Of a DNA stretch of 64,000 bases, positions 1 to 64,000 are shown piece by piece. How positions within the stretch are numbered: the first letter of the stretch is position 1; every line of letters begins with the position of its first letter. The position numbers and the translations under genes are program-made. The stretch covers positions 6,649 through 70,648 of the IMG/VR virus record IMGVR_UViG_3300014005_000001. One strand, given 5' to 3'. The notes under the pieces were generated by a model. It saw nothing but the letters and a program-made list of their open reading frames with translations. It did no database searches and was not told where the DNA came from. Origin of the DNA: a virus (lineage: Duplodnaviria > Caudoviricetes).

Positions 1-1154
1 CTTTTATCAGCATCACTAAGACCTACATTGATATCAGTTGTTATATTTAAAACGTCATCTTGGATTTTATCAATCTTATTCGTTTTACTAGTAAATGAAT
101 CTTTAAAATTACCAAGTATTATATCAATGTATCTCTCTTTTACAGGATCATACTTATAAGATATAACTTTTGCTTGAATGTAAATTCCGTCTTCATCATG
201 CTGCACAGTTACCGTATCGCCCATATACACTGATTGCAAAACGGCGAAATTCTTATATTCTTCTGTTTGTGATAGTTCTTGGAAACTAACTTTATATGAT
301 GCTAAAGGCTGGTCCACATGATCTTTTTCAAACATAGCGCGTGCTTTTTGTCTCAAAAGTTCGTAAGCATCTTCTAAAGGTATCGCATCCTCGTCATTTG
401 CGTAATCGCCGATAGCTGCTTTAACATCTTCAAAATCAACTTTTTTGATTTTAGGATGGACATATTTATTTATATTGCTACTCACAACATATTTTTCTGG
501 TAATAATAAACCATCAAAACCTTGCGGCATGATTTTTGTAATAGGACTTTGCCAATCAACACTCGCTTCATATCCTAATAAATCTTTCTTATGTTGAATA
601 ACAACACCACGATCACGACCGCGTTTTTCCAAAACATTTACATTGAAATTGTCCCTTTTTAATTCGCCGCCCCAACGATTTAGGAAACTATTTTCTTTCC
701 CAGTGTCTAGGATAGCTTCTATTGGATTCATTCGAACTAAACGTGCATTGTTAAGTGTTCCAATATCACTGAAAAATTCGAATCTGCTAGGATATTGGAG
801 AGCACCTTTAATTTGAACAAGCGCTCCTAATCCTGTTTTATCTACGATATTTGTATCTTCTATAAAGTTATCAATTAAATCGTAAAAAACATGATAACAA
901 AATACGCTTAAAATCCCCATTGAAGCTGAAGGATTAGCTACCCTAAACAATTGATCGCCATCAGGTGTTGGTACTTGTATCAAACTCTGGCCCTTTATAT
1001 CTAATCCATGTGGAGAGAATAACGGATATTTGAATGACAGTACGTAAACCCCATTTAAATCTTCTTGAACAGTCGCTTCATGAACAGCATCACTTAATAT
1101 ACCGATACCATTGTGTAAAAAGTCTGTTTCATCTGGTTTATAAAGTTTAATCAC
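1..1154 (-). CDS. Phage tail spike/endopeptidase (Tal-like) protein; 3' end runs off the window
   Basis: Not in the track; hand-translated from a GTG overlapping the Dit stop: MIKLYKPDETDFLHNGIGILSDA...NRWGGELKRDNF; follows Dit. Confidence 0.8.
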   Translation of the reverse strand, partial: MIKLYKPDETDFLHNGIGILSDAVHEATVQEDLNGVYVLSFKYPLFSPHGLDIKGQSLIQVPTPDGDQLFRVANPSASMGILSVFCYHVFYDLIDNFIEDTNIVDKTGLGALVQIKGALQYPSRFEFFSDIGTLNNARLVRMNPIEAILDTGKENSFLNRWGGELKRDNFNVNVLEKRGRDRGVVIQHKKDLLGYEASVDWQSPITKIMPQGFDGLLLPEKYVVSSNINKYVHPKIKKVDFEDVKAAIGDYANDEDAIPLEDAYELLRQKARAMFEKDHVDQPLASYKVSFQELSQTEEYKNFAVLQSVYMGDTVTVQHDEDGIYIQAKVISYKYDPVKERYIDIILGNFKDSFTSKTNKIDKIQDDVLNITTDINVGLSDADK

Positions 1155-1891
1155 ACATATCTACCCCTTGTTTCTAGTTCGACTTTAGAGACCGTTCCTG
1201 TCCACGATATTGTATTTTCGCCCTCTTTCAATATGGGGAAGTTACCAATCATTTTATTATTCATTGGAAAACTGCCGGAATAACATAACGACAAATCAGA
1301 ATCAACAACAACTGAATTTGCAACATCTTTAATTTGAAAAGCTATTCCGTTTACATATACAGTTATCGTCCCGCTGCCTGTAATGGTGAATTTAGGTAAA
1401 GAATAAAGCGTACCGTAGTTCATAACAGTCATTCCGGTTACTAGTTCAATAGGTTGCTCAATAATATATTCATAGGGATCTGACTTAAATGTAACTTCGA
1501 ATTGTCCATACTCTTCGAATTGATTATCAATATCTCCTATGTCCACACTTTTGATTTTTCTATAAACGTTATCATCAGTAAATGAAAGTATTTTAGCGTT
1601 TCGTAACCAGGCTTTTATCTTCCGCAATAATGGTTTTACATTATAGTCTTCTAGTAAGTTAAAATTAATTGTGAATTCAACGTCTTCATAACCGTCTTTC
1701 TTAATTAAAGAACCGTTTTCTCTGCCTGGAATATTAATAAATTCGACTTTTTCTTTTGCACTAGGGATATTAGGACGATCTACCATACAAACATGGTAGA
1801 ATCGCCCTAACTTATCATCTATTCTAATATCCAGCACAGTTATCTCCTCCCTATCCCAATGTTTAACTGTTGTCCTTTTTGAGCAAACCAA
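1151..1891 (-). CDS. Distal tail protein (Dit)
   Basis: 246 aa directly after the TMP; IPGRENGSL, F..DPYEY and LKEGENTISW motifs. Confidence 0.8.
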   Translation of the reverse strand: MVCSKRTTVKHWDREEITVLDIRIDDKLGRFYHVCMVDRPNIPSAKEKVEFINIPGRENGSLIKKDGYEDVEFTINFNLLEDYNVKPLLRKIKAWLRNAKILSFTDDNVYRKIKSVDIGDIDNQFEEYGQFEVTFKSDPYEYIIEQPIELVTGMTVMNYGTLYSLPKFTITGSGTITVYVNGIAFQIKDVANSVVVDSDLSLCYSGSFPMNNKMIGNFPILKEGENTISWTGTVSKVELETRGRYV

Positions 1892-4800
1892 TCATCCGCT
1901 TTTTCAAACATCTTATTAAGATCACTTTCATTATTTACAGTAGTGTGGAAAGTGACTTCATTTTTAATTTCTTGTTGTGGCTGCATGATTGTTAGTCCTT
2001 TTGCGAACGACATCGCATCATTAGCTACATTAGGAAGATTAGAAAGAAGTCCGTCCGCCGATAAAGATTTGTTCATTTTTGTTATTGCATCGCCAATTGA
2101 TCCGCCAGTTGAGGCGAATGAAGTCATAGGAGCAAATCCACGCGCTAAAGCTGGCATATCCGCTGACATAGGTGCTATAGATGCAAATGAAGCGGGAGAA
2201 GCAAAACTTGCTGTATCAGCGCTAAATGGCATCGAGAATGAGAAGCTTGAAAATGGATTCAATTTATTTAAAATACCACCTGCTCTATTCCAAGCACTCG
2301 TTATTTTACCTACGATGTTATCCATAATTCTGCTGATCGTATTGTAAAGATTGTTGAAAAAACTAATGACTTGGTTAATAGGATACATTATTGAATTCAT
2401 TGTATTAGACATGCGATCCCAGTTTCTTTGTACAGTATTACTAATAGTGCTGGCTACATTCGACACCTTAGAACTCAAACTATCCCACACACCGCCTACA
2501 GTATCACGAACTCTATTCCATGCACCGGAAGTCAATGAACTTATCGTATTCCACGAACCATCTACCTTACTCCGTACATTATCAACTTTATTCGACACGG
2601 TAGAAGATATCTTGTCCCAAACGCCGGATACAACGCTAGAAACTTGATTCCACTTTTCAGAAGTTGCGTCTTTTACCGTATTCCATCCGCTAGACACAAT
2701 TTCTCTCGCTTTTGAAATCTTTTCACTTATACTTCCAGTTATTTTATTCCAAGCATCAGAAATTAAAGTAGAGACTTTGTTCCACGCTTCGGACGTAACT
2801 TTTGAGATTGTGTCCCAGTTCCCTTTCACAGTATCGTAGACTTTTCGACCAAAATCAGTGACTATCTTGGAAATCCATTCCCAAAAACTGCGCAATTGAT
2901 TAACTATCCAATTCCAAGTATCGTAAGTAGCCGTTTTGATCATATTCCATAATTCGGATATGGTATTAATCAGCATATCTTTATATTTATTGAACGTATC
3001 TTTTATAGCATTCCAGGCTTGTTCTATATAAGGTTTTATCCATTCCCAAAATTTAGTGACAGGTTCTTTTATCTGATCCCAAATCAAAATGAAAACTGTC
3101 AATAACGCTCTAAGCGGTAAAGTTATAATGTTAAACAAGATATTCCAAGCTGTTTGCGCTATTTCTTTCAAACCTTCCCAAAATGCAGAAAAACCATCTT
3201 TAACAGCTGTCCAAGCTTCGTCGCAAATTTGTTTGAATGAAGCCCACATTTCGGAAAACCATTGCAGAATACCATTCAAAATTTCTTGTGCTTTAGTTCC
3301 AACTGCTGTCCAGAAGTCGCTCCAAGCCGTTTTGAATTCTTCCCATTTTGTAGTGAAGTATTGAACTACGCCGTCCCACCATACACCTAAATTGGTTTTG
3401 AGTTGTTCCCAAATAGCGGAACAGGATTCGCTTACACTTGCCCACATTTCAGAAAACCATGTTTTAAATTGTTCCCACTTTTCTTTTAACCAGTCAGTTA
3501 CGCCACCCCAGTTGTTGAATATTGCTATTGCAGCAGTTACAACGGCAATGATTCCGACAATAGCGGCAACTACAGCAGCTACAGGTGCACCAATGAAACC
3601 AGCGATCACAGTTACAACAACTGCTATTCCTTCAGCTAACATTGAAATAACACTGATAACACCACTTATTAACGGTCCTGCTTTCATAAATAAACCTATG
3701 AGTGAACCTATTCCACTGATAAAAGGCCCTAGTATCATCATGACAGGACCTAATACGGTGGCTATTCCACCGATTATAGCTATAGTTTTTTGCGCTTCTG
3801 GGGATAGTGACTTAAAGGCATCAGCAATGGATTTAGCAGCATTTTTTACATCCGGCATGATCTTTTCGCCTAGCTCTAAAAGCATTTCTCCAATAGGGCG
3901 CATTGCATCTTGAAATTCTCTTAATGTCTTTTGGAACTTAACACCAAATGTGTCTTCTTGTATTTTCCTTAAATTATCAACGGCGCCTTTTTGACTTTGC
4001 AAACTACTAGTTGATTCGCCCATAGCGTAAACAACTTGATTCCCTAAGTCTTCAAATTTAGTTCCCATTAGCGCTACGCCAAGTTGTGTAGCATCGACCT
4101 GGTTATCCATACCTTTTAAGTCTTTGATAATAGCGTAGAAGACGTCAGATGCAGGGCGTTGACCTTTCTTGAACTCTTCCCACATTTGTTGTGTTCCTTT
4201 AGACATTTGTCCCATCGCGTCAGAAGTAGATTTTGAACCATCTTGAATACGTATTCCGTACTCTTTAACTAGGTCGTTGACAAAATCAAGATTATATGCT
4301 CCAGCTTGCAACCCGTTTTTCAAGATATTCAACATCTGTTCAGAAGAAAATTGAGCTTGCTTAAACAATGGAACGTATTCAGCTAAGTTATCCGTGAATT
4401 CATGCGATACATCTAAACCACCTTGCATACCTACAGTGATGAAATCTAATGCTTCCTTACCTGTCATTCCATACTGTTTCATTAATTGGTTTGCACCACG
4501 GGTCGTTTCTCCTAAATCCATATCGAACGTTTTAGAAAGTGCTAAAATACCTTCTGTAACGCCTTCTATTTCGTCGAGCGGAACATCCTCCATGTTTTGC
4601 CAAACTTTAACCACTGTTTGGTTAACTTCATTTAGACTTTCTCCCCAACCTTTTCTAAAGACGTTTTCGGCAACTTTACCTACATTTTGAGCACCTTTTT
4701 CCGTCAAACCTAATGATGCTTGTATTTGTTTTTGCGATGAATCGAAATCAACGGCCCACTTTGTAGAAGCAGCAGCAACAGCACCCAAAGCAGGTGTAAC

Positions 4801-5634
4801 GGTTCCTGTTAAATTGCCACCGATATCTTTCGTAGCTTGCCCTACTTTATGCAACTTAGAAGATGCAGCTTCTGCCGTACTTCCTTGTTCTCTTAAAGCT
4901 GTACTAGCTTGGTTTACTTCTGTTTTTAAACGGTTCTCCGCTTCTCTAGCCTGGTTTAATTTAGTTTCTAATTTAGCAACTTCTGTTGAGTTTTGGCCAT
5001 ACGCTGTTTTTGCTTGTGCTAATTGTTGTTCTAAGTTCCGAACGGTCTTACCACTCATATCTAAACTTTGTCTTAATTGGCTTTGTTTCTGTTCTAACTT
5101 TTGTGATTCCGACGCATTTTCGCCTAATTGAGAACGTTCTAACGCTAATGCCGATTGTAAACGTTTAGATTCGTCAGCTAATTGCGCTTCAGCTCTCTTC
5201 AATTCTTCTAACTTCTGTTTCGATTTACCGGATTCACTATTTCTTTCAGCTTCAGCTTGTTGGGCTTGTCTTAATGATCTAGTAGTAGTTTCTACCTGGT
5301 TTGACAAGTTTGACTCAGCCAACATTGCTTTTCGTAAAGCTTCCTCAGCTTTTTTGACTTCAGTAGAATTTTCTCCCCACACTTGTTTCGCTCTGTTTAA
5401 TTGGTCAGTAGCTTCTTTAGTTTTCTGTTTAGATAGTTCGTATTGTTTCTGAAGTGTGGATAGAGTAGCAGTTAATTTATCTGTTTCAGAACCATTTAAT
5501 TTCATTTGGGATTGCGTTAACTTTAATTCTTGTGTTAACGCTCTGTTTTCCTGGTTAATATCGGCTATTCTGTTTTTATAATCGGCTGTATCAGCCTTAA
5601 ATTTAATTATGGTTTCCTTCGAAGGCGCAGCCAC
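1840..5634 (-). CDS. Tape measure protein (unit A)
   Basis: 1264 aa; coiled-coil N-terminus, TMP core, Trp-periodic repeats; follows the tail chaperone. Confidence 0.92.
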   Translation of the reverse strand: MAAPSKETIIKFKADTADYKNRIADINQENRALTQELKLTQSQMKLNGSETDKLTATLSTLQKQYELSKQKTKEATDQLNRAKQVWGENSTEVKKAEEALRKAMLAESNLSNQVETTTRSLRQAQQAEAERNSESGKSKQKLEELKRAEAQLADESKRLQSALALERSQLGENASESQKLEQKQSQLRQSLDMSGKTVRNLEQQLAQAKTAYGQNSTEVAKLETKLNQAREAENRLKTEVNQASTALREQGSTAEAASSKLHKVGQATKDIGGNLTGTVTPALGAVAAASTKWAVDFDSSQKQIQASLGLTEKGAQNVGKVAENVFRKGWGESLNEVNQTVVKVWQNMEDVPLDEIEGVTEGILALSKTFDMDLGETTRGANQLMKQYGMTGKEALDFITVGMQGGLDVSHEFTDNLAEYVPLFKQAQFSSEQMLNILKNGLQAGAYNLDFVNDLVKEYGIRIQDGSKSTSDAMGQMSKGTQQMWEEFKKGQRPASDVFYAIIKDLKGMDNQVDATQLGVALMGTKFEDLGNQVVYAMGESTSSLQSQKGAVDNLRKIQEDTFGVKFQKTLREFQDAMRPIGEMLLELGEKIMPDVKNAAKSIADAFKSLSPEAQKTIAIIGGIATVLGPVMMILGPFISGIGSLIGLFMKAGPLISGVISVISMLAEGIAVVVTVIAGFIGAPVAAVVAAIVGIIAVVTAAIAIFNNWGGVTDWLKEKWEQFKTWFSEMWASVSESCSAIWEQLKTNLGVWWDGVVQYFTTKWEEFKTAWSDFWTAVGTKAQEILNGILQWFSEMWASFKQICDEAWTAVKDGFSAFWEGLKEIAQTAWNILFNIITLPLRALLTVFILIWDQIKEPVTKFWEWIKPYIEQAWNAIKDTFNKYKDMLINTISELWNMIKTATYDTWNWIVNQLRSFWEWISKIVTDFGRKVYDTVKGNWDTISKVTSEAWNKVSTLISDAWNKITGSISEKISKAREIVSSGWNTVKDATSEKWNQVSSVVSGVWDKISSTVSNKVDNVRSKVDGSWNTISSLTSGAWNRVRDTVGGVWDSLSSKVSNVASTISNTVQRNWDRMSNTMNSIMYPINQVISFFNNLYNTISRIMDNIVGKITSAWNRAGGILNKLNPFSSFSFSMPFSADTASFASPASFASIAPMSADMPALARGFAPMTSFASTGGSIGDAITKMNKSLSADGLLSNLPNVANDAMSFAKGLTIMQPQQEIKNEVTFHTTVNNESDLNKMFEKADDWFAQKGQQLNIGIGRR

Positions 5635-5831
5635 TATTTACCACTCTCCTTTTCTTCCATATAGGATTTCCAACCTAAATAAGCGCTTTTATTTTCAGCT
5701 ATTCTTTGAACGTCACGTAAAGGAAGATTCCAGAAGTCATGCTCCGAAATTTCAAAAATAAATACGTAGAGACTGTATATGTCAACTATGTACTCGATCT
5801 CATATTTCGGAAGTTTTAACCCTTTTTTCCC
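5634..5831 (-). CDS. -1 frameshift extension of the tail assembly chaperone (lambda gpGT-like)
   Basis: Slippery G GGA AAA at 5831-5825; the -1 frame is open (GKKGLKLPKYEIEYIVDIYSLY...ESGK) to a TAG overlapping the TMP start. Confidence 0.65.
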   Translation of the reverse strand, partial: GKKGLKLPKYEIEYIVDIYSLYVFIFEISEHDFWNLPLRDVQRIAENKSAYLGWKSYMEEKESGK

Positions 5832-6181
5832 GCTTTTGCTTGGAAACCTTTAGCCATATTGTTTTTACCTTTACCACTTAGAATCGCACCGAAAATTTCG
5901 AACGCTTCTTCCATGTTGATCTCGTATTGCTGCATGAATGTTTCAAAATCCATATATTCTTTTGGAGTAGCTTGACGATAAGCTGCATAAACAGTTCTAA
6001 AAGTGTCTAATAAATCAATATTTTGCATTCCGCCAGCGCTGAATAACGTACTTAAAAATGACTTGTTAATGATGCCTTCTTTTTCTAAATTGAATAATGT
6101 CCAAGCTGTTAAATTTGCATTAACCTTTACTTCTCTCGATTCGTTTGTTTCCTGATTTGTTAATGTGATAGTTTTTAACAT
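5816..6181 (-). CDS. Tail assembly chaperone
   Basis: Between the major tail protein and the TMP; ends in a slippery site. Confidence 0.7.
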   Translation of the reverse strand: MLKTITLTNQETNESREVKVNANLTAWTLFNLEKEGIINKSFLSTLFSAGGMQNIDLLDTFRTVYAAYRQATPKEYMDFETFMQQYEINMEEAFEIFGAILSGKGKNNMAKGFQAKAGKKG

Positions 6182-6256
6182 GTAAATCTCTCCCTTTTAG
6201 CTAAAATTAAAAGGCGCCCAATTAAGAGCGCCTTACATAGTAAATCTTATTTTTTA

Positions 6257-6817
6257 TTAACCTGTAGTCTTTTGAAGGCTTGCAGGATCGAATTTTGTTA
6301 ACCAAGTCGTTTCGACTGTTCCCGTTAAATTGATACCTTCGTAATAAAGTTGTCCGTAAGCATCAGGTAAAGCTGTAATTTCTAGTTCAAATTCCGCTAA
6401 TTCTTCAGCACCGTTTTCCACACTCTTTACATATCCAGTAGCAGCAGTGCAGTTAGGGAATGCGATTAAACGTTTGTTACCTTCAAAAATATCAGCTTCT
6501 TCAGCCACGAACGAGAAATCTTTCCCGATGCTATCAATACCGTATGCGTAAACATCGGCTACTAAACCATCATTTGTAATACCGAAAATGTCACGTAATA
6601 CTTTTAATTGCATATGGCCACTAATTGTAACGGTTAATTGAGAAGGTTTGGATTTCTTCTTTTGAATAACACCACCACATAATTTCGAAATTGATTTAAT
6701 TTCTGTTTCTGCATCTAGCTTTCCAACACAACCGAATGGCTCGGAAACCGTTGCCCCTTTAAATAAAACACTTGCATTTTTAATCTCAACCGCATCAAAC
6801 ACATCAATTGTAGGCAT
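6257..6817 (-). CDS. Major tail protein
   Basis: 186 aa, beta-rich, acidic; synteny. Confidence 0.8.
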   Translation of the reverse strand: MPTIDVFDAVEIKNASVLFKGATVSEPFGCVGKLDAETEIKSISKLCGGVIQKKKSKPSQLTVTISGHMQLKVLRDIFGITNDGLVADVYAYGIDSIGKDFSFVAEEADIFEGNKRLIAFPNCTAATGYVKSVENGAEELAEFELEITALPDAYGQLYYEGINLTGTVETTWLTKFDPASLQKTTG

Positions 6818-7228
6818 TTAATTTCCTCCTAATTTCTTATTAATTTCTTCTATCAAAGCTTTATTTAACTCTTCAGCAGCTTGTTCAGCTTTTTTATCCA
6901 CACCATGCTCCATGAAGTTTAAAGGAGATCTCCTTTTACTTGTACCTACACCTAAATCCGGAAACACTAAGTAACTGAATTTAGCTTTAGGTTTAATTCT
7001 TAATGTCAAGTTTTCCCTTGTATCTGCACTAAGTGACTTGTATAACTTAGCGTGTGGTTTATCTCTATCTGAAATCGGTATTAAACCCAGGATAGATTTT
7101 TCCATAATAGGCGCTATTGTAGAACCTAATTCTTTGTTAATCACTGTTTCAGCAATATCCGGTAATTGTTTAATGTTATTTTGTAATGCTTCAAATTGCG
7201 AGAAGTCCATTGTGTAATTAGCACACAT
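6818..7228 (-). CDS. Neck/tail-completion protein (HK97 gp10-like)
   Basis: Size and synteny; VFPDLGVGTS segment. Confidence 0.55.
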   Translation of the reverse strand: MCANYTMDFSQFEALQNNIKQLPDIAETVINKELGSTIAPIMEKSILGLIPISDRDKPHAKLYKSLSADTRENLTLRIKPKAKFSYLVFPDLGVGTSKRRSPLNFMEHGVDKKAEQAAEELNKALIEEINKKLGGN

Positions 7229-7607
7229 TTTTTATCACCCTCGATAAATCAAACCGAATAACATCCACAAAATACTCAGTATCTTTCTTTCTCATTCGAT
7301 CTTTAACTGTCTTGCTGCAGCTATGCCCAGTTGGGGACAAAGAATTCATGAATGATAATTGTAATATGTCTAAATCCTCCCTGTTTTCAGAGAAGAAATA
7401 GACAATTACATCTTGTTTAAACGTTACCGGGCTAATCCTTTCAAACCCGCCCGTCTCGAATACAACGTGATTTATTTTAGATAAGTCTGCTTCATCTTCC
7501 TGGACGGCATCTTGATAAATTCCAGCACCAGTAAAGAATGCTTCTAGATGTTCCACAAGTTTAGTATTATACTTTTCAATCAACTGTTCCGGATTCATCA
7601 AGACCAC
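7218..7607 (-). CDS. Putative tail terminator/completion protein
   Basis: Synteny within the neck module. Confidence 0.5.
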   Translation of the reverse strand: MVLMNPEQLIEKYNTKLVEHLEAFFTGAGIYQDAVQEDEADLSKINHVVFETGGFERISPVTFKQDVIVYFFSENREDLDILQLSFMNSLSPTGHSCSKTVKDRMRKKDTEYFVDVIRFDLSRVIKNVC

Positions 7608-7941
7608 CTACCTTTTGGAGATATAAGAACAAACTCTTTTTAGAACGATCTGTTTTGATAATGCTGTAATTCTCGTCTTGTAAACGGATTGTTAATCTGT
7701 CCACATTCTTGCTGTTAAATACAGGTGCATTCAGAACTTCAATTTTTCTATCTAACTGTTCCCCAACACTTTCAGCAAATTGAATATCCACTTCTCGAAA
7801 AGACATTTCGGAGAAACGTAATTTAGCAATCTCGATGGGTTTATGTCCTATCACCTTTTTAGCAGCGTTTCTAATAGTTTCCTGCTTCATGACACTGACA
7901 AAACCGTCATTAAATGTTTTTCTATGCTGTTCAATTGCCAT
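7576..7941 (-). CDS. Head closure protein (head-tail adaptor)
   Basis: Synteny after the connector; FNDG...LRFSEMS pattern. Confidence 0.6.
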   Translation of the reverse strand: MAIEQHRKTFNDGFVSVMKQETIRNAAKKVIGHKPIEIAKLRFSEMSFREVDIQFAESVGEQLDRKIEVLNAPVFNSKNVDRLTIRLQDENYSIIKTDRSKKSLFLYLQKVGGLDESGTVD

Positions 7942-8254
7942 CAGAAACCTTCCTTTCGTCTAATGCTACTTGGAATGTCAAACGTGAAAGTGGTTGTTCG
8001 AAATTAGATTCAAATTGATCTAAAGCATTGTTGTATTCATATCGAATGCGATTTATAACCAACTCACGTGCAACTAAATTGACCTTTAGATCAAGTACAG
8101 CGCCTACTAAGTCATTAATATAGTAAACGGAACGATCTATTAGCTTTACGATGTCGTTGTCTTCTTCAGTCCACGTAATAGCTAGTGCGTGTTTTACATC
8201 ATCTAACAAATCAAAAGGCGACTGTAACGTCGCCGGTAATTGATTGTCACTCAT
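7931..8254 (-). CDS. Head-tail connector (gp6-like)
   Basis: LLDDVKHALAITWTEEDNDIVKLI motif directly after the capsid gene. Confidence 0.7.
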   Translation of the reverse strand: MSDNQLPATLQSPFDLLDDVKHALAITWTEEDNDIVKLIDRSVYYINDLVGAVLDLKVNLVARELVINRIRYEYNNALDQFESNFEQPLSRLTFQVALDERKVSDGN

Positions 8255-8267
8255 AAAGGATCACTCC

Positions 8268-9392
8268 TTATTTAGTAGGTGCTGGAGTAGTCATCGCTGT
8301 AGCTGGGTCTTTCATTGTTGAAATATCATAAACTAAGAATGAAAGATTCTCTTCAGCACGTCCGTTAGCATACATCTTAGCAATATATAAATCTTCGTCT
8401 TCGATAGCTCGTGTTTGATCATAAACATCTAAACGTTGTGCGCCGCCTAATCCTAAGAAGTAATCTTTGGCCATACCAGCAATTAACTTACCTTTTGGAA
8501 CTGCGTTAGATTTAATAATCTTACCTGGGATTGGAAGGACGTTGTAAGCATAAGTTCCATCAGCATTAGGACGTGTAGTGTAACCAAAAATTTTAGCCCA
8601 ATAATCTACTGGATTAACAATTAGTAATACGTTTTCTGGATTGCGTTTGCCGTCTTTTGTAAGTAAAGCCATAATGTTTCCTAAAGTGAATGGAGAGAAG
8701 TTTTCTAGTGCTCCAGTTACCGCTTTATCAGCATGAACGCCGTTAGTCACTGTTAGTAAGTCTTTTAACATACCGACTGGTTGATCTTTTCCTGTACCAT
8801 TAACGATTGCTAATTCTAAAGCAATTTTTAATGACTCTACTAATACAGTACGAACATAGCGATCTAGCCAAACTGGTCCAAGATCCAACATTGCTTTACA
8901 CACAGGCATGAAAGCAGATAATTTGTATTGATTAACATCAATCGTTTCAAAACCTTCGTCTAAAAGTTCTTTATGAGCAGCACATAATTTGCCCCAGAAC
9001 GCTGTTTGAACGTCACCTTTTTTAAGAATCCATTCAGTTAAAGCACCTACGTTAACAAAGTTGATTTCGTTTAACAACTCATGATTTTGTGTTAATTCTT
9101 CAAATACACGCTCGATTACAGTTGGTGGCACTAATGCTTCAGTACCAGCGAATGAAGCGCCTGCAATTACTTGATTATAATACTTAGTTTCTTGACTAGT
9201 TAAAGCGCGGCCACCGCGTGCAGCTAAAATAGCTTGATCACTAGATTGAACAGATGCTTGTTGTAAAATTTCATTTTGAATACCTTCAGCGAATTGAATT
9301 AATGCATTATCTACTTGTGCCGGCGTACCAGACGCTAATACCTCGCTTAATTGTTGACGATTTGCAATTTTTGATTCTAAGTCTTTACCCAT
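8268..9392 (-). CDS. Major capsid protein, HK97 fold
   Basis: 374 aa; LVPPTV and IVNGTGKDQPVGML motifs. Confidence 0.92.
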   Translation of the reverse strand: MGKDLESKIANRQQLSEVLASGTPAQVDNALIQFAEGIQNEILQQASVQSSDQAILAARGGRALTSQETKYYNQVIAGASFAGTEALVPPTVIERVFEELTQNHELLNEINFVNVGALTEWILKKGDVQTAFWGKLCAAHKELLDEGFETIDVNQYKLSAFMPVCKAMLDLGPVWLDRYVRTVLVESLKIALELAIVNGTGKDQPVGMLKDLLTVTNGVHADKAVTGALENFSPFTLGNIMALLTKDGKRNPENVLLIVNPVDYWAKIFGYTTRPNADGTYAYNVLPIPGKIIKSNAVPKGKLIAGMAKDYFLGLGGAQRLDVYDQTRAIEDEDLYIAKMYANGRAEENLSFLVYDISTMKDPATAMTTPAPTK

Positions 9393-9405
9393 TGTAAAGT
9401 ACCTC

Positions 9406-10113
9406 CTATAGTTTGATAGATTTTAATAATGAAGCCATAAAGTTTGCTGATTTCTCAGCGTTTTGAATACGTTTGTCACCTTCGTTTTCGATAGGTGCTT
9501 CTTCTTCCGGTTCATCAATAACCGGTTCTTCGTTGTCCACACTTTCTATTGAATCTACAATTTCATCACAGAAACCATAAGATTTAGCTGTTTCAGCAGT
9601 CATGTAAGTTTCGTTATCTAATAACGCTTCTAATTCGTGAAATTCGCCGTTAAAACGATTTCTATATGATTGGATCAAAGCGTCATCAACATCGCGCAAC
9701 ATTTTGGCTTGCTTTTCTAACGAATCAGCATTACCGTACGCATAAGTTGAAGCCCTATGAACCATCATTGTTGTATTAGATGGCATGATAATTTTGTCAG
9801 CTCCCATTGCAATTAAAGAAGCAGCAGAAGCAGCAAGACCATCAATAACGGCTGTAACAGAAGCCTTATGACTTCTTAGGTAGTTACAAATCGCAATACC
9901 TTCGAATGCATCACCACCACCGGAATGAATGTGTAATTCAATTTCGTCAGCATCAATGTTATCGAACATTTCGCGAGTCTTTTTAGCGTTAATATCGCCC
10001 CACCAACCAGCACCAACAGTTCCATGCATATAAGCGACTACTTTTTTACTGTTCTCCTGATTCTCCATCATTAGGAACTTCGGTTGAATCTTTTCCATTT
10101 CCATCAATTCCAC
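9406..10113 (-). CDS. ClpP-like head maturation protease
   Basis: HIHSGGGDAFEG, DGLAASAAS, MMVHRA and ETYMTAE Clp motifs. Confidence 0.9.
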   Translation of the reverse strand: MELMEMEKIQPKFLMMENQENSKKVVAYMHGTVGAGWWGDINAKKTREMFDNIDADEIELHIHSGGGDAFEGIAICNYLRSHKASVTAVIDGLAASAASLIAMGADKIIMPSNTTMMVHRASTYAYGNADSLEKQAKMLRDVDDALIQSYRNRFNGEFHELEALLDNETYMTAETAKSYGFCDEIVDSIESVDNEEPVIDEPEEEAPIENEGDKRIQNAEKSANFMASLLKSIKL

Positions 10114-11293
10114 CCCCTTCCATAGTTCCGCTTATCCTTGCTCTTTCATAGTTCTTAGTGACATAACGTTCCTTAGCCCAATCTTCATCGATTAATTCGC
10201 CACCTAATCGCTCAATTACATCATTAATACTAAGACCACCAACGGCGAATAGTTTGTCCACAGCGTTTGCGAACTTGGTTAGGTCGAACAATTTGAAGTT
10301 CTTCATATCAAATTTGATATAAGTTTTGTTTAAAAATTGATCTCGAGTAAACATCTTTTTGTTATACTCATTAACAATCATTTCACCGATTGGTCTAACA
10401 GAGAAAAGTATGAAGTTATCTAGGTCACCAGTAGGATTACCAGAAGTAGAGATACCCCCTTCGCTAATTCCACTTAATAATGATGGTGGTATGTGGAAAG
10501 CAACGGCCACAAAGTCTAACATATCTTTTGCAAGATTCTTAATATCTCGTGTATCTAACTTTTGCAGATCTTTGCTCTGATCTTCTAAGTTAACTTGCTC
10601 CGGCAAGAATAAAACAGATGCAATTTTTTCGGGATTCGTATAATCTCTCATCTTTTCCTCAAAAAGTGCTTGTGCTGCTTTGCCGTTCTCGTCTGTTAAG
10701 GAGTTCATGAAACGTCCTTTAATTAAAAATCTAAGTTTTCCATTCCCCTTATAATCAGACATAGCTTTTGCTAGTAATAATCCGTATGAGTTATACAAAC
10801 TATCAATAACTTGATTAATAGACTCCTGGGAAAGTCGGAAATACATGACTTCGCTTTCTTTATAAGTTTTTGTTAACATTTCACCGTTAATTGACAATGA
10901 ATGATACGTAAACTCTGTTAAACCATTCGTAGTTTCGCGATAAAACGAATCAGCTACCCACAATTCTTCGCCAATGGGAATAACCAACGCTTCATTTTCG
11001 TAAACAAGGTTATATACAACTTTTGTCCAGAATTCATGAGCATTTTCATTCTTATTAGGTGCTACATTCAATTGATAGTAGTTTAAATGCCGTTTTAACT
11101 TGCCATCTCTATAAGATTCGAAGTCACAAGAAATTAATGAACGTGCAATTAAATCAATAGCAGCGTTAACGTATAGTTTTTTGTAAGCTATTTCGGCTTT
11201 TAATTGCAGTGTTTGACAATCTGGATCGGGAATTTCGCTACTACTACCACCAAAAAATGTTTTAACTAGTGTTCTAATTCCCAATTGACTCAC
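10046..11293 (-). CDS. Portal protein (HK97 family)
   Basis: 415 aa between the terminase and the protease; APNKNENAHEFW and VAFHIPPSLL. Confidence 0.9.
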   Translation of the reverse strand: MSQLGIRTLVKTFFGGSSSEIPDPDCQTLQLKAEIAYKKLYVNAAIDLIARSLISCDFESYRDGKLKRHLNYYQLNVAPNKNENAHEFWTKVVYNLVYENEALVIPIGEELWVADSFYRETTNGLTEFTYHSLSINGEMLTKTYKESEVMYFRLSQESINQVIDSLYNSYGLLLAKAMSDYKGNGKLRFLIKGRFMNSLTDENGKAAQALFEEKMRDYTNPEKIASVLFLPEQVNLEDQSKDLQKLDTRDIKNLAKDMLDFVAVAFHIPPSLLSGISEGGISTSGNPTGDLDNFILFSVRPIGEMIVNEYNKKMFTRDQFLNKTYIKFDMKNFKLFDLTKFANAVDKLFAVGGLSINDVIERLGGELIDEDWAKERYVTKNYERARISGTMEGGGIDGNGKDSTEVPNDGESGEQ

Positions 11294-11302
11294 CTCCTTT
11301 AG

Positions 11303-12985
11303 TTAAAATGACCATACTTGCATATCATTTAAATCGACTGCATAGTCTTCAATTTCTCCATCAAAATTTAAAGCGTGAGTGAACGCGAAAAACCCGTCAG
11401 TTTTTCTTTTGACAGGGTCGATTTTTTTATATTCTTTTGATCCATTCCCTAATTCATCCACATAGATATTTCCACAATACCACCGCATAACAGGGTCATC
11501 GTGGAAAACGATATTATGATTGATGAATAGATGTTGGATTAACGGGTCTAACATAGCGTGAATATATTGACCACGACGTACTACCTTTACTTTTTCATGG
11601 AAACCAGCTTGTTCTAATAAAGGCTGCAAGATTACTGAACGGAATTTATCAATGGCGATGTATTTAATATCGTATTCTTTTGCTTTATCTAAGAACCAAT
11701 TGATAACACGTTCTGGTTTTATCTCTTTATCGTACACAATGGTGAAGAGTCCTTTTTCCACACCTATATCAATGATATCCTGGTTTATATCCTGCATTTT
11801 CAACGCTTCGTGCCATATAAACGTGTGGTGAATCCAAATACGCTTACCATTTACCTTAAATAACAAACCCACGCTGCAGAAGTCACGTAATTCAGCAAAA
11901 TCTACACCACCAACGCATTGATATTGATGCAGATTGTCTGGTAATTCTTGATCTGTAGCAAGAATATCCTCATAAGTTGCGATTTTATGTTGAAATAGCT
12001 GCTTCGGAATGTTCATCCTTTTTGTCATAAATTCCACATGCATTGGAATGTTGGTCTGACAATCGGCCCATTCTTCTTTCATCGTTTCGAATAGTTCCGT
12101 GTTATCTCTAATAGAAGGATTAGCTTTTTCCCAGTTTGCAATGTCTTCAACTTCCTCTTCGGAATCTAATTTGCAGATGAAGGGGAAAATCTTACTGTTT
12201 TCAACTTCTCCACTTAGAACCATTCGTGCTTTTTCTTTCATATCATCCAAAACGCCACCGCGGACATATCCATCAGTTGTTAAATAAAACGTTCTACCGT
12301 CTTTTACTTTCCCTAAAGCTGAACGGAATACCTTAATAGACGCGTAATCTTCATATTCATGAATTTCATCGAACCAAACTGAACCAGGCCTTAAACCGTC
12401 TTTCGTTCTAGCATTTGATGTGTTGTATTTTAAATGTGATTTGTTCTTTTTATGTTCAATTAATACTTTAGTCGTATTGAAAGACTTCTTCAAAACACTA
12501 TTTTTAGGGTTATCAATTACATTCCGAACATCTTGAAATGTAGTTTTTGCTTGTTGTTCAGAAGTTGCTACCCATTCGATATGATAATTATCAATTCCGA
12601 ACTGTTTGGACAGCATATAAAAATTATGCCAACCACCATAACCATTTTTACCGCCACCACGACCCATTAAAATTAAAATCTGATTCCAAACTAAACGGTC
12701 ATTGTCTTTGTATCTAACTCCATATACGCAAGCATTAACAAATCTTTGCCAAGCGTAAAGTTTGAAGGGGAAATATGGCTCTGGAATTTTAACACTATCC
12801 TCAATAGCTTTTACATCAATATAAACATTTGGATTATCTAAAGTTTTTCGAACTAAGGCCATTAATTGTTTTTGTTCTTTGCATGACTTTATTTCTCCGC
12901 TTTCCACACTATACATGTACTCACTAATGTAAGGGTGATATTTATAAGGAAGATTAGACTTCTGTATCATCGTCATCATCCTCAC
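11303..12985 (-). CDS. terL: Terminase large subunit (unit A)
   Basis: Walker A MGRGGGKN, Walker B WFDEIHE, C-terminal nuclease VGGVDFAE and KTDG. Confidence 0.93.
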
Positions 12986-13451
12986 TTACCGCTTTAAGAC
13001 CCAACTCATTAAGAATCTTTAACATTTGCGTATTAGTCTTATTCAACTCATTAATACTATCGTTTTTCTTCATAAAACCATTAGCACCTAAAACTGAAAC
13101 ACCTCGATCTTTTACATCAGCTATCAATTTATTTTTTATATCCCAAAATGACATATAATCTTCTACTAAATCCATAAAATGAGCGTGTATGATACCGTTT
13201 GTGCCAAGTTGTTCATATAAATCATCTCTTATTTTATTTCTAAGCGTTTTTTCTCTGCTCTTTTGAAGCTTTGCAACCTTTTCTGAAACATTTTTTAGAC
13301 CTTTTTCATTTATCATGTCTTCCCAATAACGACTACGCCATGATTTAACAGTGCTAACAGATACACTATATTTATCCGCAATATCCTTGTATTTAACGCC
13401 TTCTAAGAAATCTTTGAACGCTAATTTATATTTACTTTGTTTTCCGCTCAC
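12954..13451 (-). CDS. terS: Terminase small subunit (N-terminal HTH, P27-like)
   Basis: HTH ([15 protein letters not shown]) plus KKNDSINEL...LNELGL; upstream of terL. Confidence 0.8.
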
Positions 13452-13639
13452 AATATCATCACCCCGCTTCTTTATTAGATTTTTTCGAAGATTAATTTTA
13501 AAAACTTTTCTTAAAAGAACGAAAATAGATGTGTATATTTTTACTTAACAGAAAACATTAGCAACTGCATACTGATCACAAATACATATCAAAAAGTTTC
13601 ATCATCCAAGTAAAAGGAAGATATTTTTTTGTGATTTTT

Positions 13640-13745
13640 TCTGTCTCACGCGCGAAAAGCAAAAAATAAAAAGACAAATCTCCCCCCCGCGTTGCTCGGT
13701 CCCCCAGCAAAATTGTTTCTATATTTTGACCGGGGGGTGTCTCAG
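13640..13745. other. Probable cos/packaging region
   Basis: GC-rich non-coding patch with C-runs and G-runs between the HNH and terS genes, the usual cos position in HK97-type phages; cut site not identified. Confidence 0.4.
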
Positions 13746-13760
13746 GAAATTTATCTTAAA

Positions 13761-14072
13761 TTATTTTATAGCTAAACCAAAGAATAGCTCAGCATATTCA
13801 ATAACAATGTGAGCTTCAGTTAAATTCATATTTAGATAATGTTCTAGCCAATGTTCTCGTAAACTTTTCTTTACTGTTTCAAGTGTAGTCTTCTCACATG
13901 CTCTTGGATTACATATGTGTCGTATCTGTTTGTATGTTGTGTAGATGTCACGTTGAAACTGTTTGAATATATCTAAAGCACGCTCATCATCTGTTCCGTC
14001 TTTCACTAATGTCTTGATGAATTGTAAGTCATATATGTTACCTTGTATCGTTAGGCTGTCCACACTTACCAC
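13761..14072 (-). CDS. Hypothetical phage protein
   Basis: 103-aa ORF coupled to the HNH gene. Confidence 0.55.
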   Translation of the reverse strand: MVSVDSLTIQGNIYDLQFIKTLVKDGTDDERALDIFKQFQRDIYTTYKQIRHICNPRACEKTTLETVKKSLREHWLEHYLNMNLTEAHIVIEYAELFFGLAIK

Positions 14073-14392
14073 CTCTCTTCATCTACTATCGTGCAACGTT
14101 TCTTCACTATGTTCTTCTCTTTGTTGTGTTCTTTGTTATGGCATTGAATGCATAGTGTTTCTAGGTTGCTTAATGTATATGCTAAGTCTGGTCTGTCACG
14201 TAACTCCTTGATGTGATGGACGTTCCTACCCTTGCTATACTTACCTTTGCGCTTGCACTCCTGACATTCGCTGTTGTCTCTTTCTAATGCCTTGATTCTA
14301 ATGTTCCTTCTCCAGTAAGGATGCTTATAGAACTTAATGATATTATCTTGTTCATATAGTTTATTAATCTCTTGTATTGTTAAAGGTTGCAC
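14066..14392 (-). CDS. HNH endonuclease (terminase-associated)
   Basis: CQEC...VHHIKE...NLETLCIQCHNKEH; likely start is the GTG at 14392 rather than the track start at 14593. Confidence 0.85.
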   Translation of the reverse strand: MQPLTIQEINKLYEQDNIIKFYKHPYWRRNIRIKALERDNSECQECKRKGKYSKGRNVHHIKELRDRPDLAYTLSNLETLCIQCHNKEHNKEKNIVKKRCTIVDEERW

Positions 14393-14679
14393 AGTTACAC
14401 CAGCCTTTATCTTTCGAAATAAAAAAGCACCCGAATGGATGCTTTGAAATGGGTTATTAATTTGTACTTTAATTCCGGTACGTGAAGTTTTATCCTTATT
14501 CCAATCACCTAATGATGAACCGCTAATACGCATCAACAATATTAAGTAACTGGAAGAAGAGCAAAAGCTCTCCCTAATAACGGTATCATTCAATCATTAC
14601 CATCTGCTGGTTCCGGATTTTATGCGCCGTCATTACGAAACCGTTTAGACAACATATAGTTTATAAAGGAATTTATGAG

Positions 14680-14785
14680 TCGTGTTTTCCGCCACTTCTC
14701 ACAATACAAATATATCACGTGAATTCCAAAACAACCGGCACATATCCTGCCAAAAAGCGGTCACGACTCTGCCACCTTTTTCAAA
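14680..14785 (-). promoter_or_regulatory. Probable ArpU-dependent late promoter
   Basis: TGGCAG-type repeats upstream of a TATATT -10 like box, ahead of the HNH/terminase operon. Confidence 0.4.
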
Positions 14786-14812
14786 ATAAACATTGTAAGT
14801 TCACCATATATA

Positions 14813-15574
14813 TTACCCTTTATTAATTAGTTGATGAGAATCAGCTTTTTTTAATATCATTGTTGATTTTAATAACTGGAATAATTTAAGCACATCTTTT
14901 TTCGTAATAGATTCATAATCATAAAAACCGTGCATAATTGAGTTTCGATTCAGTTCTTTTCCTAATTCATTTGGGATTTTCAAAAATAACTTTTTATACA
15001 TCCGAAGTATAGAATTAGTAAATATTTGAGTAAAATATTCTTCATTAGCTCTTTTATATTCTTCAGGGTTCACTTTTTTATACAGACCGTAGCTATTTGG
15101 TTTACCATCAATAGATATCATTTCTATTTTTATTTTCCCTTCACACCACGATGAAAACACATGTTCAAAAGTAGCGAGAAGCGGAAATACACACAACTTG
15201 TATAACCCTAAGTTATATGCTTCGTAAGCTTCTTTAATAATAGGCGCATGAATTCTAAACATAGGATCATTAAGTAATTCTCCTATATAACTCTCTAATT
15301 TATTTTCTATATATTCGGGTATCATTTCAATAGATATAAGCTCATCCATTATGTCAGCTATGGTTGGAAAATCTAAACACCACATTTCAGCTTCTTGCTT
15401 CAATATAATATTTTCTATTTTCTGTAGATCCTCTATTTGAGGTGCAAGCATCATTAGAAACCTGTATTTTTTCAAAGATTTTTCAATTGCTTCTTTTATC
15501 ATGTCTGGAACCTGAATTTCTGCTTCGCCGTTCCCCTTTATATCCTTAACATTTTTCTTATCTATCTCTTTCAT
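14813..15574 (-). CDS. Putative HEPN-domain protein (moron)
   Basis: EAYEAYNLGLY...LLATFE helix plus R-x4-H (RNSIMH); own extended -10 TGATAAAAT upstream. Confidence 0.55.
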   Translation of the reverse strand: MKEIDKKNVKDIKGNGEAEIQVPDMIKEAIEKSLKKYRFLMMLAPQIEDLQKIENIILKQEAEMWCLDFPTIADIMDELISIEMIPEYIENKLESYIGELLNDPMFRIHAPIIKEAYEAYNLGLYKLCVFPLLATFEHVFSSWCEGKIKIEMISIDGKPNSYGLYKKVNPEEYKRANEEYFTQIFTNSILRMYKKLFLKIPNELGKELNRNSIMHGFYDYESITKKDVLKLFQLLKSTMILKKADSHQLINKG

Positions 15575-15629
15575 AAATTGTCTCCCTTCATATGCACTTA
15601 TATTTTATCATCATTTATGTTAATAAATC

Positions 15630-15745
15630 GAGTTACCCATATCTTGTATTGTGTGTAACTGACCCCTTCGCCAAATCCCTTGCTATCATTGATTTCATTC
15701 TACTTTCTCTTTTGAGTTACACAGTACGAAATTTATGGGTAACTG
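15630..15745. repeat. Two 32-bp 12-8-12 inverted-arm sites in inverted orientation (15630-15661, 15714-15745)
   Basis: GAGTTACCCATA-TCTTGTAT-TGTGTGTAACTG and GAGTTACACAGT-ACGAAATT-TATGGGTAACTG. Confidence 0.7.
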
Positions 15746-15772
15746 TATAGATTTAAAAAGAAAAAGCAATGC

Positions 15773-16315
15773 TTAGATTTTAAACCTAGTCATTGCTTTA
15801 TCCATTGCATCTTGGTTTACCCCTATATAACGTAATGTGACCTTCTCTGACGAGTGATTGAATATCTCCATAAGTAATGCTATGTTTTTCGTTTGCATGT
15901 ACATATGATACCCGTACGTCTTTCTCAACGTATGTGTTCCTATTTCATCTAATCCAAACTCTGCCGCTGCTCCACTTAATATCTTATATGCCATACTACG
16001 ACCGATAGGACGATTCTTCCCTTGTCTACTTTGTAATAAATACTCATTATCTTCTCTTTCTTCAATAAACCATTTCAGTTCTCTTTTCAGTGCTGCAGTA
16101 ATTTGTATTCGTTTCTGTTTCCCGGTTTTCTTTTCTCTCATAGATATATGACTACCTTTAACATCTCCTACCTTCAATTTCAAAATGTCCGAGATTCTCA
16201 GGCCTGTATTGATTCCCATAATGAAGAGAATGTAATTACGTAAGCTCTTTTCCTTAAAATACTCTTTTAGCTGCTGTATTTCTTCTGGATCACGTATTGG
16301 CTGAACAAAATTCAT
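15773..16315 (-). CDS. Minimal tyrosine recombinase (catalytic domain only)
   Basis: GLRISD, HTLRKT, FNHSS and TLRY catalytic motifs; 180 aa. Confidence 0.9.
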   Translation of the reverse strand: MNFVQPIRDPEEIQQLKEYFKEKSLRNYILFIMGINTGLRISDILKLKVGDVKGSHISMREKKTGKQKRIQITAALKRELKWFIEEREDNEYLLQSRQGKNRPIGRSMAYKILSGAAAEFGLDEIGTHTLRKTYGYHMYMQTKNIALLMEIFNHSSEKVTLRYIGVNQDAMDKAMTRFKI

Positions 16316-16797
16316 TATTCATTACCTCCAGTCTCTTCTGTCTCGTAAACTTCTAATCCAAGTGCAAAAGCAAGCTTATAAAATGCCTTAGACTTCCAAC
16401 GTCGATAAGTACGCTCTGACATCCCTATTTCGTTGTAAACCATGTAATCACATACGTCCTCTTCTTCTAAATAACGCTTATAAATAATATCTCTTTGAAT
16501 GCTTCCTGCACGTCCGTTCCCTAATCGATTTAGAAACTGATCAATACGTACTGACATTCTTTCAAGCCACTCTTCTCGTTTACTTTGTTGAATATTTGCC
16601 ATAGCAACATCTTCTAATGGTTTTCCAACGGTATGTGTAGGACCATGCTCACGTACTTCATAAGAAGGAGTGACTTTCATTTCTTTACGCATCATCCCAA
16701 ATTGTCTATGTATACGTACGCTTTCCAACACACCTTCTAATTCCTCTTGTGTTGCTGTTCTATCAATTTTTGGTAAGAAAGATAATTGTTTAGTCAT
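16315..16797 (-). CDS. arpU: ArpU-family late transcriptional regulator
   Basis: MTKQLSFLPKIDR..., IIYKRYL and MSERTYRRWKSKAFYKLAFAL. Confidence 0.88.
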   Translation of the reverse strand: MTKQLSFLPKIDRTATQEELEGVLESVRIHRQFGMMRKEMKVTPSYEVREHGPTHTVGKPLEDVAMANIQQSKREEWLERMSVRIDQFLNRLGNGRAGSIQRDIIYKRYLEEEDVCDYMVYNEIGMSERTYRRWKSKAFYKLAFALGLEVYETEETGGNE

Positions 16798-16824
16798 GTA
16801 AGACCACTCCTTTTTATTTTTAAA

Positions 16825-16995
16825 TTACTTTTGTCTTAATGCTCCACGTCTTCGTTCATAACAAGGTCTATGCATCCCCATTAAATCTTCAATCTCACGA
16901 GTGCTAAATTTCTCTTTTCGTTTTTTCTTCTTTTTCTTTTTCACTTGATGCGATTGCTTTTTCCATTCACGTAACTGATCCTTTAATCCCTTCAT
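16825..16995 (-). CDS. Small Lys-rich phage protein (56 aa)
   Basis: Hand-translated MKGLKDQLREWKKQ...RRRGALRQK, with RBS. Confidence 0.6.
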   Translation of the reverse strand: MKGLKDQLREWKKQSHQVKKKKKKKRKEKFSTREIEDLMGMHRPCYERRRGALRQK

Positions 16996-17110
16996 TTCCC
17001 CATCTCCCTTTTCAAAATAAAAAGGACACCTATTCCTAAAACAGCTTTAACTGCTGCTTTAATGAATTGGTGTCCTCTAGTTTTCTAGCCGGACTGTATT
17101 CTGTTTGCAT

Positions 17111-17233
17111 TCACTTTAAAATACCAGCTTGTACAAAAATGTTTCTCCAAGCTTTATTGACTTGAAACTTCTCCACATCTTTTGCACGACGAGCAATTGC
17201 TTTTCTAATTTTTCTTTTCTTCAAAGCCTTCAT
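17111..17233 (-). CDS. Small basic protein, DUF3983-like (40 aa)
   Basis: Hand-translated MKALKKRKIRKAIARRAKDVEKFQVNKAWRNIFVQAGILK, with GAGG RBS. Confidence 0.6.
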   Translation of the reverse strand: MKALKKRKIRKAIARRAKDVEKFQVNKAWRNIFVQAGILK

Positions 17234-17241
17234 TCTACTAA

Positions 17242-17272
17242 CCTCACTTTCTATTAAAAGGATTATTTTGTT
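17242..17272. repeat. 31-bp direct repeat, copy 1 (copy 2 at 63250-63280)
   Basis: cctcactttctattaaaaggattattttgtt is identical at both loci. Confidence 0.9.
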
Positions 17273-17372
17273 CAGTTTCAAAACTCTTACACTATATTTT
17301 CGTTTTCTTATATGATTATTTTGCTATATAATTTAACTGTTATATATTCAAACCAATTAAGAGGTATTTACT

Positions 17373-17936
17373 ATGATTGAAACAGTTGTATTAGCAGGTT
17401 TTATATTTTTAATTATCTTTGTGCTAAAGTTGCCACGGTACATGCGTTTAAAGCGCGAAAATGAAGAAGCACTCATACGTAGAAAAAAAGAAAGAGAAAG
17501 AGCATATAAACTACATATGGAGGAACTTCGTCAGTCCGGTATTGATGAAATCGATCAAATGAATGGTCTACAATTTGAAGAGTACCTAAGCTCTTTATAC
17601 CAATCTCTTGGATACAATACAGAAGTTACAAAGGGATCTGGTGATTTTGGAGCCGATTTGATTTTAGAAAACAATGATGAAAAAATTATTGTCCAAGCAA
17701 AACGCTACAGTAGCAAAGTTAGTATCCAAGCGGTTCAAGAAATAGTTGCGGCAAAAGGTTTTTATAACGCTGAGCACGCTTGGGTTGTTACAAACAACTA
17801 TTTCACAACACCTGCCCGTAAATTAGCGGACGCTAATGATGTATTACTTATAGATCGGGACTTATTGATTAAATTAAGTGTGCAAGTAAATCAAGCGAAA
17901 GTATCAACTCGTGTTGAGAGATATAACTCCAATTGA
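17373..17936 (+). CDS. Mrr-like restriction endonuclease domain with N-terminal membrane helix
   Basis: GLQFEEYL, SGDFGADL, VQAKRY and VVTNNYFT motifs; hydrophobic N-terminus. Confidence 0.85.
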   Translation: MIETVVLAGFIFLIIFVLKLPRYMRLKRENEEALIRRKKERERAYKLHMEELRQSGIDEIDQMNGLQFEEYLSSLYQSLGYNTEVTKGSGDFGADLILENNDEKIIVQAKRYSSKVSIQAVQEIVAAKGFYNAEHAWVVTNNYFTTPARKLADANDVLLIDRDLLIKLSVQVNQAKVSTRVERYNSN

Positions 17937-17961
17937 GACACTCATGTTAGTGTCTTTTTTT
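17936..17961 (+). terminator. Intrinsic terminator of the Mrr-like gene
   Basis: agacact-catgtt-agtgtct followed by a T-run. Confidence 0.75.
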
Positions 17962-17964
17962 ATG

Positions 17965-18067
17965 ACAAAATGAAATTTTTATAATAAACCTTCAATCTTT
18001 GCTATCGCTTCAAATATCGGATAAATCTGTTGAGGCACAACCGCGTTTCCCAAGAATCTTAATCTAT
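17965..18067. repeat. Exact 103-bp direct repeat, copy 1 (copy 2 at 63898-64000)
   Basis: Base-by-base identical; offset 45933. Confidence 0.95.
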
Positions 18068-18734
18068 CTTCGTCCAATCTTGTGGCAGTCCCATCATCCA
18101 TTCCACAAATTGCGGGTTGATTTTCTTCCCAATATGTTCTGGAAAGTGTTCCCCGATTGATCCCGGTAGTGTTTTCCCGTGGCTGCCGTTTGCTTCTGAA
18201 GGGCACAACTCGCGGATCGGCTTGTAATTTTGACTTGTCGTTGGAGTGGCCAATAATAAATGTCCTGTATCTTTGATGTGGCGCCCCGACACTGACAGCC
18301 GGTAATACGAACGTCCTTGTCGAGTAGTTTTCTTCTTCCAAGTCGGAGAGCACGGTGTCCAAGCCCATTGTGACGTGTCCAGCAACATTTTCTCCAACAA
18401 ACCAAGTGGGTCCGAGTTCTCTAATGAGTCGGAAGACTTCTGGCCATAACCATCTTTCGTCTTCTGCACCTTTTCTCTTTCCTGCCATGCTTTCTCCCTG
18501 ACAGGGATATCCTGCTGAAATAACTCCAATTGAATCAACGTCAACACCTCCATCTATTAATGATTGTTTCGTAAGTTTATATAAATCCGGGAAAATAGGA
18601 ATGTTAGGATAGTTCTTTCTAAGTACTTTCTGATTGAACTCTTCTATCTCGCAAAAGGCTGCTGTTTCAATCCCAACCCAATCCGCTGCCATGCTTATTC
18701 CTGCAATTCCCGAACATAGATCTAACATTTTCAT
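17979..18734 (-). CDS. DNA cytosine-5 methyltransferase, alpha chain (no motif IX)
   Basis: Motifs I (LDLCSGIAG), IV (GYPCQ), VI (GENV), VIII (QRYR) and X (LGNAV). Confidence 0.92.
   Translation of the reverse strand: MKMLDLCSGIAGISMAADWVGIETAAFCEIEEFNQKVLRKNYPNIPIFPDLYKLTKQSLIDGGVDVDSIGVISAGYPCQGESMAGKRKGAEDERWLWPEVFRLIRELGPTWFVGENVAGHVTMGLDTVLSDLEEENYSTRTFVLPAVSVGAPHQRYRTFIIGHSNDKSKLQADPRVVPFRSKRQPRENTTGINRGTLSRTYWEENQPAICGMDDGTATRLDEDRLRFLGNAVVPQQIYPIFEAIAKIEGLL
18059..18538 (-). CDS. Nested alternative-frame gene: putative methyltransferase beta chain carrying motif IX
   Basis: GGAGGTG RBS 6 nt before TTG (MIQLELF...); C-terminus KKINPQFVEWMMGLPQDWT resembles motif IX; part of track ORF 18059-18553. 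Confidence 0.7.
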   Translation of the reverse strand: MIQLELFQQDIPVREKAWQEREKVQKTKDGYGQKSSDSLENSDPLGLLEKMLLDTSQWAWTPCSPTWKKKTTRQGRSYYRLSVSGRHIKDTGHLLLATPTTSQNYKPIRELCPSEANGSHGKTLPGSIGEHFPEHIGKKINPQFVEWMMGLPQDWTKID

Positions 18735-18764
18735 ACCCTATTCCCCTTTGTTTTAAAATAGCTT

Positions 18765-18884
18765 TTAGTTTTTATCGTTACATTTCTCGCATTTAAACTT
18801 CTTATTTCTATTTTCATAATTTGCCTTTACAGTTATTTCTTTTTTACAATCACTACATAGTGTTAGAACCTTATTAAATCCCAT
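18765..18884 (-). CDS. 39-aa CxxC/CxxC zinc-ribbon microprotein
   Basis: Hand-translated MGFNKVLTLCSDCKKEITVKANYENRNKKFKCEKCNDKN; RBS; fills one cassette. Confidence 0.6.
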   Translation of the reverse strand: MGFNKVLTLCSDCKKEITVKANYENRNKKFKCEKCNDKN

Positions 18885-18921
18885 AATCAACTTCCCCTTT
18901 CTAACAAAATAGCGTTTTTGT

Positions 18922-19068
18922 TTAGTTTCCAGTTATCTTATCGTACAATCTGAGAGCAAATCCTATAGGAAGCAATACGAACGTACACATAGCCATCCCT
19001 AATAGGAAATACCAGATGTTCTCATAGTTTTCTCTTTGGTAAAAATCACGTACTTTTAGATTGACCAA
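18922..19068 (-). CDS. 48-aa membrane microprotein
   Basis: Hand-translated from TTG after GGAGGGGG: MVNLKVRDFYQRENYENIWYFLLGMAMCTFVLLPIGFALRLYDKITGN. Confidence 0.6.
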   Translation of the reverse strand: MVNLKVRDFYQRENYENIWYFLLGMAMCTFVLLPIGFALRLYDKITGN

Positions 19069-19111
19069 TGTTCCCCCTCCTTTCTCCAAAATAACGATTT
19101 TGTTCAGTTGT

Positions 19112-19510
19112 TTATTTAGTATTCGTACCTTCTACGCCTCGTTTTTCCCTACCCACAGTTCGTTTGCTAAGCCACAGTAATGCCTCTTCTAGCTTAGTGA
19201 TTGCCATTGAGTTCTCTCTACAACGGAAACCTGTTTGGTTGAAATGTTCAAGGCGACAAATAACCATAGCGATAAGATCCTCATTCGTTACACCGTTAAT
19301 ACCAGCTTCTTGGATTGGCCCTTCTTGAAAATTAATCTCTCCAACCTTTAAAGGTAATGGATTATCGTTCTCGACGTTATTAGGATTGTACATAACGATT
19401 CCAGTGTTAGCATAAACTTCAAAGTGATGTGGGGCATTGTTTGTAAACTCCTCTTCATGAAATACCTCTGTATACTTACTCGTTAACAAATCATGTTCTA
19501 GTCTTTTCAT
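19112..19510 (-). CDS. tad1: Tad1-family anti-Thoeris signal sponge
   Basis: INFQEGP...GVTNEDLIAMVICRL...FRCRENSMAITKLEEALLWL..R...R..RGVEGTN matches the Tad1 signature as recalled. Confidence 0.82.
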   Translation of the reverse strand: MKRLEHDLLTSKYTEVFHEEEFTNNAPHHFEVYANTGIVMYNPNNVENDNPLPLKVGEINFQEGPIQEAGINGVTNEDLIAMVICRLEHFNQTGFRCRENSMAITKLEEALLWLSKRTVGREKRGVEGTNTK

Positions 19511-19549
19511 TTTTCATTTCTCCTTTTTCTATTCAAATAAGAATTTTGT

Positions 19550-19858
19550 TTAGTCTTGCACTAGGTCTTTCAAATCAATAGGCTCAACCATTAATTCACG
19601 CTGTTTATCCGCTGTACTTGTTCCACCCCAAAACATTTCGCCACTTCCTACAATAAATGCTTCAATTGCTCCGCCTGATCTGTACTCTGATTTAAAACCA
19701 ACAGTTTCTCCGAATCTAAATAGCTTGCCTGGTTCTAAATCTGCTAACTTAACTTTCAACCCTCTCTCTCCGTTTCTAACAAGAATCTTTTCAAAACACT
19801 CTTTGCATATGCCGTTATGATTACCGTATTCCCTGCATTGGCTGCATTTTAATCCCAT
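19550..19858 (-). CDS. Hypothetical protein with N-terminal CxxC...CxxC
   Basis: 102 aa; GGAGG RBS; fills one cassette. Confidence 0.65.
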   Translation of the reverse strand: MGLKCSQCREYGNHNGICKECFEKILVRNGERGLKVKLADLEPGKLFRFGETVGFKSEYRSGGAIEAFIVGSGEMFWGGTSTADKQRELMVEPIDLKDLVQD

Positions 19859-20028
19859 TCTTTTTACCTCCTACCAAATAACTATTTTATTAATATCCTT
19901 ATTTCTCGATTTTAAGATCCGTGTTAAAATAACCTCATATCATTCTTTTTACTTTCACTTTAAAGATGATACTTCAATCTTGGCCCTAGTCTTCTAGGGC
20001 TTTTTTTATTTCAAATAAGGATTTTGTC

Positions 20029-20610
20029 TTAATATCCGTTATCCTGACGTTCAAAGTTTTCTTTATTTTTTTCTTTATACGCACGTACAATATCCTCATA
20101 TGTATATCCGTACAAGTAGCAAAGTCTGAAGAAAATACCGAAAGCCTTATGTAAATGTGTTAGAGTTACGTTTAAATCTCTATACTGGCACCACGCACGT
20201 TTAGCAGTTAAAATGTCCTGCATATACCATTCAAACAGCATGTTCACGTTTAATACATTTTTCTTCATAATGTATTGCTCGCGAAACATTGCTACAATTC
20301 TACGCTTTAAGGTATAACGATCTAGTTCAATTACAATGTTCATAAGAAAATGGAATCCATCAACTAATTCCACTAATAATCCATCTTTAGGAGTCCCAAA
20401 CCCTACACTCCACATTTTGAACGCTCTCGTTTCATTCCACGCCTCGCCAATCTCAACTAACAACGCACGGAACAACATGTCTAATTTGTCATTACCTTTA
20501 TAACCAATACGTCTATCAAGTTCCTTTTGCATTTCTATTAATTCACTAATATCAAATGTTTGGTTCGTTTCTTCTTTAGTAATAATATGCAAGTTAGTTA
20601 CATGTATCAT
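20029..20610 (-). CDS. dut: Dimeric (all-alpha) dUTPase
   Basis: ALLVEIGEAWNETRAFKMW, ELVDGFHF and KNKENFERQDNGY. Confidence 0.85.
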   Translation of the reverse strand: MIHVTNLHIITKEETNQTFDISELIEMQKELDRRIGYKGNDKLDMLFRALLVEIGEAWNETRAFKMWSVGFGTPKDGLLVELVDGFHFLMNIVIELDRYTLKRRIVAMFREQYIMKKNVLNVNMLFEWYMQDILTAKRAWCQYRDLNVTLTHLHKAFGIFFRLCYLYGYTYEDIVRAYKEKNKENFERQDNGY

Positions 20611-21101
20611 TGTGCATACGCTCCTTTTCGATAATCTTTAATAATGTCACCATTTCCATTAAAATAAGCAATTTCCCAATACGGATTAAATCTAAACTTA
20701 TCCGGATTACCATCTAAAATAACGTACAAATCATTTTTACAATTCCCCACGATTGTCCCCATTCTTCCCTGTACTTCGACACGCATCCCGCGCTTGGCAA
20801 ATGGTATTCTCCTGTAGTTACACATTTTCCGAAATGCTGCTTCTTGTCCAAAAAGCGTCGCAATATCTACTACTCCCAGGTACTTGCAACTAATGAACCT
20901 TTCAAATTGTTCAAATGGCATATCTATAAAGTGCTGCTTTTTAAATTGTTTATAATAGTGATATTTTGCTTTCTCTTCACTTTCTTTGGAAATGATATGG
21001 TCACATCTCCACTGCGGAAAAACTGTTGAAATATGATACTTGTATGTAGGAGCAGCAGCCATTAGTTTCCCTCCTGACCAACAAAAGAGACTTTTGACCA
21101 A
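20607..21101 (-). CDS. Hypothetical phage protein
   Basis: Track ORF in the early operon. Confidence 0.6.
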   Translation of the reverse strand: MVKSLFCWSGGKLMAAAPTYKYHISTVFPQWRCDHIISKESEEKAKYHYYKQFKKQHFIDMPFEQFERFISCKYLGVVDIATLFGQEAAFRKMCNYRRIPFAKRGMRVEVQGRMGTIVGNCKNDLYVILDGNPDKFRFNPYWEIAYFNGNGDIIKDYRKGAYAQ

Positions 21102-21499
21102 TCCATTTCTGCTGTTTCTTCTTGATTAATCATCTCCAAAGGTACTTCTAGCAAGAAGCGCGCTGTTTTGTTGCAATTCGTGCATTTCACATGGATGGAT
21201 TTGTCTTCTGCGCTTACCATGATTCCGCCGATTCCGTTATCCTCAGTCGCGATAATTGGCAATACAGATGTAACTGGACCTTCATTTTCAAATTCTTTTT
21301 CAACCAAACTAGCCAGTATATTCATTCCACATAAGCAAGTAATTTCAAATTTCATATTATTTATCCCCTTTAATTGTTTTATATTTGTAACTATTAGCAA
21401 GACCGTCAATTCCAGCTCGTCCAATTCCCACAATTGACGGTCTCTGAGCCTATAACACTTCAAATCTATTAATCGATTTATTATCTTTTGTTTCTCCAA
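21062..21499 (-). CDS. Hypothetical phage protein (CxC...CxxC)
   Basis: Track ORF in the early operon. Confidence 0.6.
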   Translation of the reverse strand: MEKQKIINRLIDLKCYRLRDRQLWELDELELTVLLIVTNIKQLKGINNMKFEITCLCGMNILASLVEKEFENEGPVTSVLPIIATEDNGIGGIMVSAEDKSIHVKCTNCNKTARFLLEVPLEMINQEETAEMDWSKVSFVGQEGN

Positions 21500-21612
21500 T
21501 TGCTTTGTTCACCTGCTGTTTACTTTTGAATCTTGTCGAATACCCTAATTGCTATAGCTATAATAAGACTGAATATTACAAAAACAATTAATGTATCCTT
21601 ATCCATAACGGA

Positions 21613-22113
21613 TTAACCCGCCATATCTTCTGCGAAAAAGTAGATTTCCAGTTCTTTAGGATCTGTTTGGAACCTTTCATCTGAGTTATTGACAAGTACT
21701 GTTACAAGTCCTGTTCCCGGATCTTGATGTTGTACAGTTAACACCGATGTATCGTCAGTAACAAAGTCGCCAGGATGAAATTCGTTGTTTTTTCTACCTT
21801 TAGCAGCAAATACTCTGCGACGCTCTTCCCAATACTGTTCATCCTCTGTTGCTTTGCGGCACTGGTCAGCAAACTGCCAGCCCTTATCCCCCACACTCAT
21901 AACCGATTCATTACCCCAAGTTCCATATACTGCAATGCGCTCGTGCTGATCGATAAACGCAATGTCTTGCACCTCTGCAAACATTGTGTAATCTTTACCT
22001 TCAAACGCTACCCATTCTCCCGCTTTAAATGGTGGCATAATAATTTCCGTTACATTTATATTCACTACAGTCATTTTCATATTTAATTCCTCCTTAATTT
22101 GTACTAAACCCAA
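21613..22113 (-). CDS. Hypothetical phage protein
   Basis: Track ORF in the early operon. Confidence 0.6.
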   Translation of the reverse strand: MGLVQIKEELNMKMTVVNINVTEIIMPPFKAGEWVAFEGKDYTMFAEVQDIAFIDQHERIAVYGTWGNESVMSVGDKGWQFADQCRKATEDEQYWEERRRVFAAKGRKNNEFHPGDFVTDDTSVLTVQHQDPGTGLVTVLVNNSDERFQTDPKELEIYFFAEDMAG

Positions 22114-22472
22114 AAATCTACACTTTGTTCTAATTGAACATCCATTTCCTTACGAGCATATTCATGTTTCTTATTCTTGAATTTAACTGAATAATAGAAG
22201 CCATTTTTACTAACTCCCCTTACTCTGTCTATATGTTGGTACTGGAATACCTTGAATTCTTTCGCATACTCACTTGGATCTTTATCCGTTCCACAATTGC
22301 TCCAACCGTTCTTTATATATTGACCAGGATCATCACATACTACATAAATTTCTTCTTTCTCATTAGCAACTAAATAGATGTCATCCCAATACTCTAAAGT
22401 TTTCATCCCTATTTTGATTGCCCTTACTGCATCGAGAATACTTTTAAATTCAGCTTCCATAGTATTTAACAC
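22104..22472 (-). CDS. Hypothetical phage protein
   Basis: Track ORF in the early operon. Confidence 0.6.
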   Translation of the reverse strand: MLNTMEAEFKSILDAVRAIKIGMKTLEYWDDIYLVANEKEEIYVVCDDPGQYIKNGWSNCGTDKDPSEYAKEFKVFQYQHIDRVRGVSKNGFYYSVKFKNKKHEYARKEMDVQLEQSVDFWV

Positions 22473-22479
22473 CCTTTCA

Positions 22480-22872
22480 TTATTTAAGATATTTAGTTAC
22501 ATATTGCGGTCTAAATCCACTATCCAAATAGATCCTTAGCTGCTGCGGCTCTTGCGATTCCCTTGCCGCGCAGCAAATCTTCTCTGCGGAATCCCAATGA
22601 AAACTTTTGTCTTCACTTCTCTTATAACGCCATATAGCTGTGACGTAATCTATGAACATGTCAAAGTGATTATCCTGTTTTGTAGAGCGCGGCAGCTCGT
22701 CCGCGCTCCAGACATCGCATGGAATAATAGCCATGACATCTACAAAGCTTGACAACCCTCGCCTTTGTTCTACATTCGCCTTCTTTATATCAAAAGGAGA
22801 ACTTTCTAATATATCTGGTTGTTTTATAGAATCATTCAGTAACAGTGTCAGTTGTTCCGTCATGGCGCTCAC
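22480..22872 (-). CDS. Hypothetical phage protein
   Basis: Track ORF overlapping its upstream neighbour. Confidence 0.6.
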   Translation of the reverse strand: MSAMTEQLTLLLNDSIKQPDILESSPFDIKKANVEQRRGLSSFVDVMAIIPCDVWSADELPRSTKQDNHFDMFIDYVTAIWRYKRSEDKSFHWDSAEKICCAARESQEPQQLRIYLDSGFRPQYVTKYLK

Positions 22873-23344
22873 CTTCTAACTGCATTTGCAGTGTTGCAGT
22901 GAATCCACGTTCTAATACTGATCCGATAACTGCATTCATCCATAAATGAGTTCCGATCTTCCTTTGTAAAAGTGTTATAATCGTTAGCATTTCTTTTGTA
23001 GATAGTGAAACAAATTCACCTAATTTTTCTTGGTTAAATTGCCCACCACGCTTTTCTATGTTTAAAGTAATGTTATTTTCTCTCACATACTGTTCCGCCT
23101 TAATTAGATCAAACTGACGAACCTTATCACGTCCATATTTGGTAATTAACGCTTTTAACATATCTACTAAAACATTGATATCTACCACTTTTAATTTGGT
23201 TTCCATCTCACCACGGCAAGATTTGCATAACGTTTTTTCGCAACCATCAATATGCATATTTGTGACATCGGATTCTGGTATTACATCACCGCAAATATCG
23301 CACCATTCGCTATTGTCAAACAACGCACTGAACATAAATTTCAT
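22832..23344 (-). CDS. Hypothetical protein with N-terminal zinc finger
   Basis: CDICG...LCKSCR; GGAG-type RBS. Confidence 0.65.
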   Translation of the reverse strand: MKFMFSALFDNSEWCDICGDVIPESDVTNMHIDGCEKTLCKSCRGEMETKLKVVDINVLVDMLKALITKYGRDKVRQFDLIKAEQYVRENNITLNIEKRGGQFNQEKLGEFVSLSTKEMLTIITLLQRKIGTHLWMNAVIGSVLERGFTATLQMQLEGERHDGTTDTVTE

Positions 23345-23481
23345 CTCCCAACCTTTAATTTTTAATCGTTTATATATAACGCACTTATTGCATGGCCGCT
23401 AGTGCGTTTATGTGTACTAATGTGTTATAATTGCAAATGTAAATTCTTTCTTAACTACCCATCTCGCAAATGGGTATTTTT

Positions 23482-23829
23482 TTATATACTTTTTTTGATT
23501 TCTTCTACTATCTTCGAACTTCCACTAACCTTTTCTAGATGCTTAGCAACCTTCAAAACTTCATTTCTTTCTTTACTTTTATTTTGTTGATCACTCTTCT
23601 GCTTTTTCATGTACAGGTCTATAAGTTCCGATTCAATCGCAACTGCTTCACTAGATTGTTTGTCGCATAGTGTTTTTAATTCTTGAGCAGCTGTAAACTC
23701 ACCAGAATTCATTGCTCTTTCACATTGAGAGAGTAATAACTTACGATTCATCATATATTCTCGAAGCTTCCCCTCTAAAAGTTCAGCTCTTTGTACATGC
23801 TTAGGAAGCACTCTGTCTCTTATTCCCAA
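23482..23829 (-). CDS. Hypothetical coiled-coil phage protein
   Basis: Track ORF. Confidence 0.6.
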   Translation of the reverse strand: MGIRDRVLPKHVQRAELLEGKLREYMMNRKLLLSQCERAMNSGEFTAAQELKTLCDKQSSEAVAIESELIDLYMKKQKSDQQNKSKERNEVLKVAKHLEKVSGSSKIVEEIKKSI

Positions 23830-23981
23830 TTACATTCACTTCCCGTTCTTGTTTACGGTCATCTTCATCGAGTTTTCGCTCGATGAAGCTACCGCCTTTG
23901 TATGCTGCTAATGCTAGTAATCCAAGTCCTAAACCAAAGATACACACGGCATTGGTACTCTCAACTAAGACAATGTCCATT

Positions 23982-24329
23982 TTATTGAACCCTCTCTCCT
24001 ACATGGTCTAATACTTCTCCTTCTGTACTAATAAACATCTGGCCTTTAACTCCGGAAAGCAGTTCTTGTCCAATTACATTGCCACTATCATCATGGTTAA
24101 TTAAGATTTTCGACTCAACTTCATCTGCTGGTACTAGAGTCGATTTAGTTTGCACTTTACATGCACACACATCACGTTTGTCATTACCTGTAATTGATAA
24201 TGTTATGACAATTTTTCTTGCCTTTTTTGGATCGGTATTAATATCCGACATATTTTCCATCACTTTTTGAAATTCACTATTAAATTGTTCTGCTAATGCT
24301 CCATTAGCAAATGAATTTAAGTCAATCAT
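23982..24329 (-). CDS. Conserved Firmicutes phage protein (often labelled replication terminator protein)
   Basis: DLNSFANGALAEQF...NTDPKKARKIVITL pattern. Confidence 0.6.
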   Translation of the reverse strand: MIDLNSFANGALAEQFNSEFQKVMENMSDINTDPKKARKIVITLSITGNDKRDVCACKVQTKSTLVPADEVESKILINHDDSGNVIGQELLSGVKGQMFISTEGEVLDHVGERVQ

Positions 24330-24344
24330 CTTTCTTCCCCCTTG

Positions 24345-25019
24345 TTAAACTAATCTTGGTCGCCATGCTTTAATGTAAGAAATAGCTTCATCAAAGTCTT
24401 TCTGACGAATATTACGATAACTGTTTACCGCAAATGAATTTTTCACATCTTTCCAAGCTGCTGAAAATAACTTACTTTTGCTATCATGTACTTCGGGATT
24501 AAATGTCCCTTCATCCCAGAGCTTACACACCCTACGATTAACAGCATTTCTAATTGCTAATTGTTGACTATAATCAACTGTCATACGTTCTTGTACTGTT
24601 TGCTCTAGTTTGCCTAATCGATCTCCATGACTCATCATTTCTGTTGTCATGATATTGATCATTTGTAATGGATGCATTTTTTGTTTAATTTGTTGTTCCA
24701 TACGGTTAAATTCATATATGTAACTTTCTTTCATTTGAGCTGCTCTTTCACCCGTATATCCCATAACCAGAAACATTAATCCATCTCGTTTAAGCAGATA
24801 CTTAGGTCTTACCTTCTGTTGAGCATCCTTATATTCGGCCAACGAAAAATTTCGTTCGCTAAATTCTGTGCTACAGTTTAAGGATTCAATACTTTTCAGT
24901 ACATCTGCATGACGTTTATTGAAAACATCTGCAACTGTTAAACTGTCAGTCACTAAATCATTTCCTTCTATGAATACCAAATGACTCACTGGATGCTGTA
25001 TTGCTTGAAGTCGACTCAT
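24345..25019 (-). CDS. Rha-family regulator/antirepressor with ORF6C-like C-terminus
   Basis: TDSLTVADVFNKRHADVLKSI, LVMGYTG and VNSYRNIRQKDFDEAISYIKAW. Confidence 0.88.
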   Translation of the reverse strand: MSRLQAIQHPVSHLVFIEGNDLVTDSLTVADVFNKRHADVLKSIESLNCSTEFSERNFSLAEYKDAQQKVRPKYLLKRDGLMFLVMGYTGERAAQMKESYIYEFNRMEQQIKQKMHPLQMINIMTTEMMSHGDRLGKLEQTVQERMTVDYSQQLAIRNAVNRRVCKLWDEGTFNPEVHDSKSKLFSAAWKDVKNSFAVNSYRNIRQKDFDEAISYIKAWRPRLV

Positions 25020-25032
25020 TCCAAACCCTCCT

Positions 25033-25492
25033 GAGTTTATTTTTCGTAAACTTTTTTATTAATTATTTCTTTTTATATAAGTTTGCATTTTGCAAACTTT
25101 TTGTTTAAAAAAATAAACCGATTAATTTCGATTTTATGTCATGGTGCATTAATTATCTGATTTCAAAAAATCACTTATTGGAGTATCTAGAACTTCTGAC
25201 ATGGCAATCAAAGCCTTTCTTCCTGGTTGGCTTTTTCCACTTAAATATAAAGAAACAGTAGAAGGGTCCCGTTCTATAGCAGATGCTAGGTCAATTTGTT
25301 TCATTTTCCTCTTTCTAAGCAAAGTTGACACTTTCTCGCTGTCAAATTTCATTTTAATTTCACCTCGCTTGTGCTTTACACTTTGAATTCTATCAAAAAG
25401 TTTGTAAAATGTAAACTTTTTATTATTTTTTTTACTTTTACGTCATTTAAATCTAGTTCTAACTATTACAAAAGTTTGATTCTATCAAACTT
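25033..25492. promoter_or_regulatory. Four candidate repressor operators AAGTTTG-N7-CAAACTT
   Basis: Sites at 25033-25053, 25079-25099, 25398-25418 and 25472-25492, flanking cro. Confidence 0.7.
25149..25352 (-). CDS. Cro-like XRE HTH protein
   Basis: 67-aa HTH divergent from cI. Confidence 0.85.
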   Translation of the reverse strand: MKFDSEKVSTLLRKRKMKQIDLASAIERDPSTVSLYLSGKSQPGRKALIAMSEVLDTPISDFLKSDN

Positions 25493-25571
25493 TTGTAATA
25501 GAATGTACTTAATTGCATATTAACTAAATTGACTATAACTGAAATGATTATATATAAAGGGTGAATAATTT

Positions 25572-25910
25572 ATGCGTGGAGATAGGGTAAAACAATTGAG
25601 GAAATCCAAAGGTTGGACACAGGGTGAACTTGGGGAAGCTGTAGGTTTAAAAAAAGCTACAATTTCATTAATAGAAAACAATAAACGAGATCGAAGTGAG
25701 AGATCCGTTTCTGTATTTGCAGAAGTTTTAGGGTGTACATCTGATTATTTACTAGGATTTTCAGACGATCCACAATTAAATAGTGAACAACATTCCAGAT
25801 TGAAACAAGAATTTGATGAAATTTATGAGATGCTGCAAAAAATGCCAGAAGCAGAACAAGAGATGTATTTGAAATGGATAAAAGCTGGTTTAAATACAGA
25901 AAGTAAGTAA
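25572..25910 (+). CDS. CI-like XRE repressor
   Basis: RVKQLRKSKGWTQGELGEAVGLKKATISLIENN...LGCTSDYLLG. Confidence 0.88.
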   Translation: MRGDRVKQLRKSKGWTQGELGEAVGLKKATISLIENNKRDRSERSVSVFAEVLGCTSDYLLGFSDDPQLNSEQHSRLKQEFDEIYEMLQKMPEAEQEMYLKWIKAGLNTESK

Positions 25911-25946
25911 ATGATTGTTAGCATGAGCGCTAACAATCATTTTTTT
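25911..25946 (+). terminator. cI terminator (U-tract on the + strand only)
   Basis: atgattgttagc-atgagc-gctaacaatcat followed by a T-run. Confidence 0.8.
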
Positions 25947-26089
25947 CGTTTTTCAAGCGATTCTTTAATATCATTAACATGATTCCTAGCCTTTTCATCT
26001 GTTTCCCCTTTTTTTAATAATTCCCATAGATTAGTAGCTAGATCATTTTTTTCTGTTGTATTTTCTTCATGTACTAATGCTAAACTCAT
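25937..26089 (-). CDS. aimX-position small ORF (50 aa), convergent with cI
   Basis: Hand-translated MSLALVHEENTTEKNDLATNLWELLKKGETDEKARNHVNDIKESLEKRKK; purine-rich RBS. Confidence 0.55.
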   Translation of the reverse strand: MSLALVHEENTTEKNDLATNLWELLKKGETDEKARNHVNDIKESLEKRKK

Positions 26090-26197
26090 TATTTATTCCC
26101 CCTACATCCTTTTTATTTTATATGCACCGTTTAGAATGGAAAGTTTTTATCGCTTTTTATCTGGAATCATCAAAAAAGTTTCCACTCTTTATAAAGC

Positions 26198-26233
26198 AGA
26201 AATGACACTATCAAATATGATAGTGTCATTTCT
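26198..26233. terminator. Perfect 16-bp hairpin downstream of aimP
   Basis: agaaatgacactatca-aata-tgatagtgtcatttct. Confidence 0.75.
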
Positions 26234-26253
26234 AATATTATTATTTATAAAAA

Positions 26254-26394
26254 TCAACCGCCGCCCGGATTCGGGTCCATATACATTACTGGCGCGTCTA
26301 CATGCTTAATTTTATCTTGTTTTGTAGCTGGTGCAAATGTAAAAGTAGCAGCTGCCGCAATTGTCAAAATAACTTTAAATAACTTGGACTTCAA
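26254..26394 (-). CDS. aimP: Arbitrium pro-peptide (46 aa)
   Basis: Not in the track; TTG start after GAGGCGGTG; MKSKLFKVILTIAAAATFTFAPATKQDKIKHVDAPVMYMDPNPGGG is a signal peptide plus a PGGG-ending tail. Confidence 0.82.
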   Translation of the reverse strand: MKSKLFKVILTIAAAATFTFAPATKQDKIKHVDAPVMYMDPNPGGG

Positions 26395-26413
26395 ACATTT
26401 CACCGCCTCTTAC

Positions 26414-27598
26414 TTATATAATTTGATTATAACATTTTAATGCATTAATAGGTAGAGAAATATAGAAGAAATCACCTGTTTTAGAAAAACTTTCTACGGA
26501 CTGTTCAAAATATTCCTTATCACCTGTTGCCAGTCCCATATAATACAGTTGAAAGGCACTAAGTGAACCATTCTGCTTCTCTAGTCCTCTAAGTATTTCT
26601 AAAGCTTCTTCCTTTTTACCGATTTTTATATAAAAAAACGCTAACTCTGCTAAATCAAGTTTGGTACGATCAATTGAATCCAAGTCTTTCCCATGATGTA
26701 TTTTTAAGAATAGTAAAACATTTAATATTTTATTTTTTCTTATTTTAAACTTTTTATTAACTGGAACACCTATAAGTTCAAGTGCTTTGCAGATATAGTT
26801 TTTCGCCGTTTCATAATCACTTAGCGCATAACTTTCTCCTAATTTACAATAAGCAATTGCTTTAGTACTTATATAATAGTTAAAAGGGTCATTTAAAATT
26901 TCAAAACAAATTTCTCTCGCCTTAAACAAATCTCCGTTATTATGCAAATGAATAGGTACTTGCATTTCTTTTACACGCAAGAGAAATGAATTTCGATTTG
27001 TTTGTTTTGAAACTTTCTCAATCCTAGGTAATACACTTTCAATATATTCATTAACCTTTTGGTAATTACTAAAATCTAAATAGGAATACATCATACTAAA
27101 ATCCGAAACAATCATTAAGTCATCATCAGTATTTTTTTGGAATTCTCTTTTCTGTTGAACTTCATTAAAAAAGTCCCTTGCAATAATAGTTCCTTCGCTT
27201 CTCTTTCTAAGAAGCTGATAATATTCAGCGATTTTCACATTAGTACGTACAGTTGGCGAATCGCCTTTTTTTGTTTGTGATTTCATTATTTGTTCAATTA
27301 CTAATTCTTGAAGTTCATATTCCCCAAACATATCTAAAACTTCTAGCGCTAGTTTTAAATTTTTATGAGATAGTCTTGGTATATACTCTTTAATGCAATT
27401 CCTTCTAAACTCTACATCTTTAGGTTTATATAGTCTAAGAGCGTCAACTAAGTGCATAAAATCAAATTTATCTTGTTTTTTAAAATAACTATTTACTGTT
27501 GTATGCGTTACTTTAAATCTTGTTGCTAATTTTCGATTCGTATACCCATTTGATTTTAAAGTTTCTTGCATGTCACTCAAATCTAATAAAGTTCGCAC
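26414..27598 (-). CDS. aimR: AimR-family arbitrium peptide receptor
   Basis: About 394 aa from a GTG after AAGGAGG; N-terminal HTH, TPR-like helices; followed by a secreted peptide gene. Confidence 0.85.
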   Translation of the reverse strand: MRTLLDLSDMQETLKSNGYTNRKLATRFKVTHTTVNSYFKKQDKFDFMHLVDALRLYKPKDVEFRRNCIKEYIPRLSHKNLKLALEVLDMFGEYELQELVIEQIMKSQTKKGDSPTVRTNVKIAEYYQLLRKRSEGTIIARDFFNEVQQKREFQKNTDDDLMIVSDFSMMYSYLDFSNYQKVNEYIESVLPRIEKVSKQTNRNSFLLRVKEMQVPIHLHNNGDLFKAREICFEILNDPFNYYISTKAIAYCKLGESYALSDYETAKNYICKALELIGVPVNKKFKIRKNKILNVLLFLKIHHGKDLDSIDRTKLDLAELAFFYIKIGKKEEALEILRGLEKQNGSLSAFQLYYMGLATGDKEYFEQSVESFSKTGDFFYISLPINALKCYNQII

Positions 27599-27699
27599 AA
27601 TCTTTGTCCTCCTTGTGGACAAAAAGACACGTAACCCCATTTTATTACATATAAAGGAAAACGCGCCACTTTCAATCTAAGATGTGTTATAATAATTAT

Positions 27700-27786
27700 G
27701 TACAAGATCCGCGACAATGTTCCCTACCTGGATTAGGGGGCAGTGTAAGAGTGCGTCCAACACTACTTACACCGTGGGTCTTTTTC
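27700..27786 (+). ncRNA. Candidate ~85-nt structured RNA antisense to the aimR upstream region
   Basis: Extended -10 TGTTATAAT (27685-27693); closing stem 27706-27713/27773-27780 around two hairpins; U6 tail. Confidence 0.45.
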
Positions 27787-28128
27787 ACGTCCGTTTATTT
27801 TATTTCTTTTCATAATAACACAAATTTCCCAAAATTCGGTCATGGAGTAGTCTGAAAGCTATTGAGAAAGTTGTAAAACCGCTGTACAGCAACGTTTTTT
27901 ATGTTACACGTAACCTCATATGCAATTCTGCATACGCTTTGCGGGATTACCCGCATGCATATTTTACCACAAAACCGAACTTTTGTTCTAACTAATTTTA
28001 TAATGATTCAAAAATAATCATTAGTATTTATAGATGTTTCTAAATTAATCGTTTTATCCAAATATATACCATTCACTTCTCTCGTTCGCTTATAATTGTC
28101 ACAGATTAAAAAGGGCGGTGAATAGTCA

Positions 28129-28446
28129 TTGCTGAGCGAACGACTTATATACTTTCGCAAGAAAAACAAACTAACTCAAAATGATGTTGCTTACCATCTA
28201 AATGTTGTTCGTTCTACTTATACCAATTGGGAAGCAGGACGATCAGAGCCGGATATAGCAACTCTTATCAAGATTTCTGATTTATATAATATTAGCCTGG
28301 ATAACTTGGTTGGTCGAGAATATCGTATTCCACCACAAATCGAGGTCATACTAGATCAAATTTCTAATTTAGATACAGAACCACAAAAGAAAGCGTTAAA
28401 TCTCTTAGTGGAATATACATACTTGGTAAAAAAGTATTTTACGTAG
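28129..28446 (+). CDS. XRE-family HTH regulator
   Basis: LTQNDVAYHLNVVRSTYTNWEAGRSEPD. Confidence 0.88.
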   Translation: MLSERLIYFRKKNKLTQNDVAYHLNVVRSTYTNWEAGRSEPDIATLIKISDLYNISLDNLVGREYRIPPQIEVILDQISNLDTEPQKKALNLLVEYTYLVKKYFT

Positions 28447-28758
28447 ACTTCACACCCCTTATTTTCAAGCGTAAACGTCTTTGGATATCAAGATAATACG
28501 AATCTATTATTAAGATTCAAAAGTGAAATACAAAGCGTTATGATGCTCGATATTTCAAAATAAAGATACAGGACTTGATTTCATAATAAAAGAAATCTTT
28601 TCCATTAACTAGTGGTAAAATTTTACAAAATATTACCGAATATGACAACGAGGGCTGTGACTCTCTTTTTTATTTTCGTTCGACAAAATCCGACATCCAC
28701 CGATTGAACTATCTTGTTATTATGTAATCATGTACTAAAATAAAATTGAGGTGTAAAA

Positions 28759-29055
28759 ATGGGATTATTCAGCTCTAAAAAACCAAAAACAATAACTGAA
28801 AATGAATTTTCATGGAAAGATAATGTAATAGAGATTACTGAAAGTGGTTATTTACAAAGTAGCGGTTTAATTAATATGGTACGTATTCCATTGCGTCATA
28901 TTGAGACTGTTACCTATTCCATCAACACTCTTAAACCATCTATAAATGTCGATTTACATATAATCGGCAAAGGGGTTGTACTAGGCACCTTAACGGTCGG
29001 TATTGATTTAAAAGATGAAATTCAAGATTGGTTATTAGATAAACTAGAAAAATAA
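28759..29055 (+). CDS. Hypothetical protein, possibly bacterial PH-like
   Basis: Beta-rich, IPLRHIETV motif, C-terminal helix. Confidence 0.5.
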   Translation: MGLFSSKKPKTITENEFSWKDNVIEITESGYLQSSGLINMVRIPLRHIETVTYSINTLKPSINVDLHIIGKGVVLGTLTVGIDLKDEIQDWLLDKLEK

Positions 29056-29217
29056 TTCATAAATAGGTTGTGGATAACCGTACTTATCCACAAAAAAAGA
29101 CCGTCATTTATTTGACGGTCTTCTCTTTTACTCTTCTTTTTTCAACAAAGTTCTGCTATCATAAAGTGGTAGATATATAAATTGCAAATGTAAATTTTTC
29201 ATATAAATTATAAAAAT

Positions 29218-29327
29218 AAAAAAACCCCGACGAAATTTTCAAAGGTTGATGTAAGTTTGGCCGCCTACTAAACCGATGAAAATTGGAACACGAGGTTTGT
29301 TATCACATATTCAAAAGTGCTATTTCT
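29218..29327 (-). ncRNA. Candidate copy-control antisense RNA of repA
   Basis: TTGTTA-17-TATCAT promoter (29362-29334); stem-loop ending ttcgtcggggttttttt. Confidence 0.5.
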
Positions 29328-29421
29328 ATTAATATGATAGCATAAAAAAATATGAATAACAATCCTCTAATTTCTTATACCCATTTTTTAGTCGGGGTAA
29401 AAAATTGGAGGATTTTTTGTT

Positions 29422-30525
29422 ATGACTCAAAGTAAAAAAGAACGCCGAATTAACGGTATGAAAGCAAGTACAGATTTATATTTTCAATTATTCCAGTACT
29501 TATTTTATGAACCAAAATATAGAGAACTAAGTAATAATGCTCGTGTCTTATATTCTATCTTACGTGATCGATACAAACTTTCATTACAAACTTCCCAAGT
29601 AAAAGATACTTTTATTGATGAAGACGGAAATATTTTCTGCATTCTAGATAACACTGAACTTAGTTATCTATTAACAGTATCAGAACCAACAGCAATTAAA
29701 GCGAAAAAAGAATTACATGCAGCTGCCCTACTTGAAGAAGTATCTGTAAAAGACGAAGCCAACCGTTTATATGTACTAGAACCGGAATTAACAACAGATA
29801 ACTGGACGTATATGTCTGAATTAGATGAGTTACGTAAGCAGAAAAAAGAAAAAAAAAATGAGCGAATAAAAAAACAAAAAGAAAAGAAAAAGGCTGAAAA
29901 AGCTCAAAAGAAAATCAACGAATCTCAATCATTAGTTGGTGACTTAAATAACTTTAGTCACCAGGAAAATGGGGATTCTGCAAAAAATGGTGACTTAAAT
30001 ATCTTTAGTCACGTGACTAAAGAATCTTTAGAGAATACAAAAGTATTTAATATACAGAACGATTTTAATTACTTTAGTAAGTATGTAGGTAAGAGTGTCC
30101 CTGATCTCATTATTGATTTTTATAATCAATATTTTAAAACAACTAAGTACGCAAAAATTGAATTAACTAAACTATGTGAAGAAGAAAATGCAGTATTAGT
30201 ATTTGAATCGATTAAACGCGCTATTGATGGTGAAGCAGATAAACCTATTGCATACATAAAGAAAACTATTACTAATTGGAATGCCGCTCATTGCGATACA
30301 TTTGAGGATATTCAAAAATACGAAGAAAAACATCGTAATAATAAAAAACAAATCAAAGCTAAAGGTAACTATAATCCCAAAAATAAAACGGTACGTAAAG
30401 AGATTGTTCCAGAATGGGTTGGTGAAGAAGAAAATACATCGTTAACTGGGGCAGACAATGGACAAGCATCTGAAGAAGAGCGTAAACGTTTAGATGACGT
30501 ATTAAAAAAATATAAAAGAGATTAA
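29422..30525 (+). CDS. repA: RepA_N-family replication initiator with DnaD-like C-terminal domain
   Basis: LSNNARVLYSILRDR..LS...FIDEDGNIF...KAKKEL; C-terminal AYIKKTITNW. Confidence 0.88.
   Translation: MTQSKKERRINGMKASTDLYFQLFQYLFYEPKYRELSNNARVLYSILRDRYKLSLQTSQVKDTFIDEDGNIFCILDNTELSYLLTVSEPTAIKAKKELHAAALLEEVSVKDEANRLYVLEPELTTDNWTYMSELDELRKQKKEKKNERIKKQKEKKKAEKAQKKINESQSLVGDLNNFSHQENGDSAKNGDLNIFSHVTKESLENTKVFNIQNDFNYFSKYVGKSVPDLIIDFYNQYFKTTKYAKIELTKLCEEENAVLVFESIKRAIDGEADKPIAYIKKTITNWNAAHCDTFEDIQKYEEKHRNNKKQIKAKGNYNPKNKTVRKEIVPEWVGEEENTSLTGADNGQASEEERKRLDDVLKKYKRD
29938..30031. repeat. Candidate Rep boxes/oriV inside repA
   Basis: Two GGTGACTTAAATANCTTTAGTCAC inverted units plus the perfect palindrome CTTTAGTCACGTGACTAAAG (30003-30022). 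Confidence 0.65.
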
Positions 30526-30548
30526 TATCATATAGAGGATGAATACGT

Positions 30549-31211
30549 ATGCCAAGAAAATTCAAATTTACTGAAGAAGAACAAATGCGTTTTAATCACT
30601 TTGTTACAACAGATGAATTTGCAGAAGTATTAGCTATTGCCTGGAGATACGGTTCCAAACGAAATGACAGTTTCTCAATAAGAAGTCAAAGAAAGTGGAT
30701 TGTTGCTCGTTTTTCAGAGCTGGTTGAAAGAAGTTGGTCTATAAGATATTGCGAATATGGAGGCGATGAACCTTATTGGGAAGGAGCAGTATGCTTAAAC
30801 CACCCTTTAGTGAATATGTTAGTTGAAATGGGATGGTCCCAAATCACCAAAGAAGAGCGATCTTTTCCAAAAGGCGAGTTTAATGAAATAGTATTTGTAA
30901 AGACTTTTATTCTACTATTGCACGATTTAGGAACGATTCGAGAAAAAAGAAAAGGTAGAATACTCGTTCGTCCACGATTGCGAATTCATGGGTCTGTAGA
31001 TGTATTAAATAATATTGGACGAGTCCTTCACAATCAATTGAATGTTGGTTTTAAAAAATTGCAAAGTGATCAAAAAGTCCCAAGAGCAAAGACAGTTTAT
31101 TTTCAATCTAAATTTGAAATACCTAAGATTTTAGAATTTGCTGGAGCAGCGGAATCGTTAGATAAATTTAATTCGCTTGATTTAGAATCTAGAGAATTAA
31201 TGACAATGTAA
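30549..31211 (+). CDS. Hypothetical protein, possible LAGLIDADG-like fold
   Basis: RPRLRIHGSVDVLNNIGRVL strand-helix pattern; weak. Confidence 0.4.
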   Translation: MPRKFKFTEEEQMRFNHFVTTDEFAEVLAIAWRYGSKRNDSFSIRSQRKWIVARFSELVERSWSIRYCEYGGDEPYWEGAVCLNHPLVNMLVEMGWSQITKEERSFPKGEFNEIVFVKTFILLLHDLGTIREKRKGRILVRPRLRIHGSVDVLNNIGRVLHNQLNVGFKKLQSDQKVPRAKTVYFQSKFEIPKILEFAGAAESLDKFNSLDLESRELMTM

Positions 31212-31503
31212 AATTTCACACACCGTAATAGTTTTATATATTTTAAAACTCAGTATATAGGGGATTTAAAGGAATCTTAGGGAGGACGAGCCTATGTCTT
31301 CCCCATCTTTCTACACGCATTTTATAGATTTAGCGAAGCCTTTGCGAAGACCGCGGAATTGCTTGTATAAATAATTTTAAAATTAATAAAATAGATTGTT
31401 TTAAAAGATATTAATCATAAAGGTGTCACCTTAGTAATATCATGTGTTGAAAAGGTAACACCCTAGTGTTACTATTTAAGAGTATTAATTAATAAAGGGA
31501 GAG

Positions 31504-32616
31504 ATGAAAATGTTAATAACAGCCGCTATTGATGCCGGAAACGATGCTTTAAAAGCTTTGTTTAATGGTTTTGAAAACAAATTATACATTCCTAACGTAG
31601 TTAAAGAAATGGAAGATAGACAAGTAATTGAATTAGGTGACGATCCACTAAAGGAATTACATGTACATATCACATCGTCAGCATTAAAAAAATCAGCAAC
31701 ATATGCAGTAGGTACTCTTGCTGCTAAAGAAAAACAAAGTGCTCAGATTCCTGCTACTGATTTAAAAAGCCAATCGGATCAAACAACTATCTTAATGTTG
31801 ACTGCATTAGCTTATGAAGCAGCTTCTAATAGCGACAAAGAAGTAATTGATGCAGAATTCTTATTATCTACTGGCCTTCCAGTTGATGAAGTTAAAGAGG
31901 ATAAACGCGCTGGATTTAAGAAAAAACTTTTAGATGGCACTCATGTTGTTGAATTTAAGAAAACACCTCATTTAGAAGGTAAAAAAGTACGTATCTCGTT
32001 TAAAGATATTTTTGTAAACGTTGAAGGATTCGCAGCAATGATTAATTTAACAATCAGCGAAGATTTAAAACCTCAAAATTCAGAGCTAAGACAAAAGAAC
32101 ATCTTAATTAATGATATGGGTGGTAATACTACTGATAAAGCAGTAATTCGTATGGGGCAAATTGACAACGAATACTCAAGTGGTTCTCCTTTAGGTATTG
32201 GTGAGTATTTAGACGCAATACGCAAAGAAGTATTCAGTACTTACCGTGTAGATGTATTCAAATCAAGAAGACAGCTCGTTGAAAATATGACTGCAAAACA
32301 TGAAGCTTATATTATTAGGCCACATGGTAAACCTGTTTCTTATTATGAAATAGCAGAGAGACATTTAAAAGAATTTGCTGTAAGAGAATACGGTGATCTA
32401 GTAGATAAATGGAAAGAAGTCGGGGATTTACATAGTATTCATAATGTTGGCGGTTCAGCAGCAATTGTTAAATCATTTTTAGAAGATATCAACAAAAATG
32501 AGAATCAATTCGAGATGCATTTCTTAGATACAGAAGAAAGCATTTGGAGTATTGCTAAAGCTTACTATAAGTTATTACTGATTATCGCCAAACAAAAGGA
32601 ATTAAGCCTTAATTAG
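31504..32616 (+). CDS. parM: ParM/StbA-family actin-like partition ATPase
   Basis: IDAGND, LSTGLP, VEG, NDMGGNTTD and VGGSA actin-fold motifs. Confidence 0.9.
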   Translation: MKMLITAAIDAGNDALKALFNGFENKLYIPNVVKEMEDRQVIELGDDPLKELHVHITSSALKKSATYAVGTLAAKEKQSAQIPATDLKSQSDQTTILMLTALAYEAASNSDKEVIDAEFLLSTGLPVDEVKEDKRAGFKKKLLDGTHVVEFKKTPHLEGKKVRISFKDIFVNVEGFAAMINLTISEDLKPQNSELRQKNILINDMGGNTTDKAVIRMGQIDNEYSSGSPLGIGEYLDAIRKEVFSTYRVDVFKSRRQLVENMTAKHEAYIIRPHGKPVSYYEIAERHLKEFAVREYGDLVDKWKEVGDLHSIHNVGGSAAIVKSFLEDINKNENQFEMHFLDTEESIWSIAKAYYKLLLIIAKQKELSLN

Positions 32617-32619
32617 TGG

Positions 32620-32979
32620 GTGGTATACATGAAAAAAATTAAAGATGTTCAGCCTGGTAAAACTTTTACTGTAAAAGTTCCAGTTGATGCAGATCAAAAA
32701 ACCTTAGATTTTTTGAATAAACACAGAGATATTTCAAGAAATAAACTTGTTTATTGGATATTAGACAAGGAAGCTAAGAAAGAAAACCATAAAGAAATCA
32801 CTATTCCTTTAAGTTTTTCATTAACAGCAGAGGAAAAAGAACAATTACTTAATCCAATGGCTGTTAAAGCTCTTGAAGCATTCGTTAAATCTTTGATAGG
32901 TGCGGAAGATATACCTATAAAAGAAGTCAAAGAAGAAATTAATATCGATGACTTCGCAGGTATGATTAATTACGAATAA
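32620..32979 (+). CDS. Putative ParR-like adaptor
   Basis: Small ORF co-transcribed after parM; RHH-like N-terminus. Confidence 0.55.
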   Translation: MVYMKKIKDVQPGKTFTVKVPVDADQKTLDFLNKHRDISRNKLVYWILDKEAKKENHKEITIPLSFSLTAEEKEQLLNPMAVKALEAFVKSLIGAEDIPIKEVKEEINIDDFAGMINYE

Positions 32980-33119
32980 CATAAATCGATAGTTATTTAA
33001 GAAAAATATAACCTCCCTCTTCTCTTTTAACCGTTTTTTCATGGAATATTGGAATTATGGAAAAGTGTCCCTGAGATAAACAAGAGAGAGGAGGTGATTT
33101 TTCGAAAGAGGGGAGCATC

Positions 33120-33500
33120 ATGAGTAATGTTAACCCTATGTTTGAACCTTCCAGAAAAACTACTACAATAACAAACCAACAACCTCGTAAAACTCGATCA
33201 GATAAAAAGAAAGATATAAAAATTCCAGTAAATGAAATTCAACGACAGTTAATAAGAACCTCGGCATTTCAACAAGGAATAACCACTACACAATATATGT
33301 CCAAATTACTCACAGAACATCTCAGAATCGATTATATAAGCGAAATACATGCGTATGAATATAAAGACACCAAAAAGTACATTCACGCGAAATTGGGGCA
33401 GGAAACGCACTCTAAGCTTGTCCAATTAGCTATTGAGTGGGGGTTGTCTCAACGAGCTGCAGCAACACGTATTTTATGCTTTGCATTACGCACCATGTAA
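33120..33500 (+). CDS. Hypothetical DNA-binding protein (RHH-like)
   Basis: KKDIKIPVNEIQ and YIHAKL repeated strand-helix pattern; strong RBS. Confidence 0.55.
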   Translation: MSNVNPMFEPSRKTTTITNQQPRKTRSDKKKDIKIPVNEIQRQLIRTSAFQQGITTTQYMSKLLTEHLRIDYISEIHAYEYKDTKKYIHAKLGQETHSKLVQLAIEWGLSQRAAATRILCFALRTM

Positions 33501-33511
33501 GGAGTGAACGT

Positions 33512-34042
33512 ATGTATAGTAAATACGATGTTATGACGAAAGAAATTCAACTTATGAGCGCTAGTAACTGGTGGGAACGGACTAAGATTGAATGGAAATT
33601 AAAAGAGAAGTATCGATTTGAAGTAAAGATGTTAAAAATCTACTTATTTCGAATGAACATAATTATTGAAGATATGGAAGAGGAAGATTACGAATGTACG
33701 GCAAGTGATTTAGCTGAAATTCTTGTTGAGGACTTCCTGGAACATATAAGGTCCAAGAATAGTATGGAGCAGCTATACCAAATTCTAGAGAGTAAAAAAC
33801 ACTATACGGATTTTGATTTGGAGTTTAATGAAAATGATGATCGGTACGGTACACTTTCTGTAAAAATTGATAGACGTACCTTAAGACGGATTGAAGTGTT
33901 TTTTTCGGATATGGCCCATAGCTACCCTATGCACGGATATACAGCCGATAAGCTGATTAACATCTTAATGTGTGACTACATGAAGTTTTATGCCGAAGAG
34001 CCTGGAAAAAAACTATCCTTATTGAAAAGACGTTTTTCGTAA
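33512..34042 (+). CDS. Hypothetical protein
   Basis: ATG at 33512 after AAGGAG (track start 33437 is probably too long). Confidence 0.6.
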   Translation: MYSKYDVMTKEIQLMSASNWWERTKIEWKLKEKYRFEVKMLKIYLFRMNIIIEDMEEEDYECTASDLAEILVEDFLEHIRSKNSMEQLYQILESKKHYTDFDLEFNENDDRYGTLSVKIDRRTLRRIEVFFSDMAHSYPMHGYTADKLINILMCDYMKFYAEEPGKKLSLLKRRFS

Positions 34043-34138
34043 AATATTGTCGCTCATGCACCATTTTTAGGCCCCTATTTTTAGGGGTTTATTTTTTGTG
34101 AAATTGGACATTACTGAGGATAACAATTTTCATAGGGA

Positions 34139-34372
34139 GTGAGAATGGTGTGGAGATTTCGTTCCAAAAGAACACCGCTAGGAAGATTTTTAGATAAACA
34201 TAGGATCGAACAAGAATGGCTAGTAAGAAAATCTGGATTGGGAAGAAATACTGTAGGGGATTTAGCTAATAATCCGGACAGATCACCGACACGAAAAACA
34301 ATGCAGAAGATATTAAAGGTGTTGAGAGAATTTGATTCAAGGGTTAAAGCGGATGATTTTTGGGATATGTAA
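34139..34372 (+). CDS. Small XRE HTH protein
   Basis: IEQEWLVRKSGLGRNTVGDLAN...TMQKILKVL. Confidence 0.8.
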   Translation: MRMVWRFRSKRTPLGRFLDKHRIEQEWLVRKSGLGRNTVGDLANNPDRSPTRKTMQKILKVLREFDSRVKADDFWDM

Positions 34373-34430
34373 GATAAGCCGCCCATAGGACGGCTCTTAC
34401 TTTTGTTCATAAAACTATTCTTTTGTTATA

Positions 34431-35147
34431 TTAAGCTTGCACTTGATATACGTCGCAATACCAACCTTTATAATCTTTGAAATACCATGTGATAGCACCT
34501 AATTTATTACGGTCGTCAACAGGTTCACATTGTAGATAGAAAATACCATCTGCTTCATAAACTAAGTTACCCTTCACTTTGAATTCGGCGAGTTTATCCA
34601 TAATTTCTTGAGCTAAACTAACTCCTAATCCGCCTGATCGCATTGTCCATTTCATATTATTACCTCCACCGTTATATGCATTTTGTACTCTTTCAATGAA
34701 GCTATTCCATCGTCCTTCGTCAAGCATACGATGAGGACAATACTTTCCACTCCACGATTGGTGTGTGCGAACTTTACTAATTGGAATATTGTACTGTTTC
34801 ATTAGTTGTGCTACAACGATAGCTGCATTATCTTCTGCCTTATAGTATTTATCTCCGCCACTTAAAGAGTAACAAATTTCAACCCCAATAGATTTACGAT
34901 TACCATTCCCGTTACCGTCGCCAGTATGCCAGGCGTTACGCTCTAAAGGAATTCCTTGTACAGCTTCCTTATCATCTACGGCAATATGAAACGATACTTG
35001 GTTATCATTGCGAATCATATAAGATACTTCATTTTCTGCTGTAGCATCGTTGTACGTATTGTGAACTGTAATGAATTCTGGATTCATTGTATACGGACAC
35101 TTTTTACCATATTTACTTGGATCAACTAATTTTTTTCTGATTTCCAT
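34431..35147 (-). CDS. Endolysin, N-acetylmuramoyl-L-alanine amidase (PlyG-like)
   Basis: ITVHNT, VSFHIAVDD, AWHTGDG, IGVEIC, HQSWSGKYCP; C-terminal binding domain. Confidence 0.93.
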   Translation of the reverse strand: MEIRKKLVDPSKYGKKCPYTMNPEFITVHNTYNDATAENEVSYMIRNDNQVSFHIAVDDKEAVQGIPLERNAWHTGDGNGNGNRKSIGVEICYSLSGGDKYYKAEDNAAIVVAQLMKQYNIPISKVRTHQSWSGKYCPHRMLDEGRWNSFIERVQNAYNGGGNNMKWTMRSGGLGVSLAQEIMDKLAEFKVKGNLVYEADGIFYLQCEPVDDRNKLGAITWYFKDYKGWYCDVYQVQA

Positions 35148-35572
35148 TATTGAACATCTCCCTTTTTCTCTTCTTGTTTTTGTTTTCCACCCAAAATTTC
35201 AACTGCATTTGTTAATGCTGAAGGTAAGGGAATCCCCATACGACCAGCGTTTTCTAAAAGTGAAAGTAACTCATTGCCCATGAAGAAGAAAATAGTCGCT
35301 TCACGAATTGCGCTGTTACTTCCCAGTGCTGAATCTAGTTGAGCGGCCGCCCCGACCAAAAGAAAAAGCACCACCTTTTTGGCGATGCCTTTGAAACCAA
35401 CTTTACTTTTTAATTCTCCGTTATATCCTGCTGCAATCATGCCAGTTAAATAATCAATAACTGCCATCGTCACTAAGATTTTCAATGTTGCATCCCATCC
35501 TCCCAAAAAATACCCACAGAAGCCACCAAATGTAGCTATAAATGCTTTCAGTAATACATCAATACGATCCAT
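35147..35572 (-). CDS. Phage holin (toxin secretion/phage lysis family)
   Basis: IDYLTG, GFKGIAKK and NELLSLLENAGRMGIPLP. Confidence 0.92.
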   Translation of the reverse strand: MDRIDVLLKAFIATFGGFCGYFLGGWDATLKILVTMAVIDYLTGMIAAGYNGELKSKVGFKGIAKKVVLFLLVGAAAQLDSALGSNSAIREATIFFFMGNELLSLLENAGRMGIPLPSALTNAVEILGGKQKQEEKKGDVQ

Positions 35573-35631
35573 CTTTCCCTCTCCTTTTTGGCCAAAATAA
35601 AAAGACCAGCCTATTAACTGATCTTTTTAGG

Positions 35632-36282
35632 TTATAAAATTTTATGTTTAATAAATTTTGTATAATCCTTAGTTATTACTAAAATATCAATAGGCCCTCC
35701 ACATGTTGACAGCCCTTCTTGAAATCTACAGTATTTAATAGTAAGATCTACAACAAATTCAGCAAGATCAGCAGCATCCTTAAGAGGCATCATTTTAAAA
35801 TCAATAGAAGTATTTTTTAACAGATTACTAGTGGCTTTAGGCTCTCCGTCCCACAAAACTCCATAAATAATGTCTTGTGATTCTGAATAGTTTTCTCGTT
35901 GCACTCCATCTTTACTTACTGAATACACATACGCTTCATCATTATCAAATCCAGCGACTTTAAAAAGAACATGATATGATGAGTATTTTTCTAACAAAAA
36001 CCCCTTAAGTTTAACTGCAACTTCCTCTACTGTATCATTTTCTTTAACTTTATCAATATCAAAAATACGTAGTAGATCAGAAACTGTCCTTCCTTCAATA
36101 ATTGCACTTCCACAAGTCGCTACACCTATAGTAGCTTTTCGTAAAAGAACAATCTTTTGTGCATTATCACTTAAAGTAAATAATTCTTTCGTTCCGTCAG
36201 GTAAATGATTTGTTATAGTTAACCTGCTATCTGCAGCCATAGCTATACCATCTGGTACATATACTGTTGTAATAATTGTCAT
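35632..36282 (-). CDS. Proteasome-beta-like Ntn hydrolase (moron)
   Basis: N-terminal (M)TIITTV..DGIAMAADSRLT, KI, VAGFD and C-terminal GGPIDILVITKD. Confidence 0.72.
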   Translation of the reverse strand: MTIITTVYVPDGIAMAADSRLTITNHLPDGTKELFTLSDNAQKIVLLRKATIGVATCGSAIIEGRTVSDLLRIFDIDKVKENDTVEEVAVKLKGFLLEKYSSYHVLFKVAGFDNDEAYVYSVSKDGVQRENYSESQDIIYGVLWDGEPKATSNLLKNTSIDFKMMPLKDAADLAEFVVDLTIKYCRFQEGLSTCGGPIDILVITKDYTKFIKHKIL

Positions 36283-36326
36283 GGGTATTTTACCTCCTAA
36301 TAATTCTAGGATTTCATCATACCATA

Positions 36327-36572
36327 TTATCCCATACTTTTTTTACTCGTACCCTTATACTTTACTCCACAGCAGGAATTCACATAATCAGGTCTATATT
36401 CCATATAAATTGTCCTATTACATGTAGGACAATTAAATATCTTTCTTGTATAAATATTATTTATTTTACTAGAAGTGTCACCAGTAGCTTGTTCTTCTTT
36501 TATTTCACTAATAATTTTCCCGCTATCTGCTGAATGTGCAGAATATTTATTACACCAATCATCTTTCCTCAT
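36327..36572 (-). CDS. Small Cys-containing protein (CPTC...SCC)
   Basis: 81-aa track ORF with GGAGG RBS. Confidence 0.55.
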   Translation of the reverse strand: MRKDDWCNKYSAHSADSGKIISEIKEEQATGDTSSKINNIYTRKIFNCPTCNRTIYMEYRPDYVNSCCGVKYKGTSKKSMG

Positions 36573-36611
36573 TTATATTCCTCCTTAGCACATCATATAG
36601 TTACTCTTTCT

Positions 36612-36821
36612 CTATAAATTGGATTTATTCAAATCCACTAAAAAAAGATCAGCTATTGTGCTCCTGCTTCCTTTTTTATCTGTCCATATCAAAATGCTAA
36701 AACATATAAACGCATATCCGAACCAAACATAGCAGTATTTAATCAAGTGTTGAAGTGGTGTCAGGTTAACCAAATCATAAAAGAATTGAACTACCATCAT
36801 TCCCTCTCCCTTATAAAACAT
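36612..36821 (-). CDS. Small membrane protein
   Basis: Hydrophobic central helix. Confidence 0.5.
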   Translation of the reverse strand: MFYKGEGMMVVQFFYDLVNLTPLQHLIKYCYVWFGYAFICFSILIWTDKKGSRSTIADLFLVDLNKSNL

Positions 36822-36891
36822 ATTTCTTTTTCTCTAGTCTTACAAAAGCCGTATTTTGTACAAAATAAAAAAAGACCAGCTATTGCTGCTC

Positions 36892-37260
36892 CTACTCTGT
36901 TTGTATGTTATTTTCATTAGTTGGTGTTGGCGGTTCTTGAGATGGATAATTCCCTGTAAGCGATGTATAACACTCTAAACAAATATTCTTTTTCGCAAAC
37001 CCCATATCTAGTGCGTACAGGCGAGCTCCACGTTTACATATTTCGCATCTTGTTGCAATACGGAAATATATCGTTCCATCCGTTTCTCCCCACACCTCTA
37101 CTTTATTAGTACCATATAAACCAGCATTGTTTAGCATATCAAAAGGAATTCGCACAAATACTCCGTATTCGTTTCTTTCTGAATCTACTAACCTACCAGC
37201 AAACGGAGCGCCTTGCCCTGCTTGTAAGGGATAACCTTGTAAATCTTTGTAATCATTCAT
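36892..37260 (-). CDS. Conserved phage protein (AbrB-like strands plus zinc finger)
   Basis: VRIPFDML...VEVW and CEIC...ICLEC; follows the tail spike gene. Confidence 0.6.
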   Translation of the reverse strand: MNDYKDLQGYPLQAGQGAPFAGRLVDSERNEYGVFVRIPFDMLNNAGLYGTNKVEVWGETDGTIYFRIATRCEICKRGARLYALDMGFAKKNICLECYTSLTGNYPSQEPPTPTNENNIQTE

Positions 37261-37271
37261 ATATTTTCCTC

Positions 37272-40200
37272 CTAAACGTTAGGTAGCTTGTACCATTGTC
37301 CTGCCATTCCCATAAAATAAAACCCATAGCCTTGACCACCATCAAAGAAACGAATGGAACCAGCTTGGCCCATTTTATTACGCCCTAAATTTATTCCCTG
37401 CGTTAGAATAGGTTGATTTATGAATACATCCTTTTCTGTAATTATATCAAAGGTCTGCCCATGAGTAGCTGGACCTATGTTGTTATTTACGCTGCCTATA
37501 GCAATTCTATTAAACGGTTGAAGACCGTCTGCCCTTTCAGAACCTGCACGATCCCAGTGATATACACAAGCGTAGTTACCACTCACCAATGTTATCCCAC
37601 TCACACAAACAGCTCTACCAGCAGAAACTTGCGCATTTGCAGCTGTAACTTTAACTACCATCATATGTTCTTGTGGATTGTAATTGTTAGGAACGGTAAA
37701 TGTGAAATTATACTTTCTAATTTCACCATAAAATGTAGATGGCTCTGGAAAATCTTTATATATTTCATGCCAAATTTTATAGGTTACATCATCGAGTGGT
37801 GTAACAAAACATACCTGCAATCGTGGTGTGGCAGTTGTACGCACACCATTGATCTGTGCAGTTCTATAATGTGCTGACAATGTATAAGAGTTTCCTGGAT
37901 GAATCCCGTTTTGAACTTTTGTTTCTGGATAATTATACGTGTCGACACGTACTGCATTTACCATTTGTTCATAGTTAAATATAAAAGTGTTATTTTCTAT
38001 CACTACACCGTTTCCTTGTACTTTCCAAGGTAGACCATATCCAGTACCAAACCCCTGATAATTGGGGGTACCTATGTTCAATTTTGGAACACTAGAAAAA
38101 TCATGATCGGCTATTAAATTCCGTTTTGGTATAACGGTTGTTTTCGTTCCCCATTCATCTTCAAAAAGGAAGTCTAACATTTTAACAGTAACGCCGTTTT
38201 TATCGATGGAAATTTTATCACCATTAACGTTTATAACATTCGTATCAATACCTTTTGCCGTTAACCATTTCACCATTGTATCTGCATTAATAGCAAGCTT
38301 TGAAACATCAATTGTTATTTGCTCTGCTGTTTGATTGATAGATGAAATAATATCGCCTTTTTTGACTGTAGAATTAATTTGATTGGCCATTACAGATAAC
38401 TGAGAAGTATGAGATTCTACAATAGCCTTACTTCCGAATTGACCGTTTGCTTCTATTTTCGAATAAACATCTGTAGCTTCTGCCTTTAAATCAATCCGGT
38501 CAGATTGCTGATTTATACTTGTTTCAAGAGTCGATACCTTGGAGTTAAACTCAGAAGTAGCCACTTTCTTTGCAATTTCCTTGACCATTGCATCATAGTT
38601 AGCGATATCTCGTGGATTCGGCAAAAAGACGGACTTAGTTGATCCTTTTTGGAATGAAGGGTTACTAATGTAGAATGAACCGTTTTGACGAATCCCAGTA
38701 GTTATCTGCAAGTGAGTTACAGGTTTCTCTAATTTAGGAATAGTCAACCTCATTTCCTTCCATACTCCATTTTCAAGTATATTCAGTAAGTCGAATCCAA
38801 CAGCTTTTACAAGAGTATCTCCGTTCCAAGCTTTGATTTCTGCATATGCCCCGGCATCAATGCTTGATTTATTCGTAGTTAAGTACATAGCAGAGAATGT
38901 ATAGTCACTCCAAATATCAATATTACTGAATACTTGGTTCATGCCTGTCCATGAGTCACTTGTGAAATTCCACGCAGATATTATAGTTGAGTTGTATCCA
39001 CCAAATCGAGATTGGGTATTAGGACGAAACTCAGCTTTCGTGACATCCGCTGTCCAAGTTCCCCAGTCTTTTAGGCTAGGATCAGAGGAAATGACATTTC
39101 CCCATTCGTTGATAGTCTTAGTTTCAAACAGAGCATTAAATATTAAGTTAGTCTCTCCGATTTTTCCTACATAGTCCTGCATCTGCGTTTCGGATACTTT
39201 GGATTCAATCTGATTGTTTAACTGAATGATGGAGCTTTTATTATCTTGGATAAGTTGTCCGTGTTCGCCTTGCGTTTGCGTTAGCGTTTTGATTGTTTGA
39301 GAATTTGAATCTGTAGTCTGCTTAACTTCGTTCAGGGTTGATTGCATTGTTCCTTGGTCTTTTTGTACTTTTGAGATTGTAGCTATATTACTATCAACTG
39401 TTTGTTTGATTTCATTAGTTTGACGATTAAGTTCATAGGTAGATGCATTTAATGTTAACCATGGAGTTGTGAATGAACCTTTCTCAAGCTTCAAATTACG
39501 GAACCGTATCTTTTTATCTTGAGAACTTTCCTTTGCATCAAAACGAATACGGAACATCCATCCTTTACAGTTTTCGTCTAACTTGAAAGTATAGCTCTCG
39601 CGTTTCCAACTTGTAGTAGTAGCGCAAAATTTGTTAGTAGGAACTGTCCACTGACCATTTACATATTGGAAGACCATAATTTCTACAAAGGGACACTCTG
39701 AAGATAAATCCATTGATAAAGTAATATCCTTGCCTATATCAAATCCTCTCAAGTTGTCACTTAAATAGTCACCAACTTGGAAGAAAGAATCAGTCCAGTT
39801 TGTACAAGTCATCCAAGTGTAATCATTTTCGTACCCTTGAAGTGTCTGATAGAAGTGAGAAGGAACGGGATCATTACCACTAACAAACTTAGGCCGCACG
39901 TTGTTAGCGGAAGAGTCGTATAAATGATTCTCATTGTTGATTGAGCCTTCTAACTTTGTAATTGTAGATGTGTTTTCTTCAGCTGTTTGCTTCACGGTGT
40001 TAACCGTTTGTTTAACACTTGTCAGATTCTCACCTAATTGAGTTACTTCGGTTTTCTCAGCCTTATTGCTAATTTCTTTAGCGTTCCTATTTACATCGGT
40101 TCTTAAATCAGTGAATTTTTGAATATTACCTTCTTTGTCAGTTTCATAAATTTGTTTTCCTATAAGATTTTGGTCAACCCAATCTTTTGTGTAAATACCT

Positions 40201-41735
40201 TCTATGTCGGCTTTACCCTCTAATTGTTGATTCAGCCAAGTCTTATCAGGCATATCTTTCACTGTGTCTTTTAAAGTATTAATCTCATTTTCTGCATCTT
40301 TAATACTTTGTTGTAATGGACCTGTATCTGGAACAACAAGCTCCCATACTGTACCTGTCCATATTTTCAAAATACCAGGCTTACCATTACTAATGTCACG
40401 CCATAGTGTTTTATTAGGTTTAAGGCCAGTAGTAGGTGGATTAGCTCCCTCTATAATATCTACAAGGTTTTGATCCATATAATCTTTAGTCTTTTCTGCT
40501 ATATCCTTTGCCACTTTACTTTCTTTTTGAGCTTGTTCGGCTGTACCCTTCGCTTCTTCTGCTAGCTTTTCTAGTTGTTCTAATAATTCTTTATTAGCTT
40601 TATTACCTAAAGAAGCAAGTACTCTATTGTATAATTTTCGCATTTCTTCATTCGGATCGGTAATTTCACGATAATCACCAAACGCGTATTTATCTTGTGA
40701 AGGATTAGTATGCGATTCGTCACCAACGATTGCACGTGCTTCTAAATAAAGTTTCGGTGTAAATCCAGTATCTTTAATTCGAATTGTATCTCCTTCATTA
40801 ATTAGCTCGTGAGATAATCCAAATACACGCCCTATAGCTGCTGCTTCTACATCGTAAACAACAGAAGTATTAACGCGTTTTGCGAACTCTGTTTTCATAA
40901 GAGTTAAAAGACGTTGCGGTGTCATATTTTGTTCTTCTGTCTCTGGAGAATAGAATCCAAATTTATGTTTACCCTTCTCATTCCAACGTTGAAAAGCATC
41001 GCTATCAGTAATATAAGGTAAACCATCGTTAATTTTTTCAACTGTGATAATAGTATCCCCTTCACCTTTGACGAATCCAACAAGGGCGGTGCAAACATCT
41101 CTAGAATGCTCGATACGCCTAACACCGACTAAATCCTTCCCTAAAGTTACTTCCTTGCCAGTGTCTCTACCGCGTTTTTTTACCATATCCACGTACCAGC
41201 CAACAATCTGTGAACCGACTACTTCTACACGGTATTGAATCTCTAATTCGAATAAAGAAGCTATTTTCTTTAAAAAGGTAAGAGGATCTATAATCGTATC
41301 GATGGTCATTGTATGGAAACCAGCATACTCTGTTTTGCCACGTTTCCATTTCATACCTGCAAGGGCCATATCCATAAACTGATTTACGGTTTTACCTTCT
41401 ATACGTTGCGGCATGATATAACCGTCTTTTGCTATCTGAACCCATGCTCCAGAAGCACGTACAGTAAGTGATCTATCTCTTGAATCCTTTTCGGCTTCAT
41501 TATTTATAACGTAAGGAACAATCCGTCCATCACGCACTTCTTTTAATACTAAATTTTGTTGCATGAGTGTAGCTGCATGCTCTGTATTATCAAACACTTT
41601 AAACTCTAACGTATCGATATTGTTCTTAATCTCCCAATGACGTATATCATCCCAATAATCTTGCGGCTGGATATTAGCAACAATTTGATCTGTTTTAAAA
41701 TCAATGACATGAAGTGTGCCGCTAGGTGCTCTCAT
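37272..41735 (-). CDS. Tail spike/minor structural protein (endopeptidase N-terminus, coiled coil, carbohydrate-binding-like domains)
   Basis: 1487 aa after Dit. Confidence 0.88.
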   Translation of the reverse strand: MRAPSGTLHVIDFKTDQIVANIQPQDYWDDIRHWEIKNNIDTLEFKVFDNTEHAATLMQQNLVLKEVRDGRIVPYVINNEAEKDSRDRSLTVRASGAWVQIAKDGYIMPQRIEGKTVNQFMDMALAGMKWKRGKTEYAGFHTMTIDTIIDPLTFLKKIASLFELEIQYRVEVVGSQIVGWYVDMVKKRGRDTGKEVTLGKDLVGVRRIEHSRDVCTALVGFVKGEGDTIITVEKINDGLPYITDSDAFQRWNEKGKHKFGFYSPETEEQNMTPQRLLTLMKTEFAKRVNTSVVYDVEAAAIGRVFGLSHELINEGDTIRIKDTGFTPKLYLEARAIVGDESHTNPSQDKYAFGDYREITDPNEEMRKLYNRVLASLGNKANKELLEQLEKLAEEAKGTAEQAQKESKVAKDIAEKTKDYMDQNLVDIIEGANPPTTGLKPNKTLWRDISNGKPGILKIWTGTVWELVVPDTGPLQQSIKDAENEINTLKDTVKDMPDKTWLNQQLEGKADIEGIYTKDWVDQNLIGKQIYETDKEGNIQKFTDLRTDVNRNAKEISNKAEKTEVTQLGENLTSVKQTVNTVKQTAEENTSTITKLEGSINNENHLYDSSANNVRPKFVSGNDPVPSHFYQTLQGYENDYTWMTCTNWTDSFFQVGDYLSDNLRGFDIGKDITLSMDLSSECPFVEIMVFQYVNGQWTVPTNKFCATTTSWKRESYTFKLDENCKGWMFRIRFDAKESSQDKKIRFRNLKLEKGSFTTPWLTLNASTYELNRQTNEIKQTVDSNIATISKVQKDQGTMQSTLNEVKQTTDSNSQTIKTLTQTQGEHGQLIQDNKSSIIQLNNQIESKVSETQMQDYVGKIGETNLIFNALFETKTINEWGNVISSDPSLKDWGTWTADVTKAEFRPNTQSRFGGYNSTIISAWNFTSDSWTGMNQVFSNIDIWSDYTFSAMYLTTNKSSIDAGAYAEIKAWNGDTLVKAVGFDLLNILENGVWKEMRLTIPKLEKPVTHLQITTGIRQNGSFYISNPSFQKGSTKSVFLPNPRDIANYDAMVKEIAKKVATSEFNSKVSTLETSINQQSDRIDLKAEATDVYSKIEANGQFGSKAIVESHTSQLSVMANQINSTVKKGDIISSINQTAEQITIDVSKLAINADTMVKWLTAKGIDTNVINVNGDKISIDKNGVTVKMLDFLFEDEWGTKTTVIPKRNLIADHDFSSVPKLNIGTPNYQGFGTGYGLPWKVQGNGVVIENNTFIFNYEQMVNAVRVDTYNYPETKVQNGIHPGNSYTLSAHYRTAQINGVRTTATPRLQVCFVTPLDDVTYKIWHEIYKDFPEPSTFYGEIRKYNFTFTVPNNYNPQEHMMVVKVTAANAQVSAGRAVCVSGITLVSGNYACVYHWDRAGSERADGLQPFNRIAIGSVNNNIGPATHGQTFDIITEKDVFINQPILTQGINLGRNKMGQAGSIRFFDGGQGYGFYFMGMAGQWYKLPNV

Positions 41736-43210
41736 CGATATCTCTCCCTATACGTTACTTTGGCTATTCCTACATCGGAAGGCATAATTTCAAGTTTGTT
41801 TGACCCCTTGTTAATAACTGGATAATCACTGAATATATCTTTTAGATTAATAGCTTTTTTACCATTGATTGATACAAGACTTCGCTCGGTATCAATAACT
41901 ACTTTATCTCCAACATCAAAAATATAAGGAGGATTATCTTGGGTATTCATATTGACTTTCCAAATTTTCAAATCATCAATGCTCATATCTGTACAAAACA
42001 TGTTATCCGAAAATTGACTAATGCTAATTTGAACTTGCGCTACCTTATCCATGTTCACATTATTTTCGTCTTCCCACACGACAAAGCGTTCCGAGTCATC
42101 CTTTTCGGTATTCCATAAAAACTTAGAAATATATGCTTCCCACCTATTACCGGTGCGAGCTAACCATAATCGTCCGCGATATTGATTCCATGTAGTAGGA
42201 TGGTCTCCTGGTTCATTTATAAGTACTCGCTCGCTGACAGGTTTCTTTTTGTTGCCGAGTTTAGCAAACCCTGTATTTTGTTCAGCTTGCCAATGGACAT
42301 CATTCATAGAAATACGAGCTACATAGTCGCTATTTTCATCTAATAAACCTATTTCAACGCGTCCCATTTGATCTGGATGCGAGCTTCTTACCCCAACATA
42401 CGCTTGCATAATAAAGTCTTGTAATGGCCCTTGTGGAATGTTCTTTTTAGCTATGCAACCATGCCATCCTTTTATGTTTGTTTCACCTAAATAAACTGGA
42501 ACCAGACGTGAACCTGCATCCACTTTGAACGCTCCACCTCCAATCATATCTTCTGAATTTGGGACATTAGTCCATCCTACAGTGGTAGACATTTCATCCC
42601 ACATAACACGTTGATTTCTCTCAACAGGCACCTGATCCATTCTAAGCGGCCATCCAATACGAAAATAATTATCCCCATTCCATACATCAAGAAAAGTGGA
42701 GGGTTTCGTTACTTCAATTTCAATAATTGGGTTAGATTCAACGCTCCCTTTGTTTTGAACATTTGCTGCTAGCCCACGCTCATTAGCTTGAAATTCTACG
42801 GTTTTAGTAGGTCCTAATTTATATGGCATAGGGCATACAAAAGTAATAACTCCTTTACCTCTATTAACTAGTTCTTCTGCATCAAATGCTCCATCTATTA
42901 GCGCTAAATACGTACGATCTGGTTCATCATCAAAAATAAGTTCACATTCCTGTTCTGTAACCAACCAATCCGCTAAATCTTCTTTTACTTTTTGTAAATC
43001 AGCAATATTTTCTGCTTTAATAATAAGAGGCACGTCAATTTGACGTGCCTGAACTTCTGTGTTTAATAGCCTTGCTCCTGGATATCCTTGTGTATATAAG
43101 AAATTACGTTTAACAGGTGCCCAAGCAGGTCTTTTACGACCTCTAGGCATTAAAATGTAGCTTCTTCTTTGATTATTAAATGTAAAACTTTGATATTCCC
43201 CCATGAGCAC
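41732..43210 (-). CDS. Distal tail protein with internal insertion (evolved Dit)
   Basis: GYPGARLL, LIFDDEPDRTY and FVCPMPYK motifs; 492 aa. Confidence 0.85.
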   Translation of the reverse strand: MLMGEYQSFTFNNQRRSYILMPRGRKRPAWAPVKRNFLYTQGYPGARLLNTEVQARQIDVPLIIKAENIADLQKVKEDLADWLVTEQECELIFDDEPDRTYLALIDGAFDAEELVNRGKGVITFVCPMPYKLGPTKTVEFQANERGLAANVQNKGSVESNPIIEIEVTKPSTFLDVWNGDNYFRIGWPLRMDQVPVERNQRVMWDEMSTTVGWTNVPNSEDMIGGGAFKVDAGSRLVPVYLGETNIKGWHGCIAKKNIPQGPLQDFIMQAYVGVRSSHPDQMGRVEIGLLDENSDYVARISMNDVHWQAEQNTGFAKLGNKKKPVSERVLINEPGDHPTTWNQYRGRLWLARTGNRWEAYISKFLWNTEKDDSERFVVWEDENNVNMDKVAQVQISISQFSDNMFCTDMSIDDLKIWKVNMNTQDNPPYIFDVGDKVVIDTERSLVSINGKKAINLKDIFSDYPVINKGSNKLEIMPSDVGIAKVTYRERYR

Positions 43211-43215
43211 CCTCC

Positions 43216-46200
43216 TTAAAATTGATCCTTGATTTCTTTTTCTCTTTTTTGTATTTCTGTTGTATATGGCGTTGTAATTTCAGCCACTGTTTTACCATCC
43301 ATTAAAGCAGTTAAATGAACAGTTAAATTGCCCTCTCTATCACTCGATGGAGTGCCTCCGCCAAATGCGCCACCAAATTGCTGAGCAAATCGGTTAAATA
43401 CTGCATCTGCAAACGGATCCATACGACGACCAACGAGTGGTACCGCTGCTTCCGGACCGGCTTCGCCAATACCAATGATTCTAGCTGAATCGAAGAATCC
43501 ACCGTATTTATGCCATTCAATACTAGGTACAGATGGAGGGGTTAAACTGAAACTACCACTAATTCTCGGTTGCGGTAATCGTGGTAATTTCCCTAATGAT
43601 ATATCTGGCAATTTTAATGTGAAGTCAAAGAGTTTTTTGATTTTTTCAATCCATCCACTAACTGTACTTTTTGTGTCACTCATTGAACTGTTTATTCCGC
43701 CACCATATTCTTTACCCTGACGAGATCCAATTCCTTCCCAACCAGAAACACCATTCATTCCACTTTTTCCGCCTTCTGCAACATTTGAACCAGCAGTTTG
43801 AGCCGCTCCTTTCGTACCGCTCAAACTCGTATGAAAACCAACTCCACCTTTTAGTCCTGCTGGATTACCATCAATTGTGTTTAACCCATCATGCGCTGCA
43901 GCTATTACATCTAAAGCGCTCCCTTTGATATAACCGCGCTTTGACATAATTCCGTCTCCGACTTCAGTACCGCCCTTAGCACCACCACCACCATCCGTTG
44001 TAGTTGCTAAAACGCTCTGAACATCATTTTTTGTTTGATTTGCTGCATTAACAGGAGAGGGATTGGAACCTAATCCATATCCCAGAGTATCAGATATATC
44101 AGAACCGATTTTCGTAGCATCAAGTTTTGCGCCATTAGCGATTAATTCTTTAATAATGGTTGCAGCAGTTTGGGCATCTATTTGCTTACTTTGCATACCT
44201 AATATAAGTGATTCGACAGTGAATGTACCTTCCGAACCAAGATCAACTTTAGCATTGCTCTTGATATCTAGCCCGATTAGCTGAGCTGCTTGAGTAACAG
44301 AAATAGCTCCTACATTCATCCCGTTTACGAGAGTCTGCATGTTTGCTTGACCTTCTGCAGTGGCATCTACTTTTACACCGTTTTTTACTTGTTGTTGGAA
44401 ATATTGAAATACAGTATCAAACGATAAAGTACCATTTTGAAGTCCCTGCATCCATGTACCGATTGTCATTTGACCATAGATTCCAAGGTCAATGTTTGTA
44501 TCATTTGAGAGCTTCACACCCAATGCCTGCTTAATTTCAGAAGTATCTTTACCTACCATAGCTTGCGTGAAGGTCTGCATAGATGCAATACCACTTTCGG
44601 ATAGATCAACTTTATATACTTCTTTTAATTTATTAGCATTAGCTACTGCTACATCATTCGCCTGTAATTCACCGTTTTTCAGTTTGTCAACAAACGATTG
44701 GACAGTAAATGTTCCAGCAGGTCCTAAATCAATTTTCATCTTACCGTCTATTTCTTTAGCCATCGTTTCAGCTAACATGATAGAAGACTTGGTACCTTTA
44801 GATAATTCAGCAGTGTATTGATTTAGATTTTCAATTTTGTCTCTACCGTATTGCTTTTCATAGTTAGAAAGTGCATCTTTATGAGCTTTTTCAGCTTTTT
44901 CTTGTTCGCTATTAAAACGAGTCATAGCCTCGCCATAAGTTTCTGATCCAAATAATAATTCTTTATATTTCTCATACCAAGCAGCTTTTTCTAATTCCTT
45001 TTTACGAGGATTTGCCAGAACAAGTGCTGCATCTTCAGCTTTTAAATTATTTTCTAACGCTTTTGTGCCTTCGTTACGAATACCGATAAGATCCATAACA
45101 TGTTTTTTCTCGTATAAATCAATTGCGTCTAAAGCAGCTTTACGATCTGATGCATCAACATTTCCAAGCTTAACTTCTTTTTCTAGTTGTTCGCGCATTT
45201 CATCAGTTTGTTTTGTTAAAGCATCGACACCATCTTTAAAAGTAGTCATAATATCAGTCATTTTTTTCTTACCAGCTTCTACACTCAGCATACCGCCTTT
45301 AGTTATGCTTTGAGCTAATCCGGTAAGTTGACTCGCCTTATCATAGAACAGCTTAATATTATTATCTGCTACAGCCATAGCCTGACGATATTGTTCCGCG
45401 AAGTCTTTTGGCATTTTCGCAACGTCGCCCTGATATTTTTGGACACCTTCCATAAGGACCTGGTTAGCAGTTCTTGCAGCATCAATTTGTTTATTAATTT
45501 GATCTACAATTTTGTTTTTCACCGTTTCCAATGTTTTTTGAGCACTCTCAGGTACTACACCCATCAATTGAGCAAACATTATTTCAAACTTACCCTTTTT
45601 ACCCTCAAGTTCTTTAATAACTTCGTTAGTCATTTCTTGAAATGCTTGAATAGTTTTTTGCTTTGCTTGCTCAGCTTCTTCACCTGTTTTAGTTCTCAAT
45701 TCCATCATGTGTAGAATTGCTTTATCTTTTAAGTCCTGATAGTGTTGTGCTCCTTGTGGTACTTGTGAAAATGAGCCGGATACCTTTTTCGTACCTTCAA
45801 TGATACTTGCAACCATTCCACCAAAAATTTCTGCAAATGGTTTTATACACATGACCATGAAGTCAACTACTCCTGCAAGTGCATCTCCCATTTGTCGCCA
45901 TACACTAACAGTTTCTTCAGAATCACTTTTAACCGAATTAAACCCTGCTGAAAATGCAGATTTTATTGAATCCCATCCATTAGTGACCGAATCCCGTAGT
46001 TTTTCTGAAGCATCCCACATTTTCATAAGTGATCCAACTATAATAACGATAGCACCAGATATAAGCGAAGCCATGCCAACTATACGAAGAAATCCTAATG
46101 CCATTGGCGAAATGACCATCCATAAAGCATTAAATGCCGCTTTCATTCCTTCTGCCCTTCCAATCCCTATAGCCATAGGAGATAAAAGAAGAGTCATTGC

Positions 46201-47973
46201 TGTTACTAAGTAGGCAAAGTTACCTGCTGCTGCAGAAATACTGGGGTTTAACTCATTTAGCTTGATAACGAACTCACCAACGGCGTTCCCAGCATCGACC
46301 ACCGTTGCTGCAACTCGTCCCCATGTTTCTACAAAAGGCTCAGCTGCTTTAGACCAGGTATTTTTAAAACGCTCCCAAGCAAGACCAAGCGGTTTTAGGG
46401 ATTCCTCTAATTCTTGGATTTGTCTTTGAGTTGATTCTTTTAAATATGAAAGTTCATCCGTTACTTTTTCTCGTGCTAATTGACCTTTACGTCGCCAAAG
46501 TTCCACATATTTATTTAACTCTTTATCTGACATTGAATTTAAGGCTTCTATTTCACCAAGCGCTTTCGGTCCCATTTTCTCTAATTCTGCAATTAGACCT
46601 TTATCTACACCACGTCTTGTCAGTTCTTTTAGATTATCAACCCATTTTTCGAAAATAGTGACTTGCGCTTGTAGATTATCTTTTAATGCTTTTGGTTTAA
46701 CAGCATTTAATTCAACTTTTTCGAATAATCCAGCCCAATCAGTAAGCTCTTGTAAACGCTTGTTATAAGCTTCATTGTAAGCTTCTTGTATTTTCCCTTG
46801 TTGCTTACGAACTTCAGCGGGATCTGGACCAAAAGAAGCTTTAGCCATTACAGTGGTAAACCCAACAAGTGCAATGCCAGCTACTATAGCTAATTGCTGA
46901 GTTCTCATCAGACCAGTATTAATTAATCGGACGCGATCCATGAGGTCTTTCATACTAGCATTTGGACCTAGTTGCCGTAGTGCAATGTTTGCTGCAGTAC
47001 CTTGACGTGCCATTCGCTCTAATCTGTCCCCAACTTGTAAAAACGCCCTATCAATTCGTTGAATATGGCTTGTATCACCTAAAGCGTCCATCATTCGTTG
47101 AGATTGGGTTTTCATTGCGTTCATGTGATCAATAGAGCGCATAAAACTACCTCTCATACGTTCCATAGCAATAGCTGTTCTATTTGCTGTATTGGCCGTA
47201 TGAATTCCCAATTGATCTAACATACTTGTATAAGCGGTACCACCACGAGCAGCCGCTTGCATTGCTCTATCTACTTCTCGCATTTGTCGCTCAAGCTGTC
47301 TCATACCCTCATTATAGGAGGCCATATCACCCGCATCTCGCAATTGTTCTAAGCGTTGTCTAGTTTCTCTAACATGTTCATTAAAGCGACGCATTTGTTG
47401 TTGAGCTTCTTCTGTTGAGACTCGCACTCTTCCGTCACGAGAAAGCCCCATAATGGCTAATTGGGTTGTCCTTGTTGTATCGCCTAATTCTTGAATAGCT
47501 CTCGCTGCATCTTTACCACTGCTTGTAGCACTCATCATCCGACTTAACGGAACTTGAGATCGTATAGCAGCATCAGCCAGTTGATCCAATGATTCAGTAC
47601 CGACCAAGCCCATACGCTGTATTTCAAAACGAGTACGAATTAAGTCATTACGGAAAGGGCTCAGATGCTCTGGTAAATTTAAAATAGGACGGGCTATACT
47701 TCTTGCCATCCTTCTCATTTGCCATTCCATCTGCCGTTCGGGACTAAATCGACTTAATCGGTTCTCCATCCGATTTATTTCTTGATCTAATATTTCAGAT
47801 GGACTAAATGAACGCATTCCACGTTCAATACCTTCCAGTGGGTTAAAGTCACGCATTCTACGTTGGGTTCTTCGACCAGAGTCTTCTATAAAATCAAAGA
47901 ATTGTCGGTAGGTCCGTCTGGCTTGGCTGTCATCTGCAGTTATATCTATTGAGGAACGTCCTGCATTTCCCAT
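43216..47973 (-). CDS. Tape measure protein (unit B)
   Basis: 1585 aa, helical; position; C-terminal GEAGPEAAVPL. Confidence 0.9.
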   Translation of the reverse strand: MGNAGRSSIDITADDSQARRTYRQFFDFIEDSGRRTQRRMRDFNPLEGIERGMRSFSPSEILDQEINRMENRLSRFSPERQMEWQMRRMARSIARPILNLPEHLSPFRNDLIRTRFEIQRMGLVGTESLDQLADAAIRSQVPLSRMMSATSSGKDAARAIQELGDTTRTTQLAIMGLSRDGRVRVSTEEAQQQMRRFNEHVRETRQRLEQLRDAGDMASYNEGMRQLERQMREVDRAMQAAARGGTAYTSMLDQLGIHTANTANRTAIAMERMRGSFMRSIDHMNAMKTQSQRMMDALGDTSHIQRIDRAFLQVGDRLERMARQGTAANIALRQLGPNASMKDLMDRVRLINTGLMRTQQLAIVAGIALVGFTTVMAKASFGPDPAEVRKQQGKIQEAYNEAYNKRLQELTDWAGLFEKVELNAVKPKALKDNLQAQVTIFEKWVDNLKELTRRGVDKGLIAELEKMGPKALGEIEALNSMSDKELNKYVELWRRKGQLAREKVTDELSYLKESTQRQIQELEESLKPLGLAWERFKNTWSKAAEPFVETWGRVAATVVDAGNAVGEFVIKLNELNPSISAAAGNFAYLVTAMTLLLSPMAIGIGRAEGMKAAFNALWMVISPMALGFLRIVGMASLISGAIVIIVGSLMKMWDASEKLRDSVTNGWDSIKSAFSAGFNSVKSDSEETVSVWRQMGDALAGVVDFMVMCIKPFAEIFGGMVASIIEGTKKVSGSFSQVPQGAQHYQDLKDKAILHMMELRTKTGEEAEQAKQKTIQAFQEMTNEVIKELEGKKGKFEIMFAQLMGVVPESAQKTLETVKNKIVDQINKQIDAARTANQVLMEGVQKYQGDVAKMPKDFAEQYRQAMAVADNNIKLFYDKASQLTGLAQSITKGGMLSVEAGKKKMTDIMTTFKDGVDALTKQTDEMREQLEKEVKLGNVDASDRKAALDAIDLYEKKHVMDLIGIRNEGTKALENNLKAEDAALVLANPRKKELEKAAWYEKYKELLFGSETYGEAMTRFNSEQEKAEKAHKDALSNYEKQYGRDKIENLNQYTAELSKGTKSSIMLAETMAKEIDGKMKIDLGPAGTFTVQSFVDKLKNGELQANDVAVANANKLKEVYKVDLSESGIASMQTFTQAMVGKDTSEIKQALGVKLSNDTNIDLGIYGQMTIGTWMQGLQNGTLSFDTVFQYFQQQVKNGVKVDATAEGQANMQTLVNGMNVGAISVTQAAQLIGLDIKSNAKVDLGSEGTFTVESLILGMQSKQIDAQTAATIIKELIANGAKLDATKIGSDISDTLGYGLGSNPSPVNAANQTKNDVQSVLATTTDGGGGAKGGTEVGDGIMSKRGYIKGSALDVIAAAHDGLNTIDGNPAGLKGGVGFHTSLSGTKGAAQTAGSNVAEGGKSGMNGVSGWEGIGSRQGKEYGGGINSSMSDTKSTVSGWIEKIKKLFDFTLKLPDISLGKLPRLPQPRISGSFSLTPPSVPSIEWHKYGGFFDSARIIGIGEAGPEAAVPLVGRRMDPFADAVFNRFAQQFGGAFGGGTPSSDREGNLTVHLTALMDGKTVAEITTPYTTEIQKREKEIKDQF

Positions 47974-48014
47974 TTATTCTCCTCCTTCCCCAAAAAATAA
48001 GAAGCCTGGGTACT

Positions 48015-48371
48015 TTACCCAGACTTCCACCATGTTCCTTGTGTAAATTTACTATTTTCTTGTTTTTGTTCTATTTCTTCTTTTTGGATTTCCTCAGGTG
48101 TAGGAGGAAGAATTTCATTAAAGTTTTTTCCCTCATTAAGCAATTGATCTGCAAATAGCAGTAAGCTCTGAAATTGTCCATATACAGTTTCTCTGTAATT
48201 TTGGTACTTTTGTTTTAAAGCATCGTTATACTTTCTTCTTATCCAATCCGGAGTATGATCAAGTACATATTCTTCGTTATAAGAATAATGTGCAGCTACG
48301 AAGCTTACTGAGTTGACGATTCCTTCGATAAATTCGGACCAGGAGTCTCCTCCTCTACCTTTGGAAACCAT
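48015..48371 (-). CDS. Tail assembly chaperone, second ORF
   Basis: Overlaps the upstream chaperone in the -1 frame; precedes the TMP. Confidence 0.6.
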   Translation of the reverse strand: MVSKGRGGDSWSEFIEGIVNSVSFVAAHYSYNEEYVLDHTPDWIRRKYNDALKQKYQNYRETVYGQFQSLLLFADQLLNEGKNFNEILPPTPEEIQKEEIEQKQENSKFTQGTWWKSG

Positions 48372-48829
48372 TTGTCCATTAGTGTTTTGAAGTCCGGCAG
48401 TTCCTTGTTGAACATCTTCTTCACTAACTGACGGACTAGAGTAAAAGTTTTTCCTAAATCAGTTTTATCCGCATATTCAATTAAAACTTCCAATGTTTCA
48501 TTTGGATCTAATTTCAATGCTTCCTCATCTGATACATCTAGTAAAATTGATAAGATATGAATGATTTGTTCCTCTTTTAATGATTCTAAAATTAGTGCGT
48601 ATGCTTCAAAAATATCTATTGTTTCATCCATCATAATTGCACGCGCTTGATTATAAATTCGAAAACCATCCACACCAATGAATTTCACGATACGAATAAC
48701 TTTTTTCATAGAAATCTTAGGAAGCAGTAGCTGCTTCCCATTTGATAGAGTAACTGATCCGATATGCTCGTCTACATCGATTGAATTTAAAATGTTTTTC
48801 ATAAATTTCTTCCTCCTACCTTTTTTCAA
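48305..48829 (-). CDS. Tail assembly chaperone
   Basis: Between the major tail protein and the TMP. Confidence 0.65.
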   Translation of the reverse strand: MKKGRRKKFMKNILNSIDVDEHIGSVTLSNGKQLLLPKISMKKVIRIVKFIGVDGFRIYNQARAIMMDETIDIFEAYALILESLKEEQIIHILSILLDVSDEEALKLDPNETLEVLIEYADKTDLGKTFTLVRQLVKKMFNKELPDFKTLMDKWFPKVEEETPGPNLSKESSTQ

Positions 48830-48832
48830 AAA

Positions 48833-49642
48833 TTATCGACTTTCTTCAATTTCGTAATAAATGTTTTCTGACTCTGGTAGACCTTCTACAGCAAAAGCTT
48901 GTAAACCTAATGGTAGTACACGTTTCTCCTTGCTGAATGTCTGTGTTTTTTCGTCACCACTAACTTTACATTTGCGGAATACAGCCATGTATAAACCGCC
49001 ATCTTTCTTTTGACTGATATTTGCAACCATAATTTCTGGAATGTTACTTACAGAACCATAACCAATTCTTTTAGTTCCAAGGCTTTTCACTGGATATACT
49101 TTAGTTGCTGTAGGCTGCGCTTGTGTAATTGGCTCTGTTAGATAAATAGAATTACCAGAGATTTTATTTATCTTTAAAACTTGACTACCAATCTTTAAAT
49201 ATCCGCCAGCTTTAAAATCAGCTCCAGGAGCAGCAGCAAACGTTACAATCGTGGCATTAATTGCTAATTCTCCAGTTGTATCAACTGATGTTCCTAATTC
49301 TGGAGGAGTCTCGATAATAGGACCACCAATTAAAGCTAACTGACGATTTTCAATTGTATTTTCTGCTAACTGTGTATTAAGAGCATGGGTCCAATTTGTA
49401 ATTTCCGTATCAACCGGACCTTTCAATTGATCCACTTCAAATTCTTCTGTCTCAAATCCACGAGAAATTTCAATTCCCTCTTTTGTTGCACCTAAGTCTT
49501 TCCAAGGTCCTTTCAGATCATAAGGCTCTGCTGTAGCCATAACATCCGCAATTTTTTCTGGAGGAGTAGTTCCAAAAGGAGCCCAAACTAAACGACCAGC
49601 GCCACCTACGATATTTTTTGCAGTAACTTTATATAAACTCAT
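48833..49642 (-). CDS. Major tail protein
   Basis: IVGGAGRL, WKDLGATKEGIEISR; synteny. Confidence 0.8.
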   Translation of the reverse strand: MSLYKVTAKNIVGGAGRLVWAPFGTTPPEKIADVMATAEPYDLKGPWKDLGATKEGIEISRGFETEEFEVDQLKGPVDTEITNWTHALNTQLAENTIENRQLALIGGPIIETPPELGTSVDTTGELAINATIVTFAAAPGADFKAGGYLKIGSQVLKINKISGNSIYLTEPITQAQPTATKVYPVKSLGTKRIGYGSVSNIPEIMVANISQKKDGGLYMAVFRKCKVSGDEKTQTFSKEKRVLPLGLQAFAVEGLPESENIYYEIEESR

Positions 49643-49902
49643 TATTTAGCCACCTCTCTAAAGTTCCAAGAAGGAGCAGCAAGTAATAATTCTGCTTCTT
49701 CTTTTGTAATTGTTTCATTTTTACCATTACCGATTTCTAATAGTTGCCCTGGCATGATATCTAAATCAGCACGCAATCTATAAAATAAAGCCCCGTTACC
49801 TTCGACGGGACCTTTACATAAAATCTGTTGTTTTGTTGTCTTTTTTTCGGTCAATTCATTCACCTCTATGCTTCCAAGTGCTCTAAGCGCATGTAGCACC
49901 AA
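49642..49902 (-). CDS. Hypothetical neck-region protein
   Basis: Track ORF in the operon; start uncertain. Confidence 0.5.
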   Translation of the reverse strand: MVLHALRALGSIEVNELTEKKTTKQQILCKGPVEGNGALFYRLRADLDIMPGQLLEIGNGKNETITKEEAELLLAAPSWNFREVAK

Positions 49903-50222
49903 CCTTGGAATTTATTTGTTTCTGCATCAAAAGAAGGAGTAGGATTACCCTCTTTTTCACACCATTCGACTTCCATCCCTGTAATGGACGCAGTATGACG
50001 TTCTAATATATTTGTAGCATTTATTAATACATTCATAGCTTCAATATCATCTTTTTCAGAGCGTGAGGTTACTTGTAATCTTGTAAAACCTCTACCTCCT
50101 GCTACCTTCACGCAAATTGACGGATATTCTGCTTTTAAAGGGAATGTATTCCCATAACATTTAACGCCAAAAATTTTAAAAAAACGCACAATATGAGGGA
50201 TTGGATCAACGTAATCAGTCAA
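49866..50222 (-). CDS. Tail terminator/completion protein
   Basis: Synteny. Confidence 0.55.
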   Translation of the reverse strand: MTDYVDPIPHIVRFFKIFGVKCYGNTFPLKAEYPSICVKVAGGRGFTRLQVTSRSEKDDIEAMNVLINATNILERHTASITGMEVEWCEKEGNPTPSFDAETNKFQGWCYMRLEHLEA

Positions 50223-50233
50223 ATATATCCCTC

Positions 50234-50662
50234 CTATTCTAAAATTAATCGAACCTGCGTTTCAGCTACCTGCTGCATACGCGGTTCTGCTCTATCTAAT
50301 GCTCTGGCCATAATGTTATATCTGTTTTCTAAATGAGAAGCGTAAGAAACATCTGAACCGATTTCTAGGTTTGTTTTAGCTTCACCCTCTGTCAACTCAT
50401 GAACAACATCTGCCTCAGTAGCATCACGCTCACCTTTACCGCTTTTATTGGTATAGGGAATGTTGGTTAAATAACCAATAGAGTTAATGTAAAGAGAAGT
50501 ATCGATGTGATTATCTTCTTGAGTTACTTCTTTTGCTTCATCTGCCCATACCATTCCAGCTGCTTCAACAGCTTTTTGGCGAGCTTCTTTTAACTTCCCT
50601 GGTATTTGTCTAGCGAATTGGCGCGCTTGCGGATCTAACCTTACATTGATGTTAATCCCCAT
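50234..50662 (-). CDS. HK97 gp10-like neck protein
   Basis: IDTSLYINSI and IGSDVSYASHLE. Confidence 0.7.
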   Translation of the reverse strand: MGININVRLDPQARQFARQIPGKLKEARQKAVEAAGMVWADEAKEVTQEDNHIDTSLYINSIGYLTNIPYTNKSGKGERDATEADVVHELTEGEAKTNLEIGSDVSYASHLENRYNIMARALDRAEPRMQQVAETQVRLILE

Positions 50663-51025
50663 TTAATCACTCTCCTTTTTTAACTCCACTTCATAATGAT
50701 GGAGTCTAATCTTGCTATATTCACGAGATAACTTTTTAACTCCATATACACCAGGTAGTAAGGCGCTGTTTTGTTTATCTCGTATATCCTTTATCTGCAT
50801 GGTCTCTTCAATTTCTTGCGAAGCAGCTAAATAAAGGATTGGTTGGATAATAATATCGACACCATTATCATTATTGGTCACTCGTTTTTCTATTTGATCA
50901 AAGCGACAATGGACATCTGGTATATCCTCCTGCCCGTATATATCTCGACCATAATCATCTTGGCCAATAATAACGTTATGTTTTACCAAAGTGCAGCGAT
51001 GGACTAGCAAACTTTCAAATCTCAT
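50663..51025 (-). CDS. Head closure protein
   Basis: LLVHRCTL...DDYGR...HHYEVEL. Confidence 0.6.
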   Translation of the reverse strand: MRFESLLVHRCTLVKHNVIIGQDDYGRDIYGQEDIPDVHCRFDQIEKRVTNNDNGVDIIIQPILYLAASQEIEETMQIKDIRDKQNSALLPGVYGVKKLSREYSKIRLHHYEVELKKESD

Positions 51026-51468
51026 CGTTTTACCCTCGATGGTCCAGATACACCAAAGAAATTGAATCCAGTAATAGTATTATTTGTCCGTAACGAGTCG
51101 AGAATTAAATCTAATTCTTTAATCCCTGTTCTATTTGCTCCGAATTTCATTTCATCTGCAGTATTCCCACCTAATGCATCGCGAAGTGTATAAGAGTAAT
51201 TCCCTATTTTCTCGCTAGATGCTGTGCTCAACTGCGCTTCTTTCGTTTCCGGATGATCTTGGTACCAAAGATACTCAACGAGCAATACGGTAGCAGTAAG
51301 AAGGTCTGAGAGTGTCTGTTTATTCGTCTCATTTTCGAATGTACGTTTCACTTCTCTATGAATCCATGAAGCAGCACGGTCTATATATAACTGTAGTTTT
51401 TCATTAGAAAGAGAAGAAACCTCTATAAAAGAGGTCCTTTCTTTCACATCTGCAGGAGAAGCATACAT
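51022..51468 (-). CDS. Head-tail connector (YqbG-like)
   Basis: YASPADVK and SEKIGNYSYT. Confidence 0.7.
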   Translation of the reverse strand: MYASPADVKERTSFIEVSSLSNEKLQLYIDRAASWIHREVKRTFENETNKQTLSDLLTATVLLVEYLWYQDHPETKEAQLSTASSEKIGNYSYTLRDALGGNTADEMKFGANRTGIKELDLILDSLRTNNTITGFNFFGVSGPSRVKR

Positions 51469-51469
51469 A

Positions 51470-51769
51470 TTACTTCACCTCAACGATAAAACCATTTTCA
51501 ATTCTATCTAATAACGTTTTTGATGGTGCTGCAGGTAGTTCTTTTTCTTGATCTCTAGCCAAAGTAAAAGACCCTTCCGCATAGCATTCTGCATACTGTG
51601 TGTTAGGGTCTTTCAATTTGTATTTGGTTGTCTCTGGAAGAACTTTCTCCTCTCGCAATTGTTTCTGTAAATCTTCTAATTGAGGAACTGTATAGTTATC
51701 ATCTAACTGTTTTGGATCCAAAGAAGGATTTTCTTTAACAATATCTGCGATTAAATCTTTTTTGGCCAT
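51470..51769 (-). CDS. Hypothetical head-module protein
   Basis: ORF after the capsid gene. Confidence 0.55.
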   Translation of the reverse strand: MAKKDLIADIVKENPSLDPKQLDDNYTVPQLEDLQKQLREEKVLPETTKYKLKDPNTQYAECYAEGSFTLARDQEKELPAAPSKTLLDRIENGFIVEVK

Positions 51770-51785
51770 ATCTTAGCCCTCCTTA

Positions 51786-52877
51786 TTAGCGAGCTTGGTC
51801 AAGCGTTAGAATCATACGTGCATTTGGATCGAATGGAATAAAATCAGAAGTGACAGTTGCATATGATCCGTCTACTTGTGTTTTAACACTTCGGTCGCTT
51901 TCGACAGAGAATGGTTTGTACTGATATTCAGCTAATGCGAATCTTGTATCCACAAGCATGATACGTCCATCTGGTACATCTTCTGAAATGAATGGTGTTG
52001 TATGTAATACATCTGGCATACTTCCATTTTTTAATTCATTTAAGAAGATTAAATTACCGTTTGCTTCTTTTTGAGTTGCCCATTGTTCTGCAGTCTTTAA
52101 ATTCATAACACTGCGATTGTAAGTGAATCCATATTTTTGATTTGCGTATTGTGTAGCATACCAAATATCTGAGATTTTCCAATCATTCGCAGTTTTCACA
52201 CCTAATGTTGGAGCAGAATCCGTCCCATCTTTAAAGTAACCGTTTAATAATCGGTGAATTGCCAGCTTCTCATCAGTACGCCCAATTTGCATACCGCGTT
52301 TACGTAGATGTAATGCGAGCATATCAATTTTCATTGACTTTGCTTCGTCAGTAATTTCAATTCCGTTACCACGTTTATATACATAGATTGTATGTTCTGT
52401 ATCTAGCTTAATTGCTACAACTGGAATTGGAGCACCTTGTCCAATGAAGCTTAAATCTAAATCATCGTTATCTTTATTCTCAAGCGTGTAGTATTGATAA
52501 GACATTTGATCCATAGGGATTACTTGGCCAACTAACTCAGAAGCACGACCAGCTGCAAGATATCCTTCACGGAAACCATCTTCTAATACTGCGTTAAATA
52601 GTGGTTTTGTATTGTCATTTTGATATAAAGCACGTACTTCTTGAGAGCCTATATCGTTAATTCCTAAGGCGCGAATGGCATCTTTTAAAGTAACACCTTG
52701 TGCATCAAGATATGAACGGAAAGTAGCAGAACTGTTTTTACTAATTAAATCTCCTGCTTGTCCTGCGATACGTCCATTTTTAGCAGAAGCCTCTGCAATT
52801 GCACTTGTTAATTCAGTACCGTTTGCTAGTTCAATCACTTCGCCACGACTGTTTTTAATTTTATGTTTAAATTTCAT
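51786..52877 (-). CDS. Major capsid protein (unit B)
   Basis: 363 aa; IGQGAPIP, KRGNGIEITDE; synteny. Confidence 0.85.
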   Translation of the reverse strand: MKFKHKIKNSRGEVIELANGTELTSAIAEASAKNGRIAGQAGDLISKNSSATFRSYLDAQGVTLKDAIRALGINDIGSQEVRALYQNDNTKPLFNAVLEDGFREGYLAAGRASELVGQVIPMDQMSYQYYTLENKDNDDLDLSFIGQGAPIPVVAIKLDTEHTIYVYKRGNGIEITDEAKSMKIDMLALHLRKRGMQIGRTDEKLAIHRLLNGYFKDGTDSAPTLGVKTANDWKISDIWYATQYANQKYGFTYNRSVMNLKTAEQWATQKEANGNLIFLNELKNGSMPDVLHTTPFISEDVPDGRIMLVDTRFALAEYQYKPFSVESDRSVKTQVDGSYATVTSDFIPFDPNARMILTLDQAR

Positions 52878-52892
52878 ATGTGACTTCCTCCT

Positions 52893-53282
52893 TTAAGGTA
52901 GTAAAACTTCTACTGTTTTTTTCGTACTGTTAACCAAGTAAACATAAGAGCCATTTGCAGCAGCTGCCTTTTTAACTCCACCATTACCATCAGCAACAAC
53001 TGAATCTCCAATAGCAATTGCTCCACTGTAGGGGAATTCTGCATTACGAGAATAACCATATACATGCACACCTAAAGGGGCATCTTTAGATTTAACCGTA
53101 TGCTTTGCTGCCATGACAATCGCATCATCAGCAGCTGCTTTCTTAGCGTGATATGGTCCTGTAGTAGCAAACTTTAAAGGTGTACCTGCTTTAACAGGAC
53201 TTTCTGAAGTTGCATCTTGTGCGAATACAGTGAGTGATAAACCATAACTATCCGGTACAATACCGCCTACTTTGTTAAACAT
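52893..53282 (-). CDS. Head decoration/cement protein
   Basis: Gly/Ala-rich 129 aa between the protease and the capsid gene. Confidence 0.65.
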   Translation of the reverse strand: MFNKVGGIVPDSYGLSLTVFAQDATSESPVKAGTPLKFATTGPYHAKKAAADDAIVMAAKHTVKSKDAPLGVHVYGYSRNAEFPYSGAIAIGDSVVADGNGGVKKAAAANGSYVYLVNSTKKTVEVLLP

Positions 53283-54514
53283 TACTTATTACCTCCTTCA
53301 TATCTTTCTGAAACAATTACATCGTCTTCCGGATCTGCTCCACCAGGTAGTGGGTCTCCATTTGTTTGACGACCACCATTGAATCGCTCTTTGGACATTG
53401 CTTCATAAGTATCAATTTCTTCTTTAACAAAATCTAAATCAGCAGCACGAACTAACATTTGACGATATTTTTCAGCATCGAATTTGTCACCTTGTGCTCT
53501 TGTACGTGCCTCAACAGCTTTATTTACCATATCAGCAGCATAAGTACGCCCTTGCTCTGCTTCTTCTTTTAGTTGTTTAACACCAGCTACGGAGGCATTA
53601 TCACCAAGCTCATTACGAATAGCAATATCATCTGGCTGACGGAAAGTTTCTCCTTCTTCACCAAGTAATTTATAAATTTCTCGTTTCTCGACTTTGTTTT
53701 CTCTAATAGCATCTGTAATCTGTTGTAATAATCCCACACTACGTTCCCCCTTTGAATTTTTAGACATAAAAAATGAACGCTTATTGTCATCCAAGCGAAC
53801 TTGGAACTGGCGCTCTAGTCTTTCGATATTTTGTTGTGATAGTTGCCCCTGCTGCACATATTCGCGCGCTTTATCAATATAGGCTCCTGGTGTCGAACCT
53901 TTGTATACAGTAGATACTTCTCGTAAATGAGCATCTACAATCCAGGAAAATGAAATTCGTTCGTGCTCATCTTCTAAACCAGGTATATGAGGACATTCCC
54001 AATCCCATAAATCACGGCCACATGATCCGCAGCGGTATGACATTTTATCTCCACCAAATCCAACTGACATATCTCTAATAATGCCACCTTGAATAGCTTT
54101 AATAGTGTCATTCGTATTCTCACCATTTAAGGTAAGTCCTCGCATAATGTACCAGTGTCCTCTTACTGCATTGAGACTATTTGCATCATCTGCAGCAGGG
54201 ACAAGAATGCCATCATAGCTACGTCCATATGGAACTAAAGAGATATCATGACCATTTAATAATGAAACACCTGTTTTTAAATCTTCTGCATAGTTTCGTA
54301 ATGTTGTAGTTGGGTCCATCCTTGTAAAATATGAATCTTGTCTATCATTTGAACAGTTACCACTAAATGTAAATATTTCTTCCATAGTAACCGGCTCAAT
54401 AGTCTGCCTATTAATAAGTTCTAAATCAACATCTTGGTTTTGCTCAAGGCTTAAACGAACAGGTAGATGTAAAACCTGTGCTGCTTCACTCATAAATCGT
54501 TCACCTCCTCTCAA
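53282..54514 (-). CDS. Prohead protease/scaffold
   Basis: LLNGHD, DMSVGF and EVSTV motifs plus a helical C-terminal scaffold. Confidence 0.75.
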   Translation of the reverse strand: MRGGERFMSEAAQVLHLPVRLSLEQNQDVDLELINRQTIEPVTMEEIFTFSGNCSNDRQDSYFTRMDPTTTLRNYAEDLKTGVSLLNGHDISLVPYGRSYDGILVPAADDANSLNAVRGHWYIMRGLTLNGENTNDTIKAIQGGIIRDMSVGFGGDKMSYRCGSCGRDLWDWECPHIPGLEDEHERISFSWIVDAHLREVSTVYKGSTPGAYIDKAREYVQQGQLSQQNIERLERQFQVRLDDNKRSFFMSKNSKGERSVGLLQQITDAIRENKVEKREIYKLLGEEGETFRQPDDIAIRNELGDNASVAGVKQLKEEAEQGRTYAADMVNKAVEARTRAQGDKFDAEKYRQMLVRAADLDFVKEEIDTYEAMSKERFNGGRQTNGDPLPGGADPEDDVIVSERYEGGNK

Positions 54515-54525
54515 ATAATGTAGAT

Positions 54526-54738
54526 TTAATTACGTGCAACTGCAGCATTAGCCCACATTACTGCAGTTTCTAAATTAGTTAAAGCCACTGATTTCTCACG
54601 AGAAGCAGGACATAACTCATCGATTAAGTATGCAAATTCCTTAGCCTTTTCTCGTAAAACCTCATATTTCTCTGGTTGTCCTTCTTCTGGAGGATGATAA
54701 CTAAATGTATTTTCAATTTGTTCATTTGTTTGTGGCAT
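54526..54738 (-). CDS. Acb2/Tad1-hairpin-like small protein
   Basis: FSYHPP...LCPASREKSVALTNLETAVMWANAAVARN; shares RExSxAxTxLExAxxW with the Tad1 ORF. Confidence 0.6.
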   Translation of the reverse strand: MPQTNEQIENTFSYHPPEEGQPEKYEVLREKAKEFAYLIDELCPASREKSVALTNLETAVMWANAAVARN

Positions 54739-54750
54739 TGTATAGCCCTC

Positions 54751-57024
54751 CTATTTTAATTTGTCTTCCTCACCTTGTAGAATACGTTTATACCAACAAC
54801 GACAACAAATCAGATTACTAGCAGTAGCTCCTTGAGAGTCATCTCCAGGGAACATTAGCTTCTCTAGACTACCTTGTCCATTTGCTACTTCAAACGGTTT
54901 GTCAAATGGTTGAATCTGCCCATTAGCATCATAATGACCAGGACGCGTTCTATCTGGTTGCCTTGCAGAACGCCATTCTTTTCCTATTACCATTCCACTT
55001 TGATCATCAGAGTGAAACTGCCCTGCACGAGAAGCGTTTATTACTTCTGTACGAGCTATTGTAGTTGCTCTGGTATCACTAAATTCAAAGGATTCCTGCA
55101 GCGCATCGGAAAACTTCTGGATTGTATAATTACCTTCTGCTGCCACATCCCAGAGAGTCATAATAACAGCTTCATCTGTTGTGCCTTGTATAAGTTCTGC
55201 ACTTTTATATGCACGATTTGCAAGCCATCGGAGCAGCTTCTCATCACGGAAGTTAAAATTAAGCTCTGGATCAATTTCAAATAAATTTTCTTCACCTGCT
55301 ACTAATCCGGCTTGCTCAGACCATTTATATGCTAACTCGTTCCATTCTTCTATTTCTTGAGTAGAATCACCGAGAATATGTTTACGAACCCATTCAATAA
55401 ACGCTTTAATTGGTTCTAGAATTCGTTCTTCTTTTGGCATACGCTGTATATCTACCAACATACGAGTTGGAACCTCTGGTGCTTCTTGTAACCTATCAAT
55501 ATATCTTTCTAACTGCTCTTGCAGTAAAGAATACATTTCCTCACGTGCTTTTGTTGTGATTTTTGCAATCTCAGAAGACCAAGGTAAATCAATTTCTTTT
55601 ACATACTCATCTTCCTCAGAATCAGCACGCATGTTAATTTCTTTTTTCATTTGCCGCCGCTTACCTCTTTCTACTGCAGGTGGAACAGAGGGAGCTTGCG
55701 GTTCTGCTACTGCATCATGGCCAACCATGTGCTGTGCTGCTTCGTTGTTATCAATCCAACCTGCAGCAACCTGAGCTTGTTTTGTTTCTGTTTCAATCTT
55801 CTCAGCATTTGCTTCTTTTTCGCGGTCATTAACCCGTATTGAATTAAAAGTAAGTCTAGCCTTAGATTGTTTGCCATGCACCTGCAGAGCTACGTTATAA
55901 GCACGCTCTAATAAACGCTTAATCCCACGCTGCATGTTTTCAATACCTGCTACATAGATTTGCCATTGAATAGTACCATGTGTCTCTGTAGTTCCCTCAT
56001 TTCTACCTAATAAAATAGGCAGTTGCTTCAATGCAGTAGTTACACGTTGGTTAATTACATCAATAACTTTAGTAACATCCATAGATTTACCTTGTATACC
56101 GCCTGTAATATTTACTTTCACGCTATCGGTATGATAGAAGTCATCATCCGGTTCCAGTTCACTCATCATTCGTTGCACTTCGGTTATATAACCAGTCACA
56201 TATTCCTGTACTGCTTTAGGATCACCTTGGATGTGTGGCGGTATATTTTTCATAATCGCTTCTTCTACAATTGTAATATCGAAACGCGCATGACCTTGAT
56301 GATGAACTACTTTTTGCAGGTCCCGTAAAACTTGTACCTGGAAAAAGATGATTTGTAATATCGGCAGGATAGGAGAGCGTCCATACGGATCATTTACGTC
56401 TGGATCGAGAGGGAAATAAAATACCTGCTCTTGATTCAAAACTTTGTATTCTCCATTGTCCTGCTTCTGTACAAGTTCTAACTCTTTTTCTTCTTTATTA
56501 AAACGAAAATCCAATGTAGAAGGATCAATTGCATGAAAATCAACTACATCGTCTATACCTTCCGTTAATTCTACTTCTAATGCAATTGCGCCTTGAGTAA
56601 TCGCAGTAAGGAATAGTACACCAATCAGCTGATCTGTACCGCCTCCATACATTTTTCCTACTCGTTTAGCAACATCATTAAGAATTTCTTGCGCTGCCTT
56701 ATCTGGTTTACCAGTGGGTTTTAGACATTCTAATTGATGGCCACTATTCCCTAATCTGATAAAGTTCCATATTGCCATACTTGCGTCCGGATCAATATCA
56801 CGTATCATACGAAGACTTTCCATAATGTCTTTCGTTCGGTACTCAGTACGACGTATAGGCCCGTTATACCACATAAATTGGCGTTCCCATTTGTTCTGCG
56901 TTTGTTTACCACCTTGTAATCCTTTTACAGAAGAGCGGACTGCTGCAGCAACATTTGCTCGTAACTCATTGTTCTTTCTGTTTTTCTTATTAGAAAACCA
57001 ATTCCGGATACCTATAGTAATCAC
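54751..57024 (-). CDS. Portal protein fused to a MuF/gp7-like head morphogenesis domain
   Basis: Follows terL; C-terminal ATTIARTEVINA...KEWRSA..RTRPGH...CRCW. Confidence 0.8.
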   Translation of the reverse strand: MITIGIRNWFSNKKNRKNNELRANVAAAVRSSVKGLQGGKQTQNKWERQFMWYNGPIRRTEYRTKDIMESLRMIRDIDPDASMAIWNFIRLGNSGHQLECLKPTGKPDKAAQEILNDVAKRVGKMYGGGTDQLIGVLFLTAITQGAIALEVELTEGIDDVVDFHAIDPSTLDFRFNKEEKELELVQKQDNGEYKVLNQEQVFYFPLDPDVNDPYGRSPILPILQIIFFQVQVLRDLQKVVHHQGHARFDITIVEEAIMKNIPPHIQGDPKAVQEYVTGYITEVQRMMSELEPDDDFYHTDSVKVNITGGIQGKSMDVTKVIDVINQRVTTALKQLPILLGRNEGTTETHGTIQWQIYVAGIENMQRGIKRLLERAYNVALQVHGKQSKARLTFNSIRVNDREKEANAEKIETETKQAQVAAGWIDNNEAAQHMVGHDAVAEPQAPSVPPAVERGKRRQMKKEINMRADSEEDEYVKEIDLPWSSEIAKITTKAREEMYSLLQEQLERYIDRLQEAPEVPTRMLVDIQRMPKEERILEPIKAFIEWVRKHILGDSTQEIEEWNELAYKWSEQAGLVAGEENLFEIDPELNFNFRDEKLLRWLANRAYKSAELIQGTTDEAVIMTLWDVAAEGNYTIQKFSDALQESFEFSDTRATTIARTEVINASRAGQFHSDDQSGMVIGKEWRSARQPDRTRPGHYDANGQIQPFDKPFEVANGQGSLEKLMFPGDDSQGATASNLICCRCWYKRILQGEEDKLK

Positions 57025-58439
57025 CCCCTCTTAATTCCAGCTATAATAGGAGAAACAACATAACTTGTTTCTTGTGGTGTATTCCATCTATTTAAAGCTT
57101 GTGATGTACCATCTACCTGGTCATCATTCTTACCATTTGGAAACACGATAAATTCTTCAATAAAATCATGAATCCAAGGAGCTATTGATGGATCTGGTAG
57201 ATACACATTACCTGCTTCAAATTGAGGCGCTGCTGCTTGTGCTCTTGCAATTTTTCCGCCCTCCGGATTAACCCCTATAATTCCTGGTATTTCTCTTTGG
57301 AGAGTTTGTATAACTGCAGAACCGTTTGCCTTATCTTCTATTAGCTTCACTCCTGCACGTGGCCACTTAGCAGTCAGAGCTCTTATTGCTCGTAATGTAG
57401 CAGGAAAGTCCATTCTGTCTCTTACTTGGTCTAATAAATACTTATCAGCACCTCGTTTACCCCATACTTGGCCAACAACAAAGTCACTTGATTCTGTATC
57501 TTTAAAAGTACAGTCCCAAGACTGCATTTGTTCGCTTATATCTGATGGTATTTCTGTATAAAACTTAACAAACCACGGACGTTTAAATATTGCGCCTTCC
57601 CCTGGGCTTGGTCTTTGTTGAAACAGAGAAGACCATGTACGAGTGCCTACCTCAATTTTCTTATTTTTTGCCCACTTTTCATCATATCCAAGCTCTGGGC
57701 ATAAAGGTTCTCCAATTTTACGTCCAAGTAAATCATCCTCATCTTCTGCAATAGCAGGTAAACGAAGTCTAATCCAATCGTGAGGACTTCTCTCTAATAA
57801 ACGACCAATAATATCATCTTCATGCCATCGCGTCATAATAACAATGACAGAAGCCCCTTTATGTAGACGTGTAGAAAGTGTAGACTCCCACTCATCCCAT
57901 ACGTTTTCACGAATAGTAGGAGAATTTGCCTCAGCTGCGTTTTTAAACGGGTCATCTATAATAAGTAAATCTGCACCTTGTCCAGTAATGGAACCGCCAA
58001 TACCTGTTGCAATCATTCCACCTTTATGATCCTGGAGTGACCAGTCATTCTTTGCAGCATTATCATCTGATAATCTGTATCCGAATAACTCATCACCAAA
58101 GTTGGCCACTTTTTGTTTATTCAAACGACCAAACTTTCTAGCTAAATTATCTGAATACGAAGCAACAATTACACGCTTCTCTGGATTTTTACCAATAAAA
58201 AAAGACGGGAATGATTCCGTCGTTGTCATTGACTTACCATGACGTGGTGGCATTTCAATCAGTACATATAACTGCTCACCATCTGCAATTCGCTGCAGCG
58301 TGTCACATATTAATCTGGTATGCCTAAAGTGTCGGTAATTACCAAAATGAACGTATTCCACATACTCAGCAAATGACCTTCTGGCAAGTTCTTTCTTAAC
58401 AGCATCAAGTGTCGGTAGTTTTTTTAAGGATGGTTTCAA
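57021..58439 (-). CDS. terL: Terminase large subunit (unit B)
   Basis: MPPRHGKS, LIIDDP, IMTRWHEDD, IEDKANG and NDDQVD. Confidence 0.93.
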   Translation of the reverse strand: MKPSLKKLPTLDAVKKELARRSFAEYVEYVHFGNYRHFRHTRLICDTLQRIADGEQLYVLIEMPPRHGKSMTTTESFPSFFIGKNPEKRVIVASYSDNLARKFGRLNKQKVANFGDELFGYRLSDDNAAKNDWSLQDHKGGMIATGIGGSITGQGADLLIIDDPFKNAAEANSPTIRENVWDEWESTLSTRLHKGASVIVIMTRWHEDDIIGRLLERSPHDWIRLRLPAIAEDEDDLLGRKIGEPLCPELGYDEKWAKNKKIEVGTRTWSSLFQQRPSPGEGAIFKRPWFVKFYTEIPSDISEQMQSWDCTFKDTESSDFVVGQVWGKRGADKYLLDQVRDRMDFPATLRAIRALTAKWPRAGVKLIEDKANGSAVIQTLQREIPGIIGVNPEGGKIARAQAAAPQFEAGNVYLPDPSIAPWIHDFIEEFIVFPNGKNDDQVDGTSQALNRWNTPQETSYVVSPIIAGIKRG

Positions 58440-58923
58440 CTTGCTTCAACTCCTCTACCGATAACTTGCTTAAATCTGTTGTTTGCTCTACTGTTTGCTT
58501 CATTTCACCGCTATGATCAAATTCTTTACGGTCACGCCATGTATCTTGTTTTCTATTCTTTAACCAAAAAATAATAGCAGTCGTATCTGGTGGTACTTGT
58601 TTTTTAATACGTTTTACTTCAACGTCTTGAAAAACATCCTCCTCAACTTCCTGCCGCATGGTAATAACTTCTTCATACGTGTATCCAAGTGCCTTTTTCA
58701 AAAGAGCATTTTCTACTTCACGATCTACAACCTCTTTACCTTTAGCTAATGCTCTTGTAATTAGTGGGTGTTTCTTTTTCCAGTTACTAAGTGTAGCACG
58801 ACTGATACCGATATTTTTTGCAATTTGTTCGTCTACAAGTCCATCACGTGCCCATCCTTCTATTTTTAGTAACCCTTCTTTTGTCAGCCATGCATGTACC
58901 TTGCCTTTGGCCACGATCACCAC
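58405..58923 (-). CDS. terS: Terminase small subunit (HTH type)
   Basis: IEGWARDGLVDEQIAKNIGISRATL and PPDTTAIIFWLKNR. Confidence 0.8.
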   Translation of the reverse strand: MVIVAKGKVHAWLTKEGLLKIEGWARDGLVDEQIAKNIGISRATLSNWKKKHPLITRALAKGKEVVDREVENALLKKALGYTYEEVITMRQEVEEDVFQDVEVKRIKKQVPPDTTAIIFWLKNRKQDTWRDRKEFDHSGEMKQTVEQTTDLSKLSVEELKQVETILKKTTDT

Positions 58924-58964
58924 CTCACGATAATCTCTTAATAAAATAAAAAGCAGCAGATTTG

Positions 58965-59537
58965 CTACTTTAATTCTTTCTTATTCGCTTCATGTTCCTT
59001 TATATAACGGTATAAAGTAGCTCTAGCTACATCAAACATTTCGCAAACTTCTTTTTTCGTTTTACCAGACGATAGCATTTCCATCATACCTTCAATTTGC
59101 TGTGGAGTATGTGCCTTTTTTCTGCCGCCTTCTCTTCCTCTTGCTTTCGCTGCAGCAACACCACTGACAACACGTTCATTAATAACTGCACGTTCCATTT
59201 CAGCTACAGCACCGAATATATGAAATAAAAATTGTCCCATCGTGGTAGATGTATCTATTCCATCTTTAATAGAAACAAAATTAATTCCTTTTTCATTGAA
59301 TTCTTGCAATAAATTAGCCAGTTGGTGCATAGTTCTGCCCAATCTATCTAACTTGTAGACAACTAATTTATCACCTTTTCGAAGCTTACTAAGGAGCAGC
59401 TGTAATTCTTTTCTGTCTTTCTTAGCGCCACTTTCCTTTTCTGTTACAATTTCTTCACATCCATAACGCTTCAATTCATCTAACTGCATATCTAAACTTT
59501 GTTTTTTTGTTGAAACTCTGGCATAACCAAATATCAT
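58965..59537 (-). CDS. Serine recombinase (resolvase/invertase)
   Basis: GYARVST, VYKLDRLGR, GREGGR and C-terminal HTH. Confidence 0.93.
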   Translation of the reverse strand: MIFGYARVSTKKQSLDMQLDELKRYGCEEIVTEKESGAKKDRKELQLLLSKLRKGDKLVVYKLDRLGRTMHQLANLLQEFNEKGINFVSIKDGIDTSTTMGQFLFHIFGAVAEMERAVINERVVSGVAAAKARGREGGRKKAHTPQQIEGMMEMLSSGKTKKEVCEMFDVARATLYRYIKEHEANKKELK

Positions 59538-59567
59538 GCACCATCATCCTTTTATATTTGATGGTTA

Positions 59568-59695
59568 TATTGTATCAATTTCATGTCTCAAATTCAATTG
59601 TTTTTGATACATGGTTTTGAGATTTTAATTTGTTGATTTAATAGGATTTGAAACCAACGACTTGCACGTCTCATAATCAAATGTTTTTGAGACAC
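59568..59695. promoter_or_regulatory. Candidate res site upstream of the resolvase
   Basis: GTCTCA-N14-TGAGAC (59668-59693) and TGTCTCA...TGATACA (59584-59611) subsites. Confidence 0.65.
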
Positions 59696-59700
59696 TATAT

Positions 59701-59907
59701 TTATTGAGAATGATGCTTCACTCCGGCTAGAGCAGATTCAATAAATATCTTCTCTTCTTGGCCAACCTGAGTTAATAATTTATCAACTATGTTTCTATCT
59801 GTAATATCAAGCAGAAGAATAGCAACTCTTGCTATCCCATTAACATATTCAGTTGCATCTTTTTCTACACCATTCATTTGCATGGAAAATGTAACATTAG
59901 ATTTCAT
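59701..59907 (-). CDS. Hypothetical protein
   Basis: Track ORF with GAGAGG RBS. Confidence 0.55.
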   Translation of the reverse strand: MKSNVTFSMQMNGVEKDATEYVNGIARVAILLLDITDRNIVDKLLTQVGQEEKIFIESALAGVKHHSQ

Positions 59908-59957
59908 CCTCTCAACCCCCTTGACCTTAAATGCAACACGTTTGCGCTTATCTTTCC

Positions 59958-60179
59958 TTAATTCAACTCAACATCGTTCAAATCGGTCCAATATACCTCG
60001 CCTACATTATCGCTCACACGTACTGACACGCCATGCTCAGTTTCTGTTGCGTCGATTATTTCAATGTTACGTGTAATGGTTCCGCTCTGTCCGATTAAGT
60101 CTGGTCTTCTCTTAGCACCGTTCTCTACATCGTCAACTAACTTGGAAATCTCTTTATACAGCTTCTCTCCGTATAACAT
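59958..60179 (-). CDS. Hypothetical protein
   Basis: Track ORF with RBS. Confidence 0.6.
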   Translation of the reverse strand: MLYGEKLYKEISKLVDDVENGAKRRPDLIGQSGTITRNIEIIDATETEHGVSVRVSDNVGEVYWTDLNDVELN

Positions 60180-60210
60180 TCCCTCACCCCTTATCTTTCT
60201 TTAACAACAA

Positions 60211-60450
60211 TCAACGCCAAAATCTTTCTACTGCTTTCTTACCTAAATAAGCGAATAAGCTTTTCACTACAATAGCTAACGCCCATACAATCGAACTCAC
60301 TGTAAAAACGGTCATATAACTTACATCCAATTTGAAAACAAAGCTAATAATCCAAGCTATCCCTAACCATACAGTTGACCATATACCAAATGACAGAACT
60401 AGAATTCCTAATATAGCTAATGAAAATACTGCTCCTAATCCTTTAAACAT
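60211..60450 (-). CDS. Two-helix membrane protein
   Basis: Hydrophobic 79 aa. Confidence 0.6.
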   Translation of the reverse strand: MFKGLGAVFSLAILGILVLSFGIWSTVWLGIAWIISFVFKLDVSYMTVFTVSSIVWALAIVVKSLFAYLGKKAVERFWR

Positions 60451-60528
60451 TTCCTCATCTCCTCCTTAACAACAAACAAGACGCCACCCAGATCACGGCA
60501 GCGCCTCCGATAATTGCTCTTGATTTAA

Positions 60529-60810
60529 TCAAAACTGTTTCTTTTGATTTGATGTTACCTGTATAGAATCTGTTGTATGTTTAACTAAAGATTCTGCTGT
60601 AACCACTCCACCTAAGCAAATAGTAGTTTTACAATCTATTCCAACTGGTTCGCTATCATTAATTTTTTTAATTACTTCAGAACGTTTAATTGTAGTAATC
60701 CCCTCTTTAAGGTCCGATACTTCTTTTTTTACCGCCTCTACTGTTTCTGACAATTGGCCAACCTGACCTTTTAATTGGTCAAGTTCTGCATTAATATATG
60801 AGCTATCCAC
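60529..60810 (-). CDS. Hypothetical coiled-coil protein
   Basis: Track ORF with RBS. Confidence 0.55.
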   Translation of the reverse strand: MDSSYINAELDQLKGQVGQLSETVEAVKKEVSDLKEGITTIKRSEVIKKINDSEPVGIDCKTTICLGGVVTAESLVKHTTDSIQVTSNQKKQF

Positions 60811-60956
60811 TATACCTCATCCTTTCTCTTTTTTAGGTGTCTAATTTGTCTAATAAAGCTGCGTACGTTCGGTTACTTAGATTCTCCTTCTAACATAGTT
60901 AGATAAGCTTTAATATGTAATTTTTATATAACAAAGAAAAGCACCCATTATGGATG

Positions 60957-61133
60957 CTATAGTTCACTCTTTAGATAAGGAATACTAATGATTTTATTGT
61001 GGCTTAATGGTATGGTGACAGCTCTTAATTCCTTAACAGCTGCTTCATCACTTAAATTGCTATTTCTTAACTGTTTCTCTAACAATTCGTTGTTCGCTAT
61101 AATTGTTATTTCTAAATTTGCTTTATTACTCAT
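60957..61133 (-). CDS. Hypothetical protein (58 aa)
   Basis: Hand-translated MSNKANLEITIIANNELLEKQL...KSEL after GAGG. Confidence 0.5.
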   Translation of the reverse strand: MSNKANLEITIIANNELLEKQLRNSNLSDEAAVKELRAVTIPLSHNKIISIPYLKSEL

Positions 61134-61199
61134 ATCCTCATCCTTTCTTTAAAAAAGAAACCGCCACTATTAAAATGACGGTTCTTTTACGGCTTATAA

Positions 61200-61420
61200 A
61201 AATATTAAAGGGGATGGGAGAAATTCACGTTCGAGCATAAGGGGATATGTCTATGTGAATCGAATGCCAAGATCACTCTTAACATTCTCTCAGCCACCGC
61301 ATCAACTATATGGCTACACGCCCTGTGTTCAGTAGCTGAGAGAAGACTAAGAATAGTCCTCCCTCTGAATAGGAATGGTCAATACTTCGGCTGTCGCATG
61401 GCCTTCGCTAACCGCTATCG
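61200..61420 (-). ncRNA. Candidate structured RNA in the late leader
   Basis: GC-enriched non-coding stretch; 15-bp stem 61285-61299/61330-61344. Confidence 0.35.
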
Positions 61421-61721
61421 AATTATAAAGGATTTATATCAAGACGTTTGCACTTCTTCCGACGCCTTTTAAATAGGTGGCAGGATTTTTAATCCTTACT
61501 ACATGAGAATCACCTCCATAATTAAATGATTTGTAACAATGAGATTCGCAACATCCCATTGCACATTGTGTATTGAAAAAAAACGTTCCTATAGAATCTA
61601 TATACGAGCAAACACTGGGTCACCCAAAACAGATACCATCGGAACAGGTCTCGGTAACCAACCTTTCATATATAGGTGGCTTTTTGACGACAAATTTCGA
61701 CATTTTTTTAAAAAGAGGATT

Positions 61722-62222
61722 CTAAGATATACAAAATAAACTTCCGTTTAATCTTTCACCAATCTTTTTATCTGCTCTTTTTAAATATTCTTGAACAGTA
61801 GTTCTCTTTACACCTAAATAACTGGAAATCTTTTCCTGAGTAAAACCATGCCCTCTAGACATTACATATATTTCCTTTTCCCTTTCTGTAAGCGTTGATA
61901 ATGCATCTTCTAGTTGTATACGATCCCATTCAGATATGACACTCTCTTTCGCTTCTGTATCCCATTCATACACTGGCATTACCGTACTACGTACATATCT
62001 TTGCATTAATAACGGGTCACATGGTCTCTCACGCTGATATGCTGCCCTACGTTCAATGCCTCGGCGATTACCTGGCTTTTTTGCTGTACACATCCACTCT
62101 ATTGCATATTCTATATCTGATATCATTTCACCGATTATTTCTGCATCCTTTTCTGTAGCATCTTTCTTTGATAATTCTAATTGCTTTAGCGTTTCCTTGT
62201 ACTGCTTGATTAACTCTTTCAT
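61722..62222 (-). CDS. Sigma-70 region-4 positive late regulator (Xpf-like)
   Basis: LSTLTEREKEIYVMSRGHGFTQEKISSYLGVKRTTVQEYLKRA. Confidence 0.85.
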   Translation of the reverse strand: MKELIKQYKETLKQLELSKKDATEKDAEIIGEMISDIEYAIEWMCTAKKPGNRRGIERRAAYQRERPCDPLLMQRYVRSTVMPVYEWDTEAKESVISEWDRIQLEDALSTLTEREKEIYVMSRGHGFTQEKISSYLGVKRTTVQEYLKRADKKIGERLNGSLFCIS

Positions 62223-62368
62223 AAGCCAGGTTCCTCCTTTTATATAAAAAGAGGACGCTGGCTATGTATAGGAAGAAATCTCATCCTAAACATAAACAAC
62301 GTCCTCTGAATGCGGACTATTACTTTTATTATTTTTTTATTTTTCTTTTTAATACGGTAAGTGAAATT

Positions 62369-62692
62369 TTACACTAAGCCTCTTTTCCTCAGCTGTTCTG
62401 CTACTCTTTTCCCCTCTACCATACCAAAGAATTTAGCTATAGATGTGTATGTCATTCCATCTTCTCTCATAGCTGCAGCTTTCACACAAATTCTATCCCA
62501 TTCTTCTTTCGTCTTCCTTTTTCGCTTTTGTGCTTCTTCTTTACCACCTAGAAACACACCTAGTTTTATGATTTCTTTCCCTATGGTGCAATTTGAACTA
62601 CAATGTTCCAATTGTTGATACCGATACTTACAATTTTTACAATGTACATCCTGTATATTTAGAATTTTGATACGTGCTTCTTTCGCATTCAT
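62369..62692 (-). CDS. Zinc-finger domain protein
   Basis: HCKNC...HCSSNCTIGKEI. Confidence 0.7.
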   Translation of the reverse strand: MNAKEARIKILNIQDVHCKNCKYRYQQLEHCSSNCTIGKEIIKLGVFLGGKEEAQKRKRKTKEEWDRICVKAAAMREDGMTYTSIAKFFGMVEGKRVAEQLRKRGLV

Positions 62693-62711
62693 ATCTTCAC
62701 CCTCTATTAAT

Positions 62712-63242
62712 TTAACTAATACTTGGCCATTCTAATTTTTCAACATTCAATAAGTAATCAACTGGAGCGCGGTTTGTTTGCTCTACTACATATGCACGTT
62801 CCTCGAATTCTTTTCTTGGAATAGATTTACGGCCACCATCATATAGCATGGCTTCATAATATTCTGCTACTAATGAAATCGGAACAAAATAAATGATATG
62901 ATCTGTCCTAAATTCAATTAAGAAGAAACATATTGCTCCATGTTCTAAAGTGTCCTTTAAATAATCGATTTGATGTCTGCTTATTTTATCTAATGGAAAA
63001 TTAGTAGTTTCTTTTGTAGACTTGGCTTCAAAATATACTGCTCTCCCCTTGTATACGCCATCGTAATCCACTGTAGATTTACTACTCCATGCGCTTTTGA
63101 GGATATTGCCTTTCTTATCCGTTTTTATAACTTTTATCGGTGTAGGACGTTTATTAAACACTCCTACATTCGCTGCCTTATAAACCCGACACGTATTGTT
63201 TAATAATAATTCAAACGCCATTCCTCTATTTGCGTAGCCCAT
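62712..63242 (-). CDS. recU: RecU Holliday junction resolvase
   Basis: NRGMAFE, KRPTP, STVDYDGV, FEAKST and HQIDYL. Confidence 0.92.
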   Translation of the reverse strand: MGYANRGMAFELLLNNTCRVYKAANVGVFNKRPTPIKVIKTDKKGNILKSAWSSKSTVDYDGVYKGRAVYFEAKSTKETTNFPLDKISRHQIDYLKDTLEHGAICFFLIEFRTDHIIYFVPISLVAEYYEAMLYDGGRKSIPRKEFEERAYVVEQTNRAPVDYLLNVEKLEWPSIS

Positions 63243-63249
63243 GTTGCTT

Positions 63250-63280
63250 CCTCACTTTCTATTAAAAGGATTATTTTGTT
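63250..63280. repeat. 31-bp direct repeat, copy 2 (contains a 16-bp cassette motif at 63263-63278)
   Basis: Identical to 17242-17272. Confidence 0.9.
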
Positions 63281-63552
63281 GAGTTTCTTTTGTATGGGAC
63301 CGTAACCGTAGCACTAAACGAACTGTCAGGGCTACCCCAATCTATCCCTATTACCGTTTGTTTATGCTGTTCAATACCGGAAACAAAACCATCTACAAGT
63401 GCTTGTCCTAATTCTCTGCCTTCTCTCGCTGTCATTGGATAAATCGGTGTCCCATCATCAAGAAGCATGATTGGTTTTCTATTTTTGCTATATTTACGTT
63501 CTTTATTATTTCTCCCAATTGTAAGGCGAAATATATCTTTTACTTTCCACAT
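63271..63552 (-). CDS. Hypothetical protein
   Basis: Track ORF; stop codon lies inside the 16-bp motif. Confidence 0.55.
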   Translation of the reverse strand: MWKVKDIFRLTIGRNNKERKYSKNRKPIMLLDDGTPIYPMTAREGRELGQALVDGFVSGIEQHKQTVIGIDWGSPDSSFSATVTVPYKRNSTK

Positions 63553-63620
63553 TTCCTTCCCCCCCCTTGAATAAAACTCAATATTCCGTCAATACTGTAG
63601 ACAACCCATTTCTATTACCT

Positions 63621-63646
63621 GAGCAGTTAGCTTTTTCTAGCTGCTC
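63621..63646. terminator. Hairpin after the 79-aa ORF
   Basis: gagcagttag-cttttt-ctagctgctc. Confidence 0.55.
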
Positions 63647-63886
63647 TTATTCTGTTTTGTATATTTGCAACCATTCGTTACCTTCTAGCTTCCAACCTTG
63701 TACATAAAGTTCCCCTTCATAATTACCTTTGCACGATTCAATCCTTGCTATTCTTTCTATAGTTCCTCTAATAGCTCTTTGGAGCCTTACGTACTCTTGT
63801 TCTAATTTCTCTATATCTTCCCTATCCTTTTCCACATATCTCTTATAAGCTTCAATTCTTTCCTCTGGCCACTTCTCCATATCCAT
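63647..63886 (-). CDS. Hypothetical coiled-coil protein
   Basis: Track ORF; RBS directly after the 16-bp motif at 63899-63914. Confidence 0.6.
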   Translation of the reverse strand: MDMEKWPEERIEAYKRYVEKDREDIEKLEQEYVRLQRAIRGTIERIARIESCKGNYEGELYVQGWKLEGNEWLQIYKTE

Positions 63887-63897
63887 TCCCCTTTTCT

Positions 63898-64000
63898 ACA
63901 AAATGAAATTTTTATAATAAACCTTCAATCTTTGCTATCGCTTCAAATATCGGATAAATCTGTTGAGGCACAACCGCGTTTCCCAAGAATCTTAATCTAT
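63898..64000 (-). repeat. Second copy of the methyltransferase 3' end (gene continues past the right edge)
   Basis: Identical to 17965-18067; encodes RLRFLGNAVVPQQIYPIFEAIAKIEGLL-stop. Confidence 0.95.

Follow-up and report, generated by a model that had tools for sequence, protein, structure and literature searches.

A 64,000-nucleotide stretch of a Caudoviricetes virus (positions 6,649 to 70,648 of IMG/VR record IMGVR_UViG_3300014005_000001; hereafter the window) carries single-gene units separated by copies of one short AT-rich motif, which raises the question of whether these units are traded gene by gene and, if so, by what means. An earlier note on this DNA described the motif as a 16-bp palindrome, CAAAAT-N4-ATTTTG, likened the region to an integron and named a nearby tyrosine recombinase as a candidate enzyme. 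Many related phages keep the linkers in one order while the genes between them, including an anti-defence gene, are swapped; the array of this B. cereus-group prophage therefore seems to be a natural scaffold for swapping genes, not an integron. No description of it was found in the papers searched on these phages.

An oriented 17-nt element at gene junctions

As a strict palindrome the motif is weak. The only exact copy in the window lies at 19087, and with up to two mismatches there are 29 sites compared with 15.5 ± 3.7 expected. The conserved unit is an oriented 17-mer, A-Y-AAAA-NNN-TTATTT-K-R, usually preceded by TAA or TGA and usually followed by an extended Shine-Dalgarno (SD) sequence. 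Its asymmetry is evident from the closing C2/G17 pair, which is present in only 37% of 68 sites and shows no covariation among them, and from T10 and T11, which are conserved without symmetric partners. A 17-nt matrix built from 61 sites of other phages only, with the window left out, gives 12 matches in the window at or above the threshold of 13 bits, compared with 0.7 ± 0.8 in 200 Markov simulations. Seven same-strand matches fall within 2.8 kb of the window, where the simulated maximum is two. Thus, the palindrome gives way to an asymmetric element whose enrichment over simulated background is real, and this element is present on the coding (minus) strand at all eight junctions where the earlier note had placed its motif (Table 1). 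Two of the more distant copies proposed there, at 63263 and 63899, are matrix matches as well. The copy at 34410 fails, and that at 36843 is a different element, a 7-6-7 palindrome (TACAAAA-N6-TTTTGTA); it comes after a tail/lysis-region terminator, and its best score is on the opposite strand.

Table 1. Parts of the array in the window and its counterparts in the second prophage. Base 1 is the minus-strand coordinate of the first motif base for matches to the 17-nt matrix.
Feature	Position	Strand	Base 1	Details
Junction 1 ACAAAATCCTTATTTGA	20011..20027	-	20027	22.9 bits; directly past dUTPase stop; then A-run and hairpin, no RBS
Non-coding scar	19891..20010	+		plus-strand terminator (19982-20010) and tail of lost inverted cassette; terminator scan
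Junction 2 ATAAAATAGTTATTTGG and SD	19874..19890	-	19890	20.4 bits; precedes 102-aa Cys-rich ORF (19550-19858)
Junction 3 ACAAAATTCTTATTTGA and SD	19533..19549	-	19549	20.6 bits; precedes Tad1 (19112-19510)
Junction 4 ACAAAATCGTTATTTTG and AGAAAGGAGG	19087..19103	-	19103	24.0 bits; sole perfect palindrome; precedes 48-55-aa membrane peptide ORF (18922-19089)
Junction 5 ACAAAAACGCTATTTTG and SD	18905..18921	-	18921	20.9 bits; precedes 41-aa zinc-ribbon ORF (18765-18890)
Degenerate junction copy AACTAAAAGCTATTTTA and SD	18754..18770	-		below matrix threshold; precedes C5 DNA methyltransferase (17979-18734)
Junction 7 ATAAAAATTTCATTTTG	17966..17982	-	17982	15.5 bits; overlaps methyltransferase stop; start of 103-nt repeat
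Inverted cassette between two junctions	17282..17965	+		own promoter region, Mrr_cat nuclease gene (17373-17936), terminator (17935-17962)
Last junction ACAAAATAATCCTTTTA and ATAGAAAGTGAGG	17255..17271	-	17271	16.9 bits; precedes DUF3983 (17111-17233)
Last-slot junction, second prophage	63263..63279	-	63279	precedes RecU (62712-63242)
AATTTC-slot junction, second prophage	63899..63915	-	63915	past same methyltransferase 3' end; then SD and 79-aa ORF

The stop codon of the upstream ORF adjoins the element or falls inside it, as had been observed before, and where a forward gene follows, an SD and start codon lie 31-39 nt past motif base 1. The 17-mer itself ends about 15-20 nt before the start codon, upstream of the SD. 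The downstream half of the linker is the extended SD, complementary to the 16S 3' end, and no other gene in the window, which holds about 100, has this leader. The gene identities assigned earlier (dUTPase_2, Tad1, C5 methyltransferase, the Mrr_cat nuclease of the inverted cassette and DUF3983) all hold. Tad1 matches PDB 8kbb with an E-value of 7e-33, the methyltransferase is identified by Pfam PF00145, and the 102-aa Cys-rich ORF has no Pfam or PHROG family. Calls in the inverted cassette come from Pfam and PADLOC for the nuclease, which has a hydrophobic segment at its N-terminal end, and from a terminator and promoter scan.

Conserved slots and cargo turnover

The same array is found in all eight other Bacillus cereus-group phages examined, with the dUTPase gene to one side of it and the late activator or RecU gene to the other, and also in prophages of several species. 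All 70 sites in 10 arrays are gene-oriented and occupy the same genomic position, and in three whole genomes the sites are confined to the array, a span of 3-4 kb. A loose pattern scan across prokaryotes provided the negative control on clustering, and independent loci of the B. cereus group came from it as well. Clusters of at least three same-strand sites appear only in loci assigned to the B. cereus group by title, or in untitled ones with the same junction variants; all other loci have zero to two same-strand sites, mostly single chance matches.

Both arms of the element are the same in every slot, and the central 3-6 bases are slot-specific. Within a phage, 2% of spacer pairs are identical, whereas a spacer is matched exactly in another phage in 60% of comparisons. 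Their order is conserved, with a mean Kendall tau of 0.89 over 32 pairs drawn from 10 arrays that are not independent lineages, and of 11 further prophage loci, none of which was used to define the order, 10 follow it in a strictly monotonic way. Cargo turns over between these fixed slots: of 150 matched junction pairs, 97 lack homology in the 100 nt that flank them to left and right, a spacer but no flank homology is common to 182 pairs of junctions from different phages, and the proteins downstream of junctions are mostly singletons. For instance, the 38-nt last junction has copies at 63250-63287 and in 33 Bacillus phage records, flanked left and right by other genes, and is 97-100% conserved between unrelated gene pairs. 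The spacer is shared in 10 of 13 pairs whose upstream cargo is homologous and in 6 of 14 pairs whose downstream cargo is, a set of cases too small for the crossover to be placed from it. Motif copies that have no downstream gene stay intact, five of them in phBC6A52, which hints at a further sequence-specific function.

The ends of shared segments coincide with the motif. Left ends of long HSPs pile up at motif -1/0 and right ends at +14/+15, although the crossover can be placed no finer than the whole motif because BLAST extends through any motif copy. Such ends are found at 46% of motif sites and, with the same 20-nt window, at 21% of gene ends that lack the motif, a 2.2-fold enrichment. Break ends are therefore common at motif-free junctions too, and the motif is not required for gene-boundary mosaicism. 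Individual cassettes follow this pattern. The Tad1 cassette (19088-19550) is 95.5% identical to that of MY192, with bounds at -1 and +15 of the motifs, and a 436-nt cassette bounded by motifs is 100% identical between MY192 and LY4. A 2.7-kb stretch of homology to BMBtp3 stops at +6 of junction 1, and the adjacent scar is 80% identical to a segment adjoining an inverted collagen-like gene of phBC6A52. The exact 103-nt repeat does begin at a motif copy, as previously reported (17965-18067 equals 63898-64000, where the contig end cuts the repeat). Identity between its two junction copies stops right past the motif, and the copy at 63899 is followed by the 79-aa ORF in place of the inverted Mrr cassette found after the copy at 17966. 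The motif thus delimits single-gene units independently of neighbouring genes and survives as a proposed handle for single-gene swapping, whereas the integron analogy and the nearby recombinase that accompanied this proposal are not supported.

Candidate explanations for the array

In an integron-like system, cassettes would leave and enter the array as circles at the palindrome, through the action of a tyrosine recombinase that is either host Xer or the small 180-aa enzyme encoded 1 kb from the array (15773-16315). In favour of this, the promoterless cassettes all point the same way, a repeated, partly palindromic site bounds each of them, and the small recombinase has, as judged by eye, the catalytic set R, K, HxxR, H and Y. 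However, homologues of this enzyme are missing from four of five complete array-bearing phage genomes, and three of those phages (LY4, IEBH and 0105phi7-2) have no PF00589 or PF00239 domain, and hence neither a tyrosine nor a serine recombinase. In addition, what appears to be the enzyme's own pair of lox-like inverted sites, each of ~30 nt, lies immediately downstream of its gene (15631-15660 and 15715-15744). The small recombinase was rejected as the array enzyme on these grounds. A tyrosine recombinase would need a longer overlap region than the 4-nt centre offers, and the conserved unit of 17 nt has no attC-like fold (attC sites span 57-141 nt and are imperfect palindromes able to fold in single-stranded form). 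The fixed order of variants is the opposite of integron cassette dynamics, in which sites move with their cassettes and the order records insertion at attI. The integron-like reading is largely refuted, and a site-specific system of this kind is very improbable. A live though less likely alternative, raised in the earlier note as a transcription-factor site, is that the motif serves first of all as an oriented regulatory site, with recombination there as a by-product. At the DNA level a phage or host protein might bind it, by analogy with stoperators that block elongation in lysogens; at the mRNA level it might act as a RegA-type translational operator or a processing site. In either form the entire accessory operon would be controlled junction by junction. 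Invariant arms around a variable spacer, strict co-direction with transcription at 70 of 70 sites, fixed spacing from motif to SD and the conservation of copies without a downstream gene argue for such a role, for which stoperators, SAS/ESAS and SPBRE/MrpR are precedents. However, the site lacks dyad symmetry, and no regulator gene is common to all array-bearing loci examined. Unlike stoperators and SPBRE, no copy lies by the immunity/arbitrium region or early promoter of prophage A (no matrix match in 25000-27800). The 17-mer does not, to our knowledge, fit the CodY, ComK, LexA, Fur/PerR, cre, Rex or NrdR boxes. Folds of eight junctions as RNA or ssDNA reveal no shared hairpin (z-scores of -0.9 to +0.7, no better than shuffles); the hairpins after some motif copies belong to inverted cassettes. 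There is no Rfam match in the window, phBC6A52 or MY192, and no minus-strand sigma-A promoter at the junctions, where TATTTT has no -35 partner and the nearest good promoter is at 25415. By itself, a regulatory site would also leave the ordered slot-specific spacers unexplained.

On balance, it is probable that the motif copies are colinear linkers used by homology-driven cassette exchange. The motif would be the core of a standard intercistronic linker of ~40 nt, made up of a stop codon, A-Y-AAAA-NNN-TTATTT, 3-4 nt, an extended SD of the AGAAAGGAGG type and a start codon. In temperate siphophages of the B. cereus group, 8-10 such linkers in one orientation lie in the accessory region of the early operon, in the stretch that runs from the dUTPase gene to the RecU or late-activator genes, and are kept while cargo is freely replaced. 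Homology- or microhomology-driven recombination, or template switching, may swap cassettes between colinear linkers, with co-resident phages or prophages as the likely partners and no need for a dedicated site-specific recombinase. The linker would then give the incoming ORF its stop/SD context, and inverted cassettes would carry in their own promoter and terminator. Counting against exchange by homology, the shared stretch of only ~17-40 nt gives RecA little to act on, and among the replication-side genes of prophage A a PHROG search turned up no recognisable protein for single-strand annealing. Same-slot homology alone accounts neither for the intact copies that lack a downstream gene nor for arm invariance across all slots, which would require either gene-level selection for common-arm cassettes or an additional binding function of the arms. 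The linkers might instead be solely an inherited scaffold: intercistronic regions of one ancestral operon, conserved for good translation, with illegitimate recombination anywhere replacing cargo and selection retaining the events at gene boundaries. This account, which we regard as unlikely, is consistent with the enrichment of break ends at non-motif gene boundaries, with the complementarity of the extended SD and with unstructured junction RNA, which is favourable to initiation. It fits poorly with the excess of break ends at motif sites over other junctions and their fixed offsets, with the conservation of the 38-nt junction between unrelated genes and with the restriction of this leader to the array. 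Illegitimate events would also erode the linkers, yet the 182 junction pairs retain a shared spacer without flank homology. Beyond exchange between colinear linkers, it is conceivable, though we consider it improbable, that the array is a dedicated, addressable cassette-exchange platform, with the arms as crossover zones and the centres as addresses. The stop-AYAAAA and TTATTT-SD arms might then travel with each gene, and the slot-specific centres might confine exchange to colinear positions and hold back deletions inside the array. Selection at the level of single genes, acting on anti-defence cargo, might maintain the whole, possibly with stimulation by a putative motif-binding or nicking factor.

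The array provides a sequence-defined handle on single-gene trade among temperate phages of the B. cereus group, including those of B. anthracis and B. thuringiensis. The traded genes include Tad1, an anti-defence gene, as well as orphan methyltransferases and nucleases. The alternative small genes found in a slot form a catalogue, and the linkers could therefore be used as anchors for mining thousands of prophages, a route to new anti-defence or defence genes. With the ordered linkers, the old question of whether phage mosaicism arises through linkers or through random recombination followed by selection also becomes directly testable in one system. If the array does prove to be an addressable platform, nature would offer in it a clean case of the linkers that Botstein postulated in 1978-80, and phages would have their own counterpart of recombinase-mediated cassette exchange, one that works without the recombinase.

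Relation to known repeat systems

Promoter-early stem-loops (PeSLs) of T4-type phages combine strong early sigma-70 promoters with terminator stem-loops. According to the published accounts, non-essential ORFan genes of hyperplastic regions have these short repeated motifs on either side, the repeats are where related phages differ, and single genes are shuffled by recombination between repeats (PMC2839356; PMC4122927). The array likewise has breakpoints of related phages at its repeats. However, its repeat has neither promoter nor stem-loop and is an intercistronic stop/SD linker inside one operon, and its ordered slot-specific spacers have no parallel in the abstracts of those accounts (PMC2839356; PMC4122927). 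Another example is the start-associated sequences (SAS/ESAS) of Cluster K mycobacteriophages, whose function is unknown. These are also asymmetric, one-orientation repeats in the non-structural half of the genome, positioned just before the start codons of genes from different families and sometimes including the upstream stop codon (PMC3203893). Their sequence is unrelated (GGGATAGGAGCCC), and they constitute the SD region itself, 3-7 nt before the start codon, whereas the 17-mer lies upstream of the SD. Neither a recombination role nor a conserved slot order is reported for SAS (PMC3203893).

Stoperators of Cluster A mycobacteriophages are asymmetric sites of 13-17 nt, found genome-wide, that match the early-promoter operator and are bound by the immunity repressor. 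They share with the array a placement in short intergenic gaps, co-orientation with transcription and frequent overlap with stop codons (PMC9283540; PMC6550527), but the array sites are confined to their 3-4 kb and are absent from the immunity region. SPBRE boxes of SPbeta occur in about 10 promoter regions and are bound by a catalytically dead repressor, MrpR/YopR. They too are AT-rich repeated intergenic elements in the accessory arm of a Bacillus phage, with a tyrosine-recombinase-fold protein nearby (PMC10516654). However, the array sites are intra-operonic, and the small recombinase, judged by eye, still has its catalytic residues and is missing from most array-bearing phages.

Integrons also have co-oriented, promoterless single-gene cassettes with repeated sites between them, but the array has no IntI and no structured attC, occurs also in phages without a site-specific recombinase, and keeps its order where integron cassettes are shuffled. 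In the modular theory, Susskind and Botstein in 1978 reportedly placed linker sequences at the boundaries between interchangeable modules, and Clark et al. in 2001 are said to have described linker or boundary sequences in the nin/early regions of lambdoid phages, with HK620 as the case. As in the array, these are reportedly short conserved sequences at gene boundaries, from the replication genes to the late activator, across which exchanges stay colinear. They are said to be scattered and unrelated to one another, whereas the array has a regular set of 8-10 copies with a common core around single-gene units. Judged by these likenesses, the array resembles the PeSLs of T4 and the linkers that Botstein proposed.

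Ordered linkers around variable cargo

The main new result is a series of ordered, slot-specific linkers surrounding hypervariable cargo. Each junction contains an oriented 17-mer, the core of a linker of ~40 nt, with the approximate coding-strand consensus aaACT(A/G)A-ACAAAAT-NNN-TTATTT(T)G-NN-AGAAAGGAGG-N7-10-ATG. About ten variants of its central bases (the spacer) mark the slots and follow the same order in every array: AGCGTT, ATAGTT, ATTCTT, ATC(C/T)TT, ATCGTT, AACGCT, AACTTC, AATTTC, ATAATC (mean Kendall tau 0.89 over 32 array pairs). Slot order is strictly monotonic in 10 of 11 further chromosomal prophage loci, none used in defining it; for instance, a Bacillus pfraonensis locus reads 0,1,2,6,8,9. 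The sole non-monotonic locus, from Bacillus nitratireducens, reads 5,6,8 then 0,1,6,8,9 and looks like an incomplete array with another array behind it, through duplication or as two adjacent prophages. Spacers are identical in 2% of within-phage pairs, and 60% of comparisons with another phage find an identical counterpart. The flanks of matched junctions lack detectable homology over 100 nt on either side in 97 of 150 pairs, and a separate count found 182 cross-phage pairs sharing a spacer without flank homology. Proteins downstream of any one slot are mostly singletons, and past the last slot lies DUF3983, RecU, a T7-endonuclease-I-like protein (so annotated in the 0105phi7-2 record) or a protein of 57-59 aa.

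In an alignment of 68 distinct sites from ten arrays, positions A1, A3-A6, T10-T15 and A12 are invariant or nearly so, position 2 is C or T, and positions 7-9 vary. TAA or TGA occupies -3 to -1 in 33 sites, a purine-rich extended Shine-Dalgarno sequence spans +21 to +29, and the start codon lies 31-39 nt from motif base 1 wherever a forward gene comes next. At about one third of sites an A-run and GC hairpin follow instead of a ribosome-binding site; this hairpin terminates an inverted cassette that has a promoter of its own, such as the Mrr-like nuclease of the window or the collagen-like genes of phBC6A52. Junction RNA folds no better than shuffles, an Rfam search gave no match for the element, and no sigma-A-like promoter was found at junctions. 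The nearest candidate early promoter in a promoter scan lies near 25415, from which the array of the window's prophage A seems to be read.

Since just 37% of the 68 sites have the closing C2/G17 pair and T10/T11 lack symmetric partners, the unit is oriented rather than dyad-symmetric. The earlier note had described a 16-bp palindrome, CAAAAT-N4-ATTTTG; this strict form has only one exact copy and is just ~2-fold enriched when two mismatches are allowed, while the 17-nt matrix is strongly enriched. With 61 training sites taken from eight other phages and none from the window, the matrix gives 12 window matches against 0.7 +/- 0.8 simulated, seven of them on one strand within 2.8 kb (simulated maximum 2). 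Proposed copies at 63263 and 63899 match it and are junctions of prophage B, and that at 18754 is present but degenerate. The site at 34410 fails, and that at 36843 is a different palindrome outside the junction family (7-6-7, TACAAAA-TACGGC-TTTTGTA). The latter, a possible operator, lies just past a terminator and ahead of a 69-aa ORF, within prophage B's tail/lysis region. The note's gene calls are upheld, including Tad1 (E 7e-33 to PDB 8kbb).

Distribution and genomic setting

The array is a real and widespread feature. Clusters of 3-10 co-oriented sites occupy the same genomic position in all eight other phages compared (phBC6A52, MY192, BMBtp3, phi4J1, LY4, IEBH, 0105phi7-2 and B. anthracis phage J5a), beginning past the dUTPase gene and stopping before RecU, another resolvase or a late activator. 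By the taxonomy lines of their records, six of these phages belong to five ICTV genera, and phBC6A52 and 0105phi7-2 carry no genus. Three whole genomes examined have almost no sites outside the array. Taken alone, the junction of the last slot has matches in 33 Bacillus phage records. When the pattern was scanned across prokaryotes, at least three same-strand sites were found only at loci whose record title places them in the B. cereus group, or that are untitled and carry these junction variants; every other locus had 0-2.

The window covers 64 kb of a 70.6-kb virus contig and holds two B. cereus-group prophage gene sets. In prophage A the array lies between the dimeric dUTPase and DUF3983 genes; beyond the DUF3983 gene come those of an ArpU-like late activator and a tyrosine recombinase of 180 aa. 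A reported 103-nt exact repeat is borne out: its first base falls at a motif copy, and its other end is cut by the contig end, inside a methyltransferase gene. This repeat, common to two phages, is probably where the assembly broke or was joined, and the placing of the two gene sets in tandem is not to be taken at face value.

Coordinates of features in the window and in compared phage or prophage loci (L002, MY192; L005, LY4)
Feature	Locus	Position	Strand	Remark
Prophage A	window	~1.8 to 27.6 kb	minus	
Prophage B	window	~33.4 kb to contig end	minus	
Inverted lox-like sites	window	15622-15660 and 15715-15753		~30 nt each
Small tyrosine recombinase	window	15773-16315		catalytic domain only
Mrr_cat nuclease	window	17373-17936		
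103-nt repeat	window	17965-18067 and 63898-64000		identical copies
Gene-less stretch	window	19891-20010		
Dimeric dUTPase	window	20029-20610		
7-6-7 palindrome	window	36843-36858		
~140-nt non-coding block	L001	14830-14965		
~140-nt non-coding block	L002	11125-11265		
~140-nt non-coding block	L006			
239-aa HNH protein	L002	11635-12354		
239-aa HNH protein	L005	5052-5771		

Several cassettes are distinctive in themselves. The gene-less stretch lies between two junctions and closes with a clean terminator on the plus strand. It has 80% identity to the tail of phBC6A52's inverted collagen-like cassette and looks like a scar left when an inverted cassette was deleted. The Mrr_cat nuclease is carried as an inverted moron that brings a promoter and a terminator of its own, and it adjoins an orphan C5 methyltransferase; the nuclease has an N-terminal hydrophobic segment and PADLOC matches to the nuclease end of ZorD and to type IV restriction models. 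Between the ATCGTT and AACGCT junctions, several phages share a conserved non-coding block with a GAAACCCCG...CGGGG hairpin, in which no ORF or Rfam family was found; it may represent either a small RNA or the remains of a cassette. A 239-aa protein, an HNH endonuclease by LY4 annotation, fills an array slot in both MY192 and LY4, with a different spacer ahead of it in each. Breaks that drive cassette conversion could come from such a free-standing nuclease of homing type in the array.

Breakpoints and competing explanations

The motif coincides with ends of segments common to different phages. Where homologies between arrays reach 120 nt or more, their starts fall at motif offset -1/0 and their ends at +14/+15. 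A homology end falls within a 20-nt window at 46% of motif sites versus 21% of 245 non-motif gene ends, and end density relative to overall is 11-fold and ~5-fold, respectively. Because such ends are also common at motif-less gene boundaries, the motif sharpens mosaicism and does not create it. Some cases are clear transfers of one cassette. MY192 and LY4 share a 436-nt unit at 100% identity, with its bounds at -1 and +14 and with neighbours at 88-91%. The window and MY192 share the Tad1 cassette at 95.5% identity, with bounds at -1 and +15, and the spacer ahead of it differs between the two. A 2.7-kb homology to BMBtp3 stops at +6 of the window's first motif, and prophages A and B share a methyltransferase 3' end and diverge right past the motif.

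In the best-supported reading, the array consists of standard intercistronic linkers in a colinear series. Co-resident phages would recombine or switch templates at them, using each as a homology patch of ~17-40 nt, and each linker would supply a stop and Shine-Dalgarno context to any incoming ORF. Crossovers in the arms, with centres staying with the scaffold, would be expected to yield common arms and slot-specific centres. Of 13 pairs whose upstream cargo is homologous, 10 share the spacer, as do 6 of 14 pairs whose downstream cargo is homologous; these cases are few and only suggestive of crossovers in the arms. Same-slot homology alone explains neither the invariance of the arms across slots nor the persistence of gene-less copies, which makes an additional sequence-specific function, as an oriented stoperator-kind protein site or an mRNA-level operator, a serious rival or complement to the linker reading. 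Two results weaken such a function: the motif is absent from the immunity region, and no regulator gene is common to the array-bearing loci examined.

An integron, with the nearby tyrosine recombinase as its enzyme, had also been suggested, and several results speak against it. The motif is too short and unstructured for attC, and site order is fixed. Among five complete array-bearing phages, four have no homologue of the 180-aa recombinase, and no recombinase of the tyrosine or serine type was found in LY4, IEBH or 0105phi7-2. Directly downstream of the gene for the 180-aa enzyme lies a pair of inverted lox-like sites (of AGTTACCCATA...TGTGTAACT type), probably its own substrate for inversion or resolution. 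The small recombinase also sits beside ArpU in phBC6A52 and MY192.

Relation to known systems

Among the papers searched on these phages and on anti-defence loci, no description of the junction array was found. The array falls outside the defining tests of PeSL, Botstein-type linkers, SAS/ESAS, stoperators, SPBRE and integrons. Botstein-type linkers are among the systems closest to it in behaviour. The PeSL cassettes of T4-type phages (PMC2839356, PMC4122927) are likewise among the closest in behaviour, and the closest in anatomy are the SAS/ESAS repeats of Cluster K mycobacteriophages (PMC3203893).

Follow-up and report, generated by a model that had tools for sequence, protein, structure and literature searches.

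Two methyltransferases that are made as two polypeptides can be compared with the gene analyzed here. M.EcoHK31I, from E. coli HK31 (YGGCCR; Lee, Kam and Shaw 1995, as described in PMC2836561 and PMC3404938), has a beta chain whose coding sequence lies within that of alpha in a different frame, and loss of the beta start codons abolishes activity (PMC2836561; PMC3404938). Both of its chains are needed, the N-terminal stretch of its beta chain is dispensable in part, and its predicted TRD was placed in alpha (PMC2836561, PMC3404938); the enzyme has also been studied for engineered targeted methyltransferases (PMC2836561). M.AquI is a two-polypeptide C5 methyltransferase that is split within the variable region (PMC3404938). 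Its subunits represent a linear division of the enzyme, with motifs I to VIII in one and motifs IX and X in the other, and are not nested.

We analyzed a 64,000-nt window (positions 6,649 to 70,648) of the 70.6-kb IMG/VR virus record IMGVR_UViG_3300014005_000001, which holds one full copy of a methyltransferase gene. The features of this gene, in window coordinates, are as follows.

17979..18734, minus strand: alpha coding sequence, 251 aa, C5 methyltransferase large (catalytic) domain, with an ATG start at 18734.
18501-18503, minus strand: codon of Cys78, the catalytic cysteine, in alpha motif IV (PCQ).
18384-18392, minus strand: alpha motif VI (ENV).
Inside alpha, minus strand: motif VIII (HQRYR); motif I is also present.
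18033-18050, minus strand: alpha motif X (GNAVVP).
18059..18538, minus strand: beta coding sequence, 159 aa plus stop, TTG start, in the +1 frame of alpha; proposed recognition (small) domain.
18059-18553, minus strand: a longer reading of beta, 164 aa from an ATG.
18545..18551, minus strand: GGAGGTG Shine-Dalgarno (SD) sequence of beta, 6 nt before the TTG, with its GGAGG core 8 nt before it.
18213..18538, minus strand: part 1 of the overlap, alpha motifs IV to VIII (codons 66 to 174) over the N-terminal ~108 residues of beta.
18059..18212, minus strand: part 2 of the overlap, beta residues ~109 to 159 (PTP..SQ segment, variable segment, and motif IX) over alpha linker codons 175 to 225.
18071..18118, minus strand: motif IX in the beta frame, NPQFVEWMMGLPQDWT.
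63898..64000, minus strand: truncated second copy of the gene's 3' terminus, comprising the last 28 alpha codons and downstream sequence, interrupted where the record ends.

The beta open reading frame (ORF) lies wholly within the alpha gene, on the same strand and at an offset of +1, and its translation begins with MIQLELF and ends with ...INPQFVEWMMGLPQDWTKID. The first-pass annotation had described a 251-aa chain that has motifs I to VIII and X and lacks motif IX and a TRD, and within its gene a nested 159-codon ORF that starts at a TTG (18538) with GGAGGTG 6 nt ahead of it, and this anatomy is directly visible in the sequence. It had also placed at least the gene's 3' terminus in both of two units, and the two segments are indeed the same: positions 63898 to 64000 are identical to positions 17965 to 18067 at 103 of 103 nucleotides (blastn), and alpha residues 224 to 251 are recovered there at 100% identity (tblastn). 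Because this repeat lies at the end of the record, the record holds either two related units or a terminal redundancy, with the remainder of the second copy past the contig end.

As in M.EcoHK31I, motifs I to VIII and X are in alpha, and beta lies inside the alpha gene, on the same strand and in another frame, and contains motif IX. Unlike in M.EcoHK31I, in a comparison made from published descriptions only, alpha has no TRD candidate (the corresponding region is a 56-residue linker) and the variable segment is in beta. The two systems also differ in their setting, which is a Bacillus cereus-group phage or plasmid-prophage in the case of the window gene and an E. coli restriction-modification system in the case of M.EcoHK31I; no cognate type II endonuclease adjoins the window methyltransferase. 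The layout is that of M.EcoHK31I in every testable defining feature except the TRD in alpha. The window gene differs from the AquI type in that alpha retains motif X, which lies downstream of the beta stop, and in that beta is nested.

We found that the PF00145 profile matches alpha over residues 1 to 184 only, corresponding to profile positions 1 to 180 of 324 (E = 2e-36), and since the match stops at this point, alpha lacks motif IX and a TRD. Alpha also matches phrog_363 (E = 5e-78), a family labeled DNA methyltransferase. In an alignment of 28 diverse alpha homologues, residues G9, C78, Q79, E115, N116, V117, H153, R155, and R157 are invariant, as are the motif X residues G229, N230, and P234. 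The AF2 model of alpha, calculated from a 28-sequence alignment, is confident for residues 1 to 169 and 230 to 251, with pLDDT values of 87 to 93 for residues 230 to 250 and below 50 for residues 170 to 229. When compared to M.HhaI with Foldseek (E = 2e-15), the model aligns over approximately 175 columns at 1.6 to 2.3 Å, or roughly half of M.HhaI, and the matched part is, as modeled, the large domain. Of the features expected of a C5 methyltransferase, alpha thus has the large-domain motifs and motif X, and the TRD and motif IX are not found in the same chain. Between motifs VIII and X, neither the AF2 model nor the dN/dS values given below identified a structured or selected segment in alpha; this linker varies in length from ~0 to 190 residues across the family and is unalignable between clades.

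The beta chain matches phrog_1008 (E = 4.7e-38), also labeled DNA methyltransferase, as do its relatives P0010 and P0067, and it has no match to a Pfam or NCBIfam family. Its AF2 model is confident only for residues ~95 to 159, with pLDDT values below 60 for most of residues 1 to 93. We found no match for beta in the PDB by Foldseek at an E value of ≤0.001 and none by VIA-align wide at a Z score of ≥2, and a HMMER profile search of solved-structure sequences returned only chance-level matches. Because these structure and sequence searches were empty, motif IX was identified in beta from a single-frame relative and not from structure. This relative, L086, is a 344-aa protein for which the PF00145 match spans profile positions 2 to 322 of 324, and its residues 7 to 186 are 38% identical to alpha residues 1 to 190. 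Residues 290 to 308 of L086 (RRLNPQFVEWMMGLPDGWV) are identical to beta residues 138 to 156 at 13 of 19 positions (68%; E = 2e-8), and residues 319 to 332 (LKMLGNGVVPQQ) match alpha residues 225 to 238, which include motif X. The proposal that the C terminus of beta resembles motif IX is therefore directly supported by its match to the in-frame motif IX of a protein with a full-length PF00145 domain. The N-terminal region of beta has no detectable counterpart in L086. In the single-chain relatives L086, L087, and L010 (Streptomyces), all motifs are in one frame and, as in the window gene, motif IX has the form NPQFVEWMMGLP and motif X the form GN.VVPQQ. Since L086 has the same order in frame, the order of motifs I to VIII, IX, and X in the window is canonical, with the middle piece in the +1 frame.

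This agreement in segment order (alpha I to VIII, beta TRD and motif IX, alpha X) also means that a doubly shifted product of the window gene would resemble a normal enzyme. Such a product would arise by recoding, if a +1 shift after motif VIII and a -1 shift after motif IX gave a single-chain methyltransferase and the separate ORFs were by-products. We regard recoding as very unlikely, given that beta has its own start and SD sequence and given the openness of both frames outside their own segments, described below. To our knowledge, two programmed shifts in one gene are without precedent in the C5 methyltransferase class.

The most variable stretch of the beta family, in both sequence and length, lies between the PTP..S motif and motif IX, a position at which the target-recognition region would be expected. 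Members of the beta family range from 150 to 470 aa, and the number of (W/L)PTPxAxD-type modules between the N-terminal region and motif IX goes from one to at least five; examples of this variation are L002 (1477-2181) and proteins P0067, P0072, and P0103. The recognition part would thus seem to have grown by the addition of modules.

We also considered whether beta could be a real and selected protein that is independent of alpha, with a DNA-binding or regulatory role, or whether alpha could be active alone with beta modulating it. The absence of a structural match for beta and of an L086 counterpart for its N-terminal part would be in keeping with such a role. However, beta holds exactly the motif that alpha lacks and that is in frame in the single-chain relatives, it was never found apart from alpha in the approximately 120 related loci described below, the alpha model is without any recognition domain, and M.EcoHK31I is strictly dependent on its beta chain, and so we judge either possibility to be unlikely.

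The window sequence allows beta to be read from either the ATG at 18553 or the TTG at 18538. In the close relatives L016 and L042, the reading from the ATG meets a stop at codon 4, leaving the TTG as the start that is common to L016, L042, and the window. Both of these relatives keep a GGAGG sequence 8 nt before the TTG equivalent to 18538. SD-like motifs were also found ahead of beta-frame starts in BN12, Harrison, L058, L061, L064, L077, and L079, and the position of the beta start varies between subfamilies.

We then compared the openness of the two frames with that expected by chance. For the window gene, a stop-free run of at least 164 codons in the +1 frame was obtained in 0.08% of 5,000 synonymous shuffles of alpha (P = 0.0008). 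Across the family, we used 24 lineages with less than 70% alpha identity, and in 24 of 24 the alpha frame is stop-free across the beta-specific stretch, which is 49 to 279 codons long. When beta was shuffled synonymously, the probability of an open alpha frame ranged from 0 to 0.4 in 23 of these lineages and was 1.0 in one, with a summed log10 value of -46.9. Because the alpha frame is open in every lineage and its linker is unalignable, alpha is kept readable in order to reach motif X, with the amino acids of the linker being immaterial. Upstream of the junction, in part 1, the +1 frame is open for ~80 to 180 codons, with P values of 0 to 0.24 per lineage that are biased by the definition of the region from the real ORF. 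Recoding requires neither frame to be open outside its own segment, so an alpha frame that stays open over 49 to 279 drifting codons in all 24 lineages, and a beta frame that is open for ~80 to 180 codons upstream of the junction, both argue against a double programmed frameshift.

A third-frame ORF at 18094-18405 on the minus strand (103 aa) was rejected as a coding sequence, with a dN/dS value above 1 and no equivalent in phage yong1. The stop-free run in this frame is 108 codons (P = 0.005 in synonymous shuffles), and the ORF most likely results from stop avoidance in the other two frames.

To measure selection in each frame, we used 29 close relatives of the window gene with 92 to 100% nucleotide identity and no indels, and we calculated OLGenie-style dNN/dNS ratios with bootstraps over codons only; the clades tested share ancestry. 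The alpha-frame dN/dS was 0.15 in the alpha-only N terminus and 0.23 in part 1 (here taken as alpha codons 62 to 174), increased to 1.42 in part 2, where the beta-frame dN/dS was 0.10, and was 0.013 downstream of the beta stop, while the sham +2 frame had values of 1.2 to 1.8. In part 2, the dNN/dNS for beta was 0.086 (confidence interval [CI], 0.03 to 0.18) and the dNN/dSN for alpha was 0.69, with a CI that spans 1. The corresponding ratios in the Lachnospiraceae, yong1-like, and Acetobacteraceae clades were 0.20, 0.13, and 0.19, respectively, for beta and 0.78, 0.55, and 0.60, respectively, for alpha. These values show that, past motif VIII, purifying selection shifts out of the alpha frame and into that of beta, and there is no doubt that the distal third of beta is under selection as a protein sequence.

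For the proximal part of beta, the dNN/dNS in part 1 was 0.27 (CI, 0.12 to 0.53) and significant in the window clade, was no different from that of control regions in Lachnospiraceae, and fell short of significance in the yong1 clade. The alpha synonymous rate was 0.140 in part 1 versus 0.348 in the alpha-only parts (P < 0.0005). Since the dNN/dNS values are inconsistent across clades, the case for the N terminus of beta is a weak one that draws on openness of the frame and on the lowered synonymous rate of alpha. The first ~90 residues of beta are only mildly constrained, and their apparent conservation may in large part be a shadow of alpha motifs IV to VIII. Weak constraint on this region fits the partly dispensable N terminus of the M.EcoHK31I beta chain.

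Among loci L001 to L089, 73 carry alpha and beta as closed ORFs that differ in frame, with beta identity decreasing to ~25% and beta at +1 in every two-frame locus; the hosts include Bacillus, Croceifilum, Virgibacillus, a Synechococcus metagenome-assembled genome (MAG), and a deltaproteobacterial MAG, along with numerous viral contigs from the environment. A second scan, which reached many bacterial phyla (Lachnospiraceae, Cytobacillus, Planctomycetes, Bacteroidetes, Acetobacteraceae, Parcubacteria, Bdellovibrionales, and other groups), added 50 loci, 47 of which have the same layout. Bacillus phage yong1 and the Paenibacillus phages Harrison and BN12 have it as well, as do cyanobacterial and marine viral contigs. 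The first-pass annotation had named conservation of both frames in homologues as a check on its proposal, and we find that nearly all of the ~120 related loci have the two-frame layout. Its description of a phage-borne Gram-positive example with ~480 doubly coding nucleotides holds as far as the overlap is concerned, but the window gene is not an isolated case and is instead one member of a very large family. The window gene is a further member of this unannotated family.

In the other three loci of the second scan (L091, L098, and L112), a single indel displaces both frames at once, which is what decayed copies should show. These loci, and chimeric called proteins such as P0001, are the observations that would favor decay or artefact as the origin of the layout, that is, a single-chain gene disrupted by two frameshifts that compensate each other, or by errors in sequencing, with a nested ORF that is open by chance. 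However, the offset and boundaries are identical in independent assemblies and isolates across phyla, purifying selection acts strongly on the beta frame as well as at either end of alpha, and the chance of such openness is very low. Decay or artefact is thus extremely improbable as an explanation, and the pseudogene or double-frameshift reading is ruled out by conservation and selection.

An exhaustive phmmer search with beta against 1.84 billion representatives yielded 2,604 proteins at an E value of ≤1e-3, most of which are 150 to 470 aa long and begin at the beta N terminus. A word-index protein search yielded 21 called beta-like proteins, none of which is an NCBI or UniRef entry and which are termed "hypothetical protein" where named. 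Several called proteins depart from the usual arrangement. Proteins P0009, P0019, and P0042 start with motif I (LFSGIGG...) and continue with beta-type sequence after ~35 residues, which could reflect either copies with an indel or a different layout. Protein P0001 is a three-frame chimera, and in P0064 motif IX runs straight into motif X in one frame; both are decayed or rearranged copies.

The closest public relatives of the window gene are on 52- to 162-kb plasmids of the Bacillus cereus group, in which beta is 91 to 95% identical to that in the window and for which RefSeq annotates only a "DNA cytosine methyltransferase" (alpha) under the match. In BN12 (gp62 and gp63) and in many Fernvirus records (Paenibacillus larvae phages), both overlapping ORFs are annotated as DNA-cytosine methyltransferase. 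A paper on 48 P. larvae phages tabulates both gene products and does not discuss the overlap. A full-text literature search found no paper on this family or on its wide conservation beyond EcoHK31I. In annotation, only one of the two proteins is almost always recorded.

Other genes near the methyltransferase were also inspected. A gene at 17373-17936 on the plus strand, convergent with the methyltransferase gene, encodes a 187-aa protein with a hydrophobic N terminus and a restriction-endonuclease domain of the Mrr_cat type (PF04471, E = 1e-30). This pairing is probably not functional, because the Mrr_cat gene is not a neighbor of the methyltransferase in B. cereus plasmid pFORC087.3. On the minus strand, 19112-19510 encodes a 132-aa protein with a sub-threshold match to the Acb2/Tad1 hairpin domain (22.3 bits versus a cutoff of 27; E = 1.5e-4), and 15773-16315 encodes a 180-aa tyrosine recombinase that consists of the catalytic domain only (PF00589, E = 1e-23).

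Based on these analyses, we consider it quite probable that the gene yields two chains, each with its own initiation, that join into one enzyme in the manner of M.EcoHK31I. The first-pass annotation had proposed a two-chain enzyme of this type, and the layout, the open frames, the switch in selection between frames, and the motif IX of L086 all argue in its favor. We infer that beta is translated, that the two chains assemble and need each other, and that specificity comes from beta. In the model we propose, one mRNA with two initiation sites would give rise to two proteins. Ribosomes that initiate at the ATG at 18734 would make alpha, with the full catalytic domain, namely, motifs I to VIII and the motif X helix, and with the small domain replaced by an unstructured linker of 56 residues whose sequence would be free to drift. 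Initiation at the internal TTG at 18538, behind the GGAGGTG sequence and in the +1 frame, would make beta, the distal third of which would comprise the variable recognition segment and motif IX, i.e., the small domain that is missing from alpha. The nested chain thus appears, from the position of these segments, to carry the whole recognition part and not motif IX alone. The two chains would then assemble into one enzyme in which beta supplies target recognition, and the assembled enzyme would methylate phage or plasmid-prophage DNA against host restriction. The earlier suggestion that beta may set specificity is consistent with a segment between motifs VIII and X of alpha that appears unstructured and unselected and with the placement of the variable segment in beta.

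If the chains work as proposed, this gene family provides a case of a conserved same-strand overlap in bacterial viruses (480 nt in the window) that has a clear functional logic: because the small domain interrupts the large one, the enzyme can be divided along domain lines only by a gene nested in the other. It would also mean that thousands of "short Dcm-like" methyltransferases of phages are incompletely annotated and that their specificity is predicted from the wrong chain. A naturally separable recognition subunit would be useful for engineered, targeted methyltransferases, and the family would be a good test bed for methods of overlapping-gene detection. We further propose, tentatively, that the nested two-frame design, with the whole small domain separately translated, could be the standard architecture in a very large clade of phage and prophage C5 methyltransferases. 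If so, specificity in this clade would evolve via beta, through its variable segment and PTP-type modules, which number from one to at least five, while alpha would only have to stay open, and the TRD assigned to the alpha chain of EcoHK31I would be the same unselected linker. Such an architecture would represent ~150 to 500 nt of obligatory dual coding that has been maintained over long evolutionary times.
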